Below are positions 1-64,000 of a stretch of DNA of 64,000 bases, piece by piece. The notes under the pieces are model-generated. The model was not told where the DNA came from and made no database searches. It was given only the letters and a program-made list of their open reading frames with translations. The stretch spans positions 75,916-139,915 of the forward strand of contig JBBIIL010000004.1 of the NCBI GenBank assembly GCA_037446495.1, written 5' to 3'. The stretch comes from Chloroflexota bacterium. GTDB lineage: Bacteria > Chloroflexota > Limnocylindria > Limnocylindrales > CSP1-4. The stretch's first letter is position 1; the number at the start of each line of letters is the position of its first letter. Made by a program: the position numbers and the translations under genes.

Positions 1-1115
1 TCGAGCAGCTGCGAGCCCTCCAGAAGCAGGCACCCGAGATCATCGAGGCGCTGCCGGCCCAGGCCGATGCCCTGGCGGCTCGGGTCACGGCGGCGGGCCG
101 GACGATGGCGCACCTGCAGACCTACGCCGATCCCGACTGGCAGGCCGTGGCGCCCAACCTCGACGAGGCCGACAAGCGCGTCGCTGCCCTCCGCGCGGCG
201 ATCGACGCCGGGCGAGCTGCGGTGACGGCCGGCGAGTCGCCCAAGGCCGCGGCGGCGGCCCAGGCGGGCCAGGACGCCCTCGCCCAGGGCTCGCGGTTCA
301 TCGACGCGCTCGACGGGCTCGCCCAGCAGCTCGACGCGGCGGCCGGCGCCGTCGCGGCGCAGCTCGCGGCCGCGGAGCAGGACATCACCCGAGCCAAGGC
401 CGCTGACGGCGCGGACCCGGCGGCGGCGGCGCACGTGGCCCAAGCGGACCAACTCCTCGCCGAGGCCCGCGCCGCCCTCAACCCGCCCAAGCCCGACGTC
501 ACCGCGGCTCTGGCCAAGGCGCGCCAGGCCGAGCAGGCTGCCGAGGACGTGCTCGCCCAGATCCGGTCGGCGCACGAGGCGGCGGCGATGGCGGCGGCGC
601 AGCTCGACGCGTCAATCAGCGCCGCTCAGGCCGCCGTCGGGCGCGCATCGGGGCTGATCTCCACGCGCCGGGCCGGCGTCGGGACCGAGGCGCGGACCCG
701 ACTGGCCGAGGCGCAGCGACACCTCGACCAGGCTGTGTCCATCGCGGCAACCGACGGCGGCGCCGCCCGGACGGAGGCCGACACTGCTGGCCGTCTCGCG
801 GCCGAGGCCGAGTCGCTCGCCCAGCGCGACTACGACCACTGGGACGACCCGTGGCGAGGCGGCGGCGGGAGCGGAGGCGGCCGCGGGGGCGGGAACGCCA
901 ACGCCGATCTCGCAGGGGCCATCATCGGGGGCATCATCGGGGGCATGCTCAGCGGGGGCGGCCGACGTGGCGGCGGTCCCTTCGGGGGCGGCGGGTTCGG
1001 TGGGTTCGGCGGCGGCTGGGGCGGCGGCGGGGGCTTTGGCGGCGGGTTCGGGGGCTCCTCAGGTGGCGGCGGGTTTGGCGGCGGGGGCGGATCCTCGGGC
1101 AGCGGCCGCTGGTGA
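1..1115 (+). CDS. Ala-rich coiled-coil protein with Gly/Phe-rich C-terminal tail (5' partial)
   Basis: The frame of ORF 105..1115 stays open back to position 3 (EQLRALQKQAPEII...), so the start lies upstream of the window. The body is Ala/Gln-rich and helical. It ends in DYDHWDDPW plus a ~90-aa GGGFGGG-type tail. Confidence 0.6.
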   Translation, partial: EQLRALQKQAPEIIEALPAQADALAARVTAAGRTMAHLQTYADPDWQAVAPNLDEADKRVAALRAAIDAGRAAVTAGESPKAAAAAQAGQDALAQGSRFIDALDGLAQQLDAAAGAVAAQLAAAEQDITRAKAADGADPAAAAHVAQADQLLAEARAALNPPKPDVTAALAKARQAEQAAEDVLAQIRSAHEAAAMAAAQLDASISAAQAAVGRASGLISTRRAGVGTEARTRLAEAQRHLDQAVSIAATDGGAARTEADTAGRLAAEAESLAQRDYDHWDDPWRGGGGSGGGRGGGNANADLAGAIIGGIIGGMLSGGGRRGGGPFGGGGFGGFGGGWGGGGGFGGGFGGSSGGGGFGGGGGSSGSGRW

Positions 1116-1286
1116 ACGGAGTCGCACGCCACGCCCGCACGGCCACGACGCCGCCCGCCGGGGTCGCGCCGGACCGGTCGGGGCGCGTACGATGAACGGC
1201 ATCCGGGGGCGCCGCGGCCCCACGCATCCCACCTGATGGACTGACGCGGCACCGAGTTGGTGCCGCCAACAGCTGGAGGGGCAGTC

Positions 1287-2006
1287 ATGGCCCAGTCATC
1301 GATCCTCGGACGCATCGGCCAACTGGTGCGGGCGAACGTCAACGCGCTGATCGACGGCGCGGAAGACCCCCAGAAGATGCTCGACCAGCTGGTCCGGGAT
1401 TTCACGGACAACATCCGCGAGGCGGAGGAGGCGGTCGCCCAGACGATCGGCAACCTCCGGCTGCTGGAGGACGACGCGAAGGAGGCGTCCGACGCAGCCG
1501 CCGAGTGGGGATCCAAGGCGGCTGCCGCATCGAAGCGGGCCGACGAGCTGCGGGCCGCTGGCAACCCCGCCGATGCCGACAAGTTCGACAACCTCGCCCG
1601 CATCGCGCTCAAGCGCCAGATCTCGTACGAGGACCAAGTCAAGACCTTCACGCCGCAGATCGAGCAGCAGACCGCGCTGGTCGACCAGCTCAAGACCGGC
1701 CTCAACCAGATGCGCGCCAAGCGCGAGGAACTCGTCCAGAAGCGCGACGAGCTGATCAGCCGCGCCAAGATGGCCCACGCTCAGGTCCAGGTCCAGCAGT
1801 CGCTCAAGAGCGTGAACGTGATGGACCCCACCAGCGAGGTCGCGCGCTTCGAGGACAAGATCCGTCACGAGGAGGCGCTGGCAAAGGGCATGTCCGAGGT
1901 GGCAGCGAGCTCACTCGACGCGCAGTTCGCCGACCTCGAGGACCAGGGGAGCAGCGCCGAGGTCGACGCGCGGCTGGCCGCGCTCAAGACCGGCGGCCCG
2001 TCCTAG
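1287..2006 (+). CDS. pspA: PspA/IM30 family protein (phage shock protein A-like)
   Basis: MAQSSILGRIGQLVRANVNALIDGAEDPQKMLDQLVRDF... is a typical PspA/IM30 N-terminus followed by coiled coil. The internal ATG at 1287 has a GGAGGGG RBS 6 nt upstream. Confidence 0.85.
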   Translation: MAQSSILGRIGQLVRANVNALIDGAEDPQKMLDQLVRDFTDNIREAEEAVAQTIGNLRLLEDDAKEASDAAAEWGSKAAAASKRADELRAAGNPADADKFDNLARIALKRQISYEDQVKTFTPQIEQQTALVDQLKTGLNQMRAKREELVQKRDELISRAKMAHAQVQVQQSLKSVNVMDPTSEVARFEDKIRHEEALAKGMSEVAASSLDAQFADLEDQGSSAEVDARLAALKTGGPS

Positions 2007-2024
2007 CCCCTCGTCGCGTTCGGG

Positions 2025-2052
2025 CTGCGCGCCCCTCCCTCGGGGCGCGCAG
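2025..2052. terminator. GC-rich hairpin between convergent pspA and VOC genes
   Basis: CTGCGCGCCCC-tccctc-GGGGCGCGCAG forms a perfect 11-bp stem in the 57-bp convergent gap. The U-tract is weak. Confidence 0.45.
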
Positions 2053-2063
2053 GATCTTCAGGG

Positions 2064-2594
2064 CTATCCCGCGGCGGCGCGCTCCAGCTCTGCCACGTCG
2101 ATCTTCTTCATCTTGAGCATTGCCTCCATGGCACGGCTAGCCCGACCCGGGTCGGGGTCGCCCAGATAGCGGCCGAGCGCCCCCGGAACCACCTGCCACG
2201 ACACGCCGAAGCGGTCCTTGCACCAGCCGCACTGCTGGGCAGCGGGATCGCCACCCTCGGTCAGCCGGTCCCAGAGGGCATCGACCTCCTCCTGCGTCTC
2301 GCAGGTCACCATGAACGACACCGCCTCGCTGAAGGAGAACTGGGGGCCGCCGTTGAGTCCGATGAACGGCTGCCCGGCGAGGCGGAAGTTGACGATCATC
2401 GCCGAGCCCGGCTCGCGGCCGTGGACTTCTCGGCCGACCTCGGTGTAGCGCGAGACGTCGTCGATGTCGCTGTCCTCGAACAGCGAGACGTAGAACTCGG
2501 CGGCCTGTTCGGCTTGGCCGTCGAACCACAGGTAGGGCGTGATCGGCCCCGCGGGTCGGATTCGAGCCGCCATGAGGGTCGCCTCCGGCGTCAT
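2064..2594 (-). CDS. VOC/glyoxalase-superfamily protein (PhnB / 3-demethylubiquinone methyltransferase-like domain)
   Basis: It has PYLWFDGQAEQAAEFYVSLF...MIVNFRLAGQPFIGLNGGP...FSFSEAVSFMV...EVDALWDRL...QCGWCKDRFGVSWQV. Its ATG overlaps the upstream stop (ATGA). Confidence 0.8.
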   Translation of the reverse strand: MTPEATLMAARIRPAGPITPYLWFDGQAEQAAEFYVSLFEDSDIDDVSRYTEVGREVHGREPGSAMIVNFRLAGQPFIGLNGGPQFSFSEAVSFMVTCETQEEVDALWDRLTEGGDPAAQQCGWCKDRFGVSWQVVPGALGRYLGDPDPGRASRAMEAMLKMKKIDVAELERAAAG

Positions 2595-3082
2595 CGCGCA
2601 GCCGCCAGCTCGCTGGCCAGCAGCTCGTCGAGCTTGTCGAATCCGTCGTCCATGCCCTCGCTCATGCCCGCCTCAATCATCGCGTCGCGAGCCTCGACCG
2701 TCTGGTGGACCGTACGCAGCTTCGCGATCGTCTTGCCGCCCGCCTCCACCAGCCGCACCTCGTCCAGCGACACGAAGCCGGGCGCGCCCTCGTACTCGAA
2801 GGTCTGGAGCAGCGTGTACGGATCGGCGGTGGTGCGGTGGAACGAGCCGTGGAACGCATGCTCGACCCCGTCCTCGCCGGAGTGGATGTACCGGTACGAG
2901 CCGCCCCGCGCGTCGAGATTCCAATAGTCGATCCGCATCTGGAGCCGGCGCGGGCCCAGCCAGCGGACGATCAGCCCGGGGTCGGTCCAGGCGCGGTAGA
3001 CGAGGTCGCGGGGAGCGTCGAACTCCCGCTCGACCTCGGCGAACGGCATGCCGGGCGGGGCGGTGACGCGGGTGGTGGCCAT
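2591..3082 (-). CDS. SRPBCC superfamily protein (Aha1/START-like)
   Basis: FDAPRDLVYRAWTDPGLIVRWLGP... is an Aha1-like SRPBCC signature. It sits in an operon with ArsR upstream. Confidence 0.8.
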   Translation of the reverse strand: MATTRVTAPPGMPFAEVEREFDAPRDLVYRAWTDPGLIVRWLGPRRLQMRIDYWNLDARGGSYRYIHSGEDGVEHAFHGSFHRTTADPYTLLQTFEYEGAPGFVSLDEVRLVEAGGKTIAKLRTVHQTVEARDAMIEAGMSEGMDDGFDKLDELLASELAAAR

Positions 3083-3117
3083 GGTCGTGGAACCTCCTGA
3101 CGAAGATCGGGACGTGG

Positions 3118-3474
3118 TCAGGGCTGTCGTTGGAGTTCGTCGAGGACCTCGTCGAGGCGCTCGAAGCGCTCCTCCCAGGCGGCCCGGTAGCGCTCGAGCC
3201 AGTCATTGGCCCCGTGCAGCGCCGCGGGCTCCAGGCGGCTGATGTTGGCGGTCCCCCGTCGGCGCCGGGACACGAGCCCCGCCCTCTCGAGGACCTTGAG
3301 GTGCTTGGAGATCGCCGGCTGGGACATCGAGAACGGGGCGCCAAGGTCGCCCACCGTGGCCTCGCCCAGTGCGAGGCGCTCCAGAATCGCCCGACGCGTC
3401 GGATCCGCCAGGGCGCCGAAGATGGCGCTCAGGTGATCCGCGGTCGGTTGGTTGATAACCCATTGGTTATGCAT
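3118..3474 (-). CDS. ArsR/SmtB family transcriptional regulator
   Basis: ALADPTRRAILERLALGEATVGDLGAPFSMSQPAISKHLKVLERAGLV is a winged-HTH signature. I chose the start at the internal Met (MHNQW...). The ORF could extend to 3561. Confidence 0.8.
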   Translation of the reverse strand: MHNQWVINQPTADHLSAIFGALADPTRRAILERLALGEATVGDLGAPFSMSQPAISKHLKVLERAGLVSRRRRGTANISRLEPAALHGANDWLERYRAAWEERFERLDEVLDELQRQP

Positions 3475-3619
3475 TGGTGCATTGAACGACGCCGGGCGCG
3501 AGTTGTCAAGCGCCCGGGTGCGACCGCAAGCCGCCTCGCACGAGCCATCCTCGTGCTTCACCCGCCGCCACCAGCTACGGACGGCCGTCGTGCTCCGCGG
3601 TGGACGCCATGCGCCGCGC

Positions 3620-3934
3620 TCAGCCCGCCTTGGGCGGACGGCCGCGACGCATGCCCGGCAGCGGGCCGGTCGAGGCGTAGATGGTCCGACCCCGGATCGC
3701 GATGTTGACGTCCGGACGGTGGCTGGCGATGACCCGCTTCATTGCAAGGCGGAAGGTGGGCACCTTGTCGGCAGGTTCGAGCTCGATGGCGATGATGTCC
3801 TCGTCCGACTTGAGGCGCGCGAACGCCTTGCGGATTTCGTCCTCGCGCTGCAGGGCGGCCAGCTGACGCGGGCTCAGCGCGCGCTCGCGCGGCTTGGGCG
3901 CGAGCTCCTCCAACTTCGCGGCTCGGATGCGCAT
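3620..3934 (-). CDS. hypothetical small protein (104 aa)
   Basis: Only the C-terminal part of ORF 3620..4741 looks protein-like (MRIRAAKLEELAPKPRERALSPRQLAALQREDEIRKAF...). The rest of that ORF is antisense to the RDD gene. Confidence 0.45.
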   Translation of the reverse strand: MRIRAAKLEELAPKPRERALSPRQLAALQREDEIRKAFARLKSDEDIIAIELEPADKVPTFRLAMKRVIASHRPDVNIAIRGRTIYASTGPLPGMRRGRPPKAG

Positions 3935-4123
3935 GGTCCTCGACTCGTGCGGTTGTGGACGGTTTCGTCGGACCGCATGATGACATGCCCGGCACGGCGG
4001 TTGGCACCGCCACACGCGGGCCGGTCCTGTTGCGTCTGCGACGAACGTCGGGCTCCCTCTCGGCATCGCGGCGTCGTATGCTTCAAGGGATTCGGCGCAT
4101 GGCGCCGTTGAGGGAGGTACACG

Positions 4124-4726
4124 ATGACGGACCCGGCCGGGGGCGCACCCACTCCCCCTCCGCCTTCGGGCAACTGGCAGGCACCACCGCCGCCCTCGGG
4201 GGGGTTCAACCCCAACTTCCAGCAGGCACCCCGGGAGGCAGGTCCTGCGCCGGGCATCACCTACGCGGACACCGTGACCCGCGTCATCGCGCTCATCATC
4301 GACGCGATCATCCTCGGTGTCATCGGCTGGATCGTCGGCTTCATCTTCTTGGCGATCAGCGCCGCGACCGGTGGCCTGGGGCTCATCTTCCTGCTCTTCG
4401 GCGGGCTGGTCAACGCCGTGATCAGCGCCGTGTACTTCGTCTACGGCTGGACGAAGATGCGTGCGTCGTTCGGCCAGAAATTCCTCAACATCGAGACGGT
4501 CGGCGCGGCTGACGGCGCGACGCTCGTCCAGAACCAGGCGATCCGTCGCTGGGCGTTCCTCTTCGGGCCGCAGGCAATCGTCGGAATCATCCCGATCCTG
4601 GGGATCTTCGCCTGGCCGCTCGAGGTCCTGTACGGCCTCTACCTCCTCTACACCGTGACCCAGAGCCCCAAGGGCCAGGGCTTCCACGACCTCCAGGCCG
4701 GCACCGTCGTCATCAAGCACGGCTAG
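4124..4726 (+). CDS. RDD family membrane protein with Pro-rich N-terminus
   Basis: It has a GAGGGAGG RBS and a PPPPSG-rich N-terminus. This is followed by RVIALIIDAIILGVIGWIV..., three TM segments and a QGFHDLQAGTVV tail typical of RDD proteins. Confidence 0.8.
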   Translation: MTDPAGGAPTPPPPSGNWQAPPPPSGGFNPNFQQAPREAGPAPGITYADTVTRVIALIIDAIILGVIGWIVGFIFLAISAATGGLGLIFLLFGGLVNAVISAVYFVYGWTKMRASFGQKFLNIETVGAADGATLVQNQAIRRWAFLFGPQAIVGIIPILGIFAWPLEVLYGLYLLYTVTQSPKGQGFHDLQAGTVVIKHG

Positions 4727-4745
4727 CCGCTCCCCCGCCATCGCA

Positions 4746-4783
4746 ACACCGAACGGGGCCGGCCTGCCGGCCCCGTTCGGTGT
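4746..4783. terminator. Perfect 17-bp-stem hairpin between convergent RDD and vapC genes
   Basis: ACACCGAACGGGGCCGG-cctg-CCGGCCCCGTTCGGTGT, followed by CTGTC. Confidence 0.5.
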
Positions 4784-4794
4784 CTGTCGGTCGC

Positions 4795-5208
4795 CTAGGG
4801 CTCGAAGTCGAGGCTCTTCACGTGCCGCGGCCGCAGGACGGCAAGCGGCCGCCGGTCGAAGGCCGCCACCCGGCGGACGCCCAGCCGTTCGGCCGTGGCC
4901 ACCACCAGGGCGTCCGCGAGGCGCGGCCGGTGCTCCGCGGCCTCGGCCATGAGCTCCTCGGCGCGCCGCAGGTCATCGAGCGTGGGCGCCACCAGGCGGA
5001 TCGACCCGGCGATCAGGCTGTCGAGCACCGCTCGGCTGGCCGCCTCACCCAGCTCGCGCTGGAGCAGCACGTCGAGCTCCGCAAGCGACAGCGCGCCCAG
5101 CAGCAGCGGCTCGTCCACGCGCTCGAACCACGCGACGGCTGCCCGGTGGTTGAGGTCCGCGGCGTCCGCCGCGGCGAGCACCGCCGACGGGTCCAGGAGC
5201 ACCGCCAT
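4795..5208 (-). CDS. vapC: PIN-domain toxin (VapC family)
   Basis: It is 137 aa. LLDPSAVLAAAD...ALVVATAERLG...AFD is a PIN-like acidic pattern. It directly abuts the upstream antitoxin ORF. Confidence 0.75.
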   Translation of the reverse strand: MAVLLDPSAVLAAADAADLNHRAAVAWFERVDEPLLLGALSLAELDVLLQRELGEAASRAVLDSLIAGSIRLVAPTLDDLRRAEELMAEAAEHRPRLADALVVATAERLGVRRVAAFDRRPLAVLRPRHVKSLDFEP

Positions 5209-5457
5209 CTATCCGTTCCCCTGCCGCCGGCCGGCCTCGCGCCGCACGATCGCGCGTCCGTCGACCGACAGGCGCCCGTGGCTGCTCCGGCCGATGCCCA
5301 GGAAGGGGAACTCGGGTGTCGCCTCATGCGAGTCCAGCCACGCCTCGAGCGCCGCCGCGATGACGGCGGTCTTCGTCGTGCGCTGGCGGTGCACGTGCCG
5401 GTCGAGCCGGTCGAGCAGGTCGGCGTCGAGCAGGATCGTGGTCCTGATGGTCTTCAT
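5209..5457 (-). CDS. vapB: Ribbon-helix-helix antitoxin (VapB/CopG-like)
   Basis: MKTIRTTILLDADLLDRLDRHVHRQRTTKTAVIAAALEAWL is an RHH motif. Its stop is adjacent to the vapC start. Confidence 0.7.
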   Translation of the reverse strand: MKTIRTTILLDADLLDRLDRHVHRQRTTKTAVIAAALEAWLDSHEATPEFPFLGIGRSSHGRLSVDGRAIVRREAGRRQGNG

Positions 5458-5545
5458 ATGACGACATATCTACCACGGTGGACGACTCCGCGCCACGTCG
5501 GGCACTATGCGGCCCACGTTCTGTGACCCTTGGAGACCACCACCG

Positions 5546-6703
5546 ATGACCCGCTTCGAGCCCAACCTGCGCATCCCCGGGCCCACCGCCCTGCCACCGA
5601 CCGTCCGAGAGGCCGGCGGGCGGCAGATGGTCAACCACCGCGGCGACGAGTTCAAGGCGCTGACCAAGCACGTCGAGGCGTCGATGAAGCCGTTCTTCGG
5701 GACGGAGCACGACGTGATCCTGCTCACCTGCGCGGGAACCGGCGGCCTCGAGGCGGCCGTGGTCAACACGCTCTCCCCCGGCGACCCGATCCTCGCCGTG
5801 ACCATGGGCGCATTCGGCGACCGCTTCGCCAAGGTGGCCGAGGTGTACGGCGCCGCCGTGACGCGGCTGGAGGTCGAGTGGGGCAGGGCGCCCGAGCCTG
5901 CGGCGGTCAGCGAGGCCGCGGCCGCGATCGCCGGGCTCAAGGCCGTCCTGCTCACCCACAACGAGACGTCCACGGGCGTCACCAGCGACATCGCCGCCCT
6001 GGCGGCAGCGGTGCGCCGAGCCGCCCCCGATGCGCTGGTGCTGGTGGACGGGATCTCCGCGCTGGGCGCCGTGCCGTTCGAGATGGACCTGTGGGGCTGC
6101 GACCTCGTTGTCACCGGCTCCCAGAAGGCCTGGATGTCCGCGCCCGGCATGGCGTTCGCCGCGGTGGGGCCGCGCGCCTGGGCGGCAGCGGAGACCGCGA
6201 AGATGCCGCGCTTCTATCTCGACCTGCGGCGCCACCGCGATTCGCAGGTGAACGGCGAAAGCCCGTGGACCCCGGCCGTCGCGGTGATGTTCCAGGTGGA
6301 CGAGGGCATCCGCCTGATGCAGGCCGAGGGCGATGGCGTCTACGCCCGCCACGCCGCCTGCGCGGCCGCCACCCGTGCCGGCCTCCGGGCCCTGGGCTTC
6401 GCGCTCCTCGCCGACGACGCCGTGGCATCGCGAACGGTCACCGCCGCCTGGATCCCTGAGGGACTTGACTGGAAGGCGTTCAACGGGGGCCTCAAGCGGC
6501 GGGGCCTCATCGTGGCTGGCGGCCAGGGCAAGCTCAAGGGGAGGATCTTCCGGCTCGGGCATCTGGGCTCGGTCACCACCGACGACATCATCGGCGCGAT
6601 CAGCGCCATCGAGGCCCAGGCGATCGAGGCGGGGCTGCCCGTCGCACCCGGCGTGGGCGTCGCCGCCGCACAGGCGGCGCTCGTCGCCGCGGAGGCCAAC
6701 TGA
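5546..6703 (+). CDS. Class V PLP aminotransferase (serine-glyoxylate / phosphoserine aminotransferase-like)
   Basis: It has NHRGDEFKAL..., THNETSTGV, and DLVVTGSQKAWMSAPG with the PLP lysine. Its stop overlaps the serA ATG (TGATG). Confidence 0.85.
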   Translation: MTRFEPNLRIPGPTALPPTVREAGGRQMVNHRGDEFKALTKHVEASMKPFFGTEHDVILLTCAGTGGLEAAVVNTLSPGDPILAVTMGAFGDRFAKVAEVYGAAVTRLEVEWGRAPEPAAVSEAAAAIAGLKAVLLTHNETSTGVTSDIAALAAAVRRAAPDALVLVDGISALGAVPFEMDLWGCDLVVTGSQKAWMSAPGMAFAAVGPRAWAAAETAKMPRFYLDLRRHRDSQVNGESPWTPAVAVMFQVDEGIRLMQAEGDGVYARHAACAAATRAGLRALGFALLADDAVASRTVTAAWIPEGLDWKAFNGGLKRRGLIVAGGQGKLKGRIFRLGHLGSVTTDDIIGAISAIEAQAIEAGLPVAPGVGVAAAQAALVAAEAN

Positions 6704-8286
6704 TGAAGGTCCTCGTCGTGGAGCCCCTCGCCGCAGAGGGCCTCGAGCTGCTGCAGCTGCACCATGAGGTGGACGAGAAGCTCGGCCTCCCGCGCGAGGA
6801 GATCCTCGCGATCCTGCCCCAGTACGACGCGCTCGTCGTCCGGAGCCAGGTCAAGGCGGACGCCGAGATGATCGCTGCCGGGACGCGCCTGGTGGTGATC
6901 GGGCGCGCCGGCGTGGGCGTGGACAACGTCGACCTCGAGGCGGCCACCCGCGCGGGGATCACCGTCGTCAACGCCCCGACCGGCAACACCATCGCGGCCG
7001 CAGAACTCACGATCGCGCTGCTCTTCGGGCTCGCCCGCAAGATCGCAGCCGCCGATGCGTCGATGCGCCGCGGGGAGTGGAAGCGCTCGCGCTACACGGG
7101 GATCGAGCTGCGGGGCAAGACGCTGGGCATCGTGGGCCTGGGCAAGATCGGCCAGGCCATCGCGGTCCGCGCCCGCGGGCTGCAGATGACCGTCATCGCC
7201 TCCGACCCGTTCGTGACGCACGAGCAGGCGGCGACCCTTGGCGTCGAGCTCGTGACCTTCGAGGACGTCGTGACCCGTTCCGACGCGATCACGGTGCACG
7301 TGCCCAAGACCAAGTCCACCACCGGGTTGATCAACGCTGCCGTCATCGAGCGCATGAAGCCGGGCGTGCTCCTGCTCAACGTCGCCCGCGGCGGGGTGAT
7401 CGACGAGGCGGACCTCGCGGCGGCTCTGCGCAGCGGACGGGTCTCGGGCGCCGGCATCGACGTCTACACGGCCGAGCCGCCCACCGGGAACCCGCTCCTC
7501 GAGGCGCCGAACACGCTGCTCACGCCGCACCTCGGCGCCTCGACCGAGGAGGCGCAGGTGGCCGTCGCCGAGGAGGTTGCCCAGCAGATCCTCGAGGTGC
7601 TGGACGGGCGCCCGGCGCGGTACGCGGTCAACGCGCCGCTGCTGACGCCCGAGACGGCCCAGGCGATCGCGCCGTACCTGCCGCTGGCCGAGACGCTGGG
7701 CCAGCTCGCGGCGCAGATGCTGCCCGTGGCGCCGCGCACGCTCACGATCGAGATCGCGGGCGAGCCGGCGGCATACGACGCGTCCCCGCTGGTTGCGGCC
7801 GTCCTCCGCGGACTGCTCGAGGCCACCACCGAGGAGCGCGTCAACCTGGTCAACGCCGGGATGCTCGCGAGGGCCCGCGGCATCACGGTGGTGGAGCGCA
7901 AGACGCGCGACGCTGGGGCATTCGCCTCGCTGCTCACGCTGACCGCCGAGGCGGACGGCGGGGCCATCACCGTGGCCGGCACGGTGGCGCGAGGCGAGCC
8001 GCGCCTGGTGCGCCTCGGCGAGCATGCGATGGACCTTGCACCGGCCGACCACATGCTCATCACCAAGCACCGCGACCGGCCCGGGACCGTCGGGCGAGTT
8101 GGGGTGATGCTCGGCGAGGCGGACGTGAACATCAGCTCCATGACGCTCGCCCGTTCGGCCCCCAGGGCTGACGCGTTCATGGTGCTGGCCCTCGACGACG
8201 CCCTGCCGGCAGCCGTGGTCGCGGCGATCCGCGCCGACGTCGCGGTGATCGACGTGTGGTCCGTCACGCTCGGCGCCCGCCGGTGA
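6703..8286 (+). CDS. serA: D-3-phosphoglycerate dehydrogenase (long form with ASB/ACT domains)
   Basis: MKVLVVEPL..., the GLGKIGQAIA NAD-binding motif, LLNVARGG, and a C-terminal ACT-like segment. Length is 527 aa. Confidence 0.95.
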   Translation: MKVLVVEPLAAEGLELLQLHHEVDEKLGLPREEILAILPQYDALVVRSQVKADAEMIAAGTRLVVIGRAGVGVDNVDLEAATRAGITVVNAPTGNTIAAAELTIALLFGLARKIAAADASMRRGEWKRSRYTGIELRGKTLGIVGLGKIGQAIAVRARGLQMTVIASDPFVTHEQAATLGVELVTFEDVVTRSDAITVHVPKTKSTTGLINAAVIERMKPGVLLLNVARGGVIDEADLAAALRSGRVSGAGIDVYTAEPPTGNPLLEAPNTLLTPHLGASTEEAQVAVAEEVAQQILEVLDGRPARYAVNAPLLTPETAQAIAPYLPLAETLGQLAAQMLPVAPRTLTIEIAGEPAAYDASPLVAAVLRGLLEATTEERVNLVNAGMLARARGITVVERKTRDAGAFASLLTLTAEADGGAITVAGTVARGEPRLVRLGEHAMDLAPADHMLITKHRDRPGTVGRVGVMLGEADVNISSMTLARSAPRADAFMVLALDDALPAAVVAAIRADVAVIDVWSVTLGARR

Positions 8287-9140
8287 CCGACGCCGTGCCG
8301 GTCACGGGCCGTCGGGACGGCGCGCCGCTGATCCCCGACGGCCTCGACGCGACGGTCGTCCTGCTCCGGCACGGCGAGAGTGAGTGGATCCGCGAGGGGC
8401 GCTTCCAGGGCGCCGCAGAGTCGCCGCTGTCCGCCCTCGGGCGTCGGCAGGCGACCCTTGTCGGCGAACGGCTCGCGCGCCGCCACGCGGCGCCGTCACT
8501 GCCCGTGCCGGGCGGCTCGCCGCGCGAGATCGTCCACTCGCCCCTGGGCAGGACGACGGAGACGGCGCAGGCCGTCAGGTCGGCGCTGGCAGATCTCGGC
8601 GACGGCGCTCCCCTGCCCTCGCTGCGCCCGGAGCCCGGCATCCTCGAGATCGGCCAGGGCGCGTGGGAGGGCGTCGCCGGCGACGAGATCCAACGGCGCT
8701 GGCCCGAGCAGATCGCGGGCTGGCGCCGCGATCCGCTCACCATGCAGGCCCCTGGCGGGGAGACCCTCATGCAGGTGGACGCCCGCGTGCGGCCTGCCCT
8801 GGCGCGCGTCCTCGACGAGCTGGGCCGCGACTACCCGCGCGGCACGAGCAACCGTCCCCAAGTGCACGGCTACCACGGCGTCGGGCAGGCGGACGGCCAG
8901 CCGTGGTCCATTCTCGTGGGCCATGACGGGGTCTTCAAGGTGGTCCTGCTCGCGCTGTTCGACCTGCCGCTGGCCAAGTTCTGGTCGTTCTCGATGGGCC
9001 TCACGGGGATCACGGTCGTGGAGATCAGCGGCGGGAGGCCAATCCTGCGCGCCCACAACTGGACCGCCCACCTCGCGCCCGTCGAGGACGAGGTGGCCCG
9101 TCAGGCCAGCGAGCGCCGGGCGGAGTCGGGCGCGCTGTAG
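8283..9140 (+). CDS. Histidine phosphatase family protein (phosphoglycerate mutase-like)
   Basis: LLRHGESEWIREGRFQG...SPLSALGRRQA is the RHG catalytic motif. GTG 8283 overlaps the serA TGA. An alternative GTG lies at 8256. Confidence 0.85.
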   Translation: MTDAVPVTGRRDGAPLIPDGLDATVVLLRHGESEWIREGRFQGAAESPLSALGRRQATLVGERLARRHAAPSLPVPGGSPREIVHSPLGRTTETAQAVRSALADLGDGAPLPSLRPEPGILEIGQGAWEGVAGDEIQRRWPEQIAGWRRDPLTMQAPGGETLMQVDARVRPALARVLDELGRDYPRGTSNRPQVHGYHGVGQADGQPWSILVGHDGVFKVVLLALFDLPLAKFWSFSMGLTGITVVEISGGRPILRAHNWTAHLAPVEDEVARQASERRAESGAL

Positions 9141-9146
9141 CACTCG

Positions 9147-11468
9147 CTACCTTCGGCTTGCGCGGCCCTTGCCCCGCATGAACAGCAGGCGGACCAGGGA
9201 GACCCGCAAGCGCCGCATCGCCGCCGCCACCGCGTGCTCCCGCTCGGGCGTGAGCTCGACCCGGGCGTAGGTCGCCTCGACCTTCGCGTCGGCGATCACG
9301 GTGATGTCGGGCCTCGCCATGGGGACGAGGTCGGCCAGCGAGGACGCGTACTCGTAGACGGTCTGGGTGGGCCGGGGCGCGAACCCGAACCGGGACGCGG
9401 TCGTTGACACCGCCGTCCAGGCGGTGTCCGCGCTCACCTCGCCCCGAGGCCCGCGGTACCAGGCCGCCACGATGAGCGCGCCCAGCGAGCCCGCCAGCAG
9501 CACCGCGATGAGCGCCGCGAGCAGGCGGTCGGTTGGCTGGGGCGCGGACGGCGGCGGCGTGCTGCCAGCCTGGCCAGCACCCGGCTCGAAGACGCGGCGC
9601 GTGGGCCGCGGCGTGCCATCTGCCGTGCCGCCGCTCGGGAGCGGGATCGAGGCCGTCGGCACCGGCGGCCCCAGCGGGATCGACTCCGGCTGGCTGACGC
9701 CGCCGCCGGTGGGATCGAACGAGACCCAGCCATAGCCCGGGAAGAAGACCTCGACCCAGGCGTGGGCCTGCTTGTTGCGGATCGTCTCCTGCCCGTTCAC
9801 GATCTTGGACGACAGGAAGCCTTGGACCAGGCGCGTGGGGATCGGGTTCGAGGGGTTGGCCGCACGCAGCAGCACGGCCATGGTCGTCGCGTAGTGGAGG
9901 CAGTAGCCCTTCCGGTACTGGGCGAAGCACTCGACCGTGTTGCTGTCACCGCAGTTGATGCCGGTCACATCGGTCGTGTACTGGAAGTAGTCAGTCTGGA
10001 AGAATTGCTCCATGGTGGTTGCGAGGGCATAGGGGTTCGTGCTGCCGGCCTGCGCGATGACCTTGGCGAGGAGCGCCTTCGCGTATGGCCCGAGCGTATT
10101 GGGCGGCAGCTGCGTGTACTCGTCGGTCACGTCCCCCGGGTACTGGGTCGAGGCGTTGAGCAGCTTGTTCCCGGTGATGCCGTTCTCGCCGTCCAGACGC
10201 GGCACCAGCGCGGTCACGGTGTACGGCCTGTCCGGCGCGACGGTGTCGCTGACGAACCAGCCCTGAACCCCACGAAGCTGCAGCGTTGAGGACTCGTTCA
10301 CGCTCGCAGCCAGGCCAGGCGACAGCAGCACCGAGTCGTGGAATCCCATCGGGTCAACGGTCACCGTGACCTGGGCCTCGAGGGCGGGCGATGGCACCTC
10401 CGGCGAGCCCGCGAGCAGCGCTGTGCCGGGCGGGACATCGGTCGAGCGCGAATCGCCCTGGACGAAGCCTCCGGGAGTGAAGGTGTCGTAGGTGGCGGCA
10501 CGGAACTTGAGGTTCGCGGCTTCGGCCGGGACCGACGCGGTGAACGCAACGCCGTCGTCGCTGAACCACTGACTGCTGATCTGGGCGGTGTTGCCGAAGG
10601 AGACTCCGGCGACGCCACGGATCTCACCGCCCGCGGGCAGCAGCCGGCCGATCTGCTTGCCGAGCTGCACAAGCTGGCTGTTGAGCCCGGACCAGGCTCC
10701 GGCCAGCGGGCTGGACGCCGCGCGCTGCGTGAGGATCAGCGCGACGAACGTGGCGGCGACGATGAAGATCGTCCCCCCGCGCAGGTAGATCAACGAGAGC
10801 GACCCCGGGTCGCCGATCCGCCGACGCGTCCAGGCGCTGCGCTCGCCGAAGGCGTGCATCTGGATAAGCAGGAACAGCGACAGGGCCGCGTAGAGCACCA
10901 GCCATCCCAGCTGGTCGCGTCGCGTGAGGGCCATGTTCGCGAGCAGGACGAGGCCGACCACCACGACGGCCGACAGCGGGCGGCGATGGCCGAAGACGGC
11001 GTACGAGCCGAACTGCATCGTCCCCCAGACCAGGCCCCCCAGCACGAGGACGTAATGGGCCTCCTGGGTGGTGAACTGGAAACCGCGGACCGTGAGGTCG
11101 AGGTACGCCTCGAGCGTGTGGAACGCGGTGAACTGGAACGCCTGAACGGGATCGATGCCGGGATCCACTGCCCAACCCGCGATGACGGGCAGCAGCAGGC
11201 CCGCCAGCAGCGCGCCCACCACATGCGTGGTCCACCGACCCCAGCCCAGCTTCGGCCCTGCGAAGCCCACCAGCGCGCCGCCGACCGCGCACCAGGCGAG
11301 GCAGTGGGTGAGCGCGCCCCTGCCGTTGACCCACGCAGGCTCGTCGATCGCGGTGGCCACCACCAGCCCGACCAACAGGACGAGCGCGAGAACCGACCAG
11401 CCCTCCTCGGGCGCCCAGCGTCGTTCCCGCGTCTCGCGCCGGTCCCGCGCCGCGGTCGTCGTCGTCAT
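9147..11468 (-). CDS. Transglutaminase-domain membrane protein (TgpA-like)
   Basis: It has a multi-TM N-terminus. The core YRKGYCLHYATTMAVLLRAANPIPTRLVQGF...QAHAWVEVFFPGYGWVSFDPT contains the Cys-His-Asp residues. Its ATG overlaps the DUF58 stop. Confidence 0.85.
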   Translation of the reverse strand: MTTTTAARDRRETRERRWAPEEGWSVLALVLLVGLVVATAIDEPAWVNGRGALTHCLAWCAVGGALVGFAGPKLGWGRWTTHVVGALLAGLLLPVIAGWAVDPGIDPVQAFQFTAFHTLEAYLDLTVRGFQFTTQEAHYVLVLGGLVWGTMQFGSYAVFGHRRPLSAVVVVGLVLLANMALTRRDQLGWLVLYAALSLFLLIQMHAFGERSAWTRRRIGDPGSLSLIYLRGGTIFIVAATFVALILTQRAASSPLAGAWSGLNSQLVQLGKQIGRLLPAGGEIRGVAGVSFGNTAQISSQWFSDDGVAFTASVPAEAANLKFRAATYDTFTPGGFVQGDSRSTDVPPGTALLAGSPEVPSPALEAQVTVTVDPMGFHDSVLLSPGLAASVNESSTLQLRGVQGWFVSDTVAPDRPYTVTALVPRLDGENGITGNKLLNASTQYPGDVTDEYTQLPPNTLGPYAKALLAKVIAQAGSTNPYALATTMEQFFQTDYFQYTTDVTGINCGDSNTVECFAQYRKGYCLHYATTMAVLLRAANPSNPIPTRLVQGFLSSKIVNGQETIRNKQAHAWVEVFFPGYGWVSFDPTGGGVSQPESIPLGPPVPTASIPLPSGGTADGTPRPTRRVFEPGAGQAGSTPPPSAPQPTDRLLAALIAVLLAGSLGALIVAAWYRGPRGEVSADTAWTAVSTTASRFGFAPRPTQTVYEYASSLADLVPMARPDITVIADAKVEATYARVELTPEREHAVAAAMRRLRVSLVRLLFMRGKGRASRR

Positions 11469-12679
11469 CGCGCCAGCACCTCCCCAAGGGGGCTGCCCGG
11501 GCCCACGGTATAGGTCGGCAGCTGGTACTCGGCCAGTGCATGGCGGAGGGCTCGGGAGCGCTGGCGGACGGCCCGGGCCTCCTCGGGCTCCGGCGGCGGA
11601 TCGAACAGTGCCTGGTCGAGCGCCACCACCACCACGCCGACGCCGCGGGACCGGAGTGCGGCCAGCGGGCGGATGAAGGCGGGGTCCTGCGCGGCGGTCA
11701 CCACGACCGCGGTCATCCCGCGGCGCAGCCGACCGATGCCCGTGACCAGCACCTCGTCGAGGGGAGTGCTGCCGTCAGCCTCGACCGCGGCGAGCAGCTG
11801 GAGGACCTTGAGCCGCTGGCGCGCCCCGCGGTCGGCAGGGATGACGGTGGTGTGATGGCCGCTCACGGTGAGCCCGACGGCGCGATTCTCGTCGATCGCC
11901 TTGTCTGCGATCGACGCGACGACATGGACCGCGACCTCGGTCGTGGAGTCGTCGCCCTCGCCCGCCTCGACCTCCGCGTCGAGGTCGAGGTAGATCCACA
12001 CGTCGGTGGTCTGCTCGAGCTCGAACTCCTTGACGTAGATCTCGCCCGAACGCGCCGTGGTGCGCCAGTGAATGCGGTTCATCGAATCGCCGGGCGCGTA
12101 CGGGCGGACGGTGGTGGCCAGCGGAGTCGTCTGAAGCGTGCGCTCAGGTGAGGCATGGGCGCCCTCGATGCTCGCCGGCGGCAGGCGCCAGAACGGCAGC
12201 GGGTCGATGCGCGGGTAGACGACGAGCGTGATTCCGTGCCCGACACCAGCGGACGCCTCGAAGAACCCGAACGGGTCGCCCGTGCGCACCTGGAGCGGGT
12301 CGATGCGGAAATGGCCGCGCTGGTGGAGCGGGGTCCGGACCATCCAGGAGCGCTCGCTGTGGCTCCCCAGCGACAGGGCCCGGCCGGGCAGCCCGGACGG
12401 GAGCGAGGTGGGATTGTGCACCTCGAGCCACGGCTTCGGCAGCCGCCCCGTGTTGCGGACGGTGTACGTGATGCGCAGACGGTCGCCGACGTGGCCCGTC
12501 AGCTGGCTGACCGCGTACCCGGCCTCGAGGTCGGCGAGGCCCATGCGCGTGACGACGTAGCTGCCACCGCCCACGAGCAGGCCGAGGTACACGAGGAAGA
12601 ACAGGAACGCGTACCCCGTGGAGAACGCCGCAACCGTGACGACGATGGCGAGGCCCAGCAGCTGCAGTCGGCGGATCAC
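11465..12679 (-). CDS. DUF58 domain protein
   Basis: It has two N-terminal TM helices. VRPYAPGDSMNRIHWRTTARSGEIYVKEFE is the DUF58 signature. It lies downstream of MoxR. Confidence 0.85.
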   Translation of the reverse strand: MIRRLQLLGLAIVVTVAAFSTGYAFLFFLVYLGLLVGGGSYVVTRMGLADLEAGYAVSQLTGHVGDRLRITYTVRNTGRLPKPWLEVHNPTSLPSGLPGRALSLGSHSERSWMVRTPLHQRGHFRIDPLQVRTGDPFGFFEASAGVGHGITLVVYPRIDPLPFWRLPPASIEGAHASPERTLQTTPLATTVRPYAPGDSMNRIHWRTTARSGEIYVKEFELEQTTDVWIYLDLDAEVEAGEGDDSTTEVAVHVVASIADKAIDENRAVGLTVSGHHTTVIPADRGARQRLKVLQLLAAVEADGSTPLDEVLVTGIGRLRRGMTAVVVTAAQDPAFIRPLAALRSRGVGVVVVALDQALFDPPPEPEEARAVRQRSRALRHALAEYQLPTYTVGPGSPLGEVLAR

Positions 12680-12704
12680 GGTCGTGTGCCGTCCCGGGGG
12701 CGCG

Positions 12705-13691
<987 letters not shown>

Positions 13692-13885
13692 CGGTCTCCC
13701 GTCGTGGTTGCGGCGGTGCCGCCGCAGTCTCCCCGGGCCGGAATCCGGCCCTTACCCTCCCGAGACGCCGCCCCACGGGACCGGGATGCGACGCCATGCC
13801 GTTCCGCGGAGTGTACGGCCCACGGCGGAAACCGGTTCTCGGGGCGCTGGCATCGCGCCGTGGGTCGCGGCTCGTCCTGATCGCC

Positions 13886-14116
13886 TCAACCCCGCAGCAG
13901 CGTCAGCGCTCCCACCCAGAGCACCATGAGGCACCCGATGGCGCCCATGACGCCAAGGAACAGCTCGCCGCCGACGAACGAGAACACCCCCACGACCGCG
14001 AACAGCGTCGCCATCACGAGCGCGATGAACGCGAGGCCGATCCGCTCGATGAGCGGGCGAGGGCGGCGATCCACCGGGCGGTCGGGGTCCTCGGGGGCGG
14101 CGGGACGCGGGTACAC
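13886..14116 (-). CDS. small membrane protein (76 aa, two TM)
   Basis: The N-terminus is Pro/Arg-rich, followed by two hydrophobic helices (IGLAFIALVMATLFAVVGVFSFV..LGVMGAIGCLMVLWVGALTLL). It lies between pbpA and moxR on the same strand. Confidence 0.45.
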   Translation of the reverse strand: MYPRPAAPEDPDRPVDRRPRPLIERIGLAFIALVMATLFAVVGVFSFVGGELFLGVMGAIGCLMVLWVGALTLLRG

Positions 14117-14139
14117 GGCGCCAGCCTACCCCGCCGCGC

Positions 14140-15801
14140 CTACGGCGTCCCGTACAGGGCGAAGTACTTGGCCATGAGGCTGCCGGCCAGCGGAGCCGCC
14201 CGCTCCCCTCCTCGGCCGCCCTGCTCCACGATGACCGCGATCGCGACCTTCGGGTGGTCCACGGGGGCGAAGCCGATGAACCACGAGTTCGGCTCGCCGC
14301 TCCCGCCCAGCTGCGCCGTGCCGGACTTGCCCGCCGTGGCGACGCCGGGGACTGCGGCGCCGGTCGTGAACAGCTTGCCGAGGTCGCCCTCGACCGCCTG
14401 CTGCATCGCGGCCTTGATCGCCGCCGCGTCCTCGGACGACATCACGCGTCGCCACGTCTCGGGACCGATCGTCCGCGCTCCGGGCGAGTTCCCGGTCAGC
14501 GCGGTCACGAGGTGGGGCTTCATCAGCCAGCCATCGTTCGCCACCGTGGACGCGACCAACGCCATCTGGAGCGGCGTCACCACGTCCTCGCCCTGGCCAA
14601 AGGCCGCGGACGCCAGCTCGGCGTCGTCGGCGAAGCCACCGGGCGCGCTGCCCGTGCCGTTGGTCAGGCGACTGGGCGAGGTGGGCAGGTCGAACGGGAG
14701 CGATGCGCCGAAGCCCAGCTTGGCCGCCTCAGCGACGAAGCGGTCGCCGCCGATCTGGAGCCCGGTCAGCGCATACCAAATGTTGCAGCTGACCTCGGTC
14801 GCCGACGCGAGGTTGAGCGCCGTGCCGTCCGTCTGCGGATGGTGTCCGTCCTTGATCCGGAACCCGTCCACGAGCAGGCCGGTCTTCTCGGCAGCGGGCT
14901 GCTGGGGGTACGTGGTCGCCGCAGTGATCGCCCCGGAGTCGAGGCCGGCGATCGCGGTCACGATCTTGAGGACCGAGCCGGGCACATACTGGCCCAGGGT
15001 CGCGCGCGGCAGGAGCGGCAGGTTCTTGTCCGCCTGGAGCGCAGCCATCGTGGCGGCGGCCGTGGCGGGGTCCGCGATCGCCGACGCATTGTACGTGGGC
15101 GTGGAGGCCATCGCGAGCACCTCGCCCGTGGTCGGGTCCATCATCACCACCGCACCCCGGTCGGAGCCCAGGCCCGCCACGGCAGCGCGCTGGAGCCTGA
15201 CGTCGAGCGCCAGCTCGAGCCCGAGCACTTGGTTCGAGTTCGGGAAGAGCTTCCCGGCCAGTCCCGCCACCGGGTCGCCGGTGGTCAGCCCAAGGAGCTG
15301 CGCGTTATAGGCGCGCTCCAGGCCGGCGGTGCCGAACTGCCGCGACGCGTACCCCACCACGCTGCTGAAGCTGGTGTCACGGTACTGGCGCTGCGCCTCC
15401 CCGTTCTGGTCCCGGACGCTGCGTGCGAGCCAGGACCCGTTGCGGTCCACGATCGGCCCGCGCAGGGTCCGGCGGGACGCCGCGATGAGCGACGGGTTGT
15501 CGGCCCGGCTCGAGAGGCGCGGGGCATCGACGACCTGCCAGTACCCGGCCCCAGCGGCGAGGACCGCGAACGCGACCACGAGCGCGAGGCCGGTCCGCAC
15601 GACATTCGTGCCGATCGGCCTGACAGCCCGGACCTGCGGCGGGGAAGCGGACGCGGCTCCGGCGTGGGCGCCATGGCCGGGTGCTGCCGGACGCGCGCCA
15701 TCGGCCTGAGCTGCGGCCGCACGGTCGGGAGCGGCCCCCCAAACGTCGGCCTCAGCGGCCTCGTCCGCGGCCTGGCGTGGGTGGAGCGGCTCGTCCGTCA
15801 T
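14140..15801 (-). CDS. pbpA: Class B penicillin-binding protein / transpeptidase (PbpA-like)
   Basis: It has the PGSVLKIVTA (SxxK), SCN (SxN) and KSGTAQ (KSG) motifs. Its ATG overlaps the rodA stop. Confidence 0.9.
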   Translation of the reverse strand: MTDEPLHPRQAADEAAEADVWGAAPDRAAAAQADGARPAAPGHGAHAGAASASPPQVRAVRPIGTNVVRTGLALVVAFAVLAAGAGYWQVVDAPRLSSRADNPSLIAASRRTLRGPIVDRNGSWLARSVRDQNGEAQRQYRDTSFSSVVGYASRQFGTAGLERAYNAQLLGLTTGDPVAGLAGKLFPNSNQVLGLELALDVRLQRAAVAGLGSDRGAVVMMDPTTGEVLAMASTPTYNASAIADPATAAATMAALQADKNLPLLPRATLGQYVPGSVLKIVTAIAGLDSGAITAATTYPQQPAAEKTGLLVDGFRIKDGHHPQTDGTALNLASATEVSCNIWYALTGLQIGGDRFVAEAAKLGFGASLPFDLPTSPSRLTNGTGSAPGGFADDAELASAAFGQGEDVVTPLQMALVASTVANDGWLMKPHLVTALTGNSPGARTIGPETWRRVMSSEDAAAIKAAMQQAVEGDLGKLFTTGAAVPGVATAGKSGTAQLGGSGEPNSWFIGFAPVDHPKVAIAVIVEQGGRGGERAAPLAGSLMAKYFALYGTP

Positions 15802-17255
15802 CGCGCCCGCTCGCGGTGGAACCCGGCCCAGCGTCGGCTGCGAGGTGGGGGCGGCGGCACAACGCCCCGGTCCGACAGGGCGAGCAGCAGCCCCACGGCG
15901 ATCGCGTTGGCCAGCAGCGATGAGCCGCCATACGAGATGAACGGCAGCGTGATCCCGGTCAGCGGGATGAGCTTGAGGTTCCCCGCCGCGATGATGAACG
16001 CCTGGATCCCGATGACGAGGCTCAGGCCCGCCGCCAGCAGCGCCCTGAACTCGTCGTGCGCCGCGGCGGCGATCCGCAGGCCGCGCTCCACGATCACCAG
16101 GTAGAGCCCGAAGATGGCGAGCAGCCCAACGAGGCCCAGCTCCTCACCGAGCGCCGCGAGCGGGTAGTCGGTGTGGACGGCCGGCACAGGCAGGTTCCCG
16201 CCGATCGTCGGGAGGCCTGCGCCCAGGCCCACGCCGAGCAGCCCACCGCGCGCGAATGCGTACAGGGCCTGGACAGTCTGGAAGCCGGAGTTCAACGGGT
16301 CGCGGAACGGGTTCAGCCAGTTGTCCACGCGCTGCTGGACGTGGCCGAAGAGGTGGTACAGGACGAACGACCCAGCCACGAACAGCACGAGGCCCCACAG
16401 AACGTACGACACGCGTCCGGTGGCGACGAACAGGAGCGCGAGGAACACCGCGAAGAACAGGAGGGCTGCGCCGAGGTCGCGCTGCACCACGACGATGCCG
16501 AGGGCGATGGCCCACATCGCGACCATCGGGGCGAGGTACGGGACCGGCGGCAGGCGCAACGGTCCGACCTTCGTGCTCTCCACGGCGAGCAGTGAGCGGT
16601 TCTCGGACAGGTAGGCGGCAAGGAACACCACCAGGATCACCTTGAGCAACTCGGACGGCTGACCGCTGACGGGGCCGATGGACAGCGTAAGCCTGGCGCC
16701 GTTGACATCGGAGCCGAACACGAATGTCATCGCCAGGAGCGCGATCCCGGCCGCAGCCCAGGTGTATTTGTAGGCGCGGAGCCAGCGGTCGGAGCGAACG
16801 AACAGGGCGAGGCCGGTCATCACCGCCAGCGAGATGAGCAACCACAGCAGCTGGAGCTGGCCCAGCTTGAGGTCGAGGGAGCCGATCGACTGCGTCACGA
16901 GGCCCTGCGGCAGGCGCTGCATGAGCAGCAGGCCGATACCGCCCAGCATCCCGACGGCCGGAAGCAGGATCTGGTCGGTCCGGCGCCCCGCGAGCACGAA
17001 CACGAGGTGGATCAGAAGCAGCACGGCGATATAGACGCCAAGCCCGCGTGGGTCGGGCGGGGCGAACCCGAACGAGGCGAGCTTCTCGCCCGTCGCCTGG
17101 GCCCTGAGCCAGCGCTCCGTCGCGCCGAGCGATGCGCCGCCGACGATGAGCGCCAGCGCGACGATCGCCAGCAGCCCGAGCTCCACGCGTCGGGTGCGCG
17201 GGCGGACCCGCGGGAGGCGGCGCTCGGCCGCCCGCGCCTGAGCGAGGACGCTCAC
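15798..17255 (-). CDS. rodA: FtsW/RodA/SpoVE family peptidoglycan polymerase
   Basis: It is a polytopic membrane protein ending ...LPFISYGGSSLLANAI. GTG 17255 overlaps the fhaB TGA (GTGA). The longer ORF to 17879 overlaps the FHA genes out of frame. Confidence 0.9.
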   Translation of the reverse strand: MSVLAQARAAERRLPRVRPRTRRVELGLLAIVALALIVGGASLGATERWLRAQATGEKLASFGFAPPDPRGLGVYIAVLLLIHLVFVLAGRRTDQILLPAVGMLGGIGLLLMQRLPQGLVTQSIGSLDLKLGQLQLLWLLISLAVMTGLALFVRSDRWLRAYKYTWAAAGIALLAMTFVFGSDVNGARLTLSIGPVSGQPSELLKVILVVFLAAYLSENRSLLAVESTKVGPLRLPPVPYLAPMVAMWAIALGIVVVQRDLGAALLFFAVFLALLFVATGRVSYVLWGLVLFVAGSFVLYHLFGHVQQRVDNWLNPFRDPLNSGFQTVQALYAFARGGLLGVGLGAGLPTIGGNLPVPAVHTDYPLAALGEELGLVGLLAIFGLYLVIVERGLRIAAAAHDEFRALLAAGLSLVIGIQAFIIAAGNLKLIPLTGITLPFISYGGSSLLANAIAVGLLLALSDRGVVPPPPPRSRRWAGFHRERAR

Positions 17256-17686
17256 GAGTGGCCCCGGTCGAGGCGGAAGCGCACCTCGCCGATCTGGATC
17301 TGGTCGCCGAAGCCCATGACCGTCGGCGTGGACACCTGCAGACCGTTGACGAACGTCCCATTCATGCTGCCGCGGTCCTCGACGTACCAGACACGGCCTC
17401 GGAACGTCAGGATGGCGTGCTCGGTCGAGGCGAACGGGTCGTCCACCACCACGGTGTTGGTCAGGTCGCGGCCAAGCGTGGTGACGGCATCCAGCGGGAA
17501 GCTCGCGCCGACGGGAGGCTCGCTCCGCGGCGAGGCGAGCACCACGAGGCGACCCGGCTCGGCCGGGCCGCGGGAGGCTGCCCGAAGGTCGCGCACCAGC
17601 ACGCGCGCGACGACGAACAGGAACACGTAGAGCAGGGCGAGGAAGCCCAGGCGCAGGATCCACAACGCCAGGACGAAGCCGTCCAC
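17252..17686 (-). CDS. FHA-domain membrane protein (FhaB/FipA-like)
   Basis: It has an N-terminal TM helix plus an FHA domain (TLGRD..VVVDDPFASTEHAILTFRGRVWYVEDRGSMNGTFVNG). Confidence 0.85.
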   Translation of the reverse strand: MDGFVLALWILRLGFLALLYVFLFVVARVLVRDLRAASRGPAEPGRLVVLASPRSEPPVGASFPLDAVTTLGRDLTNTVVVDDPFASTEHAILTFRGRVWYVEDRGSMNGTFVNGLQVSTPTVMGFGDQIQIGEVRFRLDRGHS

Positions 17687-17688
17687 AG

Positions 17689-18750
17689 TCAGCGCGGCAA
17701 CTGCTCGACGACCACCACGACATCGCCGACCTGGAGGCGGTCGCCGGATCCGAGGACGATCTCGTCCACGCGGATCCCGTTGACGCGGGTGCCGTTGGTG
17801 CTGCCGAGGTCCGTGTAGACCAGGGTGCCATTGCGGTTCTGGAAGCGGCCGTGGTGGCGCGAGACTCGTGCGTCGGCAATGACGAGTCCGTTGTCGGGAG
17901 CCCGTCCCAACGTCAGGGGCTGGCCCTCCACCCGGATCTCGCGCTCGCGGCCGGCCGGCTCGGTCACGCGGAGCACTGCGCGAGTGGGTGGAGGAGCGGC
18001 GGGCCGCACCGTGTACCGGCGTTCACCGACGTTTCGCAGCCCGGACGCGTTGGCAGTCCGGGCAATCGCAGCCTCCGGGGCCGCCGGGTCCGCGGGACTG
18101 ATCGGCGGCTGGGGTCGGATCGGCGGCTGCCGATACGTCTCCGGCGCGTCAGCTGCTGACCCTGGCGAGGCGGCCTCGAACCGCAACGGGGCAGGGGCGA
18201 CCAGGACGGCGAGCTCGTCCACCATGAGGACCCGGACTGGCAGGGGGGCCACTGGCTCCCGGTCAGCGGGCCATGACGCTCCGGGGTCGCCCGAGGAGGA
18301 CGCCGGCTCGGGCACCGCGATGACCTGGGCGACGACGGAGGCCACCACGACGGCCGGAGGCGGCGCGGCCGTGGCCCGCGCGATGCTCGCGTCCACCTCG
18401 ACCACCCCGCGCTCGACGATCGGATCGGCCACGACGCTCACCGTCGGGCGCGTGGAGACGTGGTACCCGTGGAGCCGCGCGAAGGCGAGGGCGCGGTCGG
18501 CGAGGCGCGCCGCCAGCGCTTCATACCCGCCGTCCTCACCTGCCAGGTCATCGAGGTCTGCCGGGTGGAGGCGCACGCGATACCGGTTTGGCACGACGGT
18601 CGAGGATCCGCGACCGGTGCGTCCGGCCTCCATCGCCCGCTCGACTCGGCGTTCCACTTGCACCACCCGGACCCGCGACCGGAACAGCCGGGCCGAGGTG
18701 CGTTCGAACACGCGCTCGAGGAAGCGTTCGAGGTCAGAGACAGCGGCCAT
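17689..18750 (-). CDS. FhaA-like protein (DUF3662 N-domain + C-terminal FHA)
   Basis: LERFLERVFERTSARLFRSRVRVVQVERRVERAM is DUF3662-like. A Pro-rich linker follows. The C-terminal FHA reads LTLGRAPDNGLVIADARVSRHHGRFQ...DLGSTNGTRVNG. I placed the start at the internal Met (MAAVSD). Confidence 0.85.
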   Translation of the reverse strand: MAAVSDLERFLERVFERTSARLFRSRVRVVQVERRVERAMEAGRTGRGSSTVVPNRYRVRLHPADLDDLAGEDGGYEALAARLADRALAFARLHGYHVSTRPTVSVVADPIVERGVVEVDASIARATAAPPPAVVVASVVAQVIAVPEPASSSGDPGASWPADREPVAPLPVRVLMVDELAVLVAPAPLRFEAASPGSAADAPETYRQPPIRPQPPISPADPAAPEAAIARTANASGLRNVGERRYTVRPAAPPPTRAVLRVTEPAGREREIRVEGQPLTLGRAPDNGLVIADARVSRHHGRFQNRNGTLVYTDLGSTNGTRVNGIRVDEIVLGSGDRLQVGDVVVVVEQLPR

Positions 18751-18920
18751 CGCACACGGAACCGTACCAGAGACCACCGGGGACTCTCGCCGAAACCCAA
18801 CCATCGGCGGAGCGCACCGGTACCTCGGAGATAGGCTCGGTGGACGGGGCTGGCTATACTCTTTCACTCGCTCGGCCGATCGGGCCGACGAGCGTCCCAG
18901 CGTCGGAGCACCAGGGGCAC

Positions 18921-20447
18921 ATGACAGAGATCCTCACCGAATCGTTCTGCGAGCGGTGCGGCACTCGGTACACGTTCGAGACCGCGCGGCCCCGACATTC
19001 GCGAATCGGGCGTGCGAAGACCTTCACCAAGGGTCTCCGCAACTACGTCCTGTCCGACGATTCCCTGTCCGAGTCGATGGCGGACGCTCGGGGCGAGGAG
19101 GAGCAGCAGGCAACTGTCCACCAGCTCGACGCCTTCCACAAGACGTTCAACTTCTGCTTCGACTGTCGTCAGTACACGTGCGGCAACTGCTGGAACAACG
19201 AGGAGGGGCGCTGCCTCTCCTGCGCGCCGAGGGCCGACACGACGCTCAGCGAGCTTGAGCCCTCCACCTCGGCCGCCATCGCCGGCCGCCTGGCCGCCAT
19301 CGTGGCCCCGCCCGCGGAACCGGCGTCAGATGCCGACGCCATCGGGATCAGCGCATGGCCGGCATCCGACCTGCCGCCGGCGCCACTCGAGCTCGAGGAG
19401 GGGCCGCTCGACGGGATGGCCGAGGCCGAGGTACGGTCCGAGCCGGAGGCGGCGAGCCCCGCTGACGAGGCGCCGGTCGTCGAGGCCATCGCGGCGCCAT
19501 CCGAGCCCACGGTGGAGCCTGCGTTCGAGACGCTGGAGGGGGCTCATGGCGAGGCGATCGTCGAAGACCTGCCGGAGCCGCGTGCTGCGGCGCTTGACGC
19601 GCAGCTGGTCATCGCGCCCGCAGCCGAGCCCAAGACCGAGCCGGCGGTCGAGGATATCGTCGCCTCCGAGCCGCTCGTGGACACGGAGCGCCATGCTCCG
19701 CAGGGCCTCAAGCCCGGCGAGAGCGTCGAGGACGCGATCGCGGCGTACGAGGCTGCCCACCTGGTCGACGAGGCCTTGGACCAGCGGGCATCGGAGCCCG
19801 AGGTCGAGGCGGTACAGGTCGAGGCAGCCACGGAGCCCGAGGTCGAGGCCGTTGCGCGTGTCGTCACCGAGGCGCTGCCGGAGGCCGTCGCCGAGGCAGC
19901 CCCCGAGCCGGTTGCGGAGCCCGAGGCCGAGGCCGCACAGGTCGAGACAGCCGCGGAGCCCGAGGCCGAGGCCGTTGCGCGTGTCGTCACCGAGGCGCTG
20001 CCGGAGGCCGTCGCCGAGGCAGCCCCCGAGCCGGTTGCGGAGCCCGAGGCCGAGGCCGCACAGGTCGAGACAGCCGCGGAGTCGGAGGCGGCGGTCGTGG
20101 AGCCCGCGGCCAACCCGGAGTCCGAGCCTGCGTCCATGGCCGCCGGCTGGCTGACGGTCGCCCCGGACGACGGCACCGCGCCAGCGTGGCCGGAGCGCCC
20201 GAGCTGGCCGACGAACCGGCCGCCCATGTCCGGCACGCTCGCTGGCCGCAAGCTGATGCCGTCCGACAACGCAGCGGATCTCTGGGCCGCCTCGGCCCGC
20301 GAGGTCATTCACGGCGGCCCGCTCGGCGAGGCCCGTGCCGGTGCCGGACCAGCGCCCACTGCCACGGCGCAGCCCTGCATCGGCTGCGGCCTCTCGCTCT
20401 CGGCGAACGCACGCTTCTGCCGCCGTTGCGGCACCCGCCAGGGCTAG
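18921..20447 (+). CDS. Zinc-ribbon protein with acidic Ala/Glu/Pro repeat region
   Basis: The N-terminus has CERCGTRY...FCFDCRQYTCGNCWNNEEGRCLSC. The C-terminus has CIGCG...FCRRCGTRQG. The centre is E/A/P-rich with a tandem 41-aa repeat. It is divergent from fhaA. Confidence 0.7.
   Translation: MTEILTESFCERCGTRYTFETARPRHSRIGRAKTFTKGLRNYVLSDDSLSESMADARGEEEQQATVHQLDAFHKTFNFCFDCRQYTCGNCWNNEEGRCLSCAPRADTTLSELEPSTSAAIAGRLAAIVAPPAEPASDADAIGISAWPASDLPPAPLELEEGPLDGMAEAEVRSEPEAASPADEAPVVEAIAAPSEPTVEPAFETLEGAHGEAIVEDLPEPRAAALDAQLVIAPAAEPKTEPAVEDIVASEPLVDTERHAPQGLKPGESVEDAIAAYEAAHLVDEALDQRASEPEVEAVQVEAATEPEVEAVARVVTEALPEAVAEAAPEPVAEPEAEAAQVETAAEPEAEAVARVVTEALPEAVAEAAPEPVAEPEAEAAQVETAAESEAAVVEPAANPESEPASMAAGWLTVAPDDGTAPAWPERPSWPTNRPPMSGTLAGRKLMPSDNAADLWAASAREVIHGGPLGEARAGAGPAPTATAQPCIGCGLSLSANARFCRRCGTRQG
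19848..20081 (+). repeat. Tandem 123-bp (41-codon) direct repeat inside the zinc-ribbon CDS
   Basis: Copy 1 (19848..19970) and copy 2 (from 19971) are identical over >100 nt (GCCGTTGCGCGTGTCGTCACCGAGGCGCTGCCGGAGGCCGTCGCC...). A diverged partial unit precedes them from ~19828. Confidence 0.9.
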
Positions 20448-21475
20448 TCACGCCCCTGGCGAGCGGTCATCGCCTCGGCGTCGCGCTTCGTCATGTCGTC
20501 GGCCTCGACTGCCCGCTCGGGTCGCCGAACCTCGAGGAACGGGCCGAGCCTCGCCCGGACCTGGGTCCACGCAGCGCCGACGAGGAGCACATTGAACGCG
20601 ATTGACAGCCACGCGAGCAGCGCGAAGATGGCGAGGGCGGTGCCGTAGACCGCTGCCAGGCCAACCAGCCGCGGAAAGATGATCACGTAGAGCTGGGTGA
20701 ACACCGCCAGGACCAGCCCAATCGCGCCTGCTGGCAGGAGCAGGGCCCGCCATGGGACGTGCTCGCTGGGCACGAAGCGGTAGCACAGGGCCACGGCCAC
20801 CCCGAACGCCACCACGGACCCGATCGGCGTCCCCACCCCGAGGGCAACCGTGAGCACGGCCCCAGCGTCGATCCCGCCCGGAGTGAAACTGGTGAGCCAA
20901 CTCACGAGCGAGCCCAGGACCACCAGCGCCACCGGCAGCAGGACGAGGATGACGGTCAGGAGGATGCCGCGCACCGTCTGCAGCACCGGGTTGCGACGCG
21001 GGGCGCTGCTGAAGATCCGCGAGAAGGCCGTGTCGAGATTGGCGTAGAAGCGGCTCGAGCCCCAGAACAGCGCGACGATCGCCAGGATCCCGCTGGGCAC
21101 CGCGCCCTGCGCCACCTGGGTGAACGCCGTCCGAGCGATGTCCTCGAACGGGGGCAGCGCCTGCGCGATGACCGCCACGATCTGCCGCTGCGTTTCCTCA
21201 TCACGGACGATGAGGCCGATCACCGACAGCGCGAGCAGGAACCCGGGCAGCACGGCGAGCAGCGACGTGTACGCGAGGCCACCCGCCACGAGGCCGCCGC
21301 CGCCTCGGTCGTACGTGTCCATGATCGCCTGCAGCCGAACCACGCCCGGATGGCCGCCGACGCGTTCGGCGACCGACTCGGCAAAGCGGCGCAGCCTGTT
21401 GACACGCTGCCCGAGGTCGCTCTCGACCTCGGTCGCCTCGCGTTCGACGTCGCCCTCGACCCCGCCGTCGCTCAT
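20444..21475 (-). CDS. YihY/BrkB (ribonuclease BN-like) family membrane protein
   Basis: GGLAYTSLLAVLPGFLLALSVIG... followed by six TM helices is typical of YihY. Confidence 0.85.
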   Translation of the reverse strand: MSDGGVEGDVEREATEVESDLGQRVNRLRRFAESVAERVGGHPGVVRLQAIMDTYDRGGGGLVAGGLAYTSLLAVLPGFLLALSVIGLIVRDEETQRQIVAVIAQALPPFEDIARTAFTQVAQGAVPSGILAIVALFWGSSRFYANLDTAFSRIFSSAPRRNPVLQTVRGILLTVILVLLPVALVVLGSLVSWLTSFTPGGIDAGAVLTVALGVGTPIGSVVAFGVAVALCYRFVPSEHVPWRALLLPAGAIGLVLAVFTQLYVIIFPRLVGLAAVYGTALAIFALLAWLSIAFNVLLVGAAWTQVRARLGPFLEVRRPERAVEADDMTKRDAEAMTARQGRD

Positions 21476-21479
21476 GGCG

Positions 21480-21716
21480 TCAGGGCAGATCCTCGAATAG
21501 CCCCGGCTGCAGGTCCCCGGCAGCGACGCGACGAGGAGCCGTGATGAGCGCCCTCACCTCGCCTCGGCGCACATACCGGCGGCCGCCGAGCTTGATGCTC
21601 GACAGCTTCCCTGCGCGGGCCCACCCGCCGATCGTCGCGGGCGCGAAGTGAACGTTCGCGGCAGCCAGAATCTCGGCAGCCTCGCCCAGCGTGATCCAAT
21701 CGGCGGCGGAGGGCAT
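21480..21716 (-). CDS. Helix-turn-helix DNA-binding protein (excisionase/MerR-superfamily HTH)
   Basis: WITLGEAAEILAANVHFAPATIGGWARAGKLSSIKLGGRRYVRRGEV matches the excisionase-family HTH pattern. Confidence 0.65.
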   Translation of the reverse strand: MPSAADWITLGEAAEILAAANVHFAPATIGGWARAGKLSSIKLGGRRYVRRGEVRALITAPRRVAAGDLQPGLFEDLP

Positions 21717-21719
21717 CGA

Positions 21720-22040
21720 TCAGTCCTGCGAGTCGGTCGAGGTGGAGGGGGTCGACGACGAAGGGGAGGTCGGTGAGTCCGACGACGACGAGCCGGGCGA
21801 CGAGTCAGGCGAGGCCGACGGCGTCGAGGACTTGGCGGCGGCCTTGGTGGTGCTGCTGCTGCCACGGTCCTTCTTCGCCCAGCCTGACCCCTTGAAGTGG
21901 ATCGATGGCGCCGAGAACTGCTTGCGCATCGTCCCCTCCCTGCCGCACGACGGGCAGAACTTGGGGCCGGGGTCGTTGATCCCGTGGAGGATGTCCGACC
22001 GATGGTCGCAGGCGGTGCAGATGTAGTCGTAGATGGGCAT
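21720..22040 (-). CDS. FmdB family zinc-ribbon protein with Ser/Thr/Pro-rich tail
   Basis: MPIYDYICTACDHRSDILHGINDPGPKFCPSCG is the CxxC..CxxC FmdB signature. The C-terminus is low-complexity and S/T/P-rich. Confidence 0.8.
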   Translation of the reverse strand: MPIYDYICTACDHRSDILHGINDPGPKFCPSCGREGTMRKQFSAPSIHFKGSGWAKKDRGSSSTTKAAAKSSTPSASPDSSPGSSSSDSPTSPSSSTPSTSTDSQD

Positions 22041-22068
22041 CGTGGGTTGGCTCGCTCAGGTGGTGTGA

Positions 22069-22827
22069 TCAGCCGCGGAGCAGCCGCATGCCGCACTTGG
22101 GGCAGTAGAACGCGCGCTCGTGGCCCGACGCGAACCCACAGTGGGCGCAGACCAGGCCGCCTCGGCCGGCGGCCGGAACCGGGCGGTCAACGGCCGTGAT
22201 GCCCAGCGCATGCTGGCTGCCGAGCACGTTGCCAAGGATCCCGGCGAGGATCTTCTGGGCGACGCGGTCCGTATCGCCGCGGACGCCCCGGCCACCCCAC
22301 CCGACAACCGCGCGGACGATCATGTCGCCCGTCGCCTCGTCCCAGTGGGAGGCCACACCGCCGACGATGGCGTTGTACTCCGGATATCCCGAGGTGTCGG
22401 TTTCGCCCTCGAGGAGGGCGCACGCGAAGGTGTCGAAGGCGAGGTCCACAGCGTCGATGGACTCGAGGACCACGAGAGCGTGCCGCGTGACCGGACTCAA
22501 CTCATTGTGCGCCTGGAGCCACTGCATGGCCTCGGACGGGCGCGAGATCAGGGGCATGGCCTGAGAGAACTCGAGCTCGAGAGGCTCCACGACCTCGACG
22601 TCGCCCTTCGCGAAGCCAATCAGCATCGTCGGCAGCTCCGCGAGGGCTCGAGGGCCTGCGCGCATCCGGACGCCCTCGGTGCTCTTGCCCGCGTAGTAGA
22701 GCTTGAGCGCGTAGTCCTGGGCGACGACCTCCTCAGGGAGCCCAGGACGGGTCGAGGCCGTCGGCGCAGTGGACTTGGCCGGCGGCTCCGGTTCGTTGCC
22801 GCGGCGCTTCAGGAACTCGAGGGGCAC
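22069..22827 (-). CDS. hypothetical protein with C-terminal zinc ribbon
   Basis: It is 252 aa with coding-like composition and ends in CAHCG...FYCPKCGMRLL. It lies immediately downstream of valS on the same strand. Confidence 0.6.
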   Translation of the reverse strand: MPLEFLKRRGNEPEPPAKSTAPTASTRPGLPEEVVAQDYALKLYYAGKSTEGVRMRAGPRALAELPTMLIGFAKGDVEVVEPLELEFSQAMPLISRPSEAMQWLQAHNELSPVTRHALVVLESIDAVDLAFDTFACALLEGETDTSGYPEYNAIVGGVASHWDEATGDMIVRAVVGWGGRGVRGDTDRVAQKILAGILGNVLGSQHALGITAVDRPVPAAGRGGLVCAHCGFASGHERAFYCPKCGMRLLRG

Positions 22828-22894
22828 GGGATCCTCCCTGACTCGGCGCTTGGCCGCTTCGGCGTCATCCTAGCAGCGACCGCGGGCGGCCACG

Positions 22895-25618
<2,724 letters not shown>

Positions 25619-25624
25619 CGTTAG

Positions 25625-25880
25625 GCTCCTAGAAACAGAAACGCCCGCTCGTCCAGCGGACGAACGGGGTCGTGGTACCACCTGCTGGTTCGGCCACAGG
25701 CCCGAGTCCGCTCATCGCGGCCGGATGCCCGCAGTCCTCAGGGCGCGCTATCGGGCGCCGACCGCACAGCTCGCGAGCGACCTTCGGTCCCGTCGTGCCC
25801 GCGCGGCTCGCACCGTCCCGCGCTCGCTTCCGGCCGACCCGGGCCTACTCCTCTCGGTCCACGCCGTGAGAGCGGGAGTC
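25625..25880 (-). promoter_or_regulatory. T-box leader (tRNA-Val-sensing riboswitch) upstream of valS
   Basis: Read on the reverse strand, the leader contains GAGAGGAGUAG, a GGUGCGAG distal-loop-like motif and CCGAAG-GUC-G as a candidate specifier (GUC at 25781..25779). It also has the T-box core AGGUGGUACCACG (25683..25671) and then a terminator hairpin with U-tract. Confidence 0.75.
25631..25668 (-). terminator. T-box attenuator terminator
   Basis: CCCGUUCGUCC-gcu-GGACGAGCGGG forms an 11-bp stem with one G-U pair, followed by CGUUUCUGUUUCU. It lies 12 nt before the valS ATG region. Confidence 0.6.
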
Positions 25881-25966
25881 TAGCACGCGAGTCGGAGGCG
25901 TCAGCCGCCCTCACGCCGCGAGCCATCGACCGGCCCGCGCGGTCCCCGGCACCTGGGCCAGGGACG

Positions 25967-27274
<1,308 letters not shown>

Positions 27275-27292
27275 CCGTTCGGTCTCCCGCGC

Positions 27293-27973
27293 CTACTGGT
27301 CCGTCGCGGGCCCGGGCTGACCGTCGCCCGGTCCCGGTGCCGACCCCTCGCCGCCAGCCAGGCCGTGGTCATGGGCCTGGGCGATGAGCGAGTCGCCGGT
27401 CAGCGTGTACACCGAGTCGATGATGCCATACGTCTTGGCGTCCTCGGGGCCCATGAAGTAGTCCCGGTTGGTGTCGGCCACGACCTTCTCGATCGGCTGG
27501 CCCGTGTGGCGCGCCAGGATCTCGTGGTTCACCTGGACCAGGTACTCCCACTCCTTCATCTGGATCACCGCATCCGGGGCGTTGCCGCGGAAGCCGCCCG
27601 AACCCTGGTGGATCATGATCCGGCTGTGCGGGAGCGCGTACCGCTTGCCCTTGGCGCCGGCCGAGAGCAGGACGGCGGCCATGGATGCCGCCATGCCGAT
27701 GCAGATGGTGCTCACCGGAGCGCGCAGGTACTGCATGGTGTCGTAGATCGCGAGGCCGCTCGTCACCACGCCGCCGGGCGAGTTGATGTACAGGCTGATG
27801 TCCTTCTCGGGATCCTCGGACTCCAGGAACAGGAGCTGGGCGATCACCAGGTTGGCGAGGTGGTCGTCGATCGCGTCGCCCAGGAAGATGATCCGCTCGC
27901 GCAGGAGGCGCGAGTAGATGTCGTAGGCGCGCTCGCCTCGGCTGGTGGACTCGATGACCATGGGGACGAGCAT
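27293..27973 (-). CDS. clpP: ATP-dependent Clp protease proteolytic subunit ClpP
   Basis: It has [19 protein letters not shown] and the catalytic [11 protein letters not shown]. The start at MLVPMVIE has a GGGAG RBS. An alternative ATG lies at 28003. The C-terminal extension is Gly/Pro-rich. Confidence 0.93.
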
Positions 27974-28023
27974 CGTCGGACTCCCTGCGGTGCCAGCGGG
28001 CATCGACTGCGGTTGGTGCGGCG

Positions 28024-29490
28024 TCAGGCGCCGGCGGTGGCCTCGGCGGGCTCGGCCTCGCCGTGGTCGTGGGGGTCGCCCTCGTGGAGGTGCCGGGGGA
28101 TGGCGCCCGGATCGGTCGCGTCGATCGAAGCCGAGGCCTCCGCCTGCGGCGTCTCGAGCGCCGACGGGCCGTCGTCCTCGAGGTGCGGCAGCGCCGGGTG
28201 CTCGGGATGGGCCGCCAGCCAGCGGTTGACCAGCGACTCGACGAGCTGCGAGCGCCGCAGCGTGCTGCGGATGTAGTTGCGGCCGCGCTCGGACTCGAAG
28301 TACTTGACCGTCTTGGCGTCCTTGTAGCGGGCGCGGGCCATCTGGACCTGCTCCTCGACCTCTGGGTCGGAGACCAGGAGTCCCTCCTCGTCGGCGATCC
28401 TGGACAGGACGAGGAGGACCTTCGTGCGCTGCTCGGCCCGCGGGCGGAACTCGGCGTGGAGCTCCTGCTCCGTCTGGCCGGTGGCCTTGAGGTAGGCCGG
28501 CTCCGAGATCCCCTGACGTGCCAGGGATGAGCGGAACTCGTCGTGCATCACCTCGACCTCCTGGTCCACCAGGATGTCGGGGAGCTCGATCGTGGCGTTC
28601 GCCACCGCGTATTCGATTATCCTGTCGCTGAACGCGTGGCGCGCCCCGTCCAGCGCGTTGCGGTGCAGGCGCGCATCGACGTCGGCCCGCAGCGCGGCGA
28701 GGTCGGCATAGCTCCCCATCTGGCGCGCGAACTCGTCGTCGGCGGTCGGCAGCACCTTCTCGCGCAACTCCTTGAGGTCCACCTCGAAGTGGGCCTGCTG
28801 ACCAGCGAGGCTGTCCTCCGAATAGTCGTCGGGGAACGTGATGTCGAACCCGGCGGACTCCCCCACCCTGAGCCCGACCAGGTAGGCCTCGAAGCCGGGG
28901 ATCAGCCGGTCCTCGCCGATGATCAGCGGCATCCGCTCGGACGTGCCGCCGTCGAACGGGACGCCGTCCCGAGTGCCGGCGAAGCCGATCACCGCCCAGT
29001 CGCCGTTCTGCGCGCCGCGCTCCTCGACCGCCTTGAGAGTGGCGTTCTGGTCGCGCAGCTCGTCGATCACCTTGTCGACCTTGGCTTCGTCAACGATGTC
29101 GATCTCGGGCGCGAACGTGAAGTTCTGGTAATCCCCGAGCGTGACCTCGGGCCGGACCTGCACCGTCGCCTTGAACTTGAGCGGCTGCCCCTCGATCGCC
29201 TCGAGGATCTCCACGTCGGCGTTCGTGAGCGGAATGATGCCCTGCTCGATGATCGCGTCGCGGTACGAGGCCTGCACCAGCTGCTCCACCGCCTCGTCGA
29301 GCACGGCGCCGGGTCCCAGCACGCGCTCGAGGATCGGACGGGGCGCCTTGCCTGGGCGGAAGCCCGCGACGCGGGTTCGCCGCGAAAGGCGGCCGGTGGC
29401 CTCGCGGACGGCACGGTCCAGGCGCTCGGCCGGGACCTCGACCTCGAGGAGGATGGAGCTCTTGGGGGCGGGGGTGGCGGTCACATTCAT
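28024..29490 (-). CDS. tig: Trigger factor
   Basis: [28 protein letters not shown]...[15 protein letters not shown] is the trigger factor signature, with PPIase and C-terminal domains. The tail is acidic and His-rich. Confidence 0.93.
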
Positions 29491-29648
29491 CGCCGGGGGA
29501 GTATAGGGCGGGTCGGCGGATCGCCGGGGATGCGCTGGGCGAGCCGTCGGCCGCACACGCCCGGCGAGGGCTCCGATCGGGCCGCCCGGCGTGCCGCCAG
29601 TGGCGACGGGCGGCGGAGGAGAGCATCCGGACCGTATGCTTGGCTCAC

Positions 29649-29736
29649 GGGCGAGTGGCGAAATGGCAGACGCGCCGGCCTTAGGAGCCGGTGCCGCGTG
29701 AGCGGCGTGTCGGTTCGACCCCGACCTCGCCTACCA
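29649..29736 (+). tRNA. tRNA-Leu (anticodon UAG), type II with long variable arm, CCA encoded
   Basis: I folded it by hand. The acceptor is GGGCGAG/CUCGCCU. The D-arm is GCG/CGC. The anticodon stem is CCGGC/GCCGG with loop CUUAGGA. The variable arm is GCCGC-GUGA-GCGGC. The T-arm is GUCGG-UUCGACC-CCGAC, followed by A-CCA. Confidence 0.9.
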
Positions 29737-29746
29737 ACCAGCGCGG

Positions 29747-30319
29747 CTAGATGGGCAGCTTCGGCTTGGGGATCGACGGGCGCCTGACGCGCGCCTTCGC
29801 CAGCTGGTCCGCGAACTGGGCGTGGTCGGTGCCGAGCAGGCTGTTGGCGGCCTTGATGCCGTATCGGAGGGCGATCGGCTGGCCGAACGTGGTAAGCAGC
29901 TTCGCGACGCTGCTGGACAGGTCTCGCGCCTTGAGTTCGGGCGTCTTGTCCTCGAGATACTTCGCGAAGTCGCGCTCGATTGCGCCGCGGATCTTGTCGC
30001 CGTCGCTCCCCAGTGCCCGCAACGCGGCATCGACGTCATTGGGCAGCATCGACTCGGGCAGCGGATTCGGGGCGCCGAAGACGGCATGCCTGGCGCGGCG
30101 AAGCACGCGGCGCGGACCGCCCACCAGCAGGAAGCCGGCGCCGGCCACCACACCCGCGGCCTTGACCGGGCTACGCTTCAACTTCGCTTTGACGTCCACG
30201 GCCGCGCGCGCCGCGGCCTCGAGGCGGATCAGCTCCTCGTCGAGCCGGCCCCGGGCCGCCAGGACCTCGGCCCGAGCGGCTAGGACCTCGGCCCGAGCGG
30301 ATTCCGTGCCTTCGCCCAC
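29747..30319 (-). CDS. hypothetical protein (DUF3618-like coiled coil + one TM)
   Basis: Only the C-terminal ~190 aa of ORF 29747..30685 looks real (RAEVLAARGRLDEELIRLEAAARAAVDVKAKLKRSPVKAAGVVAGAGFLLVGG...). I propose the GTG start at 30319, overlapping the upstream gene by 40 nt. The start is uncertain. Confidence 0.5.
   Translation of the reverse strand: MGEGTESARAEVLAARAEVLAARGRLDEELIRLEAAARAAVDVKAKLKRSPVKAAGVVAGAGFLLVGGPRRVLRRARHAVFGAPNPLPESMLPNDVDAALRALGSDGDKIRGAIERDFAKYLEDKTPELKARDLSSSVAKLLTTFGQPIALRYGIKAANSLLGTDHAQFADQLAKARVRRPSIPKPKLPI
30261..30302. repeat. 21-bp tandem duplication spanning the stop of one gene and the 5' end of the next
   Basis: The copies are AGGACCTCGGCCCGAGCGGCT and AGGACCTCGGCCCGAGCGGAT. 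In one reverse frame they encode ARAEVLA twice. In the other frame they read PLGPRS-TAG then PLGPRS-TGG. Confidence 0.9.
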
Positions 30320-31269
30320 TCGATCGTCTCCCTGGTGGTGTCGATGGTCTGCTGCGGCCAGAACCGAAGCTTGATCTTCTCCGTGTCGATGCCGGCGGAT
30401 GTCGCCCTGGCGATCAGGACGCCGAGGTACACGGCGTACGCGACGGCGAATCCGAGGGCCGCGCCAACGCGCCAGCCGAAGTCGTACGCGAGGAACCCGC
30501 CCAGGAATCCGCCCAGGACAAAGCCCGCGACCAGCCCGCCGATGGCGCCGCCGACACCCGCCACCCGGGCGCCGGCGATGAGCCCGACCAGCGCCACGAC
30601 GACCCCGACCACGATGATCGCGATGGCCAGCGGCCGGTAGGCGCTGTCGAGCGCGAGGTTGGTGGAGTCCCCAATCCAGGTCCACAGGCGGTTGAACCAG
30701 CTGGCGCCGAACACGACGAACGCCACGACGCCAGCGATCACGGCGACGGCCGCAGAGGGCACCGGCCCGTGGAGCTTGAGCGCAAGGACGACGGCGGTCA
30801 CGGCAGTGGCGACGAGGAGCTCACTGCCCAGCAGGACGCCCCAGCCGATGCTGCCGAACAGCCACTCGCCGAGGAACAGCATCGCGACGATCGGGAGGAA
30901 GACGCCGAGCAGCAGAAGGGCTGCGACCGCGACTCCCACGAACGCCGCGGCGTAGACGACCTCGCCCTTGATGACCTGTCCCTCGGCCTTGCCGAGCGCG
31001 ATATGCGCGCGCAGCATGCCCAGGACCGCGTCCGTGGTGGCCCTGAGCTGGCCCATCAGGCCTGGGGCCTTGGTGCCGGGACCACTGGACGGGCCGGAGT
31101 CGGTCCGCTCGCCGGCGCTCCCGGCCGAGCCGCCGCCGGACGCACCGCCACTGTCCGGGGCACGGGCAGGCTCTGCGTCGGGGCGCTCGCTCTCAGGGAT
31201 GGGCGCGTCGGGATCCAGTGGTCGTCCTCCGCGAACGTGGGTTCGGGCCTCGCACGAGACTTCGGCCAT
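30280..31269 (-). CDS. Polytopic membrane protein with Holin-X (phage holin 3_6)-like N-terminal module
   Basis: LGMLRAHIALGKAEGQVIKGEVVYAAAFVGVAVAALLLLGVF... resembles actinobacterial Holin-X family proteins. Further Gly-rich TM helices follow. Confidence 0.7.
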   Translation of the reverse strand: MAEVSCEARTHVRGGRPLDPDAPIPESERPDAEPARAPDSGGASGGGSAGSAGERTDSGPSSGPGTKAPGLMGQLRATTDAVLGMLRAHIALGKAEGQVIKGEVVYAAAFVGVAVAALLLLGVFLPIVAMLFLGEWLFGSIGWGVLLGSELLVATAVTAVVLALKLHGPVPSAAVAVIAGVVAFVVFGASWFNRLWTWIGDSTNLALDSAYRPLAIAIIVVGVVVALVGLIAGARVAGVGGAIGGLVAGFVLGGFLGGFLAYDFGWRVGAALGFAVAYAVYLGVLIARATSAGIDTEKIKLRFWPQQTIDTTRETIEWAKARNPLGPRS

Positions 31270-31353
31270 GATACGCGCGGTCGGCTGCCCGCGGCAGGCT
31301 CAACCCCCGGCCCGCCCCAGTGACGACGTCGCGAGCCGGGGTAGGCTACCGCC

Positions 31354-32580
31354 ATGGACGAGCCCAACCCGCCGGTCGCGCCCGGGCGCGCGCTCCTCGT
31401 CGCTGAGCTCCTGGCCATCGGCACCGAGTTGACTGTCGGCGAGACCACCGACACCAACAGCGGCGAGCTGGCCCGCTCTCTGGTGGTCCAGGGCGTCACG
31501 GTGGCTCGCACCAGCTGTCTGCCCGACCACCTCGAGACCGTGGTGGAGTCGCTGCGGGTGGCCCTGGCTCGCGCGGACCTCGTCATCACAACCGGGGGCC
31601 TCGGTCCGACCCCGGACGACCTGACGCGCGAAGCGGTGGCCGAGGCGTGCGGCGAGACCGTGGAGGTGCAACCCGAGACTCTCGCCTGGCTCGCCGAGCT
31701 GTGGGCCCGTCGCGGGCTCGCATTCCCGCCCTCCAACATCAAGCAGGCGTGGATCATCCCCTCCGCCGGCTCGATCGCGAACCTCCACGGCACAGCGCCC
31801 GGCTGGTGGGTGGACCGGCCGGACGGGCGCGTCATCGTGCTCCTGCCGGGTCCTCCACGGGAACTCCGCCCGATGTGGCACAACCTCGTCCTCCCACGAC
31901 TGCGTGCCCGGGGCGTCGGCGCCGACAGCGACGCCCGCACGCTGCGGCTGACAGGCATCGGCGAATCACAGGTGGTGGAGCGTCTGGGGGAGCCCATCCT
32001 CCGCCGCACGAACCCGGTGGTGGCGACGTATGCGCGCCACGACGCGGTTGACCTGCGGATCTCGGCCCGGGCCGAGGGCGGCCGGACGGCGGGCGAGGTT
32101 GGCGCTGCCGCCGAGGCCGAGGTGATGTCGATCCTGGGCGAGCACGTCTGGGCCCGCGGCGACACCACATGGGCCACGGCGATCGGCCAGGCCCTCGAGC
32201 CTCTGAACTGGTCCCTCGCAGTCGCCGAGCGCGGCAGCGAAGGGGCGCTGGTCACGCTGTTGCGGGGACTCGGCGCGCTCCGGCATGCCGAGGTCGACAC
32301 CGCGGACGCCGGGCTCCGCTGGGCCTCGGCCATCGACGGCGATCGCGAGCTGCGCGAGGCGGAGCGCGTCCGGGCGCTCGCCGGGACCGAGGTCGGGCTG
32401 GCGGTCACCGTCGAGGAGGTGGGCAAGGACACCACGGTCGTCGTGGGCGTGGTGACGCCGCGCGGCCGGCACGCGGAGCGCAGGGTCGCGTTCATGGGCG
32501 GCCGCCAGGGTGCAGATCGCGCGGCGATCGCCGCTGCCGCGGTCCTGCTCTCGTTCGTCCGCGGGCTGGCTGGTCGCTGA
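31354..32580 (+). CDS. cinA: CinA family protein (MoCF-biosynthesis-like N-domain)
   Basis: ELLAIGTELTVGETTDTNSGELARSL...DLVITTGGLGPTPDDLTREAVAEA is the CinA/MoeA-like domain. Length is 408 aa. Confidence 0.85.
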   Translation: MDEPNPPVAPGRALLVAELLAIGTELTVGETTDTNSGELARSLVVQGVTVARTSCLPDHLETVVESLRVALARADLVITTGGLGPTPDDLTREAVAEACGETVEVQPETLAWLAELWARRGLAFPPSNIKQAWIIPSAGSIANLHGTAPGWWVDRPDGRVIVLLPGPPRELRPMWHNLVLPRLRARGVGADSDARTLRLTGIGESQVVERLGEPILRRTNPVVATYARHDAVDLRISARAEGGRTAGEVGAAAEAEVMSILGEHVWARGDTTWATAIGQALEPLNWSLAVAERGSEGALVTLLRGLGALRHAEVDTADAGLRWASAIDGDRELREAERVRALAGTEVGLAVTVEEVGKDTTVVVGVVTPRGRHAERRVAFMGGRQGADRAAIAAAAVLLSFVRGLAGR

Positions 32581-32616
32581 TCCAGGTCGGGTGCGGCCAG
32601 CCGCTGGCCGGCCTCG

Positions 32617-33693
32617 CTAGGTGATCGTCAGGACCGGCGTGGCGGAGTTGGCCGCGCGCACGCTCATCGCTGCCGCCACCAGCCCGGCCATGTGCTCGAG
32701 CGCCTGCGCCGCGGGGCCGGGCTCGCGCTGGGCCACGGCGGGCACGCCAGCGTCGCCGCCCTGGCGGACGGTCACGTCGAGCGGCACCTTGCCGAGGAAG
32801 TCGAGGCCGTGCTGCTGGGCGAAGCGCTCGCCGCCGCCGCGGCCGAAGATCTCAGTCGTCTCGCCGCAGTGCGGGCAGACGAACGCGCTCATGTTCTCGA
32901 TGACGCCCACCACGGGCACGTTGAGCCGCTGCAGCATCGCGAGCGCCTTGGCCACGTCAGACAGGGCGACGTCCTGCGGCGTGGTCACCAGGACGACCCC
33001 GCTGATCGGCACGGTCTGGGCGAGCGTGAGCTGCGCGTCCGAGGTTCCGGGCGGCAGGTCGACCACGAGGTAGTCCAGCTCGCCCCACTCCACGTCGCGC
33101 AGGAACTGGCTGATGGCGCCGCCGATGAGCGGCCCGCGCCACACGATGGGCTGGCCCTCCGGGACGAAGAACTGGATCGAGATCGCCTTCACGCCGTGGC
33201 GCTCGAGCGGGATGATCTTGTTGTTCGCGCTCGCGGTGGGCTGGCCGTCGATGCCCAGCATCATCGGGATGTTGGGGCCGGTGATGTCCGCGTCCAGCAG
33301 GCCCACCGTCGCCCCCGCCTTGGCCAGGGCCACCGCCAGGTTCACGGACACCGTGCTCTTGCCCACGCCGCCCTTGCCGGACGCCACCGCGATCACGTTC
33401 TTCACGCCCGGCACCATCTGCTCCGCGGTGCGCGGCGCGGCGCGGCGGACGGTGGCCGCCCACTCGATCGTCACGCCGGCGACGCCCAGCGGCTGGAGCG
33501 CCATGCGCACCTCGCCCTCGATCTGGTCCTTGAGCGGGCAGGCGGGCGTCGTCAGCTCAATGGTGAACGCGACGTCGGTGCCGCTGACCGCGAGGTCTCG
33601 GATCATGTTGCGGGTCACGAGATCACCGCCCAGCTCGGGCTCCTGGACGGTGCGGAGGGCGTCGAGGACGGCGGCCTCGGAAAGCGCGGGCAT
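32617..33693 (-). CDS. mrp: Mrp/NBP35/ApbC family Fe-S cluster carrier ATPase
   Basis: It has an N-terminal DUF59-like segment (VQEPELGGDLVTRNMIRDL..TTPACPLKD) and the deviant Walker A VASGKGGVGKSTVSVNLA. It also has CPHCGE cluster-ligand cysteines. Confidence 0.92.
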   Translation of the reverse strand: MPALSEAAVLDALRTVQEPELGGDLVTRNMIRDLAVSGTDVAFTIELTTPACPLKDQIEGEVRMALQPLGVAGVTIEWAATVRRAAPRTAEQMVPGVKNVIAVASGKGGVGKSTVSVNLAVALAKAGATVGLLDADITGPNIPMMLGIDGQPTASANNKIIPLERHGVKAISIQFFVPEGQPIVWRGPLIGGAISQFLRDVEWGELDYLVVDLPPGTSDAQLTLAQTVPISGVVLVTTPQDVALSDVAKALAMLQRLNVPVVGVIENMSAFVCPHCGETTEIFGRGGGERFAQQHGLDFLGKVPLDVTVRQGGDAGVPAVAQREPGPAAQALEHMAGLVAAAMSVRAANSATPVLTIT

Positions 33694-33996
33694 GGGCTTC
33701 CTCGCTGAGCGGGACGGGGGCGCCGGCGGGGAGGACGCCGGAACGCCGGACGACGATCCTACCGCCGGTCAGCCAAGGACGCCTCGAGGGGCACGCTCTC
33801 ACGTCCGCCCCAGATCCGATCCCGATGCACCGACGTATCGAGGTTCAGCATCCGGGTGCCACACGGACCTCGCGGAGCATCTGTCGCAGCTCAGAGGGCC
33901 TGACAAGTTCGACGAATCGCAACGTTTTCGACGCCGAGATGGCACGAACTTCGTGGTGACATCTGTCCCGCAGAGCGCATCTCGCACGTGCCAGAC

Positions 33997-34026
33997 ACAG
34001 GCCATTTGACATGGGGCTCCGCAGGA
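33997..34026 (+). promoter_or_regulatory. Candidate sigma-70-type promoter for the pot operon
   Basis: TTGACA (33997..34002), an 18-nt spacer, then TATTGT (34021..34026). It lies ~125 nt upstream of the potA GTG in a locally low-GC region. Confidence 0.4.
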
Positions 34027-34154
34027 CCCTATTGTTCGGCCGCGTTCCCCTACTGTAGTTCGGCAGCCTTTGCGGACAGTTGCGGCGGTTCCGCGAGATC
34101 GGGCCTCAGGTTCGTCTTCCCATTCACGGCAGGCAGATCAGGAGAACTCCGAGC

Positions 34155-35297
34155 GTGGCAGACATCGAGGTCCGTCTCGTCGACGTGACCAAGCGGTTTG
34201 GCGATTTCCTCGCCGTCGACGCGATCAGCCTCGAGGTTCGAGACGGGGAGTTCTTCTCCCTGCTCGGGCCGTCCGGCTGCGGCAAGACGACCACCCTTCG
34301 GATGATTGGCGGCTTCGAGGAGCCCACGTCGGGCCTCATCGAGCTGAGCGGCCATGACGTGACCTGGCTCCCGCCCTACAAGCGCAACGTCAACACCGTG
34401 TTCCAGAACTACGCGCTGTTCCCCCACCTGTCGATTGCCGAGAACATCGCGTTCGGCCTTAAGCGCCGGAACGTGAAGGGGGACGAGGTCAAGAAGCGCG
34501 TCGCGGACGCGCTCGAGCTGGTCCAGCTGACGGGCTACGAGCTCCGCAAGCCCGGCCAGATCTCCGGCGGCCAGGCGCAGCGCGTCGCGCTCGCCCGGGC
34601 GCTGATCAACCGTCCGGCCGTGCTGCTCCTCGACGAGCCGCTGGGCGCCCTCGACCTCAAGCTGCGCAAGCAGATGCAGGTGGAGCTCAAGCGCATCCAG
34701 CAGGAGGTCGGGATCACGTTCATCTACGTGACCCACGATCAGGAGGAGGCGATGACGATGTCCGATCGCATCGCGGTGATGAACAAGGGCCACTACGAGC
34801 AGCTGGGCGAGCCGGAGACGCTCTACGAGCGGCCCAAGACCCGGTTCGTCGCCGGGTTCCTCGGCGTCAGCAACCTGATCCCGGTCAAGGCCGATGGCGC
34901 GGCCGACAACTATGCGGTGCTGCGGCTTCCCGACGGCAACGCCGCCCGGGCCCCGCGGGCGCTCCTCGACGGGCAGAGCGGCCCGGTGGCGCTGGGCGTC
35001 CGCCCCGAGAAGATCCGCCTCAAGGAGCGGACCGAGGACGTCGGCGGCCAGTTCAACCGCCTCCAGGGCGTCGTGCGCGTCGCTTCCTACATCGGCGTCT
35101 CCACGCAGTACATCGTCGAGCTGGGCGACGGGCGCCGAGTCACCGTCTTCGAGCAGAACGCGGAGCGGGCCACCAAGGCCGAGCTGTGGTCCGCCGGCGA
35201 GGAGGTCACGATGACCTGGCTGCCGGAGCACAGCTTCGTTGTCCCGGACGACACCGGCGGCGCCATCGAGCAGACGGGGATCGCCGCAATCGAGTAG
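34155..35297 (+). CDS. potA: Spermidine/putrescine-type ABC transporter ATP-binding protein
   Basis: It has [20 protein letters not shown], the signature [16 protein letters not shown], and [11 protein letters not shown]. The GTG start follows a CAGGAGAA RBS. Confidence 0.9.
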
Positions 35298-35369
35298 CCA
35301 CAAGCCCAAGCAGGCATCCAGTCCCCCCACCGCCCCTCTTGCAGGGATCGAGCACATCCGAGGAGTCGA

Positions 35370-36641
35370 ATGACAACGAACGGCCAGTTGGCCAGCGCCC
35401 CCATCTCGCGACGCCGCCTGCTCCAGGGCACCGCCCTGATGGGCGTCGCAGCCTTCCTCGCCGCATGCGGCACCAAGGGCACGGCCGCCACCGCCAGCCC
35501 CGCTGCCAGTGCTGCTGTGCCCAGCGCCGCCAGCGCTGCCGGCGCGTCCGCGGCCGCCAGCGTGGCGCCGACCGCGACGCCAGTCCCGACGCCCGCCCCG
35601 ACCGACGCGGCCGGTGCGATCAACTGGGCGAACTGGACGTACTACATGGACGTCGACCCGAAGGACCAGAAGAAGCACCCGACGCTTGACGCGTTCACGA
35701 AGTCCACGGGCCTCCAGGTGAAGTACCAGGAGGTGGTTGACGACAACGAGACCTTCTTCGGCACGATCCAGCCGCAGCTCCAGGCCGGCCAGGACACTGG
35801 CTGGGACATCGTCACGCTCACCGACTGGATGGTGGCGCGCCTGATCCGGCTGGGCTGGGTCCAGAGCTTCAACCTGACCAACATGCCCAACTTCGTGGCC
35901 AATCTCAAGGACACCTACAAGAACGTGGGCTGGGACCCGGACGGCACCCACCACGCGCCGTGGCAGTCGGGCATGACCGGCATCGGCTTCGACCCCGCCA
36001 AGACGGGCAACCTCACCAGTCTCGCCGCGTACTTCACGCCGGATCCGCGCTGGAAGGGCAAGACCGAACTGCTCTCGGAGATGCGCGACACGATCGGGCT
36101 CACGATGCTGTACCTCGGCCTGTCGACGGAGCAGCCCACGCGCGACGCCTGCGACAAGTCGGTCGTTGCCCTCCAGAAGGCGAAGTCGGACGGCATCATC
36201 CGCGGCCTCAAGGGCAACTCCTACGCTGAGGACCTCAAGGCCGGGGACGCCGTGCTGGTCATGGCGTGGTCCGGTGACATGGTCCAGGTGCTGGTGGACA
36301 AGCCGGGCATCAAGTTCAACATCGCGGACGAGGGCGGGATGCTCTGGACCGACAACTCCGTGATCCCCAACGGCGCCCAGCACAAGAACGGCGCCGAGAA
36401 GCTCATCGACTGGTACTACATCCCCGAGAACGCCGCCCTCGTCGAGGACTTCGTGAACTACATCTGCCCCGTGAAGGGCGCGGACGTGGCGCTCAAGAAG
36501 ATCGACCCGACGGTGGCCAGCAACCCGCTGATCTTCCCGCCGGACTCGACCACCGCCAGGCTCCACATCTTCGGCGCACTGACCGAGGCAGACGAGACGT
36601 ACTTCAACCAGCAGTTCGCCAAGGTCCTGGGCGTCGCCTGA
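35370..36641 (+). CDS. potD: Polyamine-type ABC substrate-binding lipoprotein (Tat signal + lipobox)
   Basis: SRRRLLQGTALMGVAAFLAACG combines a twin-arginine signal with a lipobox. An Ala-rich linker follows, then a PotD/PotF-like body (NWANWTYYMD...). Confidence 0.87.
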   Translation: MTTNGQLASAPISRRRLLQGTALMGVAAFLAACGTKGTAATASPAASAAVPSAASAAGASAAASVAPTATPVPTPAPTDAAGAINWANWTYYMDVDPKDQKKHPTLDAFTKSTGLQVKYQEVVDDNETFFGTIQPQLQAGQDTGWDIVTLTDWMVARLIRLGWVQSFNLTNMPNFVANLKDTYKNVGWDPDGTHHAPWQSGMTGIGFDPAKTGNLTSLAAYFTPDPRWKGKTELLSEMRDTIGLTMLYLGLSTEQPTRDACDKSVVALQKAKSDGIIRGLKGNSYAEDLKAGDAVLVMAWSGDMVQVLVDKPGIKFNIADEGGMLWTDNSVIPNGAQHKNGAEKLIDWYYIPENAALVEDFVNYICPVKGADVALKKIDPTVASNPLIFPPDSTTARLHIFGALTEADETYFNQQFAKVLGVA

Positions 36642-36691
36642 CGCCCTAGGGACCCGATCCCCCACCACGCCTTCGAGGGACCCACCGGACC

Positions 36692-37711
36692 ATGGGTACG
36701 TTCCTGAAGCGCCACCGCTGGGTGACGCCGCTGGCGCTGCTGGCGCCCGGCATCCTGTGGCTGCTGGCCTTCTACGCGATCCCCGCCTTCCTGATGTTCG
36801 TGGCGAGCTTCTGGAGCGGGACCCTCGAGACGGGGTTCACGTTCTCGTTGGCCAACTGGACCAACTACCCGGACGCGATCAGTCAGTTCATGCCCTTCTA
36901 CATCCGCTCGATCGTGTACGCGGCGGCTGCCACGATGACCACGTTCCTGATCGCCTACCCCCTCGCGTACACGATCGCGTTCAAGGGCGGCCGCTACAAG
37001 AACCTGATGCTGTTCCTGGTGGTGGCGCCGTTCTTCACCAGCTTCCTGCTGCGCACGATCAGCTGGAAGATCATCCTCGGCGACGTCGGGCCGGTCCTCG
37101 GCCCACTCAAGGGCATCGGCGTGATCCCCCAGGACTTCCACATCCTCGCCACGCCGATGGCGGTCATCGCGGGCATCACCTACAACTTCCTGCCGTTCAT
37201 GACCCTGCCGATCTACGTCGCGCTGGAGAAGGTTGACATCCGGCTGGTCGAGGCGGCGAAGGACCTCTACGCCGGACCTTGGCGGCCCGGCGGCCTGGTC
37301 ACGGGCGGCATCTTCGGCGGCGTGCTGCTGAGCGTGCTGGGCCTGGTGTTCAACGCGGACTGGCCGATCCTCGGCGCGTTCGGGGCCGTCTTCGGCGCCG
37401 TCGTGGGCTGGTTCCTGGTGTCCGAGTCGTTCATCCGGGTCACGTTCCCGCTGTCCCTCTCGGGCGTGTTCGCGGGCGGCCTGCTGACGTTCATCCCTGC
37501 CATCGGCGACTACATCAACGCCGAGCTGCTGGGCAATCCGGACACGAACATGATCGGCAACGTGATCCAGAACAAGTTCCTCACCCAGAACGACTATCCG
37601 ATCGCATCCGCCCTCTCGTTCGCCATGATGGCCGGCGTCCTGGTCGTGGTGGCGATCTACGCTCGGATCCTGGGCACCGAGGAGCTGTCGGCAGCGGCGG
37701 CGAGGGCCTGA
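36692..37711 (+). CDS. potB: ABC transporter permease (PotB-like)
   Basis: It has six or more TM helices and a binding-protein-dependent permease EAA-like loop (LVEAAKDLYAGPW). There is an unusual insertion after the EAA loop. Confidence 0.87.
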   Translation: MGTFLKRHRWVTPLALLAPGILWLLAFYAIPAFLMFVASFWSGTLETGFTFSLANWTNYPDAISQFMPFYIRSIVYAAAATMTTFLIAYPLAYTIAFKGGRYKNLMLFLVVAPFFTSFLLRTISWKIILGDVGPVLGPLKGIGVIPQDFHILATPMAVIAGITYNFLPFMTLPIYVALEKVDIRLVEAAKDLYAGPWRPGGLVTGGIFGGVLLSVLGLVFNADWPILGAFGAVFGAVVGWFLVSESFIRVTFPLSLSGVFAGGLLTFIPAIGDYINAELLGNPDTNMIGNVIQNKFLTQNDYPIASALSFAMMAGVLVVVAIYARILGTEELSAAAARA

Positions 37712-37714
37712 TCG

Positions 37715-38566
37715 ATGACGACCGCCAATCCCGCCCAGCTCGCGGCAGCCCGGCCCGCCCGGCAGGTCATCGCCCGGTTCTTCGACCGATGGTCCCTGAT
37801 CGTCTACACGGCCCTGGCCGTCATCTACCTGCTGATGCCGGTGGCGGTCATCGTCCTGTTCAGCTTCAACGACCCGGTCGGAAGGTCCAACTTCGTGTGG
37901 CAGGGCTTCACGCTCAAGTACTGGATGGATCCGTTCGGTCCGCTGGGCCTCTCGGACGCCGTCATCGTGAGCATCACGATCGCGATCCTGTCCACGGCGA
38001 TCGCCACGGCCCTGGGCACGCTCATCGCCATCGCCCTGGAGCGCTACCGCTTCCAGGGCAAGGGCCTGATGAACTCGCTGATCTTCCTGCCCATGGCCAC
38101 GCCCGAGATCATCATGGGCGCCTCGCTCCTCACCCTGTTCGTGTCCTACGGCTCGCCGCCACTGTTCCCGCTCAACTTCTTGACCATCCTCATCGCCCAC
38201 GTGATGTTCAACATCAGCTACGTGGTGGTCACCGTCCGGGCGCGGCTCGCGGGCTTCCCTCGACACCTCGAGGAGGCCGCCAGCGACCTGTACGCCAACG
38301 AGTGGCAGACCTTCTGGCGCGTCACCTTCCCATTGATCCTGCCCGGGATCGTGGCCGCCGCCCTGCTCGCGTTCAGCCTCTCGATCGACGACTTCGTGAT
38401 CACCAACTTCACGGCCGGCAAGACGCAGACCTTCCCGATGTTCATCTACGCCAAGAGCCGCATCGGCATCCCGGTGCAGGTGAACGTGATCGGAACCTGC
38501 ATCTTCCTGATCGCGGTGGGCTCGGTCGCCCTGACGACGCTCGTGGGGCGGCGGAAGCAGCGCTGA
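37715..38566 (+). CDS. potC: ABC transporter permease (PotC-like)
   Basis: It has the EAA loop LEEAASDLYANEWQTFWRVTFPLILPG and six TM helices. Confidence 0.88.
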   Translation: MTTANPAQLAAARPARQVIARFFDRWSLIVYTALAVIYLLMPVAVIVLFSFNDPVGRSNFVWQGFTLKYWMDPFGPLGLSDAVIVSITIAILSTAIATALGTLIAIALERYRFQGKGLMNSLIFLPMATPEIIMGASLLTLFVSYGSPPLFPLNFLTILIAHVMFNISYVVVTVRARLAGFPRHLEEAASDLYANEWQTFWRVTFPLILPGIVAAALLAFSLSIDDFVITNFTAGKTQTFPMFIYAKSRIGIPVQVNVIGTCIFLIAVGSVALTTLVGRRKQR

Positions 38567-39510
38567 TGGACCCCCTCGCCGTGGGAGCGCGCCCCACCCC
38601 GGCGACACCGCTCGGCGCGGTCGGCATCGAGGAGGCGGCGCGGCTCGTCGGCGCGTCGCCGTCCGCCCTTCGCGAGTGGGAGCGCCAGGGACTCGTCCGC
38701 CCCATGCGCACGAAGGGTGGCGCCCGCCGCTACCTGGCCGACGACGTGGACCGCCTCCAGCGGATCCGCACGTGGCGGACCGTGGACGGGCTCAACGCCG
38801 CCGCGATCCGGCGGCTGCTCGAGGGCGCAGCCCAGGGCGACGCGCCGGCGGGCGGGCGGCATCGGTCGATGGCCGGCGCCAATGCGACGCCCGATCGGGA
38901 CAGGTCGCCTGATGCCGGGCCCGGCGTCCCGGCTCCTGACGCGGCGTCCGAGTCGGCCGGCGCACGGGCGTTGCCAGCCGGCTCCCAGTTGCGCGACCTC
39001 CGCCGGGTGCGTGGCTACACGCTGCGTGAGGCGGCGGCGAGGAGCGGCCTCTCCAGTTCGTTCATCTCGTCGCTTGAGCGCGGTGTCACGGGGGCCTCGC
39101 TCGCGGCCCTCCGCCGGCTCGTGGAGGCATACGGCAGGACGGTGGGCGAGCTGCTCGCGGCCGATGCGCCGACGAGCGGGCGCCTGGTCCACCCCCCTGA
39201 GCGCCGGGTTCTGGACGCTGGGAACGGCATCCGGATCGAGGACCTGTTCGCGGTCCCGACCGCGCTCGAGTCCCAGCTGTTCGTGCTGGCGCCAGGCGCG
39301 TCCTCCGACGGCTACTACCGCCATGTCGGCGAGGAGTTCATGTACATCCTGGCCGGGTCGCTGGGCGTCTGGCTCGACGATCCGCACGAGTTCTACCGCC
39401 TCGAGCCGGGCGACGCGCTCACCTTCCCCTCGACCGTGGACCATCGCATCGCGGCCCTCGGCGCGGTCGAGACCCGTGTGCTGTGGATCAACACGCCGCC
39501 TACATTCTGA
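38566..39510 (+). CDS. Three-domain transcriptional regulator: MerR-type HTH + XRE-type HTH + cupin (PuuR-like C-terminal two-thirds)
   Basis: Its ATG overlaps the potC TGA. Residues ~20-85 read IEEAARLVGASPSALREWERQGLVRPMRTKGGARRYLADDVDRLQRIR (MerR). Residues ~135-190 read LRRVRGYTLREAAARSGLSSSFISSLERG (XRE). The C-terminus reads GEEFMYILAGSLGVWL...GDALTFPSTVDHR (cupin). Confidence 0.8.
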   Translation: MDPLAVGARPTPATPLGAVGIEEAARLVGASPSALREWERQGLVRPMRTKGGARRYLADDVDRLQRIRTWRTVDGLNAAAIRRLLEGAAQGDAPAGGRHRSMAGANATPDRDRSPDAGPGVPAPDAASESAGARALPAGSQLRDLRRVRGYTLREAAARSGLSSSFISSLERGVTGASLAALRRLVEAYGRTVGELLAADAPTSGRLVHPPERRVLDAGNGIRIEDLFAVPTALESQLFVLAPGASSDGYYRHVGEEFMYILAGSLGVWLDDPHEFYRLEPGDALTFPSTVDHRIAALGAVETRVLWINTPPTF

Positions 39511-39581
39511 CCAGGTGGGGCCCGACCCCAGCCCGCGACACCACCCACGCCAGCCGCCCCAGGCCCCAGGAGGACCGCCCG

Positions 39582-40898
39582 ATGACGCAGACCGCACCGT
39601 CCCCCGCGCAGACCTGGCCCGACACCTCGGTTGTGCCGCCGGTCTGGGGCAGGATCTTCAACCTCGAGGTCGAGCGGGGCGAGGGCTCCTGGCTGGTCAC
39701 CCGCGACGGCGGGCGATACCTGGACTACACCTGCGGCATCGGCGTGACCAACACCGGCCACGCCCACCCGCGCGTCGTGAAGGCCGTCCAGGACCAGGCG
39801 GCGAAGCTGCTCCACGGGCAGCAGAACATCGTCTATCACGAGCCTGGCCTGCGCCTGTACGAGCGGCTGGCGCACGTCCTCCCGGGCGGCCCGTGGCAGG
39901 CGTTCCTGTCCAACTCGGGCGCCGAGGCGGTGGAGGCGGCGGTCAAGCTCGCGCGCATCGCCACGGGACGGCCCGCGGTCATCGCCTTCCGCTACTCGTT
40001 CCACGGCCGGACGGCCCAGACGATGGCGCTGACGGCCGCGAAGGACGTCTACCGCGGCGCCTTCGAGCCGCTGCCGGGCTCGATCTACCACGCCGCCTAC
40101 CCGTACTGCTACCGCGCGGCCGGCGGCGCCCACGACCCGGCCGACTGCACCTGCGACTGGGAGGCGCAGCTGGACCTGCTGTTCCACCAGCTGGTGTTCC
40201 CCGACAGGGTGGCCGCGATCATCATCGAGCCCGTCATCGGCGAGGGCGGCTACATCGTGCCGCCTCCGGGCTTCCTGCCGCGCCTGCGCGAGATCACCCG
40301 CGAGCACGGCATCCTGCTGATCGCGGACGAGGTGCAGACCGGCTTCGGCCGCACCGGCGAGCTGTTCGCGGTCCGCCACTGGGACGTCGAGCCCGACATC
40401 CTGGTCATGGCCAAGGGCATCGCGTCCGGGCTGCCGCTGTCGGGGATCATCGCCCGGGCCGACATCATGGCCAAGTTCTCGCCCAGCTCGCACGGCGGCA
40501 CGTTCGGCGGCAACGTCATCGCCTGCGCGGCAGCCCTCGCCACCCTCGACGTCATCGAGGATGAGGGCCTGGTCGCCAACGCCCGGGCTCGCGGCGAGCA
40601 GTTCCTGGCCGGCCTGCGGGCGCTCCAGGCGGTGCACCCCTCGATCGGCGACGTCCGTGGCCTCGGCCTGATGCTGGCCATGGAGTTCGTCAAGCCGGGC
40701 GAGGGCGACGGCCGCGTGCCCGACGCTGCGCTGACCAGGCGCGTCCAGGTTGAGTGCTTCAACCGCAAGCTGATGATCCTGACCGCGGGCTCGTACGTGA
40801 ATGTCGTGCGGATCATCCCGCCGCTGGTCACGACCTCCCAAGAGGTGGACCTCGCCCTGGGGATGATCGGCGAGGCCCTCGACGCCGCAGGCGCCTGA
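39582..40898 (+). CDS. Class III PLP aminotransferase (4-aminobutyrate/putrescine aminotransferase-like)
   Basis: It has an AGGAGGA RBS. Motifs include LDYTCGIGVTNTGHAHPRV, SNSGAEAVEAAVKLAR, IADEVQTGFGRTG, and MAKGIASGLP with the PLP lysine. Confidence 0.9.
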   Translation: MTQTAPSPAQTWPDTSVVPPVWGRIFNLEVERGEGSWLVTRDGGRYLDYTCGIGVTNTGHAHPRVVKAVQDQAAKLLHGQQNIVYHEPGLRLYERLAHVLPGGPWQAFLSNSGAEAVEAAVKLARIATGRPAVIAFRYSFHGRTAQTMALTAAKDVYRGAFEPLPGSIYHAAYPYCYRAAGGAHDPADCTCDWEAQLDLLFHQLVFPDRVAAIIIEPVIGEGGYIVPPPGFLPRLREITREHGILLIADEVQTGFGRTGELFAVRHWDVEPDILVMAKGIASGLPLSGIIARADIMAKFSPSSHGGTFGGNVIACAAALATLDVIEDEGLVANARARGEQFLAGLRALQAVHPSIGDVRGLGLMLAMEFVKPGEGDGRVPDAALTRRVQVECFNRKLMILTAGSYVNVVRIIPPLVTTSQEVDLALGMIGEALDAAGA

Positions 40899-40913
40899 GC
40901 GCATGATCGCGGC

Positions 40914-41600
40914 ATGACCGAGGGGGACGAGCGACCCGACACCGGACCGGAGGGCGAGGCTGCTGCCCGGGCGCGAGTCGACTCGCTCTTCGAGCGCTTC
41001 AACAGCCTCACGCCGACCGAGCTCGGGCACATCGGCCTCCAGCGCCAGGACCCCGAGCACCACCGGACCAGGATGGAGGTCGTGGAGGCGGCCGTCGAGG
41101 CGTCGGGCCGGAGCGTCCTGCTCGGCGAGGCGAGGGCCGAGGCGCGCGAGGTCGTCCTCCGCCGCTATGGCGAGGGCACCCTCAACCCGACGTGGGTGGG
41201 GCTCAACTGGGCGGTCTCCGGCGGGCCGGCAGAAGACCGGGCGGCGATCGTCGTGGCGCTGGCGGACGCCGCATCGGCTGCCGTGGTCGAGGACCTCGTG
41301 GGCGCGGAGGTCGTAGAAGCGCTGTCCATCGACGCCCAGCATCTGCTGGGCCTCGCCTCGGGCGACGCTTACGAGGGCGCGCTCGCCCGAGCGATCGAGC
41401 CGCCTGCCCCGGACCTCGAGGATCCGCCAGGCCGCACGGCCGTCGTATACGGCGGCGCGGCGATCGGCGGGGTTCTGGTGTTCCTCGCGGGCGACATGCT
41501 GGTGACGCCGCTCATCGGCCTCGCGGGCGGGATCGTGTTCGCGATGATCGTCATCGCGCAGGGGCGCCGCGGCCCGGGCGAGCGGCCGCCGAGGCGGTGA
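40914..41600 (+). CDS. hypothetical protein with C-terminal double TM
   Basis: It is 228 aa with coding-like composition. The soluble domain is acidic. The hydrophobic tail reads VVYGGAAIGGVLVFLAGDMLVTPLIGLAGGIVFAMIVIA. Confidence 0.55.
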   Translation: MTEGDERPDTGPEGEAAARARVDSLFERFNSLTPTELGHIGLQRQDPEHHRTRMEVVEAAVEASGRSVLLGEARAEAREVVLRRYGEGTLNPTWVGLNWAVSGGPAEDRAAIVVALADAASAAVVEDLVGAEVVEALSIDAQHLLGLASGDAYEGALARAIEPPAPDLEDPPGRTAVVYGGAAIGGVLVFLAGDMLVTPLIGLAGGIVFAMIVIAQGRRGPGERPPRR

Positions 41601-41665
41601 TCGAGCCCAACCGCCTCACGAACCCCGGCGAGGCTGCGGCGCTCGAGCGGGTGGCGGCGATCGGC

Positions 41666-42066
41666 GAGCCGCAGCGCAGCTCACCGCCTCTCCCGGGTGG
41701 GCACATTCGACTGAGCATCAGTCGCCCGCCACCGCGTCGAGCCGCAGCGTGGCTCACCACCCCTCCGGGCGCGCCCCAGTTCGACTGACAGTCGATGGAA
41801 CCAGCGGCCTCGCGTCGGTTCCTCGCCGCTCAGGCGAAGAACGGCCCATCCGACTCGCGAAGTCCGCCCCGTGGATGCGCCTCCTTCGCCGGTGCGTCGA
41901 AGTGGCGACGGTCCGTGCCCGAACACTTCGACTGTCCGTCGAATGGCGGGAAGGGCAAGGTACCCACAGCGTGCGGGCACCTGCACGCCCGGGACCCTCG
42001 ACTGCCAGTCGAAGAGACGCGGGGCCAGGCGCCCGTCAGGGCACGCCCGGGACCCGCGACGCTCAG
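41666..42066. repeat. Degenerate ~72-bp tandem array (5-6 units), each unit centred on a TCGAC..GTCGA palindrome
   Basis: The palindromes lie at 41708-41724, 41781-41795, 41852-41864 (degenerate), 41927-41943 and 41998-42012. Units 41666-41738 and 41739-41815 align along their full length. The array lies between convergent genes. Confidence 0.7.
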
Positions 42067-42911
42067 CCCGACGTCTGGAGGCGGCGCAGGATCTCGTCGT
42101 GGAGCAGCCCGTTGGTGGCCACGAACGACACCGCGTCGATCCGCCGATCGCCGAACGCGTCGGTCACCCGCCCGCCCGCCTCCTCGATCACGATCAGCGG
42201 CGCGGCGAGGTCCCAGGTCTTCATCCCGACCTCCATCATCGCCTCGGCCGCGCCCTCCGCCAGCAGCGTGTAGCCCCAGAAGTCGCCGAAGCCGCGATCG
42301 CGCCAGGCCGAGGCGACCAGCGTGTCGAAGCCGGGCATGAGGCCCGACGCGACGTTGTCCGTGCGCGACCCGTACAGCAGCTGCGCGTCCTCCAGGCTCG
42401 CCACGCGCGAGACTCGAACCGGCCGCTCCCCGTCCAGCCCGCGCGCCCACGCGCCCAGGCCGCGCGCCGCCCACCAGCGCTCGCGCAGGACCGGCGCGGA
42501 GATCATCCCGGCCTGGATCTCGCCGTCCACCTCCACCGCCAGCAGCGTCCCGAACAGGGGCACGCCGCGGATGAAGTTGTGGGTGGCGTCGATCGGGTCG
42601 ATGTACCAGCGCGTCGGGGCGTCGCCGGCCTCGGTCCCGTACTCCTCCCCGATCAGCCCGTGGTCCGGATAGCGCGCCCCGATCCGTGACCGGATCTCCC
42701 GCTCGACGCCCTGGTCTGCCACGGTCACGAACGAGCGGTCGGGCTTGCGCTCGAGGACCAGGTCGCGCCGGAAATGGGCGCGCGCGATGTCGTCGGCGGC
42801 GTCGCACGCCTCGTGGGCGAACGCGAGCCAGTCGCGCAGGGTGGCCTCGGGGACGCGGGCGTGGGCGGCGGACCAGGCGGGTCCGAAGGGCTGGTCGGTC
42901 ATGACCGTCAT
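42063..42911 (-). CDS. Inositol monophosphatase family protein (possibly histidinol-phosphatase HisN-like)
   Basis: It has DRSFVTVADQGVEREI, GEEYG, WYIDPIDATHNFIRG, and WDLAAPLIVIEEAGG. I placed the start at MTVMTDQPF. Confidence 0.85.
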   Translation of the reverse strand: MTVMTDQPFGPAWSAAHARVPEATLRDWLAFAHEACDAADDIARAHFRRDLVLERKPDRSFVTVADQGVEREIRSRIGARYPDHGLIGEEYGTEAGDAPTRWYIDPIDATHNFIRGVPLFGTLLAVEVDGEIQAGMISAPVLRERWWAARGLGAWARGLDGERPVRVSRVASLEDAQLLYGSRTDNVASGLMPGFDTLVASAWRDRGFGDFWGYTLLAEGAAEAMMEVGMKTWDLAAPLIVIEEAGGRVTDAFGDRRIDAVSFVATNGLLHDEILRRLQTSG

Positions 42912-42939
42912 GATGCCCCATCGGGGGCCGGGTGCGTGC

Positions 42940-45393
42940 TCAGGCCCGGATGCGCTCGCCGGTCGGGTCGAAGAGCGGGTCGCGAACCACCTCGAAGCCC
43001 ACCGCGGTGCCGAAGACGTCGATCTCGCCACGGGCGCCGACAAGGATCTCGGGCGGGAGATGGGCGAACGCGATCGACTTGCCGACGGTGTAGCCGGCGC
43101 CGCCGGACGTCACGCGCCCCACGACCCGGCCCTCCACGCGCACGGGCTCATTGCCCAGGCAGACGGAGCGCGGATCGTCGAGGACGAGGCAGCGCAGGCG
43201 CTTGCGCGGCCCGGCGGCCTTCGCGGCCACGAGCGCCTCGCGCCCGAGGAAGTCGCCCTTCTCCAGCCGGACGGCGAAACCGAGGCCCGCCTCGTACGGC
43301 GTCTCCTCGGGCGTGATGTCGGCCCCCCAGGCGCGGTAGCCCTTCTCGAGGCGCATGGCGTCGATGGCGCGGTAGCCGCCCGCGACCAGGCCCCTGGGAC
43401 GGCCCGCCTCCCAGAGGGTGTCCCACAGGGTCGCGCCGTACTCGGATGGGGCGTAGAGCTCCCAGCCCAGCTCGCCCACGTAGGTCACGCGCACGGCGAG
43501 CAGCGGGACCGGGCCCACGGTGACCTGGCGGGCAGTGAGGTACGGGAACGCGGCGTCTGACACGTCGTCGGTCGTGGTGGTGGCGAGGACGTCCCGCGCT
43601 GCCGGGCCCCACAGGCCGAAGCACGCGCGCGAGGACGTGACGTCCGCCACGCGCACGGAGCCGTCGATGGGCGCGTGCTTGTGGATCCAGGCGAGGTCGT
43701 GGTTGCCGAACGCGGTGCCGGTGACCAGCAGGAAGGCGTCGGCCGCCGTCCGCGTCACGGTCAGGTCGCACTCGATGCCGCCCCGCCGGTTGAGCAGCTG
43801 CGTGTAGGTGACCGAGCCGACCGGCCGGTCGATGTCGTTCGCGCACAGCCAGCCCAGCAGCGCCACCGCCCCCGGCCCCGTCACCTCGATCTTGGCGAAC
43901 GACGTCTCGTCGAACAGCGCCGCCGTGGTTCGGGTCGCGATGGACTCCGCGGCGATCGCCGGATGCCAGATCCGGCCCGCCCAGCCCCGCGGCCGGAGCG
44001 CCTCGAGCGCCGCCTCGCCGCCCCAGCGCTCGTCGGCCGCGTTGGGTGCGAACCAGTTCGGCCTCTCCCAGCCGCTCTTCTCGCCGAAGCTCGCGCCCAG
44101 CGCCGCCAGCTGCGGATACGCTGGGGAGAGGCGCAGCGGCCGGCCCGCCTGGCGTTCCTCGGCCGGGTAGTGGATGTCGTAGTAGGTGGCGTAGTTCTCA
44201 GACGAGCGGGCGAGCGTGAACGCGCGGCTCCGGTACTGCGCCCCGAAGCGCCGGATGTCCATCCTCCAGAGGTCCAGCTCGGGCTCGCCGTCCACGATCC
44301 AGTTCGCCATCTCCCGGCCGATGCCGCCGGCGCCGGCGATGCCGTGGGCCGAGAACCCGGCCGCGACGAAGAACCCCCGGACATCGCTCTCGCCCAGGAT
44401 GTACTCGTTGTCCGGGGTGAAGCCCTCGGGGCCGTTGATCATCCGCGTGACCGTGGCGTTCTCCATCGCCGGGACGCGCCGGATGGCGCCATCCAGGATC
44501 GACTCGAAGCGCGGCCAGTCGGGGTCCAGCAGGCGGTGGTTGAAATCGGCGGGGATGCCGTCGAGCGCCCACGGCTGTGGGTTGTGCTCGTAGCCGCCCA
44601 TGAGCAGGCCGCCGGTCTCCTCGCGGAAGTACACCAGGTTGTCCGGGTCGCGCAGCTGGGGCAGGTCGCGGGTCACGCCCTCGATCGGTCCGGTCAGCAG
44701 GTACTGATGCGCCATCGGGATGAGCGGCACGGTCACGCCCGCCAGCCGCCCGATCTCCGGGGCGTACATCCCGCCCGCGTTGACAACTACGTCGGCCTCG
44801 ATCTCCACGCGCTCGCCGTCGCGCTCGCAGGTGAGCCCGCGGACACGCCCCTCGCGCACGTCAACCGCCACCACGCGATGGTGCGGCAGGATCCGCACGC
44901 CGCGCCTCCGGGCGCCGGCCGCCAAGGCGAACGCCAGGTTCGACGGGTCGAGCCATCCGTCCGTGGGCAGCCAGACCGCGCCCAGCACGCCGTCCGGGCG
45001 CATCAGCGGGAAGCGGTCCTGCGCCTGCTGTGCACTGACCAGATCGATCGGCAGGCCGAAGGTCGCCGCCCACGCCGCCTGGCGCTGGAGCTCCTCGTAG
45101 CGCGCCTTCGTGCTGGCCAGGCGCAGCGAGCCCACCTCGTGCCACGCCGGGTCCACGCCCGTCTCCGCGGCCAGCCGACGGTACAGCTCGACGCTGTACA
45201 TGATCATCCGGGTGAGCGTCACCGAGCCCCGCAGCTGCCCGACGAGGCCCGCGGAGTGGAACGTTGACCCGGACGTCAGCTCGGCACGGTCCACGAGCAC
45301 GACATCAGTCCAGCCGCGGTGGGCGAGGTGGAACGCGATGGACGTGCCGCCCACGCCACCCCCGATGACCACAGCCCGCGCGTGCTCCGTCAC
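42940..45393 (-). CDS. FAD-dependent oxidoreductase fused to GcvT-like aminomethyltransferase domain (dimethylglycine/sarcosine dehydrogenase family)
   Basis: The N-terminus has VVIGGGVGGTSIAFHLA (the DAO fold). The C-terminal GcvT-like region reads ...LRLEKGYRAWG... Length is 817 aa. It has a GTG start with a GGAGGGG RBS. Confidence 0.9.
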   Translation of the reverse strand: MTEHARAVVIGGGVGGTSIAFHLAHRGWTDVVLVDRAELTSGSTFHSAGLVGQLRGSVTLTRMIMYSVELYRRLAAETGVDPAWHEVGSLRLASTKARYEELQRQAAWAATFGLPIDLVSAQQAQDRFPLMRPDGVLGAVWLPTDGWLDPSNLAFALAAGARRRGVRILPHHRVVAVDVREGRVRGLTCERDGERVEIEADVVVNAGGMYAPEIGRLAGVTVPLIPMAHQYLLTGPIEGVTRDLPQLRDPDNLVYFREETGGLLMGGYEHNPQPWALDGIPADFNHRLLDPDWPRFESILDGAIRRVPAMENATVTRMINGPEGFTPDNEYILGESDVRGFFVAAGFSAHGIAGAGGIGREMANWIVDGEPELDLWRMDIRRFGAQYRSRAFTLARSSENYATYYDIHYPAEERQAGRPLRLSPAYPQLAALGASFGEKSGWERPNWFAPNAADERWGGEAALEALRPRGWAGRIWHPAIAAESIATRTTAALFDETSFAKIEVTGPGAVALLGWLCANDIDRPVGSVTYTQLLNRRGGIECDLTVTRTAADAFLLVTGTAFGNHDLAWIHKHAPIDGSVRVADVTSSRACFGLWGPAARDVLATTTTDDVSDAAFPYLTARQVTVGPVPLLAVRVTYVGELGWELYAPSEYGATLWDTLWEAGRPRGLVAGGYRAIDAMRLEKGYRAWGADITPEETPYEAGLGFAVRLEKGDFLGREALVAAKAAGPRKRLRCLVLDDPRSVCLGNEPVRVEGRVVGRVTSGGAGYTVGKSIAFAHLPPEILVGARGEIDVFGTAVGFEVVRDPLFDPTGERIRA

Positions 45394-45480
45394 CCGACCC
45401 CTCCAGTCTCGCGCGCGGAAGGCGCCGCGTCGGTGGTGATTGTCCCCCGGGCGGCGTCAGGGCGCGCACCGGTGTCCGCG

Positions 45481-46434
45481 TCAGCCAACCCCGACCTCGC
45501 GCAGCGCGCGCTCGAAGCGTGGCGTCGCGGCATTGGCGAGCAGCCGGTCGAAGTGCTCCGCGGCGTAGGCCCTGAAGTCCACGTCCAGCGTGCTGATCCC
45601 CTGCTGGAGCACGCCCCACATCGCCTCGCGAAAGTCGCTGATCACACGGAACAGGATGATCCGAGCGAGGCGGTCGGGCCTCGGCTGCGGCTCGGCGTCA
45701 TAGGCGGCGAGGAACGCGGCGTCCTCGTCCTCGGACAGGTCGTTGTTGACGCTGAAGTTGCCGAGATCGAAGAACGGGTCGCCCATGCCGGCATACTCCC
45801 AGTCCACGATCCGCATGCGCTGCCCGTCGTCGATCAGGTTCCCGGGCAGGAAGTCGTTGTGGCACGGCCGCAGCTCGAGCGGGTTCTGGAGCAGCGCAAG
45901 CTCCACGCGCCGGCCGATCGCCTGCGCCAGCTCGAACTCGGGCGGGATGTGGACGCCGTTGTCGCGGGCCAGCGCCCGGTAGGCCTCCACAATGCGCAGG
46001 GGGACGAACAGCCCCGGGATCGCGGGGCCCTCGTGGAACCGGCGCACTGAATCGGCGACGCGCTCGATGACGTGGGACGCGTGAATGTCGAGGTCAGCCA
46101 TGGGCGTGCCCTCGATGAACCGGGTGACGAGATAGCCCTCGGGGCGCAGAAACGCCACCACCTCGGCGCCCACACCCACGCCGGCGGCCGCAACCGTCGC
46201 GGCGTGCTCCACCTCGCGGCTGATACCGAGCAGGTGCGTGTCGTTCCCCGCCAGGCGGATGACGAAGCGCTCCTGCTGCCCGGCGACGTCCACGCGGTAG
46301 TTGCGGTTGGTGATGCCGCCGCTCAGCGCCACCAGCGTGAGCCGTTTGCCGCTCAGTTCCGGCACGCGCTGCATGGCGCCGACCAGCTCGTCGTGGAGCT
46401 CGCCGTGGAGGATGTCGGACGCGTCGTCGCTCAT
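45481..46434 (-). CDS. APH/choline-ethanolamine kinase family phosphotransferase
   Basis: It has LSGGITNRNYRV, the Brenner motif PCHNDFLPGNLI, and IVDWEYAGMGDPFFDLGNF. Confidence 0.85.
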   Translation of the reverse strand: MSDDASDILHGELHDELVGAMQRVPELSGKRLTLVALSGGITNRNYRVDVAGQQERFVIRLAGNDTHLLGISREVEHAATVAAAGVGVGAEVVAFLRPEGYLVTRFIEGTPMADLDIHASHVIERVADSVRRFHEGPAIPGLFVPLRIVEAYRALARDNGVHIPPEFELAQAIGRRVELALLQNPLELRPCHNDFLPGNLIDDGQRMRIVDWEYAGMGDPFFDLGNFSVNNDLSEDEDAAFLAAYDAEPQPRPDRLARIILFRVISDFREAMWGVLQQGISTLDVDFRAYAAEHFDRLLANAATPRFERALREVGVG

Positions 46435-46515
46435 GCGCTCCTCCGGGGGATGCGCGATCGGGGCGACGGATGGGTCCCGCCGTCCCGCCCAACGGTGTTC
46501 GAGCTCAGGGCCGCG

Positions 46516-48090
46516 TTATCCGATCGTGGCCTCGCCCGTGATCGCGTCGGCCTCGACGGTAGACCCGACGAGCTGCATGTGCTCGCCGACCAGGTAGACC
46601 ACGATGCCCACGACGACCAGGATGCCCAGCGTCGCCTCGAAGATCGGAATCGCCGGCAACCAGCTGAGCGTGCTGCCGAAGAACGACAGGCCGTTCATCA
46701 GCGGGTTCGTGAGGTCCCGGAACGCGGCGAAGTTGCCGAACCAGTCCGGCGCGTTCCACAGCGCGAAGTTGACGATCATCACCCCTCCCCAGACCAGGGC
46801 CGCAAGATTGATGATCGTGCCCCAGCCGCCGAGAGTGAACCAGGCCGTGCCACGGGGCCAGCCCTTGGTGCGGGCGAGGAACACGCCCAGATTGCACAGG
46901 AAGTAGCTGATGTAGATCAGGCCTGTCGCGCCGCCGGCGAGGAGGAACGGGCTGTCGGTGACGAGCAGCGGGACGCCAGCCAGGACGCCGACGGCGACGG
47001 CCGCGTTGGCGGGGGTCTTGAAGGTGTGGTTGACGTGCGCCCAGGTGGCACCGAGCGGGAGTCGGCGGTCGCGGCCCATCGAGAACATCAGGCGAGCGGT
47101 CGCGCCCTGGATCGCCAGCGTGCAGACCGCGACAGCGGCGAAGATGACCCACAGGTACAGGCTGCCAAACGCGTCGCCGAGGTTCGTCTTGATCGTCGTG
47201 GCGATCGGCGAGGGATCAGTCAGGGCCGCGTTCATGTCCGGCTGCGAGAGCAGGATGGCGAGGAGGAACACCGCGCCGATGATCCCCGACAGCCAGATCG
47301 CGGTCAGGATGCCGCGCGGGGCCTGGCGACTGGCGCCCACGGTCTCCTCCCCGAAGGTGCCCGCAGTGTCGAAGCCGTAGACCACGAACAGGCTCATGAA
47401 CATGCCGACGAGGAAGATCGGCAGGTACTGGCCGCCGGTCTGCGACTCGGAGCCGGCCGTGGTGGTGAGCACCGAGACGGGCTGGTTCGTGTGCAGGACC
47501 AGCAGGATCACCGCGAACACGAGCATGCCCAGGATCTCCGCGCCCACGCCGATATTGTTGATCAGCGACAGCAGGCGGACGCCGAAGGCGTTGATGACCG
47601 TGGTCACCACCAGGACGCCGAGCGCGACGCCAACCTGGGCGTTGGTGAACAGGAACGGCTGCTTGGACAGGTCCGTGCCCAGGATGCCGCTCAGGACGAG
47701 CGGGACCGTGATCGCCACCGCGGTGGTCGTGAGCACGCCCGCCCAGAAGTAGATCCAGCCGGTGAACCAGCCGAGCGTCTTGTTCGAGAGGCGCTTGGAC
47801 CACTGGTAGATGGAGCCCGCCACGGGGAAGTGGCTGGACAGCTCGGCGAAGTTGAGCGCGACGAACGTCTGGCCGACGATGACGATCGGCCAGCTCCAGA
47901 AGAACGCCGGGCCGGCAACGCCGAGGCCGAGCGAGATCAGCGTGAAGGTGCCCGTGGACACGCTGATATAGCTGAATGCCACGGCGAAGTTCGACAGGAA
48001 GCCGAGCGTCCGCTGCAGCTCGGGCTTGATGCCCAGCGCCTGTAGTTGGGCGTCATCCTGTGCCGCCTGGTCCTGATGGGTACCGGCCAC
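46516..48090 (-). CDS. APC superfamily amino acid/amine permease
   Basis: It has 12 or more TM helices and FAELSSHFPVAGSIYQWS, which is APC-type. GTG 48090 is preceded by a GGAGGAGGG RBS. Confidence 0.87.
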   Translation of the reverse strand: MAGTHQDQAAQDDAQLQALGIKPELQRTLGFLSNFAVAFSYISVSTGTFTLISLGLGVAGPAFFWSWPIVIVGQTFVALNFAELSSHFPVAGSIYQWSKRLSNKTLGWFTGWIYFWAGVLTTTAVAITVPLVLSGILGTDLSKQPFLFTNAQVGVALGVLVVTTVINAFGVRLLSLINNIGVGAEILGMLVFAVILLVLHTNQPVSVLTTTAGSESQTGGQYLPIFLVGMFMSLFVVYGFDTAGTFGEETVGASRQAPRGILTAIWLSGIIGAVFLLAILLSQPDMNAALTDPSPIATTIKTNLGDAFGSLYLWVIFAAVAVCTLAIQGATARLMFSMGRDRRLPLGATWAHVNHTFKTPANAAVAVGVLAGVPLLVTDSPFLLAGGATGLIYISYFLCNLGVFLARTKGWPRGTAWFTLGGWGTIINLAALVWGGVMIVNFALWNAPDWFGNFAAFRDLTNPLMNGLSFFGSTLSWLPAIPIFEATLGILVVVGIVVYLVGEHMQLVGSTVEADAITGEATIG

Positions 48091-48273
48091 GTGCAACCCT
48101 CCTCCCGGGCGCCCCGAGGGCTCGAGGCGCTGACCCCTGAGACGTGCGCGAGCTCGTCGGCACGCCCCTCCGTGCAGGCTTGCGCGGATCGTGGGGCTCG
48201 TGCCGCGCGGCGTCAACCACGTTGCGATGGGGTTGCGAGGGACGGGCCGACCCCAGCCGCGGACGACTGCGGT

Positions 48274-48849
48274 CTATGCCAAGGGCTCGAACGCCTTCGG
48301 GTAGCGGACCGTGCCGCGCACGTCCTCGGTCCAGGCCGGCAGACGGCGGGCCATCCAGGCCGCGTCCGGCCATGCCGCGGCGGGCGGCTCCAGGCCGAGC
48401 GAGCGGGCCGGCACGAAGCCGAAGCGCGGGTAATAGGACGGTTGACCCAGGAGCACGACGGCAGGCACACCGCGCGCCATCGCGAGGCTCAGGGCCGCGG
48501 TGGTGAGCGCCGAGCCCACGCCGCGGAACTGAAGCCCCGGAAGCACCCCAACAGGCCCCAGCGCAAGCACCTCTGCCACCCGGGCGCCAGCTGCATCCTC
48601 GAGCCGACAGGGCGACAGGAGCAGGTGGCCGACGATGTCGCCTGCCGCGTCCAGCGCGACGACAGACTGCCAGCCGTCGGGCGCGAGCCGACGGATCTCG
48701 TCCACGATGTCGGCCTCTTCTGGACCGGGAAACGCGGCCTCGTGGATGCGCCGGACCCCCGGCGCGTCGCCGGGGGCCTCGAGGCGGATCGTGATGGGGA
48801 GCGGTTCCGGCCCCTCGGCCGCGAAGACGCCGCCGGGGCCGGACGCCAT
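48274..48849 (-). CDS. GNAT family N-acetyltransferase
   Basis: IRLEAPGDAPGVRRIHEAAF... plus LGPVGVLPGLQFRGVGSALT is the acetyl-CoA-binding Q/RxxGxG/A motif. Its start is adjacent to the aldolase stop. Confidence 0.8.
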   Translation of the reverse strand: MASGPGGVFAAEGPEPLPITIRLEAPGDAPGVRRIHEAAFPGPEEADIVDEIRRLAPDGWQSVVALDAAGDIVGHLLLSPCRLEDAAGARVAEVLALGPVGVLPGLQFRGVGSALTTAALSLAMARGVPAVVLLGQPSYYPRFGFVPARSLGLEPPAAAWPDAAWMARRLPAWTEDVRGTVRYPKAFEPLA

Positions 48850-48850
48850 G

Positions 48851-50251
48851 TCAGCCGACCGCGGCCCTGAGCGCAGCGGGGATCGGCCGGGCCAGCGGGA
48901 CCGGCTGGATGTGCTTCGCGACCAGGTCGGCGGTGCCGGGCACCTTGAGCTGGTCGAACAGGAACGCCATCTTGGCTCCCTGGCTGGCGAGGATCTCGTC
49001 CTTGGTCTCAAGGTCCCAGATCGCGCGCTTGAACGGGCCGATGGCCTTCTTGCGTGTGGTGTAGAGGAATTGGTCCTCGGTCTGGCCGTCCTTGCGCTCG
49101 TCGGCGGCGTTGACCTGCAGCCAGGCGTAGATCTCGTCCATCAGGGCCTTGGGGAAGGCCGGATGGTCGTACAGCGAGTTCTGGAAGCCGGTCGCGAGGT
49201 GGATCTCGGCGGTCTCGACCGTCGCGAACTTGTGGAACAGCTCGTCCGGCAGCGTGGACGCGCCGTGCTGGACCGCACCGGCCAAGCCGTAGGAGCGGGC
49301 GACCTCGCCCAGGGCGCGCAGGACTTCGAAGTCGAGCTTGACCTCGGCCACGCCGCCGCCCGGCAGCGGGATGCCGCCGTGGCTGGTGCCGGTCTGGACG
49401 CTGACCTTGGAGACGCCCTTGGCGCTGGGGGCCAGCCGCTGCAGCACGGTGTTGTATCCGTCGAGATAGGCCTTGAGCTCCTCGACGGTGGAGTTGGCCT
49501 TGCCCACCTCGCCGATCTCACCGCCCACGCTGACGGTCACGCCGTCAGTCTCGAGGCTGCGGATCAGGGCGGTCAGTTCGGCGGCGCGGGTGTAGTTCTC
49601 CTTCTGCTCCTCGTCGAGCGAGCCCTTGGAGAGGTCCACCAGCGTCGAGCTGTCGATGTCGATGTTGCGGTAGCCGGCGTCGATCGCGAGCTTGCACGCC
49701 TTGCGGATCTCCTCGGTCATGGCCTCGGGATCGGCGGCGTACTTCTTGGCGTTGAACTGGTAGTGGTCGCCCTGGATGAAGACCGGGCCGACGTGGCCGG
49801 CCGCGATGGCGCCGGCGAGGACGCTCGTCGCGAAGTCCAGCGGGCGTTGGAAGGTGTACGTCTGCTCGCTGCGGGCGATCTCGAAGATGATCGCGCCGAC
49901 CTCCTTCTCCTTGGCGACCGACAGGAAGGTGCGGGCCATGTCGAAGGTCTGGGCGCGGAGATTGACCGCCGGGACGGTGAAGCCCGACACCTCCCCGCGG
50001 CTGCGGGCCATGTACAGGCCCTGGATGCTGGCCGAGCGGGCGCCCAGCGCCTGGCTGGCCTCCCAGACGATCCAGCGGGTGGCCTCGGCGGTGGGCTCGT
50101 CGGTGGTGAGCGCCGCCGTCCAGGCCAGGTCCCTGATCGCCGCGGAGCGGAACTTCGGCTCGTCGTCGATGACGAGCCGATCGCCCTCGACGTGGGCGGC
50201 GCCGGCCATGGTGGCCAGCAGGTCAGCGATGGAGGTGGCGACGTGGGGCAT
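48851..50251 (-). CDS. Class II (metal-dependent) ketose-bisphosphate aldolase family protein, long form
   Basis: It has FTVPAVNLR, PVFIQGDHYQ, NIDIDSS, and VQTGTSHGG...LAGAVQHGAST. These are class II aldolase metal and substrate motifs. Length is 466 aa. Confidence 0.85.
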   Translation of the reverse strand: MPHVATSIADLLATMAGAAHVEGDRLVIDDEPKFRSAAIRDLAWTAALTTDEPTAEATRWIVWEASQALGARSASIQGLYMARSRGEVSGFTVPAVNLRAQTFDMARTFLSVAKEKEVGAIIFEIARSEQTYTFQRPLDFATSVLAGAIAAGHVGPVFIQGDHYQFNAKKYAADPEAMTEEIRKACKLAIDAGYRNIDIDSSTLVDLSKGSLDEEQKENYTRAAELTALIRSLETDGVTVSVGGEIGEVGKANSTVEELKAYLDGYNTVLQRLAPSAKGVSKVSVQTGTSHGGIPLPGGGVAEVKLDFEVLRALGEVARSYGLAGAVQHGASTLPDELFHKFATVETAEIHLATGFQNSLYDHPAFPKALMDEIYAWLQVNAADERKDGQTEDQFLYTTRKKAIGPFKRAIWDLETKDEILASQGAKMAFLFDQLKVPGTADLVAKHIQPVPLARPIPAALRAAVG

Positions 50252-50583
50252 CGGGATTGGGTCTCCTTAGCGTGCGCAGCGGATGGTACCGGCCGACGGC
50301 GCGGCGCACACGGTTTCAGGCCCCGGCCGTCTGGGGCATCCCGAGCATGCCCTGTCGCGACGCGGGCCGAATGGGCGGAACGGCGCGCCGCTCATGAGCG
50401 ACGCAGCGCGGTGCGGGGGCCGCGTGGACCCCGACCGAGGGCCGGATGGCCGGCAGGGGTTGGGATCAATCCGCCGCCGACGCTCTGGACCATGCCGCGT
50501 GGTTCGGCCACCGAACCCCCGGGGACGCGGGCTCAGGCGGGGTCGCACGGCGCGTGCGCTCGGCGAATGCAGGGTGCGGCGCG

Positions 50584-51336
50584 TCAAGCCCCTGTCGCCG
50601 CTGACGAGATCATCGACGCCCGCTGCGCCTGCTCGCGCTCGAACGCGACGGGTCGGCGTCCCGTCCGGCCGGCCAGCTCGGCCGTGATGCCCCACGCGAA
50701 GTGGTCGAACCGGCCCGTCTTGCCACTCCACGCCGCCAGGGTGGCTGGCGCCAGGCGCTGGACGTGGCCGCTGGGATCGCGGGCGACCGGGCGCAGGTAG
50801 TGGGCGATCTCCACGCGCGGGCCGTCGCCCAGCAGCAGCAGGACGCCCAGGCGCGCGAGCTCGTCGGCGATGGCGCTGACCGGCGGCAGAGCCAGGCGTC
50901 CGAGCACGTCGTCGAGCGCAGCGCCCTCCGCGGTGGCGAGGAGGGAGTAGCCGGCCGTCAGCGCGCGAATCGCCAGGTGGGCGGCCTCGCCCCACGTTCC
51001 GCTGGGCTCCAGTTCAGCGACCATCACGGCGCCGGGCTGTCCAATCGCAACGCGCCCGGACGGTCGCCAGCCCAGCTCGGCGGCCAGGGGCATCCAGGCG
51101 AAGTCCTCGTCGGCGCCCGCCAAGCGGACCACGGGCACCGGCGCGGGAATCAGCGCCAGGAGCGCGTCGCGGACCGCTCGCCGCTCCTCCCCGGCCCCGC
51201 CGCCGACGACCAGGGGAATCCCGCCGTCCACGGTCAGCCAGACCAGCGCGGCCAACTCCGCGTCCAGCACCCCGTCGCGCACGACTCGGGCGACCGCCGC
51301 CGGCACAGCGGCGCGCGGCGGGGTCGGCTCGTTCAC
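50584..51336 (-). CDS. Degenerate VirB11/CpaF-like secretion-ATPase homolog lacking Walker A lysine
   Basis: GVLDAELAALVWLTVDGGIPLVVGGGAGEERRAVRDALLALIP parallels the G(T/S)LxxExAAxLxxxVxxxxNILVSGGTGSGKTT region of CpaF/VirB11. The P-loop, however, is GGGAGEERR. This similarity is judged by eye only. Confidence 0.5.
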   Translation of the reverse strand: MNEPTPPRAAVPAAVARVVRDGVLDAELAALVWLTVDGGIPLVVGGGAGEERRAVRDALLALIPAPVPVVRLAGADEDFAWMPLAAELGWRPSGRVAIGQPGAVMVAELEPSGTWGEAAHLAIRALTAGYSLLATAEGAALDDVLGRLALPPVSAIADELARLGVLLLLGDGPRVEIAHYLRPVARDPSGHVQRLAPATLAAWSGKTGRFDHFAWGITAELAGRTGRRPVAFEREQAQRASMISSAATGA

Positions 51337-51404
51337 TCGGCCAGCCTACCGTCGCGGCGAGTACGCTGCTCGTGTCTACGGCCTGCAGCAACGAGGAGGT
51401 CAGC

Positions 51405-51755
51405 GTGTCCATCGTCCGCATCGGCCATGGCCCGCGCTTCGCCTCGGCGGTCGTCCACGGCGGCCTCGTCTACCTCGCCGGCCACGTCGCCCATGACCCG
51501 GAAGCGGGCGTTCGCGAGCAGACCGCAGAGGTTCTCGCCGCCATTGACCGTCACCTCGCCGAGGCGGGAACCGACAAGTCGCGGCTGATCTCCGTCCAGG
51601 TCTGGCTTGCCGACATCGGCCACTTCGAGGAGATGAACGCCGCCTGGGACGCCTGGGTTGACCACGCGAACTTGCCGGCCCGCGCCACCGTTGAGGCCAA
51701 GTTGGCGTCGCACATCTACAAGGTGGAGATCGCCGGGATTGCCGCGCTCCCCTGA
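51405..51755 (+). CDS. RidA/YjgF/L-PSP family protein
   Basis: VHGGLVYLAGHVA...EQTAEVLAAIDRHLAEAGTDKSRLISVQVWL...ARATVEAKL. The GTG start follows a GAGGAGG RBS. Confidence 0.85.
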   Translation: MSIVRIGHGPRFASAVVHGGLVYLAGHVAHDPEAGVREQTAEVLAAIDRHLAEAGTDKSRLISVQVWLADIGHFEEMNAAWDAWVDHANLPARATVEAKLASHIYKVEIAGIAALP

Positions 51756-51859
51756 TGCGAGGCTGTCCTGGGGACGCAGGCGGATCGACGCGGTGGGGCT
51801 CGGCTCAAGCGGGCGCGAGGATTCTCAGCGCTTCCCTCGGTTGCAGCTCCTGTCCGCGT

Positions 51860-52306
51860 CTACTGGAAGAAGCCCGCCGCGGCGTAGACGTACTTGACGC
51901 CGAAGGCGGCCTGCGCGGTCTTGCCGGCCACCTTGTCGATCTTGAGCCACGTGTTGCCGGACGCGCCGCAGGACCCGGCGGTGTATGCGGTGCCATTGAC
52001 GGTGGCCACCACGTGGACCGCGGTCCCGGAATTGACCACCTTCACCCTGGCGCCCGCGCTCGACGCCTGCTTGCGGAGGCTGATCCCGTCGCAGATGGCG
52101 GTTGCGGTGGAGGTCGCGGCGGGCAGCGACGCCGCCGGCGTGTCGGAGGGCTGATTGCTGGCCGGCGGCTGGGCGGAGCCGCTGGCGCCTGCGGACGGGC
52201 TGGAGGAGCCGGCGTCCGAAGCAGATGGAGAGGTCGAGGACGATGAGCCTCCGCACGCGGCGAGCGTCATCGCGAGGACTCCGACGAGGATCAGCCTGCG
52301 ACGCAT
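51860..52306 (-). CDS. Secreted lipoprotein with Ser-rich linker and small beta-rich domain
   Basis: MRRRLILVGVLAMTLAACGG is a signal peptide with a lipobox. A low-complexity S/A/P linker and a ~75-aa C-terminal domain follow. Confidence 0.7.
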   Translation of the reverse strand: MRRRLILVGVLAMTLAACGGSSSSTSPSASDAGSSSPSAGASGSAQPPASNQPSDTPAASLPAATSTATAICDGISLRKQASSAGARVKVVNSGTAVHVVATVNGTAYTAGSCGASGNTWLKIDKVAGKTAQAAFGVKYVYAAAGFFQ

Positions 52307-52520
52307 TCGCCACCTCCCTGCGGTCGTTTCGCCAGCTCGAGTGCCGTTGACAGGATAGCCGTCCGGGGCCGTTCCCTGGGGACCGGATTGCCCCTCGCGT
52401 CGGGGTCCTGGGATCAGCCGACGCCGAAGACCTCGCGGCAGGCGCCCCGCCCGTCCGCCAAAGGACGGACGGTGAGCCCGAATGTGGCGTTGGTCGTCTC
52501 ACGCTGGGCCGACCCTTGCG

Positions 52521-52563
52521 GCAACGGGCGTCGCGCCGGGGCGGCTGGCGCGACGCCCGTTGC
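52521..52563. repeat. Perfect inverted repeat (17-bp arms, 9-nt spacer)
   Basis: GCAACGGGCGTCGCGCC-ggggcggct-GGCGCGACGCCCGTTGC. There is no adjacent U-tract. It lies 45 bp upstream of the candidate -35. Confidence 0.85.
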
Positions 52564-52608
52564 CGCGCCAGGGCACGCCCGTCGGCAGGAGAGTTGCCCG
52601 CGTGGGGG

Positions 52609-52638
52609 TTGACGAGGCGACGATGCGGCGCGTATTCT
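52609..52638 (+). promoter_or_regulatory. Candidate promoter of the ABC-2 exporter leader
   Basis: TTGACG (52609..52614), an 18-nt spacer, then TATTCT (52633..52638). The predicted TSS is near 52645, about 345 nt upstream of the ABC ATPase ATG. Confidence 0.4.
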
Positions 52639-52817
52639 GCCGCCCGGTCGAGCAGGTCGCTCGGCACGTCCTACAACCGGAGGCGGTACGCCAGATGGTG
52701 CAGAACGCAACGCTCCAGGACCCGCGCATGTCGGCGCCCATCGGCGCTGCCGTTCGCGGCAGGAGTGTGCCCACCGCAGGGTAGGACGCGGGGCGAGAGC
52801 CCCAGGAGCGACCAGCC

Positions 52818-52855
52818 GAGCCGTGGGCCACCAAGCCCGCGGCTCAAGTGTTTTT
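52818..52855 (+). terminator. Intrinsic terminator/attenuator inside the leader
   Basis: GAGCCGUGGGC-caccaa-GCCCGCGGCUC forms an 11-bp stem with one G-U pair, followed by AAGUGUUUUU. Confidence 0.55.
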
Positions 52856-52991
52856 CGAGGCAGATACCGCCCCGAGCGATGCGAGCCGCAGGCTCCCGGG
52901 AAACCGGGCCCGCGGCTCGTCCCCTGTCTGGGACCCCGCGGCCCGGCTCGCCTCTCGCATGAGCCAACCAGCAGACCGCAAGGAGGGTCCC

Positions 52992-53882
52992 ATGACCACC
53001 ACCCTCGCGCCCGAACTGAACATCGCGGGTCCGGCGTCCGCTGACGCCGCGGCGGCCGCGTGCGCGACCGTGGCCCCGGTCCCGGCCCTGCTCGTCGAGC
53101 ACGTCACCAAGCGCTTCCGGCCCGACCGCCGCAAGCCGCCGGTCCTCGCGATCGAGAACGTCTCGCTCCGCCTGGAGCGCGGCACGATCCACGGGGTCCT
53201 GGGCGCCAACGGCTCGGGCAAGTCCACGCTGATCCGCCTCATCTCGGGGCTGCTCACGCTGGACCAGGGCCGGGTCGAGGTCTTCGGCCTCGACATCGAG
53301 CGCGACGAACTCGCCGTCAAGCGGCTCATCAACAGGGTGAGCGTGGACGCGGCGTTCTTCAAGAAGCTGAGCCCCATGGAGAACCTGCTCTTCGCCGCCC
53401 GCCTGTACGGCCTCGAGGCCGGGACGGCGCGACGGGACGCCACCAGGATCCTCGGCCGGCTGGGCATCGCGCAGAGCCGCCTCGGCCGCCCGGTGGAGCA
53501 GATGAGCCGGGGAATGCAGCAGAAGGTCGCCATCGCGCGAGCCCTGCTGACGAGCCCGACGCTGCTGCTGCTCGACGAGCCGACCACCGGGCTCGACCCG
53601 CGCAGCAAGCTCGACGTCCAGTCGTTCATCGAGGAGGTCAACACGTTGCACGACGCGACGATTGTCCTCACGACGCACGACCTGGCCGAGGCGGAGCGCC
53701 TGTGCGAGCGCATCACGCTCCTCAACGGAGGCCGCGTGGTCGCCGAGGGCACCTCGCCCGAGCTCAAGCGGCTGGTCGCCGAACGCCACGGACAGCCCGA
53801 GACGCTCGAGGCCGTGTTCATGACCTTCACCGGCCGCTCCCTCGACGACGACGTCGAGGAGGACGGCGACACCGACGACTGA
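52992..53882 (+). CDS. ABC transporter ATP-binding protein (ABC-2/DrrA-like exporter type)
   Basis: It has an AAGGAGGG RBS. Motifs include GVLGANGSGKSTLIRLISG, MSRGMQQKVAIARALL and LLLDEPTTGLD. Confidence 0.9.
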   Translation: MTTTLAPELNIAGPASADAAAAACATVAPVPALLVEHVTKRFRPDRRKPPVLAIENVSLRLERGTIHGVLGANGSGKSTLIRLISGLLTLDQGRVEVFGLDIERDELAVKRLINRVSVDAAFFKKLSPMENLLFAARLYGLEAGTARRDATRILGRLGIAQSRLGRPVEQMSRGMQQKVAIARALLTSPTLLLLDEPTTGLDPRSKLDVQSFIEEVNTLHDATIVLTTHDLAEAERLCERITLLNGGRVVAEGTSPELKRLVAERHGQPETLEAVFMTFTGRSLDDDVEEDGDTDD

Positions 53883-53903
53883 GACCACGAGAGGAGGCCT
53901 GCA

Positions 53904-54182
53904 ATGACGACGAACCGAGGACCGCAACCCCGCCGCCATGCCCTCGGCCCCTTCCGAAAGGACGAACCTCACATGTTCCACATCGAGTTCCGCTTTGCCG
54001 AGGCCGAGGAGCGCCAGGCGCGCTTCCGGGCCGAGGCCGAGCGCGAGCATTTCGGCCGGCCTGGCCGACGCCCCCTCCGCCGCCGCGTCGGCCGGTCGCT
54101 CGTGCGCCTGGGCCACCGCGTCGGCGGCGACGCGATGAGCGACGCGCTCAACGATGCCATCACCCCCGCGTGGCAGGGATGA
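53904..54182 (+). CDS. small Arg-rich hypothetical protein (92 aa)
   Basis: A GAGGAGG RBS lies 6 nt upstream. GC3 is high from MFHIEFRFAEAEERQARFRAEAEREHFGR..RRRVGRSLVRLGHRV. It fills the gap between the ATPase and the permease. Confidence 0.5.
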   Translation: MTTNRGPQPRRHALGPFRKDEPHMFHIEFRFAEAEERQARFRAEAEREHFGRPGRRPLRRRVGRSLVRLGHRVGGDAMSDALNDAITPAWQG

Positions 54183-54252
54183 CCCCGCCGTGCCAGCGTG
54201 CCGGGCCGGCTTGGTCCGGTCCGGCACGCGCTCCGTTGAAAGGAACCCTGAG

Positions 54253-55056
54253 TTGGCCCTCGTCACCGCTGAGCTGAAGGCGTCGTACGCCTTCGTCGAG
54301 CGCAATTTCTTCCTCACCCGCCGGTACTGGGGGTGGGAGCTGGCCTTCCTCGTCTACTCCGTCGCAGGCGCGCTGTCGATCAGCCTGATCGGCGCCGCGG
54401 CGGGCGACAACCGCCTGCTCCTGACCCTCACCATCGGCGCGGTGTTCTGGAACTACCTGTCCGTCGTGTTCTCGTGGATCGCCGAGACCATCGCCGTCGA
54501 GCGCTGGGAGGGCACCCTCGAGCACACGTTCATGGCGCCGGTCCGCCGGTGGACCCAGCTGCTGGGCTCGTGCCTGTACGCCATGGTGTACGGCCTGGTC
54601 CACACCCTGGCGATGCTGGTGGTCCTGGTGCTGTTCTTCCCGCAGCTCCGGCCCGAGTCGATGAACATGCTCACCGCGGGCTCCTTCGTGCTGCTGGGCT
54701 CGTTCAGCTTCGTCGGCATCGGCATGATGGCGGCGATCCTGCCGCTGCTCTATGTGGAGCGGGGCGCCCAGATGACGTTCGTCATCCAGTCGTGCCTGCT
54801 GCTCGTCTCAGGCGTGTACTACCCGGTCAGCGTGCTGCCGGGGTGGATGCAGGTGGTCTCGCACCTCTCGCCGGCGACCTACGTCCTGGCCGGCGTGCGG
54901 TCAGGCCTGCTCGACGGGACGCCGGTGACCGAACTCTGGGGCGACGTGCTGCCGCTGATCGCGATGGGCATCGTGCTCATCCCGGTGGGCCTGTGGGCAT
55001 TCGGCCGCGCCGAGCGCTACGCCAAGCGCACCGGCAAGCTCAAGCGGGTTGGCTGA
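54253..55056 (+). CDS. ABC-2 type transporter permease
   Basis: It has six TM helices, with AELKASYAFVERNFFLTRRYWGWEL typical of an ABC-2 N-terminus. The start is uncertain. I chose TTG 54253, and the ORF is open from 54154. Confidence 0.78.
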   Translation: MALVTAELKASYAFVERNFFLTRRYWGWELAFLVYSVAGALSISLIGAAAGDNRLLLTLTIGAVFWNYLSVVFSWIAETIAVERWEGTLEHTFMAPVRRWTQLLGSCLYAMVYGLVHTLAMLVVLVLFFPQLRPESMNMLTAGSFVLLGSFSFVGIGMMAAILPLLYVERGAQMTFVIQSCLLLVSGVYYPVSVLPGWMQVVSHLSPATYVLAGVRSGLLDGTPVTELWGDVLPLIAMGIVLIPVGLWAFGRAERYAKRTGKLKRVG

Positions 55057-55058
55057 CG

Positions 55059-56198
55059 ATGGACCGCCTCAAACCGGCCGTCGCCGGCACGGACACGCCG
55101 GCCCCCCTCCCCGTCCCGGCCGGTCTCGGCTGGGACGCGAACTGGGCCGCCGACTTCGCGCCGCTCGCGGACGGACGTCGGCGCCCGGCCCGCGTGGTTG
55201 CCGCCCACCGCGGCGCCTGGATCATCGCCCTTGCCGACGGCGACCGGGACGCCGTCCTGGCGGGGCGCCTCCGCCACGATGCCGCCCGTCCGACCGATCT
55301 CCCCGCCGTGGGCGATTGGGTGGCCGCCGAGGCCGACCCGGTGGCACACGGCCCGGCCGTCATCTTCGCCGTGCTCCCGCGCCGCTCAGCCTTCGGCCGC
55401 AACCGCGAGGACGGCCAGGCGGCGGCCGACCAGATCCTCGCCGCCAACGTGGACGTCGCACTCGTGGTCACAGGCCTTGACGGCGACTTCAACCTGCGAC
55501 GCATCGAGCGGTACCTTGCCGTGGCCTGGAGCGGTGGCGTGGAGCCGGTGATCCTGCTCAACAAGGCCGACGCAGCCGCCGACCCCGACGGCGCCCGTGC
55601 GGCGGTCGAGACGGTCGCACCCGGCGTTGACGTGCGGCTCGTCGCGGCGCTGGCCGGCACCGGCGTGCCGGAGCTCGCCCGCGACCACCTGGGGACCGGC
55701 CGAACGGCCGTCGTGCTGGGCTCCTCCGGTGCCGGCAAGTCCACGCTGCTCAACGCCCTGCTGGGCGAGGCGCGCGCGAAGACCGGCGCCGTCCGCGAGG
55801 CCGACGCACGTGGCCGCCACACCACGACCCACCGCGAGCTCCACCGCCTGCCGGGCGGCGGTCTGCTCATCGACACGCCGGGGATCCGCTCGCTCGGCGT
55901 CACCGGCGCCGACGACGGGCTCGCCCCGGCCTTCGCCGAGGTGACGGACCTTGCCGCCGACTGCCGGTTCGCCGACTGCCGCCACGAGGGCGAACCGGGT
56001 TGCGCCGTGCTCGCCGCCGTGGAGGACGGGCGGCTGGCGCACGATCGGCTGGCATCGCACCGCAAGCTCGAGCGCGAGGCCGCCCACGCGGCCCGTCAGA
56101 CCGACCGATTGGCGCGCGACGCCGACCGCCGGAAGTGGAAGGCGATCAGCGCGTCGGTGCAGGACCACATGCGGCGCAAGTACGGTGGCGACCAGTAA
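55059..56198 (+). CDS. rsgA: Ribosome small-subunit-dependent GTPase A
   Basis: It is a circularly permuted GTPase with LLNKAD (G4), VVLGSSGAGKSTLLNAL (G1) and DTPG (G3). It also has the zinc finger CRFADCRHEGEPGC. Confidence 0.9.
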   Translation: MDRLKPAVAGTDTPAPLPVPAGLGWDANWAADFAPLADGRRRPARVVAAHRGAWIIALADGDRDAVLAGRLRHDAARPTDLPAVGDWVAAEADPVAHGPAVIFAVLPRRSAFGRNREDGQAAADQILAANVDVALVVTGLDGDFNLRRIERYLAVAWSGGVEPVILLNKADAAADPDGARAAVETVAPGVDVRLVAALAGTGVPELARDHLGTGRTAVVLGSSGAGKSTLLNALLGEARAKTGAVREADARGRHTTTHRELHRLPGGGLLIDTPGIRSLGVTGADDGLAPAFAEVTDLAADCRFADCRHEGEPGCAVLAAVEDGRLAHDRLASHRKLEREAAHAARQTDRLARDADRRKWKAISASVQDHMRRKYGGDQ

Positions 56199-56333
56199 CG
56201 CCGTCAGCAGCACCAGAGCCAGCGTGGTCCAGCGCGCCGGCACGGCATCGAGGACCACGGCGGTGCGTCACGGACCGCGTCTGTTCCCGCGCGTGCCGGC
56301 TCCGCCCGGGTCGGGGCGCAGGGCGTGACCGGT

Positions 56334-56723
56334 TCAGTGAAGACGTTCAACGAGGTCCTTGACCTGACCGGACGCGCAGGCGAGCGCAGCCTGATCAGCA
56401 TTGACGAGGTCCGTCACGACCGGCCGCAGACCGGTCGCCGCGATCCGCTCATAGGCTCCGCGACCCATGCCGCGAGCAACCAGGTATGCGCAATCCGAGA
56501 CCGGGGAGATCATCTCGTCGTGCCGGGCGTGCGCCGCCGGGCCGTCGTGCGACCCGTCGTCGTCACCATGTCGCGCCACCTCGAGGTGGGGCGCCGACTT
56601 CGGCCGGATCTCCCGGTGGACGATCGCTCCGTCCTCGACCGTGATGGCGACGTAGGCTCGGGCGCGCCCGAAGTGGGCGCTGACGGTCGCACCGCCATCG
56701 TCGGTTACAAGCGCGATCTTCAT
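56334..56723 (-). CDS. NifX/NifB-C-terminal-like (dinitrogenase FeMo-cofactor-binding fold) domain protein
   Basis: MKIALVTDDGGATVSAHFGRARAYVAITVEDGAIV...CAYLVARGMGRGAYERIAATGLRPVV matches the Nitro_FeMo-Co domain pattern. A GGAGA RBS precedes the second ATG. Confidence 0.8.
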   Translation of the reverse strand: MKIALVTDDGGATVSAHFGRARAYVAITVEDGAIVHREIRPKSAPHLEVARHGDDDGSHDGPAAHARHDEMISPVSDCAYLVARGMGRGAYERIAATGLRPVVTDLVNADQAALACASGQVKDLVERLH

Positions 56724-56763
56724 CCTGTTCTCCATGGGTGTGTCACAGCGGCTCGACGGCCGA

Positions 56764-56797
56764 ATGGTTGAGGGCGCCTGATGGTTGAGGGCGCGTG
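56764..56797. repeat. 17-bp tandem direct repeat upstream of the NifX-like gene
   Basis: The copies are ATGGTTGAGGGCGCCTG and ATGGTTGAGGGCGCGTG. The core 12-mer GGTTGAGGGCGC recurs at 60622..60633. Confidence 0.85.
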
Positions 56798-56908
56798 CCA
56801 GAGCCGCCTGATCGCCCGAAGTCAAACGATCCTCGATGATCGAGATGCAGAGCTCCTCCCCGGAGGCACGTCCGCGCCAGCGGGTCGTCGCCCGTCAGGG
56901 GCTGGTGG

Positions 56909-57160
56909 CTATTCCCGGGCGCCTCCATCCCGAGCGCCGCGCAGCGCCCCGAGCTCGGTCTCGATCTGGCGCACCATCAGGCGAAGCTCCTCGAGGCGCG
57001 CCTCGAGGTCGTCCGGGGCCACCCCCGGCCCGGGCCGTCCAGCCCGGCGATCGCGGCGAGGCACGGGGAAGTCAGCGTCGTCGTACCAGTCGCCAGGTCC
57101 ACACCAGCCACGGTCGTGCGGCCGATAGGGATACGGGCCACAGCCATGCGAGCAGCCCAC
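56909..57160 (-). CDS. Small Cys-containing protein with C-terminal coiled coil (DUF5320-like)
   Basis: GTG 57160 lies 7 nt after an AAGGAGG RBS inside the padR 3' end. The protein reads VGCSHGCGPYPYRPHDRGWCGPGDWYDD...PDDLEARLEELRLMVRQIETELGALRG. Confidence 0.6.
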   Translation of the reverse strand: MGCSHGCGPYPYRPHDRGWCGPGDWYDDADFPVPRRDRRAGRPGPGVAPDDLEARLEELRLMVRQIETELGALRGARDGGARE

Positions 57161-57161
57161 G

Positions 57162-57575
57162 TCAACCTCCTTGGCCCTTGATCGGGCCGTCCAGTCCATC
57201 GAGGAACGCGTCAATCAGGCGCGCCCGCTCGTGCATCACCGAGGTCCACTCGGCGAGGGCCTGCACTCCCTCGTCGGTCAGCCGGTACGTTCGCCGCGCA
57301 GGCCCGTCGTCCGTCACCCACGCCGACTGGACGAGACCCTCCGCCTCGAACTCGCGGAGTGCGCGATAGGCCATTCCCACATCGACGCCGCCGGGCGCGA
57401 GGCACAGGTCGTCAAGCCGGGCGATGAGTGCCGCACCGTGCACCTCGCCCTCGGCCATCAGCCGCAACAGGAACGGCTCCAGCCACCGGCCCCGCCGTCC
57501 TCCTGGCCGCACCCAGCCTCGATGAGCGTCGTGGTGCTCGTGCGGGTGGTCGTGGTGCGCCGCGCTGGTGAACAT
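57162..57575 (-). CDS. PadR family transcriptional regulator with His-rich N-terminal extension
   Basis: FLLRLMAEGEVHGAALIARLD...GMAYRALREFEAEGLVQSAWV...RRTYRLTDEG is the PadR winged helix. The N-terminus reads AAHHDHPHEHHDAH. Confidence 0.85.
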   Translation of the reverse strand: MFTSAAHHDHPHEHHDAHRGWVRPGGRRGRWLEPFLLRLMAEGEVHGAALIARLDDLCLAPGGVDVGMAYRALREFEAEGLVQSAWVTDDGPARRTYRLTDEGVQALAEWTSVMHERARLIDAFLDGLDGPIKGQGG

Positions 57576-57580
57576 GCCAC

Positions 57581-57596
57581 TAGCATATCCATGCTA
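57581..57596. promoter_or_regulatory. Palindrome overlapping a -10-like element just upstream of padR (candidate autoregulatory operator, near-leaderless mRNA)
   Basis: TAGCAT-atcc-ATGCTA. On the reverse strand TATGCT ends 6 nt before the padR ATG. The patch is locally AT-rich. Confidence 0.4.
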
Positions 57597-57780
57597 CCGG
57601 CATCCTCTAGTGCCGCATGGCCCTCCCCCCCCGTGGGCGTGCATCAGCGCCCGACTGGCCCCATCTGGGCGTCGGACGGCAGAATCACCAGCGGGCCCCG
57701 GACCTCGGTGGGGCCTGCGGCTTCGCGCAGGTGGCGAGCGAGACGACGTGGCGGCGAACGATGACGGAGGTCCACGAGCC

Positions 57781-58803
57781 ATGACGGCAGATGTTGCAGG
57801 CACGCACGCGAGCGTTGCCTACCGGCCCGCGACGAGCGCCGACTGGCCGGCGGTTGCGGAGGTCCTCAACGCCGCCCGCCGAGCGGACGGGGCCGACGAG
57901 GTGCGCACCCCCGAGAGCCTTGCGTCCGAGCACGCAGCGCTGGTCCTGCCGCGCGACATGGTGATCGCCGAGGTTGACCGCACGCCTGTGGGCTACGCCG
58001 TCGGGCCGGTCGTGGAGCGCGACGGCGTCCTGGTCGCGGACCTCACTGGCGCCGTCCATCCGTCGTTCCGGCGGCAGGGCATCGGGACCCAGCTACTCGG
58101 CCGGACCCGCGACGGGGCCGTGGCACGGATGGACGCCCACCTCCGCGACCTGCCTCGCGAGCTCCGCGGCTACGCGCTCGACAGCGAAACCGGGGTCATC
58201 GCGATGCTGACCGCGGAGGGATTCGCGCCCATTCGCTTCGGCTACGAGATGCGGCGCCCGCTCACCGGCCAGCTCCCGGTGCATGCGCTCCCTGCGGGCC
58301 TCGAGCTGCGTCCGGTGGCGGAGGCGGACTGTCGCCCAATTTGGGAGGCGAACGAGGAGGCGTTCCTCGACCACTGGGGCCACCGCGCCTCGACCGAGGA
58401 GGACTACCGGGAGATGTGCTTCGGGCCCGAGATGATGCCGGGCTTGTGGTGCGTGGCCTGGGACGGCGACCAGGTGGCGGGTGTCGTGATGATCGCCATC
58501 TTCCGCGATGAGAACGAGCAGCTCGGGATCGCGCGGGGGTGGCTCGACCGGGTCTCGGTGCGCCGGCCGTGGCGCGGGCGCGGCGTGGCGAAGGCGCTGT
58601 GCTCGCAGGCGTTCCGCGTCCTGCGCGACCAGGGCATGGTCGAGGTCTGGCTGGGAGTGGACGGGTCCAACCCGACCGGCGCGGTCAAGCTGTACGAGGG
58701 GCTCGGCTTCACCGTCGCGCGCGGCTGGAAGGCGTACGGCCGACCTGCTGACACGCCGGCACCGGCGGGCTGGCAGAGCGCGGGCAGCATGAGAGTCTCG
58801 TAG
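57781..58803 (+). CDS. Tandem-GNAT acetyltransferase (mycothiol synthase MshD-like architecture)
   Basis: It has two GNAT halves. The first contains HPSFRRQGIGTQLL and the second VRRPWRGRGVAKALC...LGVDGSNPTGAVKLYEGLGF. Confidence 0.78.
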   Translation: MTADVAGTHASVAYRPATSADWPAVAEVLNAARRADGADEVRTPESLASEHAALVLPRDMVIAEVDRTPVGYAVGPVVERDGVLVADLTGAVHPSFRRQGIGTQLLGRTRDGAVARMDAHLRDLPRELRGYALDSETGVIAMLTAEGFAPIRFGYEMRRPLTGQLPVHALPAGLELRPVAEADCRPIWEANEEAFLDHWGHRASTEEDYREMCFGPEMMPGLWCVAWDGDQVAGVVMIAIFRDENEQLGIARGWLDRVSVRRPWRGRGVAKALCSQAFRVLRDQGMVEVWLGVDGSNPTGAVKLYEGLGFTVARGWKAYGRPADTPAPAGWQSAGSMRVS

Positions 58804-58866
58804 TCGGGGATCGCCATGCACGCGATTGTGGCGCCGGGGCGGTGTCCCGACCGGTCGCTGGCGCGG

Positions 58867-59505
58867 TCAGAACGGCAGCCGGCCGTCGCGCCTGACGAGG
58901 TCCATCCACGGCCGCTCCCGCTCAATCGTCGTTGCCGCGCCGTGCCCCGGCAGCACGCGCAGCGCGTCGTCGAGCCCCGCCAGCCGCGTGAGCGACTCCG
59001 CCATCTGCTCCGGAGACCCGCCGGGCAGGTCCACGCGGCCCCAGCCGCCCGGGAACAGCGTGTCGCCGCTGAACAGCAGCCCGTCCTCGTCGTGAAGCAG
59101 GCAGACCGAGCCCTCCGTATGCCCCGGCGTGTGGAGCACGCGAAGCCGAATCTCGCCGAAGCGGACCTCGCCGCCCTCGGCCAGCTCCACGGCGGGCACG
59201 GAGGGGATGATCGGAAACGGCGCGAACAGCGGCTGGGGGTCGAGCAGGTAGTGGTTGTCGGCCGGGTGGATCGCGATCTGGGCGCCCGTGTGCTCGGCCA
59301 CCGCTGCGTTCTCGCCCACGTGGTCCCAGTGGCCGTGGGTGCTCACGATCAGCCGCAGGGTCCAGCCTCGGGCGTCGAGCGCGTCGGCGATCCACGCCAG
59401 GCAGGGCGTGGCGGTGTCGATCGCGATGGCCTCGCGGCTGGCCTCGTCGGCCAGGACGTAGACGTTGGTGTTGAGCGGGCCGATGACGGCGTGGAGTCGC
59501 TCCAT
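58867..59505 (-). CDS. MBL-fold metallo-hydrolase (glyoxalase II-like)
   Basis: It has the STHGHWDHVG metal motif, HTPGHTEGSV, and FSGDTLFPGGWGR. I placed the start at MERLHAVIGPL. Confidence 0.87.
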   Translation of the reverse strand: MERLHAVIGPLNTNVYVLADEASREAIAIDTATPCLAWIADALDARGWTLRLIVSTHGHWDHVGENAAVAEHTGAQIAIHPADNHYLLDPQPLFAPFPIIPSVPAVELAEGGEVRFGEIRLRVLHTPGHTEGSVCLLHDEDGLLFSGDTLFPGGWGRVDLPGGSPEQMAESLTRLAGLDDALRVLPGHGAATTIERERPWMDLVRRDGRLPF

Positions 59506-59609
59506 GGCCCCAAGTCTCGCAGGTGAACCGGCTTCGTGACGATCCGGGGGCTTCCGGCCCTCGCACGTTCCCGTCGGCGCGCGCATACTCCCGCCTGGAG
59601 GTGGTCGCG

Positions 59610-59855
59610 ATGACGGCCATGACGCACATCAAGGCGAAGATCACCCCCTGGGACGACCCGGCGTTCGTCCGGGCCTTCGAGGACGCGCGCGACAGCACCG
59701 CGCAGGATGGCTACGACGATGGGCCCAAGGCTGGCGCGCACGTGCAGCAGTTGCTCCGCGAAGCGGGCTACCCGATGGCCACGGTTGAGGTCATTCGGAC
59801 GGTCCGGGAGGCCCTCGAGCAGGCCTCGCACTGGATCGTGACCCGCGACGGGTAG
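59610..59855 (+). CDS. hypothetical small protein (81 aa)
   Basis: A GGAGGTGG RBS precedes ATG 59610. Composition is coding-like. I recognise no motif. Confidence 0.4.
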   Translation: MTAMTHIKAKITPWDDPAFVRAFEDARDSTAQDGYDDGPKAGAHVQQLLREAGYPMATVEVIRTVREALEQASHWIVTRDG

Positions 59856-59892
59856 GCCCGGTGGGAGAAGGCCCGGGGCGGGCCGGCTGCGG

Positions 59893-60336
59893 TCAGCCCG
59901 CCTCGAGCTTCGTCCGGATGCAGTCGAAGGTCTGGCCGATCATCTTGTTGGCCGTGCCCTCGATCATCCGGGCCCCCACCGATGCCAGCGTCCCCGCGAT
60001 CGAGACCTCGGCGGACCAGTCCATCGTGGTGGGCCCCTCGGCGGGACCCGAGAGCGACATGTCCGCGGTCGCGTCCACGGCGGACCCCGGAGCCTGGCCG
60101 TGGGCCTTGATGAGCGCCCGGTCCGGCTCCGCCCGCTCGGCGATCGACAGGTCCACGGTGAAGCGCGCGCTGATGAACCCCACGCCCACCTTCGCCTTGG
60201 CCTTGAAGTGGCCCTCGTCCACCACCTCGATCGACTCCATGCCCGGTCCGCAGGAGCCCACCTTGTTCGGGTCCATGAGGAACGCCCAGACCCGCTCGCG
60301 GGGTGCGGCGATCTGGACGGCGCCCTTGAACTGCAT
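59893..60336 (-). CDS. coxG: SRPBCC protein, carbon monoxide dehydrogenase subunit G (CoxG)-like
   Basis: MQFKGAVQIAAPRERVWAFLMDPNKVGSCGPGMESIEV...KAKVGVGFISARF...GTLASVGARMIEGTANKMIGQTFDCI matches the CoxG family pattern. Confidence 0.8.
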   Translation of the reverse strand: MQFKGAVQIAAPRERVWAFLMDPNKVGSCGPGMESIEVVDEGHFKAKAKVGVGFISARFTVDLSIAERAEPDRALIKAHGQAPGSAVDATADMSLSGPAEGPTTMDWSAEVSIAGTLASVGARMIEGTANKMIGQTFDCIRTKLEAG

Positions 60337-60678
60337 CGGCCCCTCCGAATGAGCGACTCCGACATCCGGGCGGTGGGCGCCGCGGCGCTCGGGTAGAGCT
60401 CCGGCTCGCGGATGAACGCGGTCCGGCAGCCCATCCTCAAGCGTTCGCGGCCGGACGTGGTCGAAACTGGCGGGGATCCTGCGCCGTGTGCCTCGCATCG
60501 CAGGCGACGCGAGGGGCATCGGGCCCCGTCGCACCAGAGCTGGGGACGAGCTCGGCGTTCACAATGACCGTCGGCGGGGACCGCCGAGCGCGGTGCGGGG
60601 CCGCACGCAAGGTTGCGGCCCGGTTGAGGGCGCGAGTATGGGCCGGTGTCGTTGACCCGTCAATCGACGGGCGTGGCC

Positions 60679-61536
60679 TCAGCCTCGCCTCGGCTCCCAG
60701 GTCACGATCCCCACCGATCCCGTCGGCCCCTCGGCGAGGGTCCACGCGCCGTCGCGGCGGACGATCATGTCCGGCAGGATCGCCCGGAAGTGGACGTCCT
60801 TGTCGCCGCCCTCGGCGATGAACAGCTGGCGGCGGAGGAACGCGGTCAGCGCATCGACCGAGTCGAACGAGCGCGTCGACCGCCCCACACGGACCACCTC
60901 GGTCTGGCGGCCGCGGGCGTGGAGCAGCGCCACGAGGTCCGGCAGCGCCGGAAGCGGAACGCGAGACTCGCCGTGGACGAGCGGCCAGAACGGGTCGGCC
61001 ACCGCGGCCGGGCTGAAGTCCGTGAGCACCGCCACGCAGTGCTCCCCCGCCGCCTGCTCCATCGCATCGATGAATGGGCCGATCGCCTCGACGTCGTAGC
61101 CGACGTGGGCGATGAACGCGACGTCGGCCGCGGGCAGCGGCCCCAGCGCCTCGAGCGCGTCGGGCCAGGTGCCCGGCACCAGGCGGAGGTTCGCGATGCC
61201 GTGCTCGTCGATCCCCGTGCGGAGCGCGCGGCGCATGCCCGCCGACGGCTCGACGGCGATGACCTGCCTCACGCGCAGGGCGAGCGGGAGGGCGTACCTT
61301 CCCGCGCCGGCGCCGATGTCGAGCCAGGTGGCGTCGGGCCGGGCGAGCGCCTGGAGCACGTCGAGGACAGGCTCGTCCGTGCGGCGCGGGTCGGCCACGA
61401 ACAGTGAGCTGACCGGCGAGTACCAGTCGCCCGTCGTCTGCTCGCGCAGGCGCTCGGCCTGCTCGCGGTTTGCGCGGACCCGCTCGGACCAGGCGGCTTC
61501 GAGGTTGGCGGCGGGAGCGACGGTGTCGGGAGTCAT
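60679..61536 (-). CDS. Class I SAM-dependent methyltransferase
   Basis: It has motif I WLDIGAGAGRYALPLA and post-I VIAVEPS. Its ATG overlaps the mocA-like stop. Confidence 0.8.
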   Translation of the reverse strand: MTPDTVAPAANLEAAWSERVRANREQAERLREQTTGDWYSPVSSLFVADPRRTDEPVLDVLQALARPDATWLDIGAGAGRYALPLALRVRQVIAVEPSAGMRRALRTGIDEHGIANLRLVPGTWPDALEALGPLPAADVAFIAHVGYDVEAIGPFIDAMEQAAGEHCVAVLTDFSPAAVADPFWPLVHGESRVPLPALPDLVALLHARGRQTEVVRVGRSTRSFDSVDALTAFLRRQLFIAEGGDKDVHFRAILPDMIVRRDGAWTLAEGPTGSVGIVTWEPRRG

Positions 61537-62144
61537 GGGAGGTCCTCAGCGGAGGTGGACACGGCTGCCAGCTCGGCCGGCGTGTCGACGTCGGGATTGG
61601 CGCCCTCTACCTTCACTTCGATGACGCGGTCGGTGCGGTTTGCCATGAGCTGCCCGAGGCCCCGGTCACCGTCGAGCCCGGCGGCCAGCGCCCATGCCGA
61701 GCGGCGGACCAGGACAGGGTTGGGGGCGGGATCATCGGCATACCGGGGTCGGACGAACTCCGCGTCCTCAGCCTCCGGGGCAGTCCCGGCGGCCACGACC
61801 GCGCGGATGACGCCGGGCCGGAGCCTGGGCTGGTCGCCGAGCACCACGAGCACCGCATCGGTCCCGGGGATCTCAACTGCGGCGTCGAGGCCTACCCGGA
61901 GCGAGCTCGAGAGGCCGTCTTCCGGGCGTGGGTTGACCACGCGGCGCTCGCCGCGCCACGCGATGGCCGCCTCGACGGCCTCAGCTTCGTGCCCGAGCAC
62001 GACCACCGCGTCCGCGAGGCCGGCAACGGCAACCGCGTCGAGCGTGTGCTGGAGCACCGGGCGCCCGTCGAGCGGGGCGAGGAGCTTGGGCGAGCCAAAC
62101 CGAGTCGAGGTGCCGGCCGCGAGGACGACCGCGACCACGGTCAC
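61533..62144 (-). CDS. MobA-like nucleotidyltransferase (molybdenum cofactor cytidylyltransferase MocA-like)
   Basis: VVLAAGTSTRFGSPKLLAPLDGRPVL and VVLGDQP are motifs typical of MobA/MocA NTP transferases. Confidence 0.85.
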   Translation of the reverse strand: MTVVAVVLAAGTSTRFGSPKLLAPLDGRPVLQHTLDAVAVAGLADAVVVLGHEAEAVEAAIAWRGERRVVNPRPEDGLSSSLRVGLDAAVEIPGTDAVLVVLGDQPRLRPGVIRAVVAAGTAPEAEDAEFVRPRYADDPAPNPVLVRRSAWALAAGLDGDRGLGQLMANRTDRVIEVKVEGANPDVDTPAELAAVSTSAEDLP

Positions 62145-63259
62145 CGAGCCGACTCGCGCTCGCGGGCCAGGTCGCGCATCGGCCGGCCGGAGCCCGACCG
62201 CCGCTCGGCCACCACCTCGGCGAGGATCGAGAGCGCGGTCTCCGGCGGCAGGCGCCCGCCAAGGTCCAGCCCGATGGGGCCGCGCAGTCGGTCGAGCTGC
62301 TCCGGCGTCACCCCCGCCTCGCGCAGGCGCACGCGGCGGTCCGCCTGCGTCTTGCGCGAGCCCACCGCGCCCACGTACCGGCAGCCGCGGCGAAGCGCCG
62401 CGATGATCGCCGGCTCGTCGAACTTCACGTCGTGGGTCAGCACCGCCACGGCGTCGGCCGGCCCGAGGCCGATCCCGTCGGCCACCTCGTCTGGCCAGCC
62501 CACGATCAGGCGGTCCACGTCCGGGAAGCGCGCAGCCGTTGCGAACGCCGCCCGCCCGTCGATGACCACCGTCTCGTAGCCCAGCTCCTTCGCGAGACGG
62601 ACCAGCGTGCGGGACACCTCGACGGCACCCACCACCACCAGCCGCGGCCGGACCGGGTACGCCTCGATGAACGCCTGGCGCCCGCCCGCCTCGACCGTCC
62701 GGCTCAGACCGTGGGCGAGGAGGTCGAGGGAGGCCTTGACCAGCTCCTGGTCGGCGGCCGCCTCGCCAAGGGTGCCGTTGAGCCGCCCGTCGTCGTGGAC
62801 CACCAGCGGGGACGAGGGCACCTCACCGGGCCCGGGAGTGTGCTGCCCGAATGCGGGCGGCGGGGCGTCGGCGGGCAGCACGGTCACCACGGCCCGTCCG
62901 CCCGACCGGCCCGCGGCCGTCTCGCGCGCCGCCTCGACCACCTCGACGGGCACGGCCGGCTGCACGAGCACGTCGATCGTGCCGCCGCAGGCGAGGCCCA
63001 CGTCCCACGCCTGCTCGTCGCTGATCCCGTAGCGGATGACGCGCTGGCGGCCGTCCCGGAACGCCCGGGCGATCTCCTCCGCCGCTGCCCCCTCCACGCA
63101 GCCGCCGGACACCGAGCCCGCGAGCCGGCCGTCGGCCGTGACGAGCAGGACGCCGCCCTCGGGCCTCGGCGCGCTGCCGAAGGTACGGACGACCACCGCG
63201 CGGCCCACCCTCGCGCCATCGGCGGTCCAGGCGTCCAGCTGGTCGAGCAGCTCGCGCAT
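62141..63259 (-). CDS. XdhC/CoxI family molybdoenzyme maturation protein
   Basis: The N-domain reads VVRTFGSAPRPEGGVLLVTADGRLAGSVSGGCVE. A Rossmann-like C-domain follows (LVVVGAVEVSRTLVRLAKELGYETVVID). A GGAGGT RBS precedes ATG 63259. Confidence 0.85.
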   Translation of the reverse strand: MRELLDQLDAWTADGARVGRAVVVRTFGSAPRPEGGVLLVTADGRLAGSVSGGCVEGAAAEEIARAFRDGRQRVIRYGISDEQAWDVGLACGGTIDVLVQPAVPVEVVEAARETAAGRSGGRAVVTVLPADAPPPAFGQHTPGPGEVPSSPLVVHDDGRLNGTLGEAAADQELVKASLDLLAHGLSRTVEAGGRQAFIEAYPVRPRLVVVGAVEVSRTLVRLAKELGYETVVIDGRAAFATAARFPDVDRLIVGWPDEVADGIGLGPADAVAVLTHDVKFDEPAIIAALRRGCRYVGAVGSRKTQADRRVRLREAGVTPEQLDRLRGPIGLDLGGRLPPETALSILAEVVAERRSGSGRPMRDLARERESAR

Positions 63260-63264
63260 CGTCC

Positions 63265-64000
63265 CTACCTCCCCTTGCCCAGCGGGCGGGCCTCGTCGGG
63301 CCGAACCTGGGCACCCCCGACCGGCGTCGGCAGCACCGCGTCCGGGGCGGACAGGCCCATCGACGGGGCGACGGTGGTGGCGTGGGTGACCGCCGACCCC
63401 CTGCGCGCCGTCCCGAGCGAGGCGCCCGCGAGCACCTCGCCGAGCCGCTGGAGCGAGGCCAGCGTGCCGGCCGGCAGGAAGTCGTCGATGAACGGATAGG
63501 CGGCCTTCATGCCCGCGGCCAGGGGCTGGTAGCCGGGCGCCGACGCGAGCGGGTTGAGCCACACGAGCCGGTGGCAGTTGCGCCGCAGCCGCGCCGTCTC
63601 GGCCGCCACGAGCGCAGGGTCGCCGCGGTCCCAGCCGTCCGACACCACGATCACCACGCCGCTGGTCCGCAGCGTGCGGCGCGCCCAGTGGCGGTTGAAC
63701 TGGCGGAAGCTCTCGCCGATCCGCGTGCCGCCGGCCCAGTCGGTGACGGTGTCCGCCACGCGGGCCAGGGCGCGGTCGCGGTCCCGGTCCTTCATGACCC
63801 GCGTGACGCGGGTGAGGCGCGTGCCGAAGACGAACGACTCGGTGCGGACCTCGTTCTCGCGCGCCAGCGCCTGGACGAAGCGCAGGAGCAGCCGCGAGTG
63901 GCGCTCCATGGAGCCCGAGATGTCGCACAGGACCACCAGCTGGCGCGGCTCCTTGACCGGGCGGCTCCAGACCCATTCCGTGAGCTCGCCGGTGGCGAGG
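63265..64000 (-). CDS. VWA domain protein, CoxE-like (5' end beyond window)
   Basis: VVLCDISGSM is the MIDAS motif. ...VVSDGWDRG...WLNPL is the CoxE-like pattern. The frame stays open to the window edge. Confidence 0.8.
   Translation of the reverse strand, partial: LATGELTEWVWSRPVKEPRQLVVLCDISGSMERHSRLLLRFVQALARENEVRTESFVFGTRLTRVTRVMKDRDRDRALARVADTVTDWAGGTRIGESFRQFNRHWARRTLRTSGVVIVVSDGWDRGDPALVAAETARLRRNCHRLVWLNPLASAPGYQPLAAGMKAAYPFIDDFLPAGTLASLQRLGEVLAGASLGTARRGSAVTHATTVAPSMGLSAPDAVLPTPVGGAQVRPDEARPLGKGR

Follow-up and report, generated by a model that had tools for sequence, protein, structure and literature searches.

The gap between two convergent genes in the stretch of DNA that we analyzed (64 kb, hereafter the window), from a Limnocylindria-like Chloroflexota genome, holds six copies of a 17- to 19-bp mirror-symmetric motif. 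The array is real but most likely of a broadly known kind, enlarged by local duplications beside a dead gene, and our preferred, still tentative, reading is that it constitutes a lineage-specific, untagged palindromic module similar to REP, BIME, and REPIN elements. The palindromes are local to the gap and far beyond chance: TCGACTG matches 12 times in the 64 kb, with half of these matches (6/12) inside the gap; the 17-mer, at up to 3 mismatches, matches three times against 0.25 expected, confined to the gap; and TCGMC-N5-GKCGA matches eight times against 1.59 expected, with five of these matches lying within 232 bp.

All 10 sites compared, six in the window and four in the relative L332, fit TTCG-M-C-N5-G-K-CGAA (consensus C-TTCG-[A/C]-C-N5-G-[G/T]-CGAA-G), the leftmost, S0, as an N9 variant. 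S0 (41706-41724, center 41715; TTCGACTGA-gca-TCAGTCG) carries a 4-nt central insertion. S1 (41780-41796, center 41788; TTCGAC-tgaca-GTCGAt) and S2 (41822-41838, center 41830; cTCGCC-gctca-GGCGAA) form a left doublet (41780..41838), and S3 (41885-41901, center 41893; TTCGCC-ggtgc-GTCGAA) and S4 (41927-41943, center 41935; TTCGAC-tgtcc-GTCGAA) form a right doublet (41885..41943). The motif scan places the members of each doublet 42 bp apart, each doublet being a 59-nt nested palindrome, and the two doublets lie 105 bp apart, giving a module of about 165 bp, located at the meeting point of two converging operons. The 46-bp central spacer between them (41839..41884) is poorly conserved in sequence and, in an ungapped alignment, has the same length as in L332. 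S5 (41997-42013, center 42005; cTCGAC-tgcca-GTCGAA) duplicates the S4 region at a 70-bp offset. The sites are flanked by cag, cac, or ccc on the left and by tgg or gag on the right.

The initial annotation had recognized four strong palindromes (CGACTGA-gca-TCAGTCG at 41708-24, TCGACTG-a-CAGTCGA at 41781-95, TTCGAC-tgtcc-GTCGAA at 41927-43, and TCGACTG-c-CAGTCGA at 41998-42012), whose coordinates were borne out, and had described a uniform period of about 72 bp, which was not. The true center-to-center spacings are 73, 42, 63, 42, and 70 bp; two sites (41822-38 and 41885-901) had been missed, and a supposedly decayed third site within the central spacer (41852-64) lacks conservation in the ortholog and scarcely folds (-2.7 and -4.8 kcal/mol). 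Tandem Repeats Finder called no array here, and the apparent period arises because the edges of the module have, it seems, been duplicated in the window lineage, by 73 bp on the left and by 70 and 58 bp on the right. Choosing palindromes by eye for their even spacing can hide the real site list, and one orthologous sequence sufficed for the correction.

That the flanking genes converge was confirmed by a GC3 coding signal that extends to about 41600 on the plus strand and starts from about 42063 on the minus strand. The ORF list and the GC3 frame signal place on the left (40914..41600, plus strand) a predicted 228-aa membrane protein, for which a Pfam search returned no family and which has orthologs of 227 aa in L014 and 231 aa in L001. 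On the right (42063..42911, minus strand) lies the gene for an inositol-monophosphatase-family protein (Pfam PF00459), homologs of which are named histidinol-phosphatase (hisN) in several sources. The stop of the left-hand gene overlaps the next start (GTGA), and this start belongs to the surviving 5' part of a deleted paralog gene (41597..41665, plus strand), whose translation, VIEPNRLTNPGEAAALERVAAIG, matches the N termini of proteins of 265 aa in L005, 235 aa in L014, and 234 aa in L013; intact, the paralog gene encodes 235 to 265 aa in relatives. The first ~70 bp of the gap, previously taken for spacer, are therefore what is left of a gene.

Next to the remnant, repeat finding and global alignment identified unit U1 (41666..41738), which holds S0 and is the left tandem duplicate of 41739-41815. 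The two units align as had been proposed, with 56 of 83 columns identical and 83% identity over the first 35 nt, and a gene-end alignment suggests that the first ~25 nt of U1 may stem from the 3' terminus of the deleted gene. Repeats and alignments also delimit the right-hand local duplications (41973..42062), which comprise S5 and a partial copy at 42041-42060 that is 95% identical to 41983-42002, in agreement with the decayed extra copy noted earlier at the hisN stop; L332 has only 35 bp in their place. It had been remarked that 460 bp is retained here though no promoter is needed; this is largely explained by the gene remnant and the recent local duplications. GC3 gives no frame signal across 41720-42060 and a weak residual one at 41600-41719, and the substitutions relative to L332 lack codon periodicity (35/30/25), which upholds the earlier conclusion that this is not a protein repeat and led us to reject a small protein-coding ORF in the gap.

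The stretch at 41765..41978 is orthologous to the whole 214-bp hisN 3' gap of L332, L333, and L334, aligning at 58% identity and without indels; the L332 hisN is 91% identical to that of the window. The spacing of the four core sites (41780-41943) is identical in the two lineages (42-63-42 bp). Against L332, the sites are 81% identical, the spacers 47% (null, 30 ± 3.6%), and the four-fold sites of hisN 62%, so the earlier view of conserved dyads and varying spacers is borne out. The left-doublet spacer is 64% identical when compared with the L332 doublet. Comparisons between doublet spacers are weak (identities of 0.40-0.56 inverted versus 0.28-0.44 direct), and the symmetric sites show no orientation. 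A likeness of the L332 central spacer to an 86-aa zinc-ribbon ORF of the L001 gap, extending over 35 nt (10/19 aa), is too marginal to be taken for a relic, its score of 30 against a shuffle maximum of 29 lying at the edge of chance.

The window contains one cluster of the motif, and in 1.66 Mb of other DNA, apart from one phage, only L332-4 have clusters, in the orthologous gap. No second copy was found in ~60 kb of other close-relative sequence, much of which consists of duplicate contigs. Viral scans with the palindromes gave chance-level single matches, except for unrelated repeat regions in L038, L343, and L347; a phage link was rejected on these grounds, and a plasmid link because no plasmid matched.

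REPs are stem-loop palindromes, 14 to 40 nt long in Escherichia coli (PMC12306157), that are dispersed genome-wide, often in more than 100 copies (PMC2817692); the tagged super-families carry an unpaired GTAG or CGTC tetranucleotide at one palindrome end (PMC3733652), and regularly spaced REPs of alternating orientation make up BIMEs (PMC2817692). Palindromes set at regular intervals by linkers that are alternately short and long, and inverted doublets that form a long hairpin, are the architectures of BIMEs and REPINs (PMC2817692, PMC3337134). These architectures resemble that of the array, contrary to the previous statement that no such element had been described. Using these sources (PMC12306157, PMC2817692, PMC3733652, PMC3337134) for the criteria that define REPs and for the architectures of BIMEs and REPINs, we found that the array lies outside protein-coding sequence and that its sites are short palindromes capable of forming stem-loops and sharing a consensus. 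Like the REP/BIME clusters of Proteobacteria such as E. coli and Xanthomonas campestris, it is built of short extragenic consensus palindromes with alternating linkers, lies in an intergenic position of the kind favored by REPs, especially 3' ends, has a species-specific sequence, and has expanded by duplication (PMC2817692, PMC12306157). It differs in its host, an uncultured Chloroflexota lineage, in stems of only 6 to 7 bp, in having a single cluster in 64 kb, and in the lack of a GTAG or CGTC tag adjoining any site; orientation cannot be assigned to the window sites because each is itself symmetric. The missing tag, the short single-site stems, and a non-covarying arm position (position 5) count against the REP/BIME reading, as does the failure to find copies outside the locus in the window and in the ~60 kb from relatives, since multicopy dispersal defines REPs.

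With REPINs, the RAYT-mobilized inverted REP doublets of Pseudomonas fluorescens, the array shares paired similar palindromes predicted to form one long hairpin (59 nt) and persistence at the same locus, here since the divergence from the L332 lineage, although the doublet repeats described in P. fluorescens are longer, at ~89 bp (PMC2817692). A REPIN system includes a RAYT, an IS200-like Y1 transposase whose gene is flanked by the cognate REPs. The genes next to the array encode a membrane protein and hisN. A closer likeness in sequence comes from GTAG-tagged REP doublets, GGTAGAG-TCGACTGtCAGTCGAC-TCTACC, on metagenome contigs of 66 to 68% GC (Stenotrophomonas-like) that also carry the Smal4 REP listed in PMC2817692. 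These contain the same 15-bp core, TCGACTGnCAGTCGA, and are likewise arranged as doublets, 55 to 60 bp apart, but their palindrome is ~27 bp long, has GTAG heads, and occurs in many copies per contig. Because the window copies lack the extended palindrome and the GTAG heads, the common core is most likely a convergence in a small sequence space. The window-type core matches at least four unrelated repeat families, which suggests that, with so many palindromic families in existence, a 7-nt arm simply recurs by chance.

Across relatives, the hisN 3' gap varies from 4 to more than 800 bp: it measures 4 bp in L337, a sister of L332 (four-fold identity, 0.83), and 83 bp in L338 and L010-12. Sister lineages with the same gene set, and with the MerR+XRE+cupin regulator gene on contigs long enough to include it, lack the array. 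In L013, L014, L336, and L006, the same gap is occupied by an unrelated palindrome, TGACCGC-N3-GCGGTCA, and between L336 and L013 (four-fold identity, 0.97), three of four sites have been lost in L336. Both families share a 2+2 layout, with pair-to-pair distances of 103 bp (TGACCGC) versus 105 bp (window), but they differ in sequence and in pair spacing (29 versus 42 bp), and a common origin was rejected (local alignment z about 0). Dispersal is seen in the TGACCGC family, which is found again, its geometry unchanged and its pair-spacers homologous (z 14), in a noncoding gap at a different locus of L110, another high-GC Chloroflexota genome, and which is a dispersed intergenic repeat in other phyla, with 23 stretches in one Terriglobia genome, including between pth-rpsF-rpsR, and further arrays in Myxococcota and others. 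TGACCGC arrays expand in tandem, and growth by tandem duplication is seen in the window and in L006. Clustering of flanking ORFs, all against all, revealed no specific neighbor such as a transposase, returning only common families (SDR, ABC), and the pair-flanked ORF in L160 is ribosomal protein S6, not a RAYT. A universal protein site behind the cross-phylum arrays was rejected as unnecessary, given the chance reuse of 7-nt arms.

Given this gap turnover among relatives and a second family that is dispersed elsewhere, a lineage-specific REP/MITE-like family is the best fit among the candidates originally put forward. Among genomes whose hisN proteins are 86 to 96% identical, this one convergent junction may be vacant, occupied by either of two unrelated palindrome families, or enlarged through duplication, and the locus thereby offers a view of how REP-like elements turn over. 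Given that both families use the same gap, the locus itself may matter.

Under the REP/BIME-like reading, we propose a model in which the module, older than the split from the L332 lineage according to the comparison of relatives, was kept in the window lineage, where the neighboring paralog gene would later have been deleted internally. Each doublet would form one long hairpin or cruciform, or two small ones, and the module would mark the 3' ends of both converging transcripts, its symmetric hairpins, alike on both strands, serving as a stabilizer or transcript-end element. Alternatively, as has been suggested for REP/BIME, a protein such as gyrase or a nucleoid protein may dock on it. Such modules would be dispensable and would come, go, and replace one another in the manner of semi-selfish intergenic repeats. 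Fixed spacer lengths at near-saturated divergence, weak stems, and a non-covarying position suggest that recognition of duplex DNA by a protein fits as well as or better than a hairpin function.

Recognition by a protein is also the basis of a different scenario, doubtful but deserving serious weight, in which the array is a single-locus phased array for a dimeric sequence-specific DNA-binding protein and is operator-, centromere-, or boundary-like. The protein would bind four 19-bp dyads on one DNA face in a cooperative manner, possibly forming a ~105-bp loop, and would block or insulate the converging transcription units or organize local topology. This would suit a consensus with invariant outer TTCG/CGAA letters around a degenerate arm position 5 (A/C versus T/G), which is complementary in five of nine sites and whose mismatches are transversions without wobble intermediates. 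Conservation of the sites above synonymous sites and spacers, the lack of any other cluster within 64 kb, and a gene for a MerR+XRE+cupin regulator ~2 kb upstream in the same operon point in the same direction. The earlier claim that ~72 bp, or seven turns, places the sites on one face rested on a mis-set site list; integral spacing holds only in the four-site core, where 42, 63, and 42 bp, kept without indels, correspond to 4.0, 6.0, and 4.0 helical turns, and S0 precedes S1 by 73 bp (6.95 turns). The 29-74-29 spacing of the TGACCGC family is likewise exact in three lineages and at two loci. However, by a rough estimate, integral phasing of two independent distances arises by chance about once in 12 cases, S5 is out of phase (6.67 turns), and the half-sites of S0 lie 4 bp further apart. 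There is no obvious regulatory target, since no promoter-like site was found at the locus and the central spacer is not conserved, and the array is missing from sister lineages that retain the same genes, with an unrelated motif substituting at the same place. An iteron- or centromere-like array is expected to lie next to its rep or par gene; neither domain turned up among the neighbors examined, which were ABC permeases, the MerR/XRE/cupin regulator, an aminotransferase, a choline-kinase-like protein, a DMGDH-like enzyme, hisN, membrane proteins, and a permease.

We consider it unlikely that the array is functionless debris of gene decay and replication-slippage duplications, whose palindromes persist through proneness to duplication or gene conversion. 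The gene remnant at 41597-41665, the three local duplications, the wide range of gap lengths, and the other, unrelated tandem repeats in the gaps of L006 and L001 would all be expected of such debris, but sites better conserved than four-fold positions and spacers, with no indels, and the same 2+2 geometry in two unrelated families argue against it.

That shared geometry invites a further and quite improbable hypothesis. Because both families consist of two pairs ~104 bp apart, in fixed geometry, and alternate at the same junction in sister lineages, TTCGMC-N5-GKCGAA and TGACCGC-N3-GCGGTCA could be cis-sites able to stand in for one another in a modular protein-DNA system whose specificity is swappable, or RAYT-independent mobile modules targeting such junctions. 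The former would be a sequence-specific boundary, transcription-collision, or topology device at converging operons.

Folding also bears on the proposal of a structured noncoding RNA or shared 3'-untranslated-region element, the transcribed tail of one or both converging operons, with hairpins that would control mRNA decay or termination, which we regard as very doubtful. The doublets fold into long hairpins at -23 to -35 kcal/mol; the left one reaches -28 kcal/mol (z -3.1), the right one forms a single long hairpin (-24.7/-25.8 kcal/mol), and the whole gap folds better than shuffles (z -2.9 on the plus strand, -3.95 on the minus strand). In silico, site-with-site pairing is the minimum-energy structure in five of eight doublet-strand folds, the long-hairpin model pairs 78% of cells, and the right doublet shows two pairing-preserving double changes (G-C to C-G and T-A to G-C). 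Pair counts, however, do not exceed shuffles for the long-hairpin (88/500) or the small-hairpin model (94/500), leaving the two indistinguishable, and the transversions at position 5 and the dispensability of the array in sister lineages speak against an RNA as well. A search of 40500-43000 against Rfam 15 gave no match even at E values up to 10, spurious ones aside, the only gathering-level match in the window being a tRNA at 29649, so the multihairpin RNA candidate of the initial annotation drew no support from either Rfam or pair counts. No intrinsic terminator (hairpin plus T/U run) was found in 41000-42700. Individually, the window sites form hairpins with stems of 6 to 7 bp at -5.3 to -11.8 kcal/mol, and those of the TGACCGC family are stronger (-10.6 to -12.2 kcal/mol); of the four L332 sites, three are weaker still (-1 to -4.6 kcal/mol) but retain their TTCG...CGAA letters.

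A CRISPR array, which consists of near-identical repeats of ~23 to 50 bp at a fixed period with unique spacers, was rejected because the window repeats are diverged, measure 17 to 19 bp, are irregularly spaced (73/42/63/42/70), and have some duplicated "spacers," and an origin, terminus, or dif site was rejected because GC skew shows no inflection.

For uncultured Chloroflexota such as Limnocylindria, we found no published account of REP-like repeats; within the Chloroflexi, the REP catalogues consulted yielded a single case, a GTAG family of Thermomicrobium roseum (PMC3733652). Should the modules mark where transcripts end in a high-GC genome without U-tract terminators, they would aid the annotation of 3' ends; if they bind a protein with exact phasing, an unknown DNA-binding factor is implied.

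High-GC bacteria use U-less ("I-shaped") hairpins at gene ends and carry conserved terminator-like repeats such as the mycobacterial TRIT. The array resembles such hairpins in its GC-rich dyads between convergent genes and in the lack of a T run, but they are single long stems, whereas the window motif is nested, repeated, and conserved in sequence. The other U-less gene-end hairpins of the host genome fold at -26 to -39 kcal/mol, close to the range of the doublets, and examples in the window lie at 2025-2052 and 4746-4783.

The palindrome array in the gap between the convergent genes at 40914..41600 (+ strand, encoding a 228-aa membrane protein) and 42063..42911 (- strand) is a real feature of this ~72% G+C window. 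The minus-strand product is a Pfam Inositol_P protein whose homologs are called histidinol-phosphatase by several sources (hisN), the close ones coming from metagenome-assembled genomes, some of them named Candidatus Limnocylindrales, phylum Chloroflexota. A GC3 frame plot indicated coding to ~41600 on the plus strand and from ~42063 on the minus strand, with no frame signal between these points apart from a weak residual in 41600-41719. The four strong palindromes of the initial annotation were all found in place. Half of the TCGACTG heptamers in the 64 kb (6 of 12) fall within the gap, as do all three matches to the 17-mer with up to 3 mismatches (0.25 expected in the window), and a search of Rfam returned no match for the palindromes.

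Since the gap of a related locus, L332-334, carries palindromes of the same type, we took it as the basis for a new motif definition, T-TCG-[A/C]-C-N5-G-[G/T]-CGA-A, most often flanked by C and G. The window holds 8 matches (1.59 expected). Five lie together in a 232-bp stretch of the gap, at 41780-96, 41822-38, 41885-901, 41927-43 and 41997-42013, and at 41706-24 there is a variant copy whose center carries a 4-nt insertion. Two of these sites had been overlooked, and the supposedly decayed site at 41852-64 lacks conservation and has hardly any tendency to fold. Nor did the proposed uniform period of ~72 bp hold up, as Tandem Repeats Finder reported none and the centers are 73, 42, 63, 42 and 70 bp apart.

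The L332 gap, next to a hisN 91% identical to that of the window, contains four sites with a spacing of 42-63-42, identical to that in the window, and all 214 bp of it align with 41765-41978 without indels. Identity is 81% in the sites and 47% in the spacers (off-register controls, 30 +/- 3.6%), bearing out the earlier proposal that the arms are conserved while the spacers vary. These results indicate that the dyads and all three spacer lengths have been kept since the lineages split. In hisN, identity at fourfold degenerate sites is 62%, near saturation at this GC3, and the spacer sequences have thus diverged at roughly the rate of silent sites. The core consists of two doublets (paired sites 42 bp apart), which together form a nested-palindrome module spanning ~165 bp.

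Around this core lie a gene remnant and local duplications. The 228-aa gene ends in a stop codon that overlaps with a GTG (GTGA), and the frame opened there encodes VIEPNRLTNPGEAAALERVAAIG, the N terminus of a 235-265-aa paralog of that gene, which is located downstream of it in four relatives (L005, L013, L014 and L336). In the window, the body of the paralog gene has been lost, leaving a plus-strand remnant at 41597-41665, possibly to ~41700, with the first ~23 codons recognizable. The deletion breakpoint, ~41666, is the start of the first repeat unit delimited in the initial annotation, and the ~25 nt that follow may be the 3' end of the deleted gene. Three local duplications account for the remainder of the gap: 41666-41738 is a 73-bp tandem copy of 41739-41815, the region of the site at 41997-42013 copies that of the site at 41927-43 at a 70-bp offset, and 42041-60 duplicates 41983-42002 with 95% identity. 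In L332, only 35 bp separate the last site from the hisN stop. Duplications next to the gene remnant have enlarged the module in the window, and the apparent ~72-bp period therefore arose because two independent duplications flank the older 42-63-42 core.

Across eleven lineages in which the hisN protein is 86 to 93% identical to that of the window, the hisN 3' gap is hypervariable. It measures 4 bp in L337 and 92 bp in L005, both without palindromes, 83 bp, without a palindrome array, in L338 and L010-12, and 214 bp, with the window-type array, in L332-334. A different palindrome, TGACCGC-N3-GCGGTCA, is found once in the 104-bp gap of L336 (L336:1617-1720) and as arrays in those of L014 (196 bp, L014:1811-2006), L013 (231 bp, L013:2027-2257) and L006 (497 bp; array at L006:4900-5180, plus other repeats). 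L337, with its 4-bp gap, is the sister of L332 (fourfold identity, 0.83); L336 and L013 are nearly one species (0.97), yet L336 lacks three of the four L013 sites. The window-type module predates the split of the two lineages that carry it and is dispensable. Four tandem copies of CACGGGCAGCCGGCGCG adjoin the L006 array (L006:5180-5280), showing that tandem repeats of unrelated sequence also gather in this gap. The gap of L001, which exceeds 800 bp, holds other repeats and small open reading frames (L001:4841-6190: an 86-aa zinc-ribbon frame, CPKC...CEDC; a 132-aa membrane frame; a 22-bp tandem repeat); the L332 central spacer has a marginal 35-nt match (10/19 aa) to the zinc-ribbon frame. The convergent junction at hisN accumulates repeats.

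The TGACCGC family has no detectable sequence homology with the window-type family. Its geometry is fixed at 29-74-29 in L013 and L014, and the same geometry occurs in another Chloroflexota genome (75% G+C) in a noncoding gap at a different locus, with no hisN nearby (L110:261-409), and with significantly homologous pair-spacers (z = 14). Scanning a genome collection for TGACCGC pairs returned at least 120 stretches from many phyla (L093-L211, e.g., L107:1200-1378, L160:6502-7052 and L125:1922-4269). Among the matches listed, one Terriglobia genome accounts for 23 stretches, in which the period is 26-27 bp and which include arrays separating pth, rpsF and rpsR as well as two thiolase-like genes. 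A deltaproteobacterial genome carries 11 and 17 copies with a 51-bp period, L113 carries the symmetric variant TGGCCGC...GCGGCCA, and no common neighbor gene was found. With this spread and no shared neighbor, the family has the character of a palindromic repeat dispersed among intergenic regions.

The window module would work most like REP/BIME/REPIN elements as defined previously (PMC12306157, PMC2817692, PMC3733652, PMC3337134), although we stop short of calling it a proven REP. It is extragenic, palindromic and short, its copies share a consensus, and its sites are arranged as doublets, as in REPINs; in contrast to tagged REPs, neither GTAG nor CGTC tags accompany its copies. The motif forms one cluster in the 64 kb and none outside the gap in the short contigs of relatives.

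The main rival is a putative locus-specific, phased protein-binding array, for which the fixed geometry, a degenerate arm position that does not covary and the repeated use of one junction by two palindrome families argue. Predicted folding energies of individual sites lie between -5.3 and -11.8 kcal/mol in the window; three of the four L332 sites reach only -1 to -4.6 kcal/mol, although the TTCG...CGAA letters are retained. At arm position 5 the base is A or C, opposite T or G; the two are complementary in 5 of 9 sites, as independence predicts, and this absence of covariation favors a site that is recognized as duplex DNA and is degenerate at one position. In helical turns, the 42-63-42 spacing corresponds to 4, 6 and 4, which by our estimate would occur by accident in ~1 in 12 cases; the 29-bp spacing of the TGACCGC family is not integral. 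Conversely, each site pair with its 25-nt spacer is a 59-nt nested palindrome. All doublets fold at -23 to -35 kcal/mol (z down to -5.3), most of them as one long hairpin at minimum energy, near the -26 to -39 kcal/mol of other U-less gene-end hairpins of this genome, and two double changes in the right doublet preserve pairing. The proportions of cells paired under long-hairpin and small-hairpin models (78% and 80%) show no excess over shuffles (88/500 and 94/500, respectively) and do not separate the two models.

Pairs of window-type palindromes spaced 55-85 bp apart were found at least 170 times in a metagenome scan. Among the matches listed, 139 of 170 are GTAG-tagged doublets, GGTAGAG-TCGACTGtCAGTCGAC-TCTACC, on contigs of 66-68% G+C (L213-L331), several per long contig (e.g., L213:1554-1626 and L226:292-862). 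They share the 15-bp core of the window, and their contigs also carry a Stenotrophomonas REP catalogued in PMC2817692. Other, unrelated families have the same core, including GTAGCT-tagged repeats (L248 and L284) and repeats on contigs of ~41-47% G+C (L243, L250 and others). We read the common core as a small sequence space reused by very many palindromic repeat families, and by the same reasoning the TGACCGC arrays of different phyla call for no universal protein.

Two phage contigs have palindrome arrays of their own, neither related to the module: a TCGAC-rich 114-bp repeat upstream of a gene (L038:1830-2030) and, in an AT-rich phage (L347:4089-4450), five copies of CCAATTCGCCtttggGGCGAATTGG. 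Elsewhere in the window, perfect GC-rich hairpins without a T run at 4746-4783 (18-bp stem, -38 kcal/mol) and 2025-2052 (11-bp stem, -26.5 kcal/mol) probably belong to the U-less gene-end hairpins that this genome typically has. A 123-bp tandem repeat at 19792-20089 (2.4 copies, 95% matches, GAGGCC/GCCGAG-rich) is probably a coding Glu/Ala/Pro-rich repeat. A regulator with an unusual combination of MerR, XRE-type HTH and cupin domains (38560-39507), upstream of a class-III aminotransferase gene, is kept in relatives both with and without the palindrome array.
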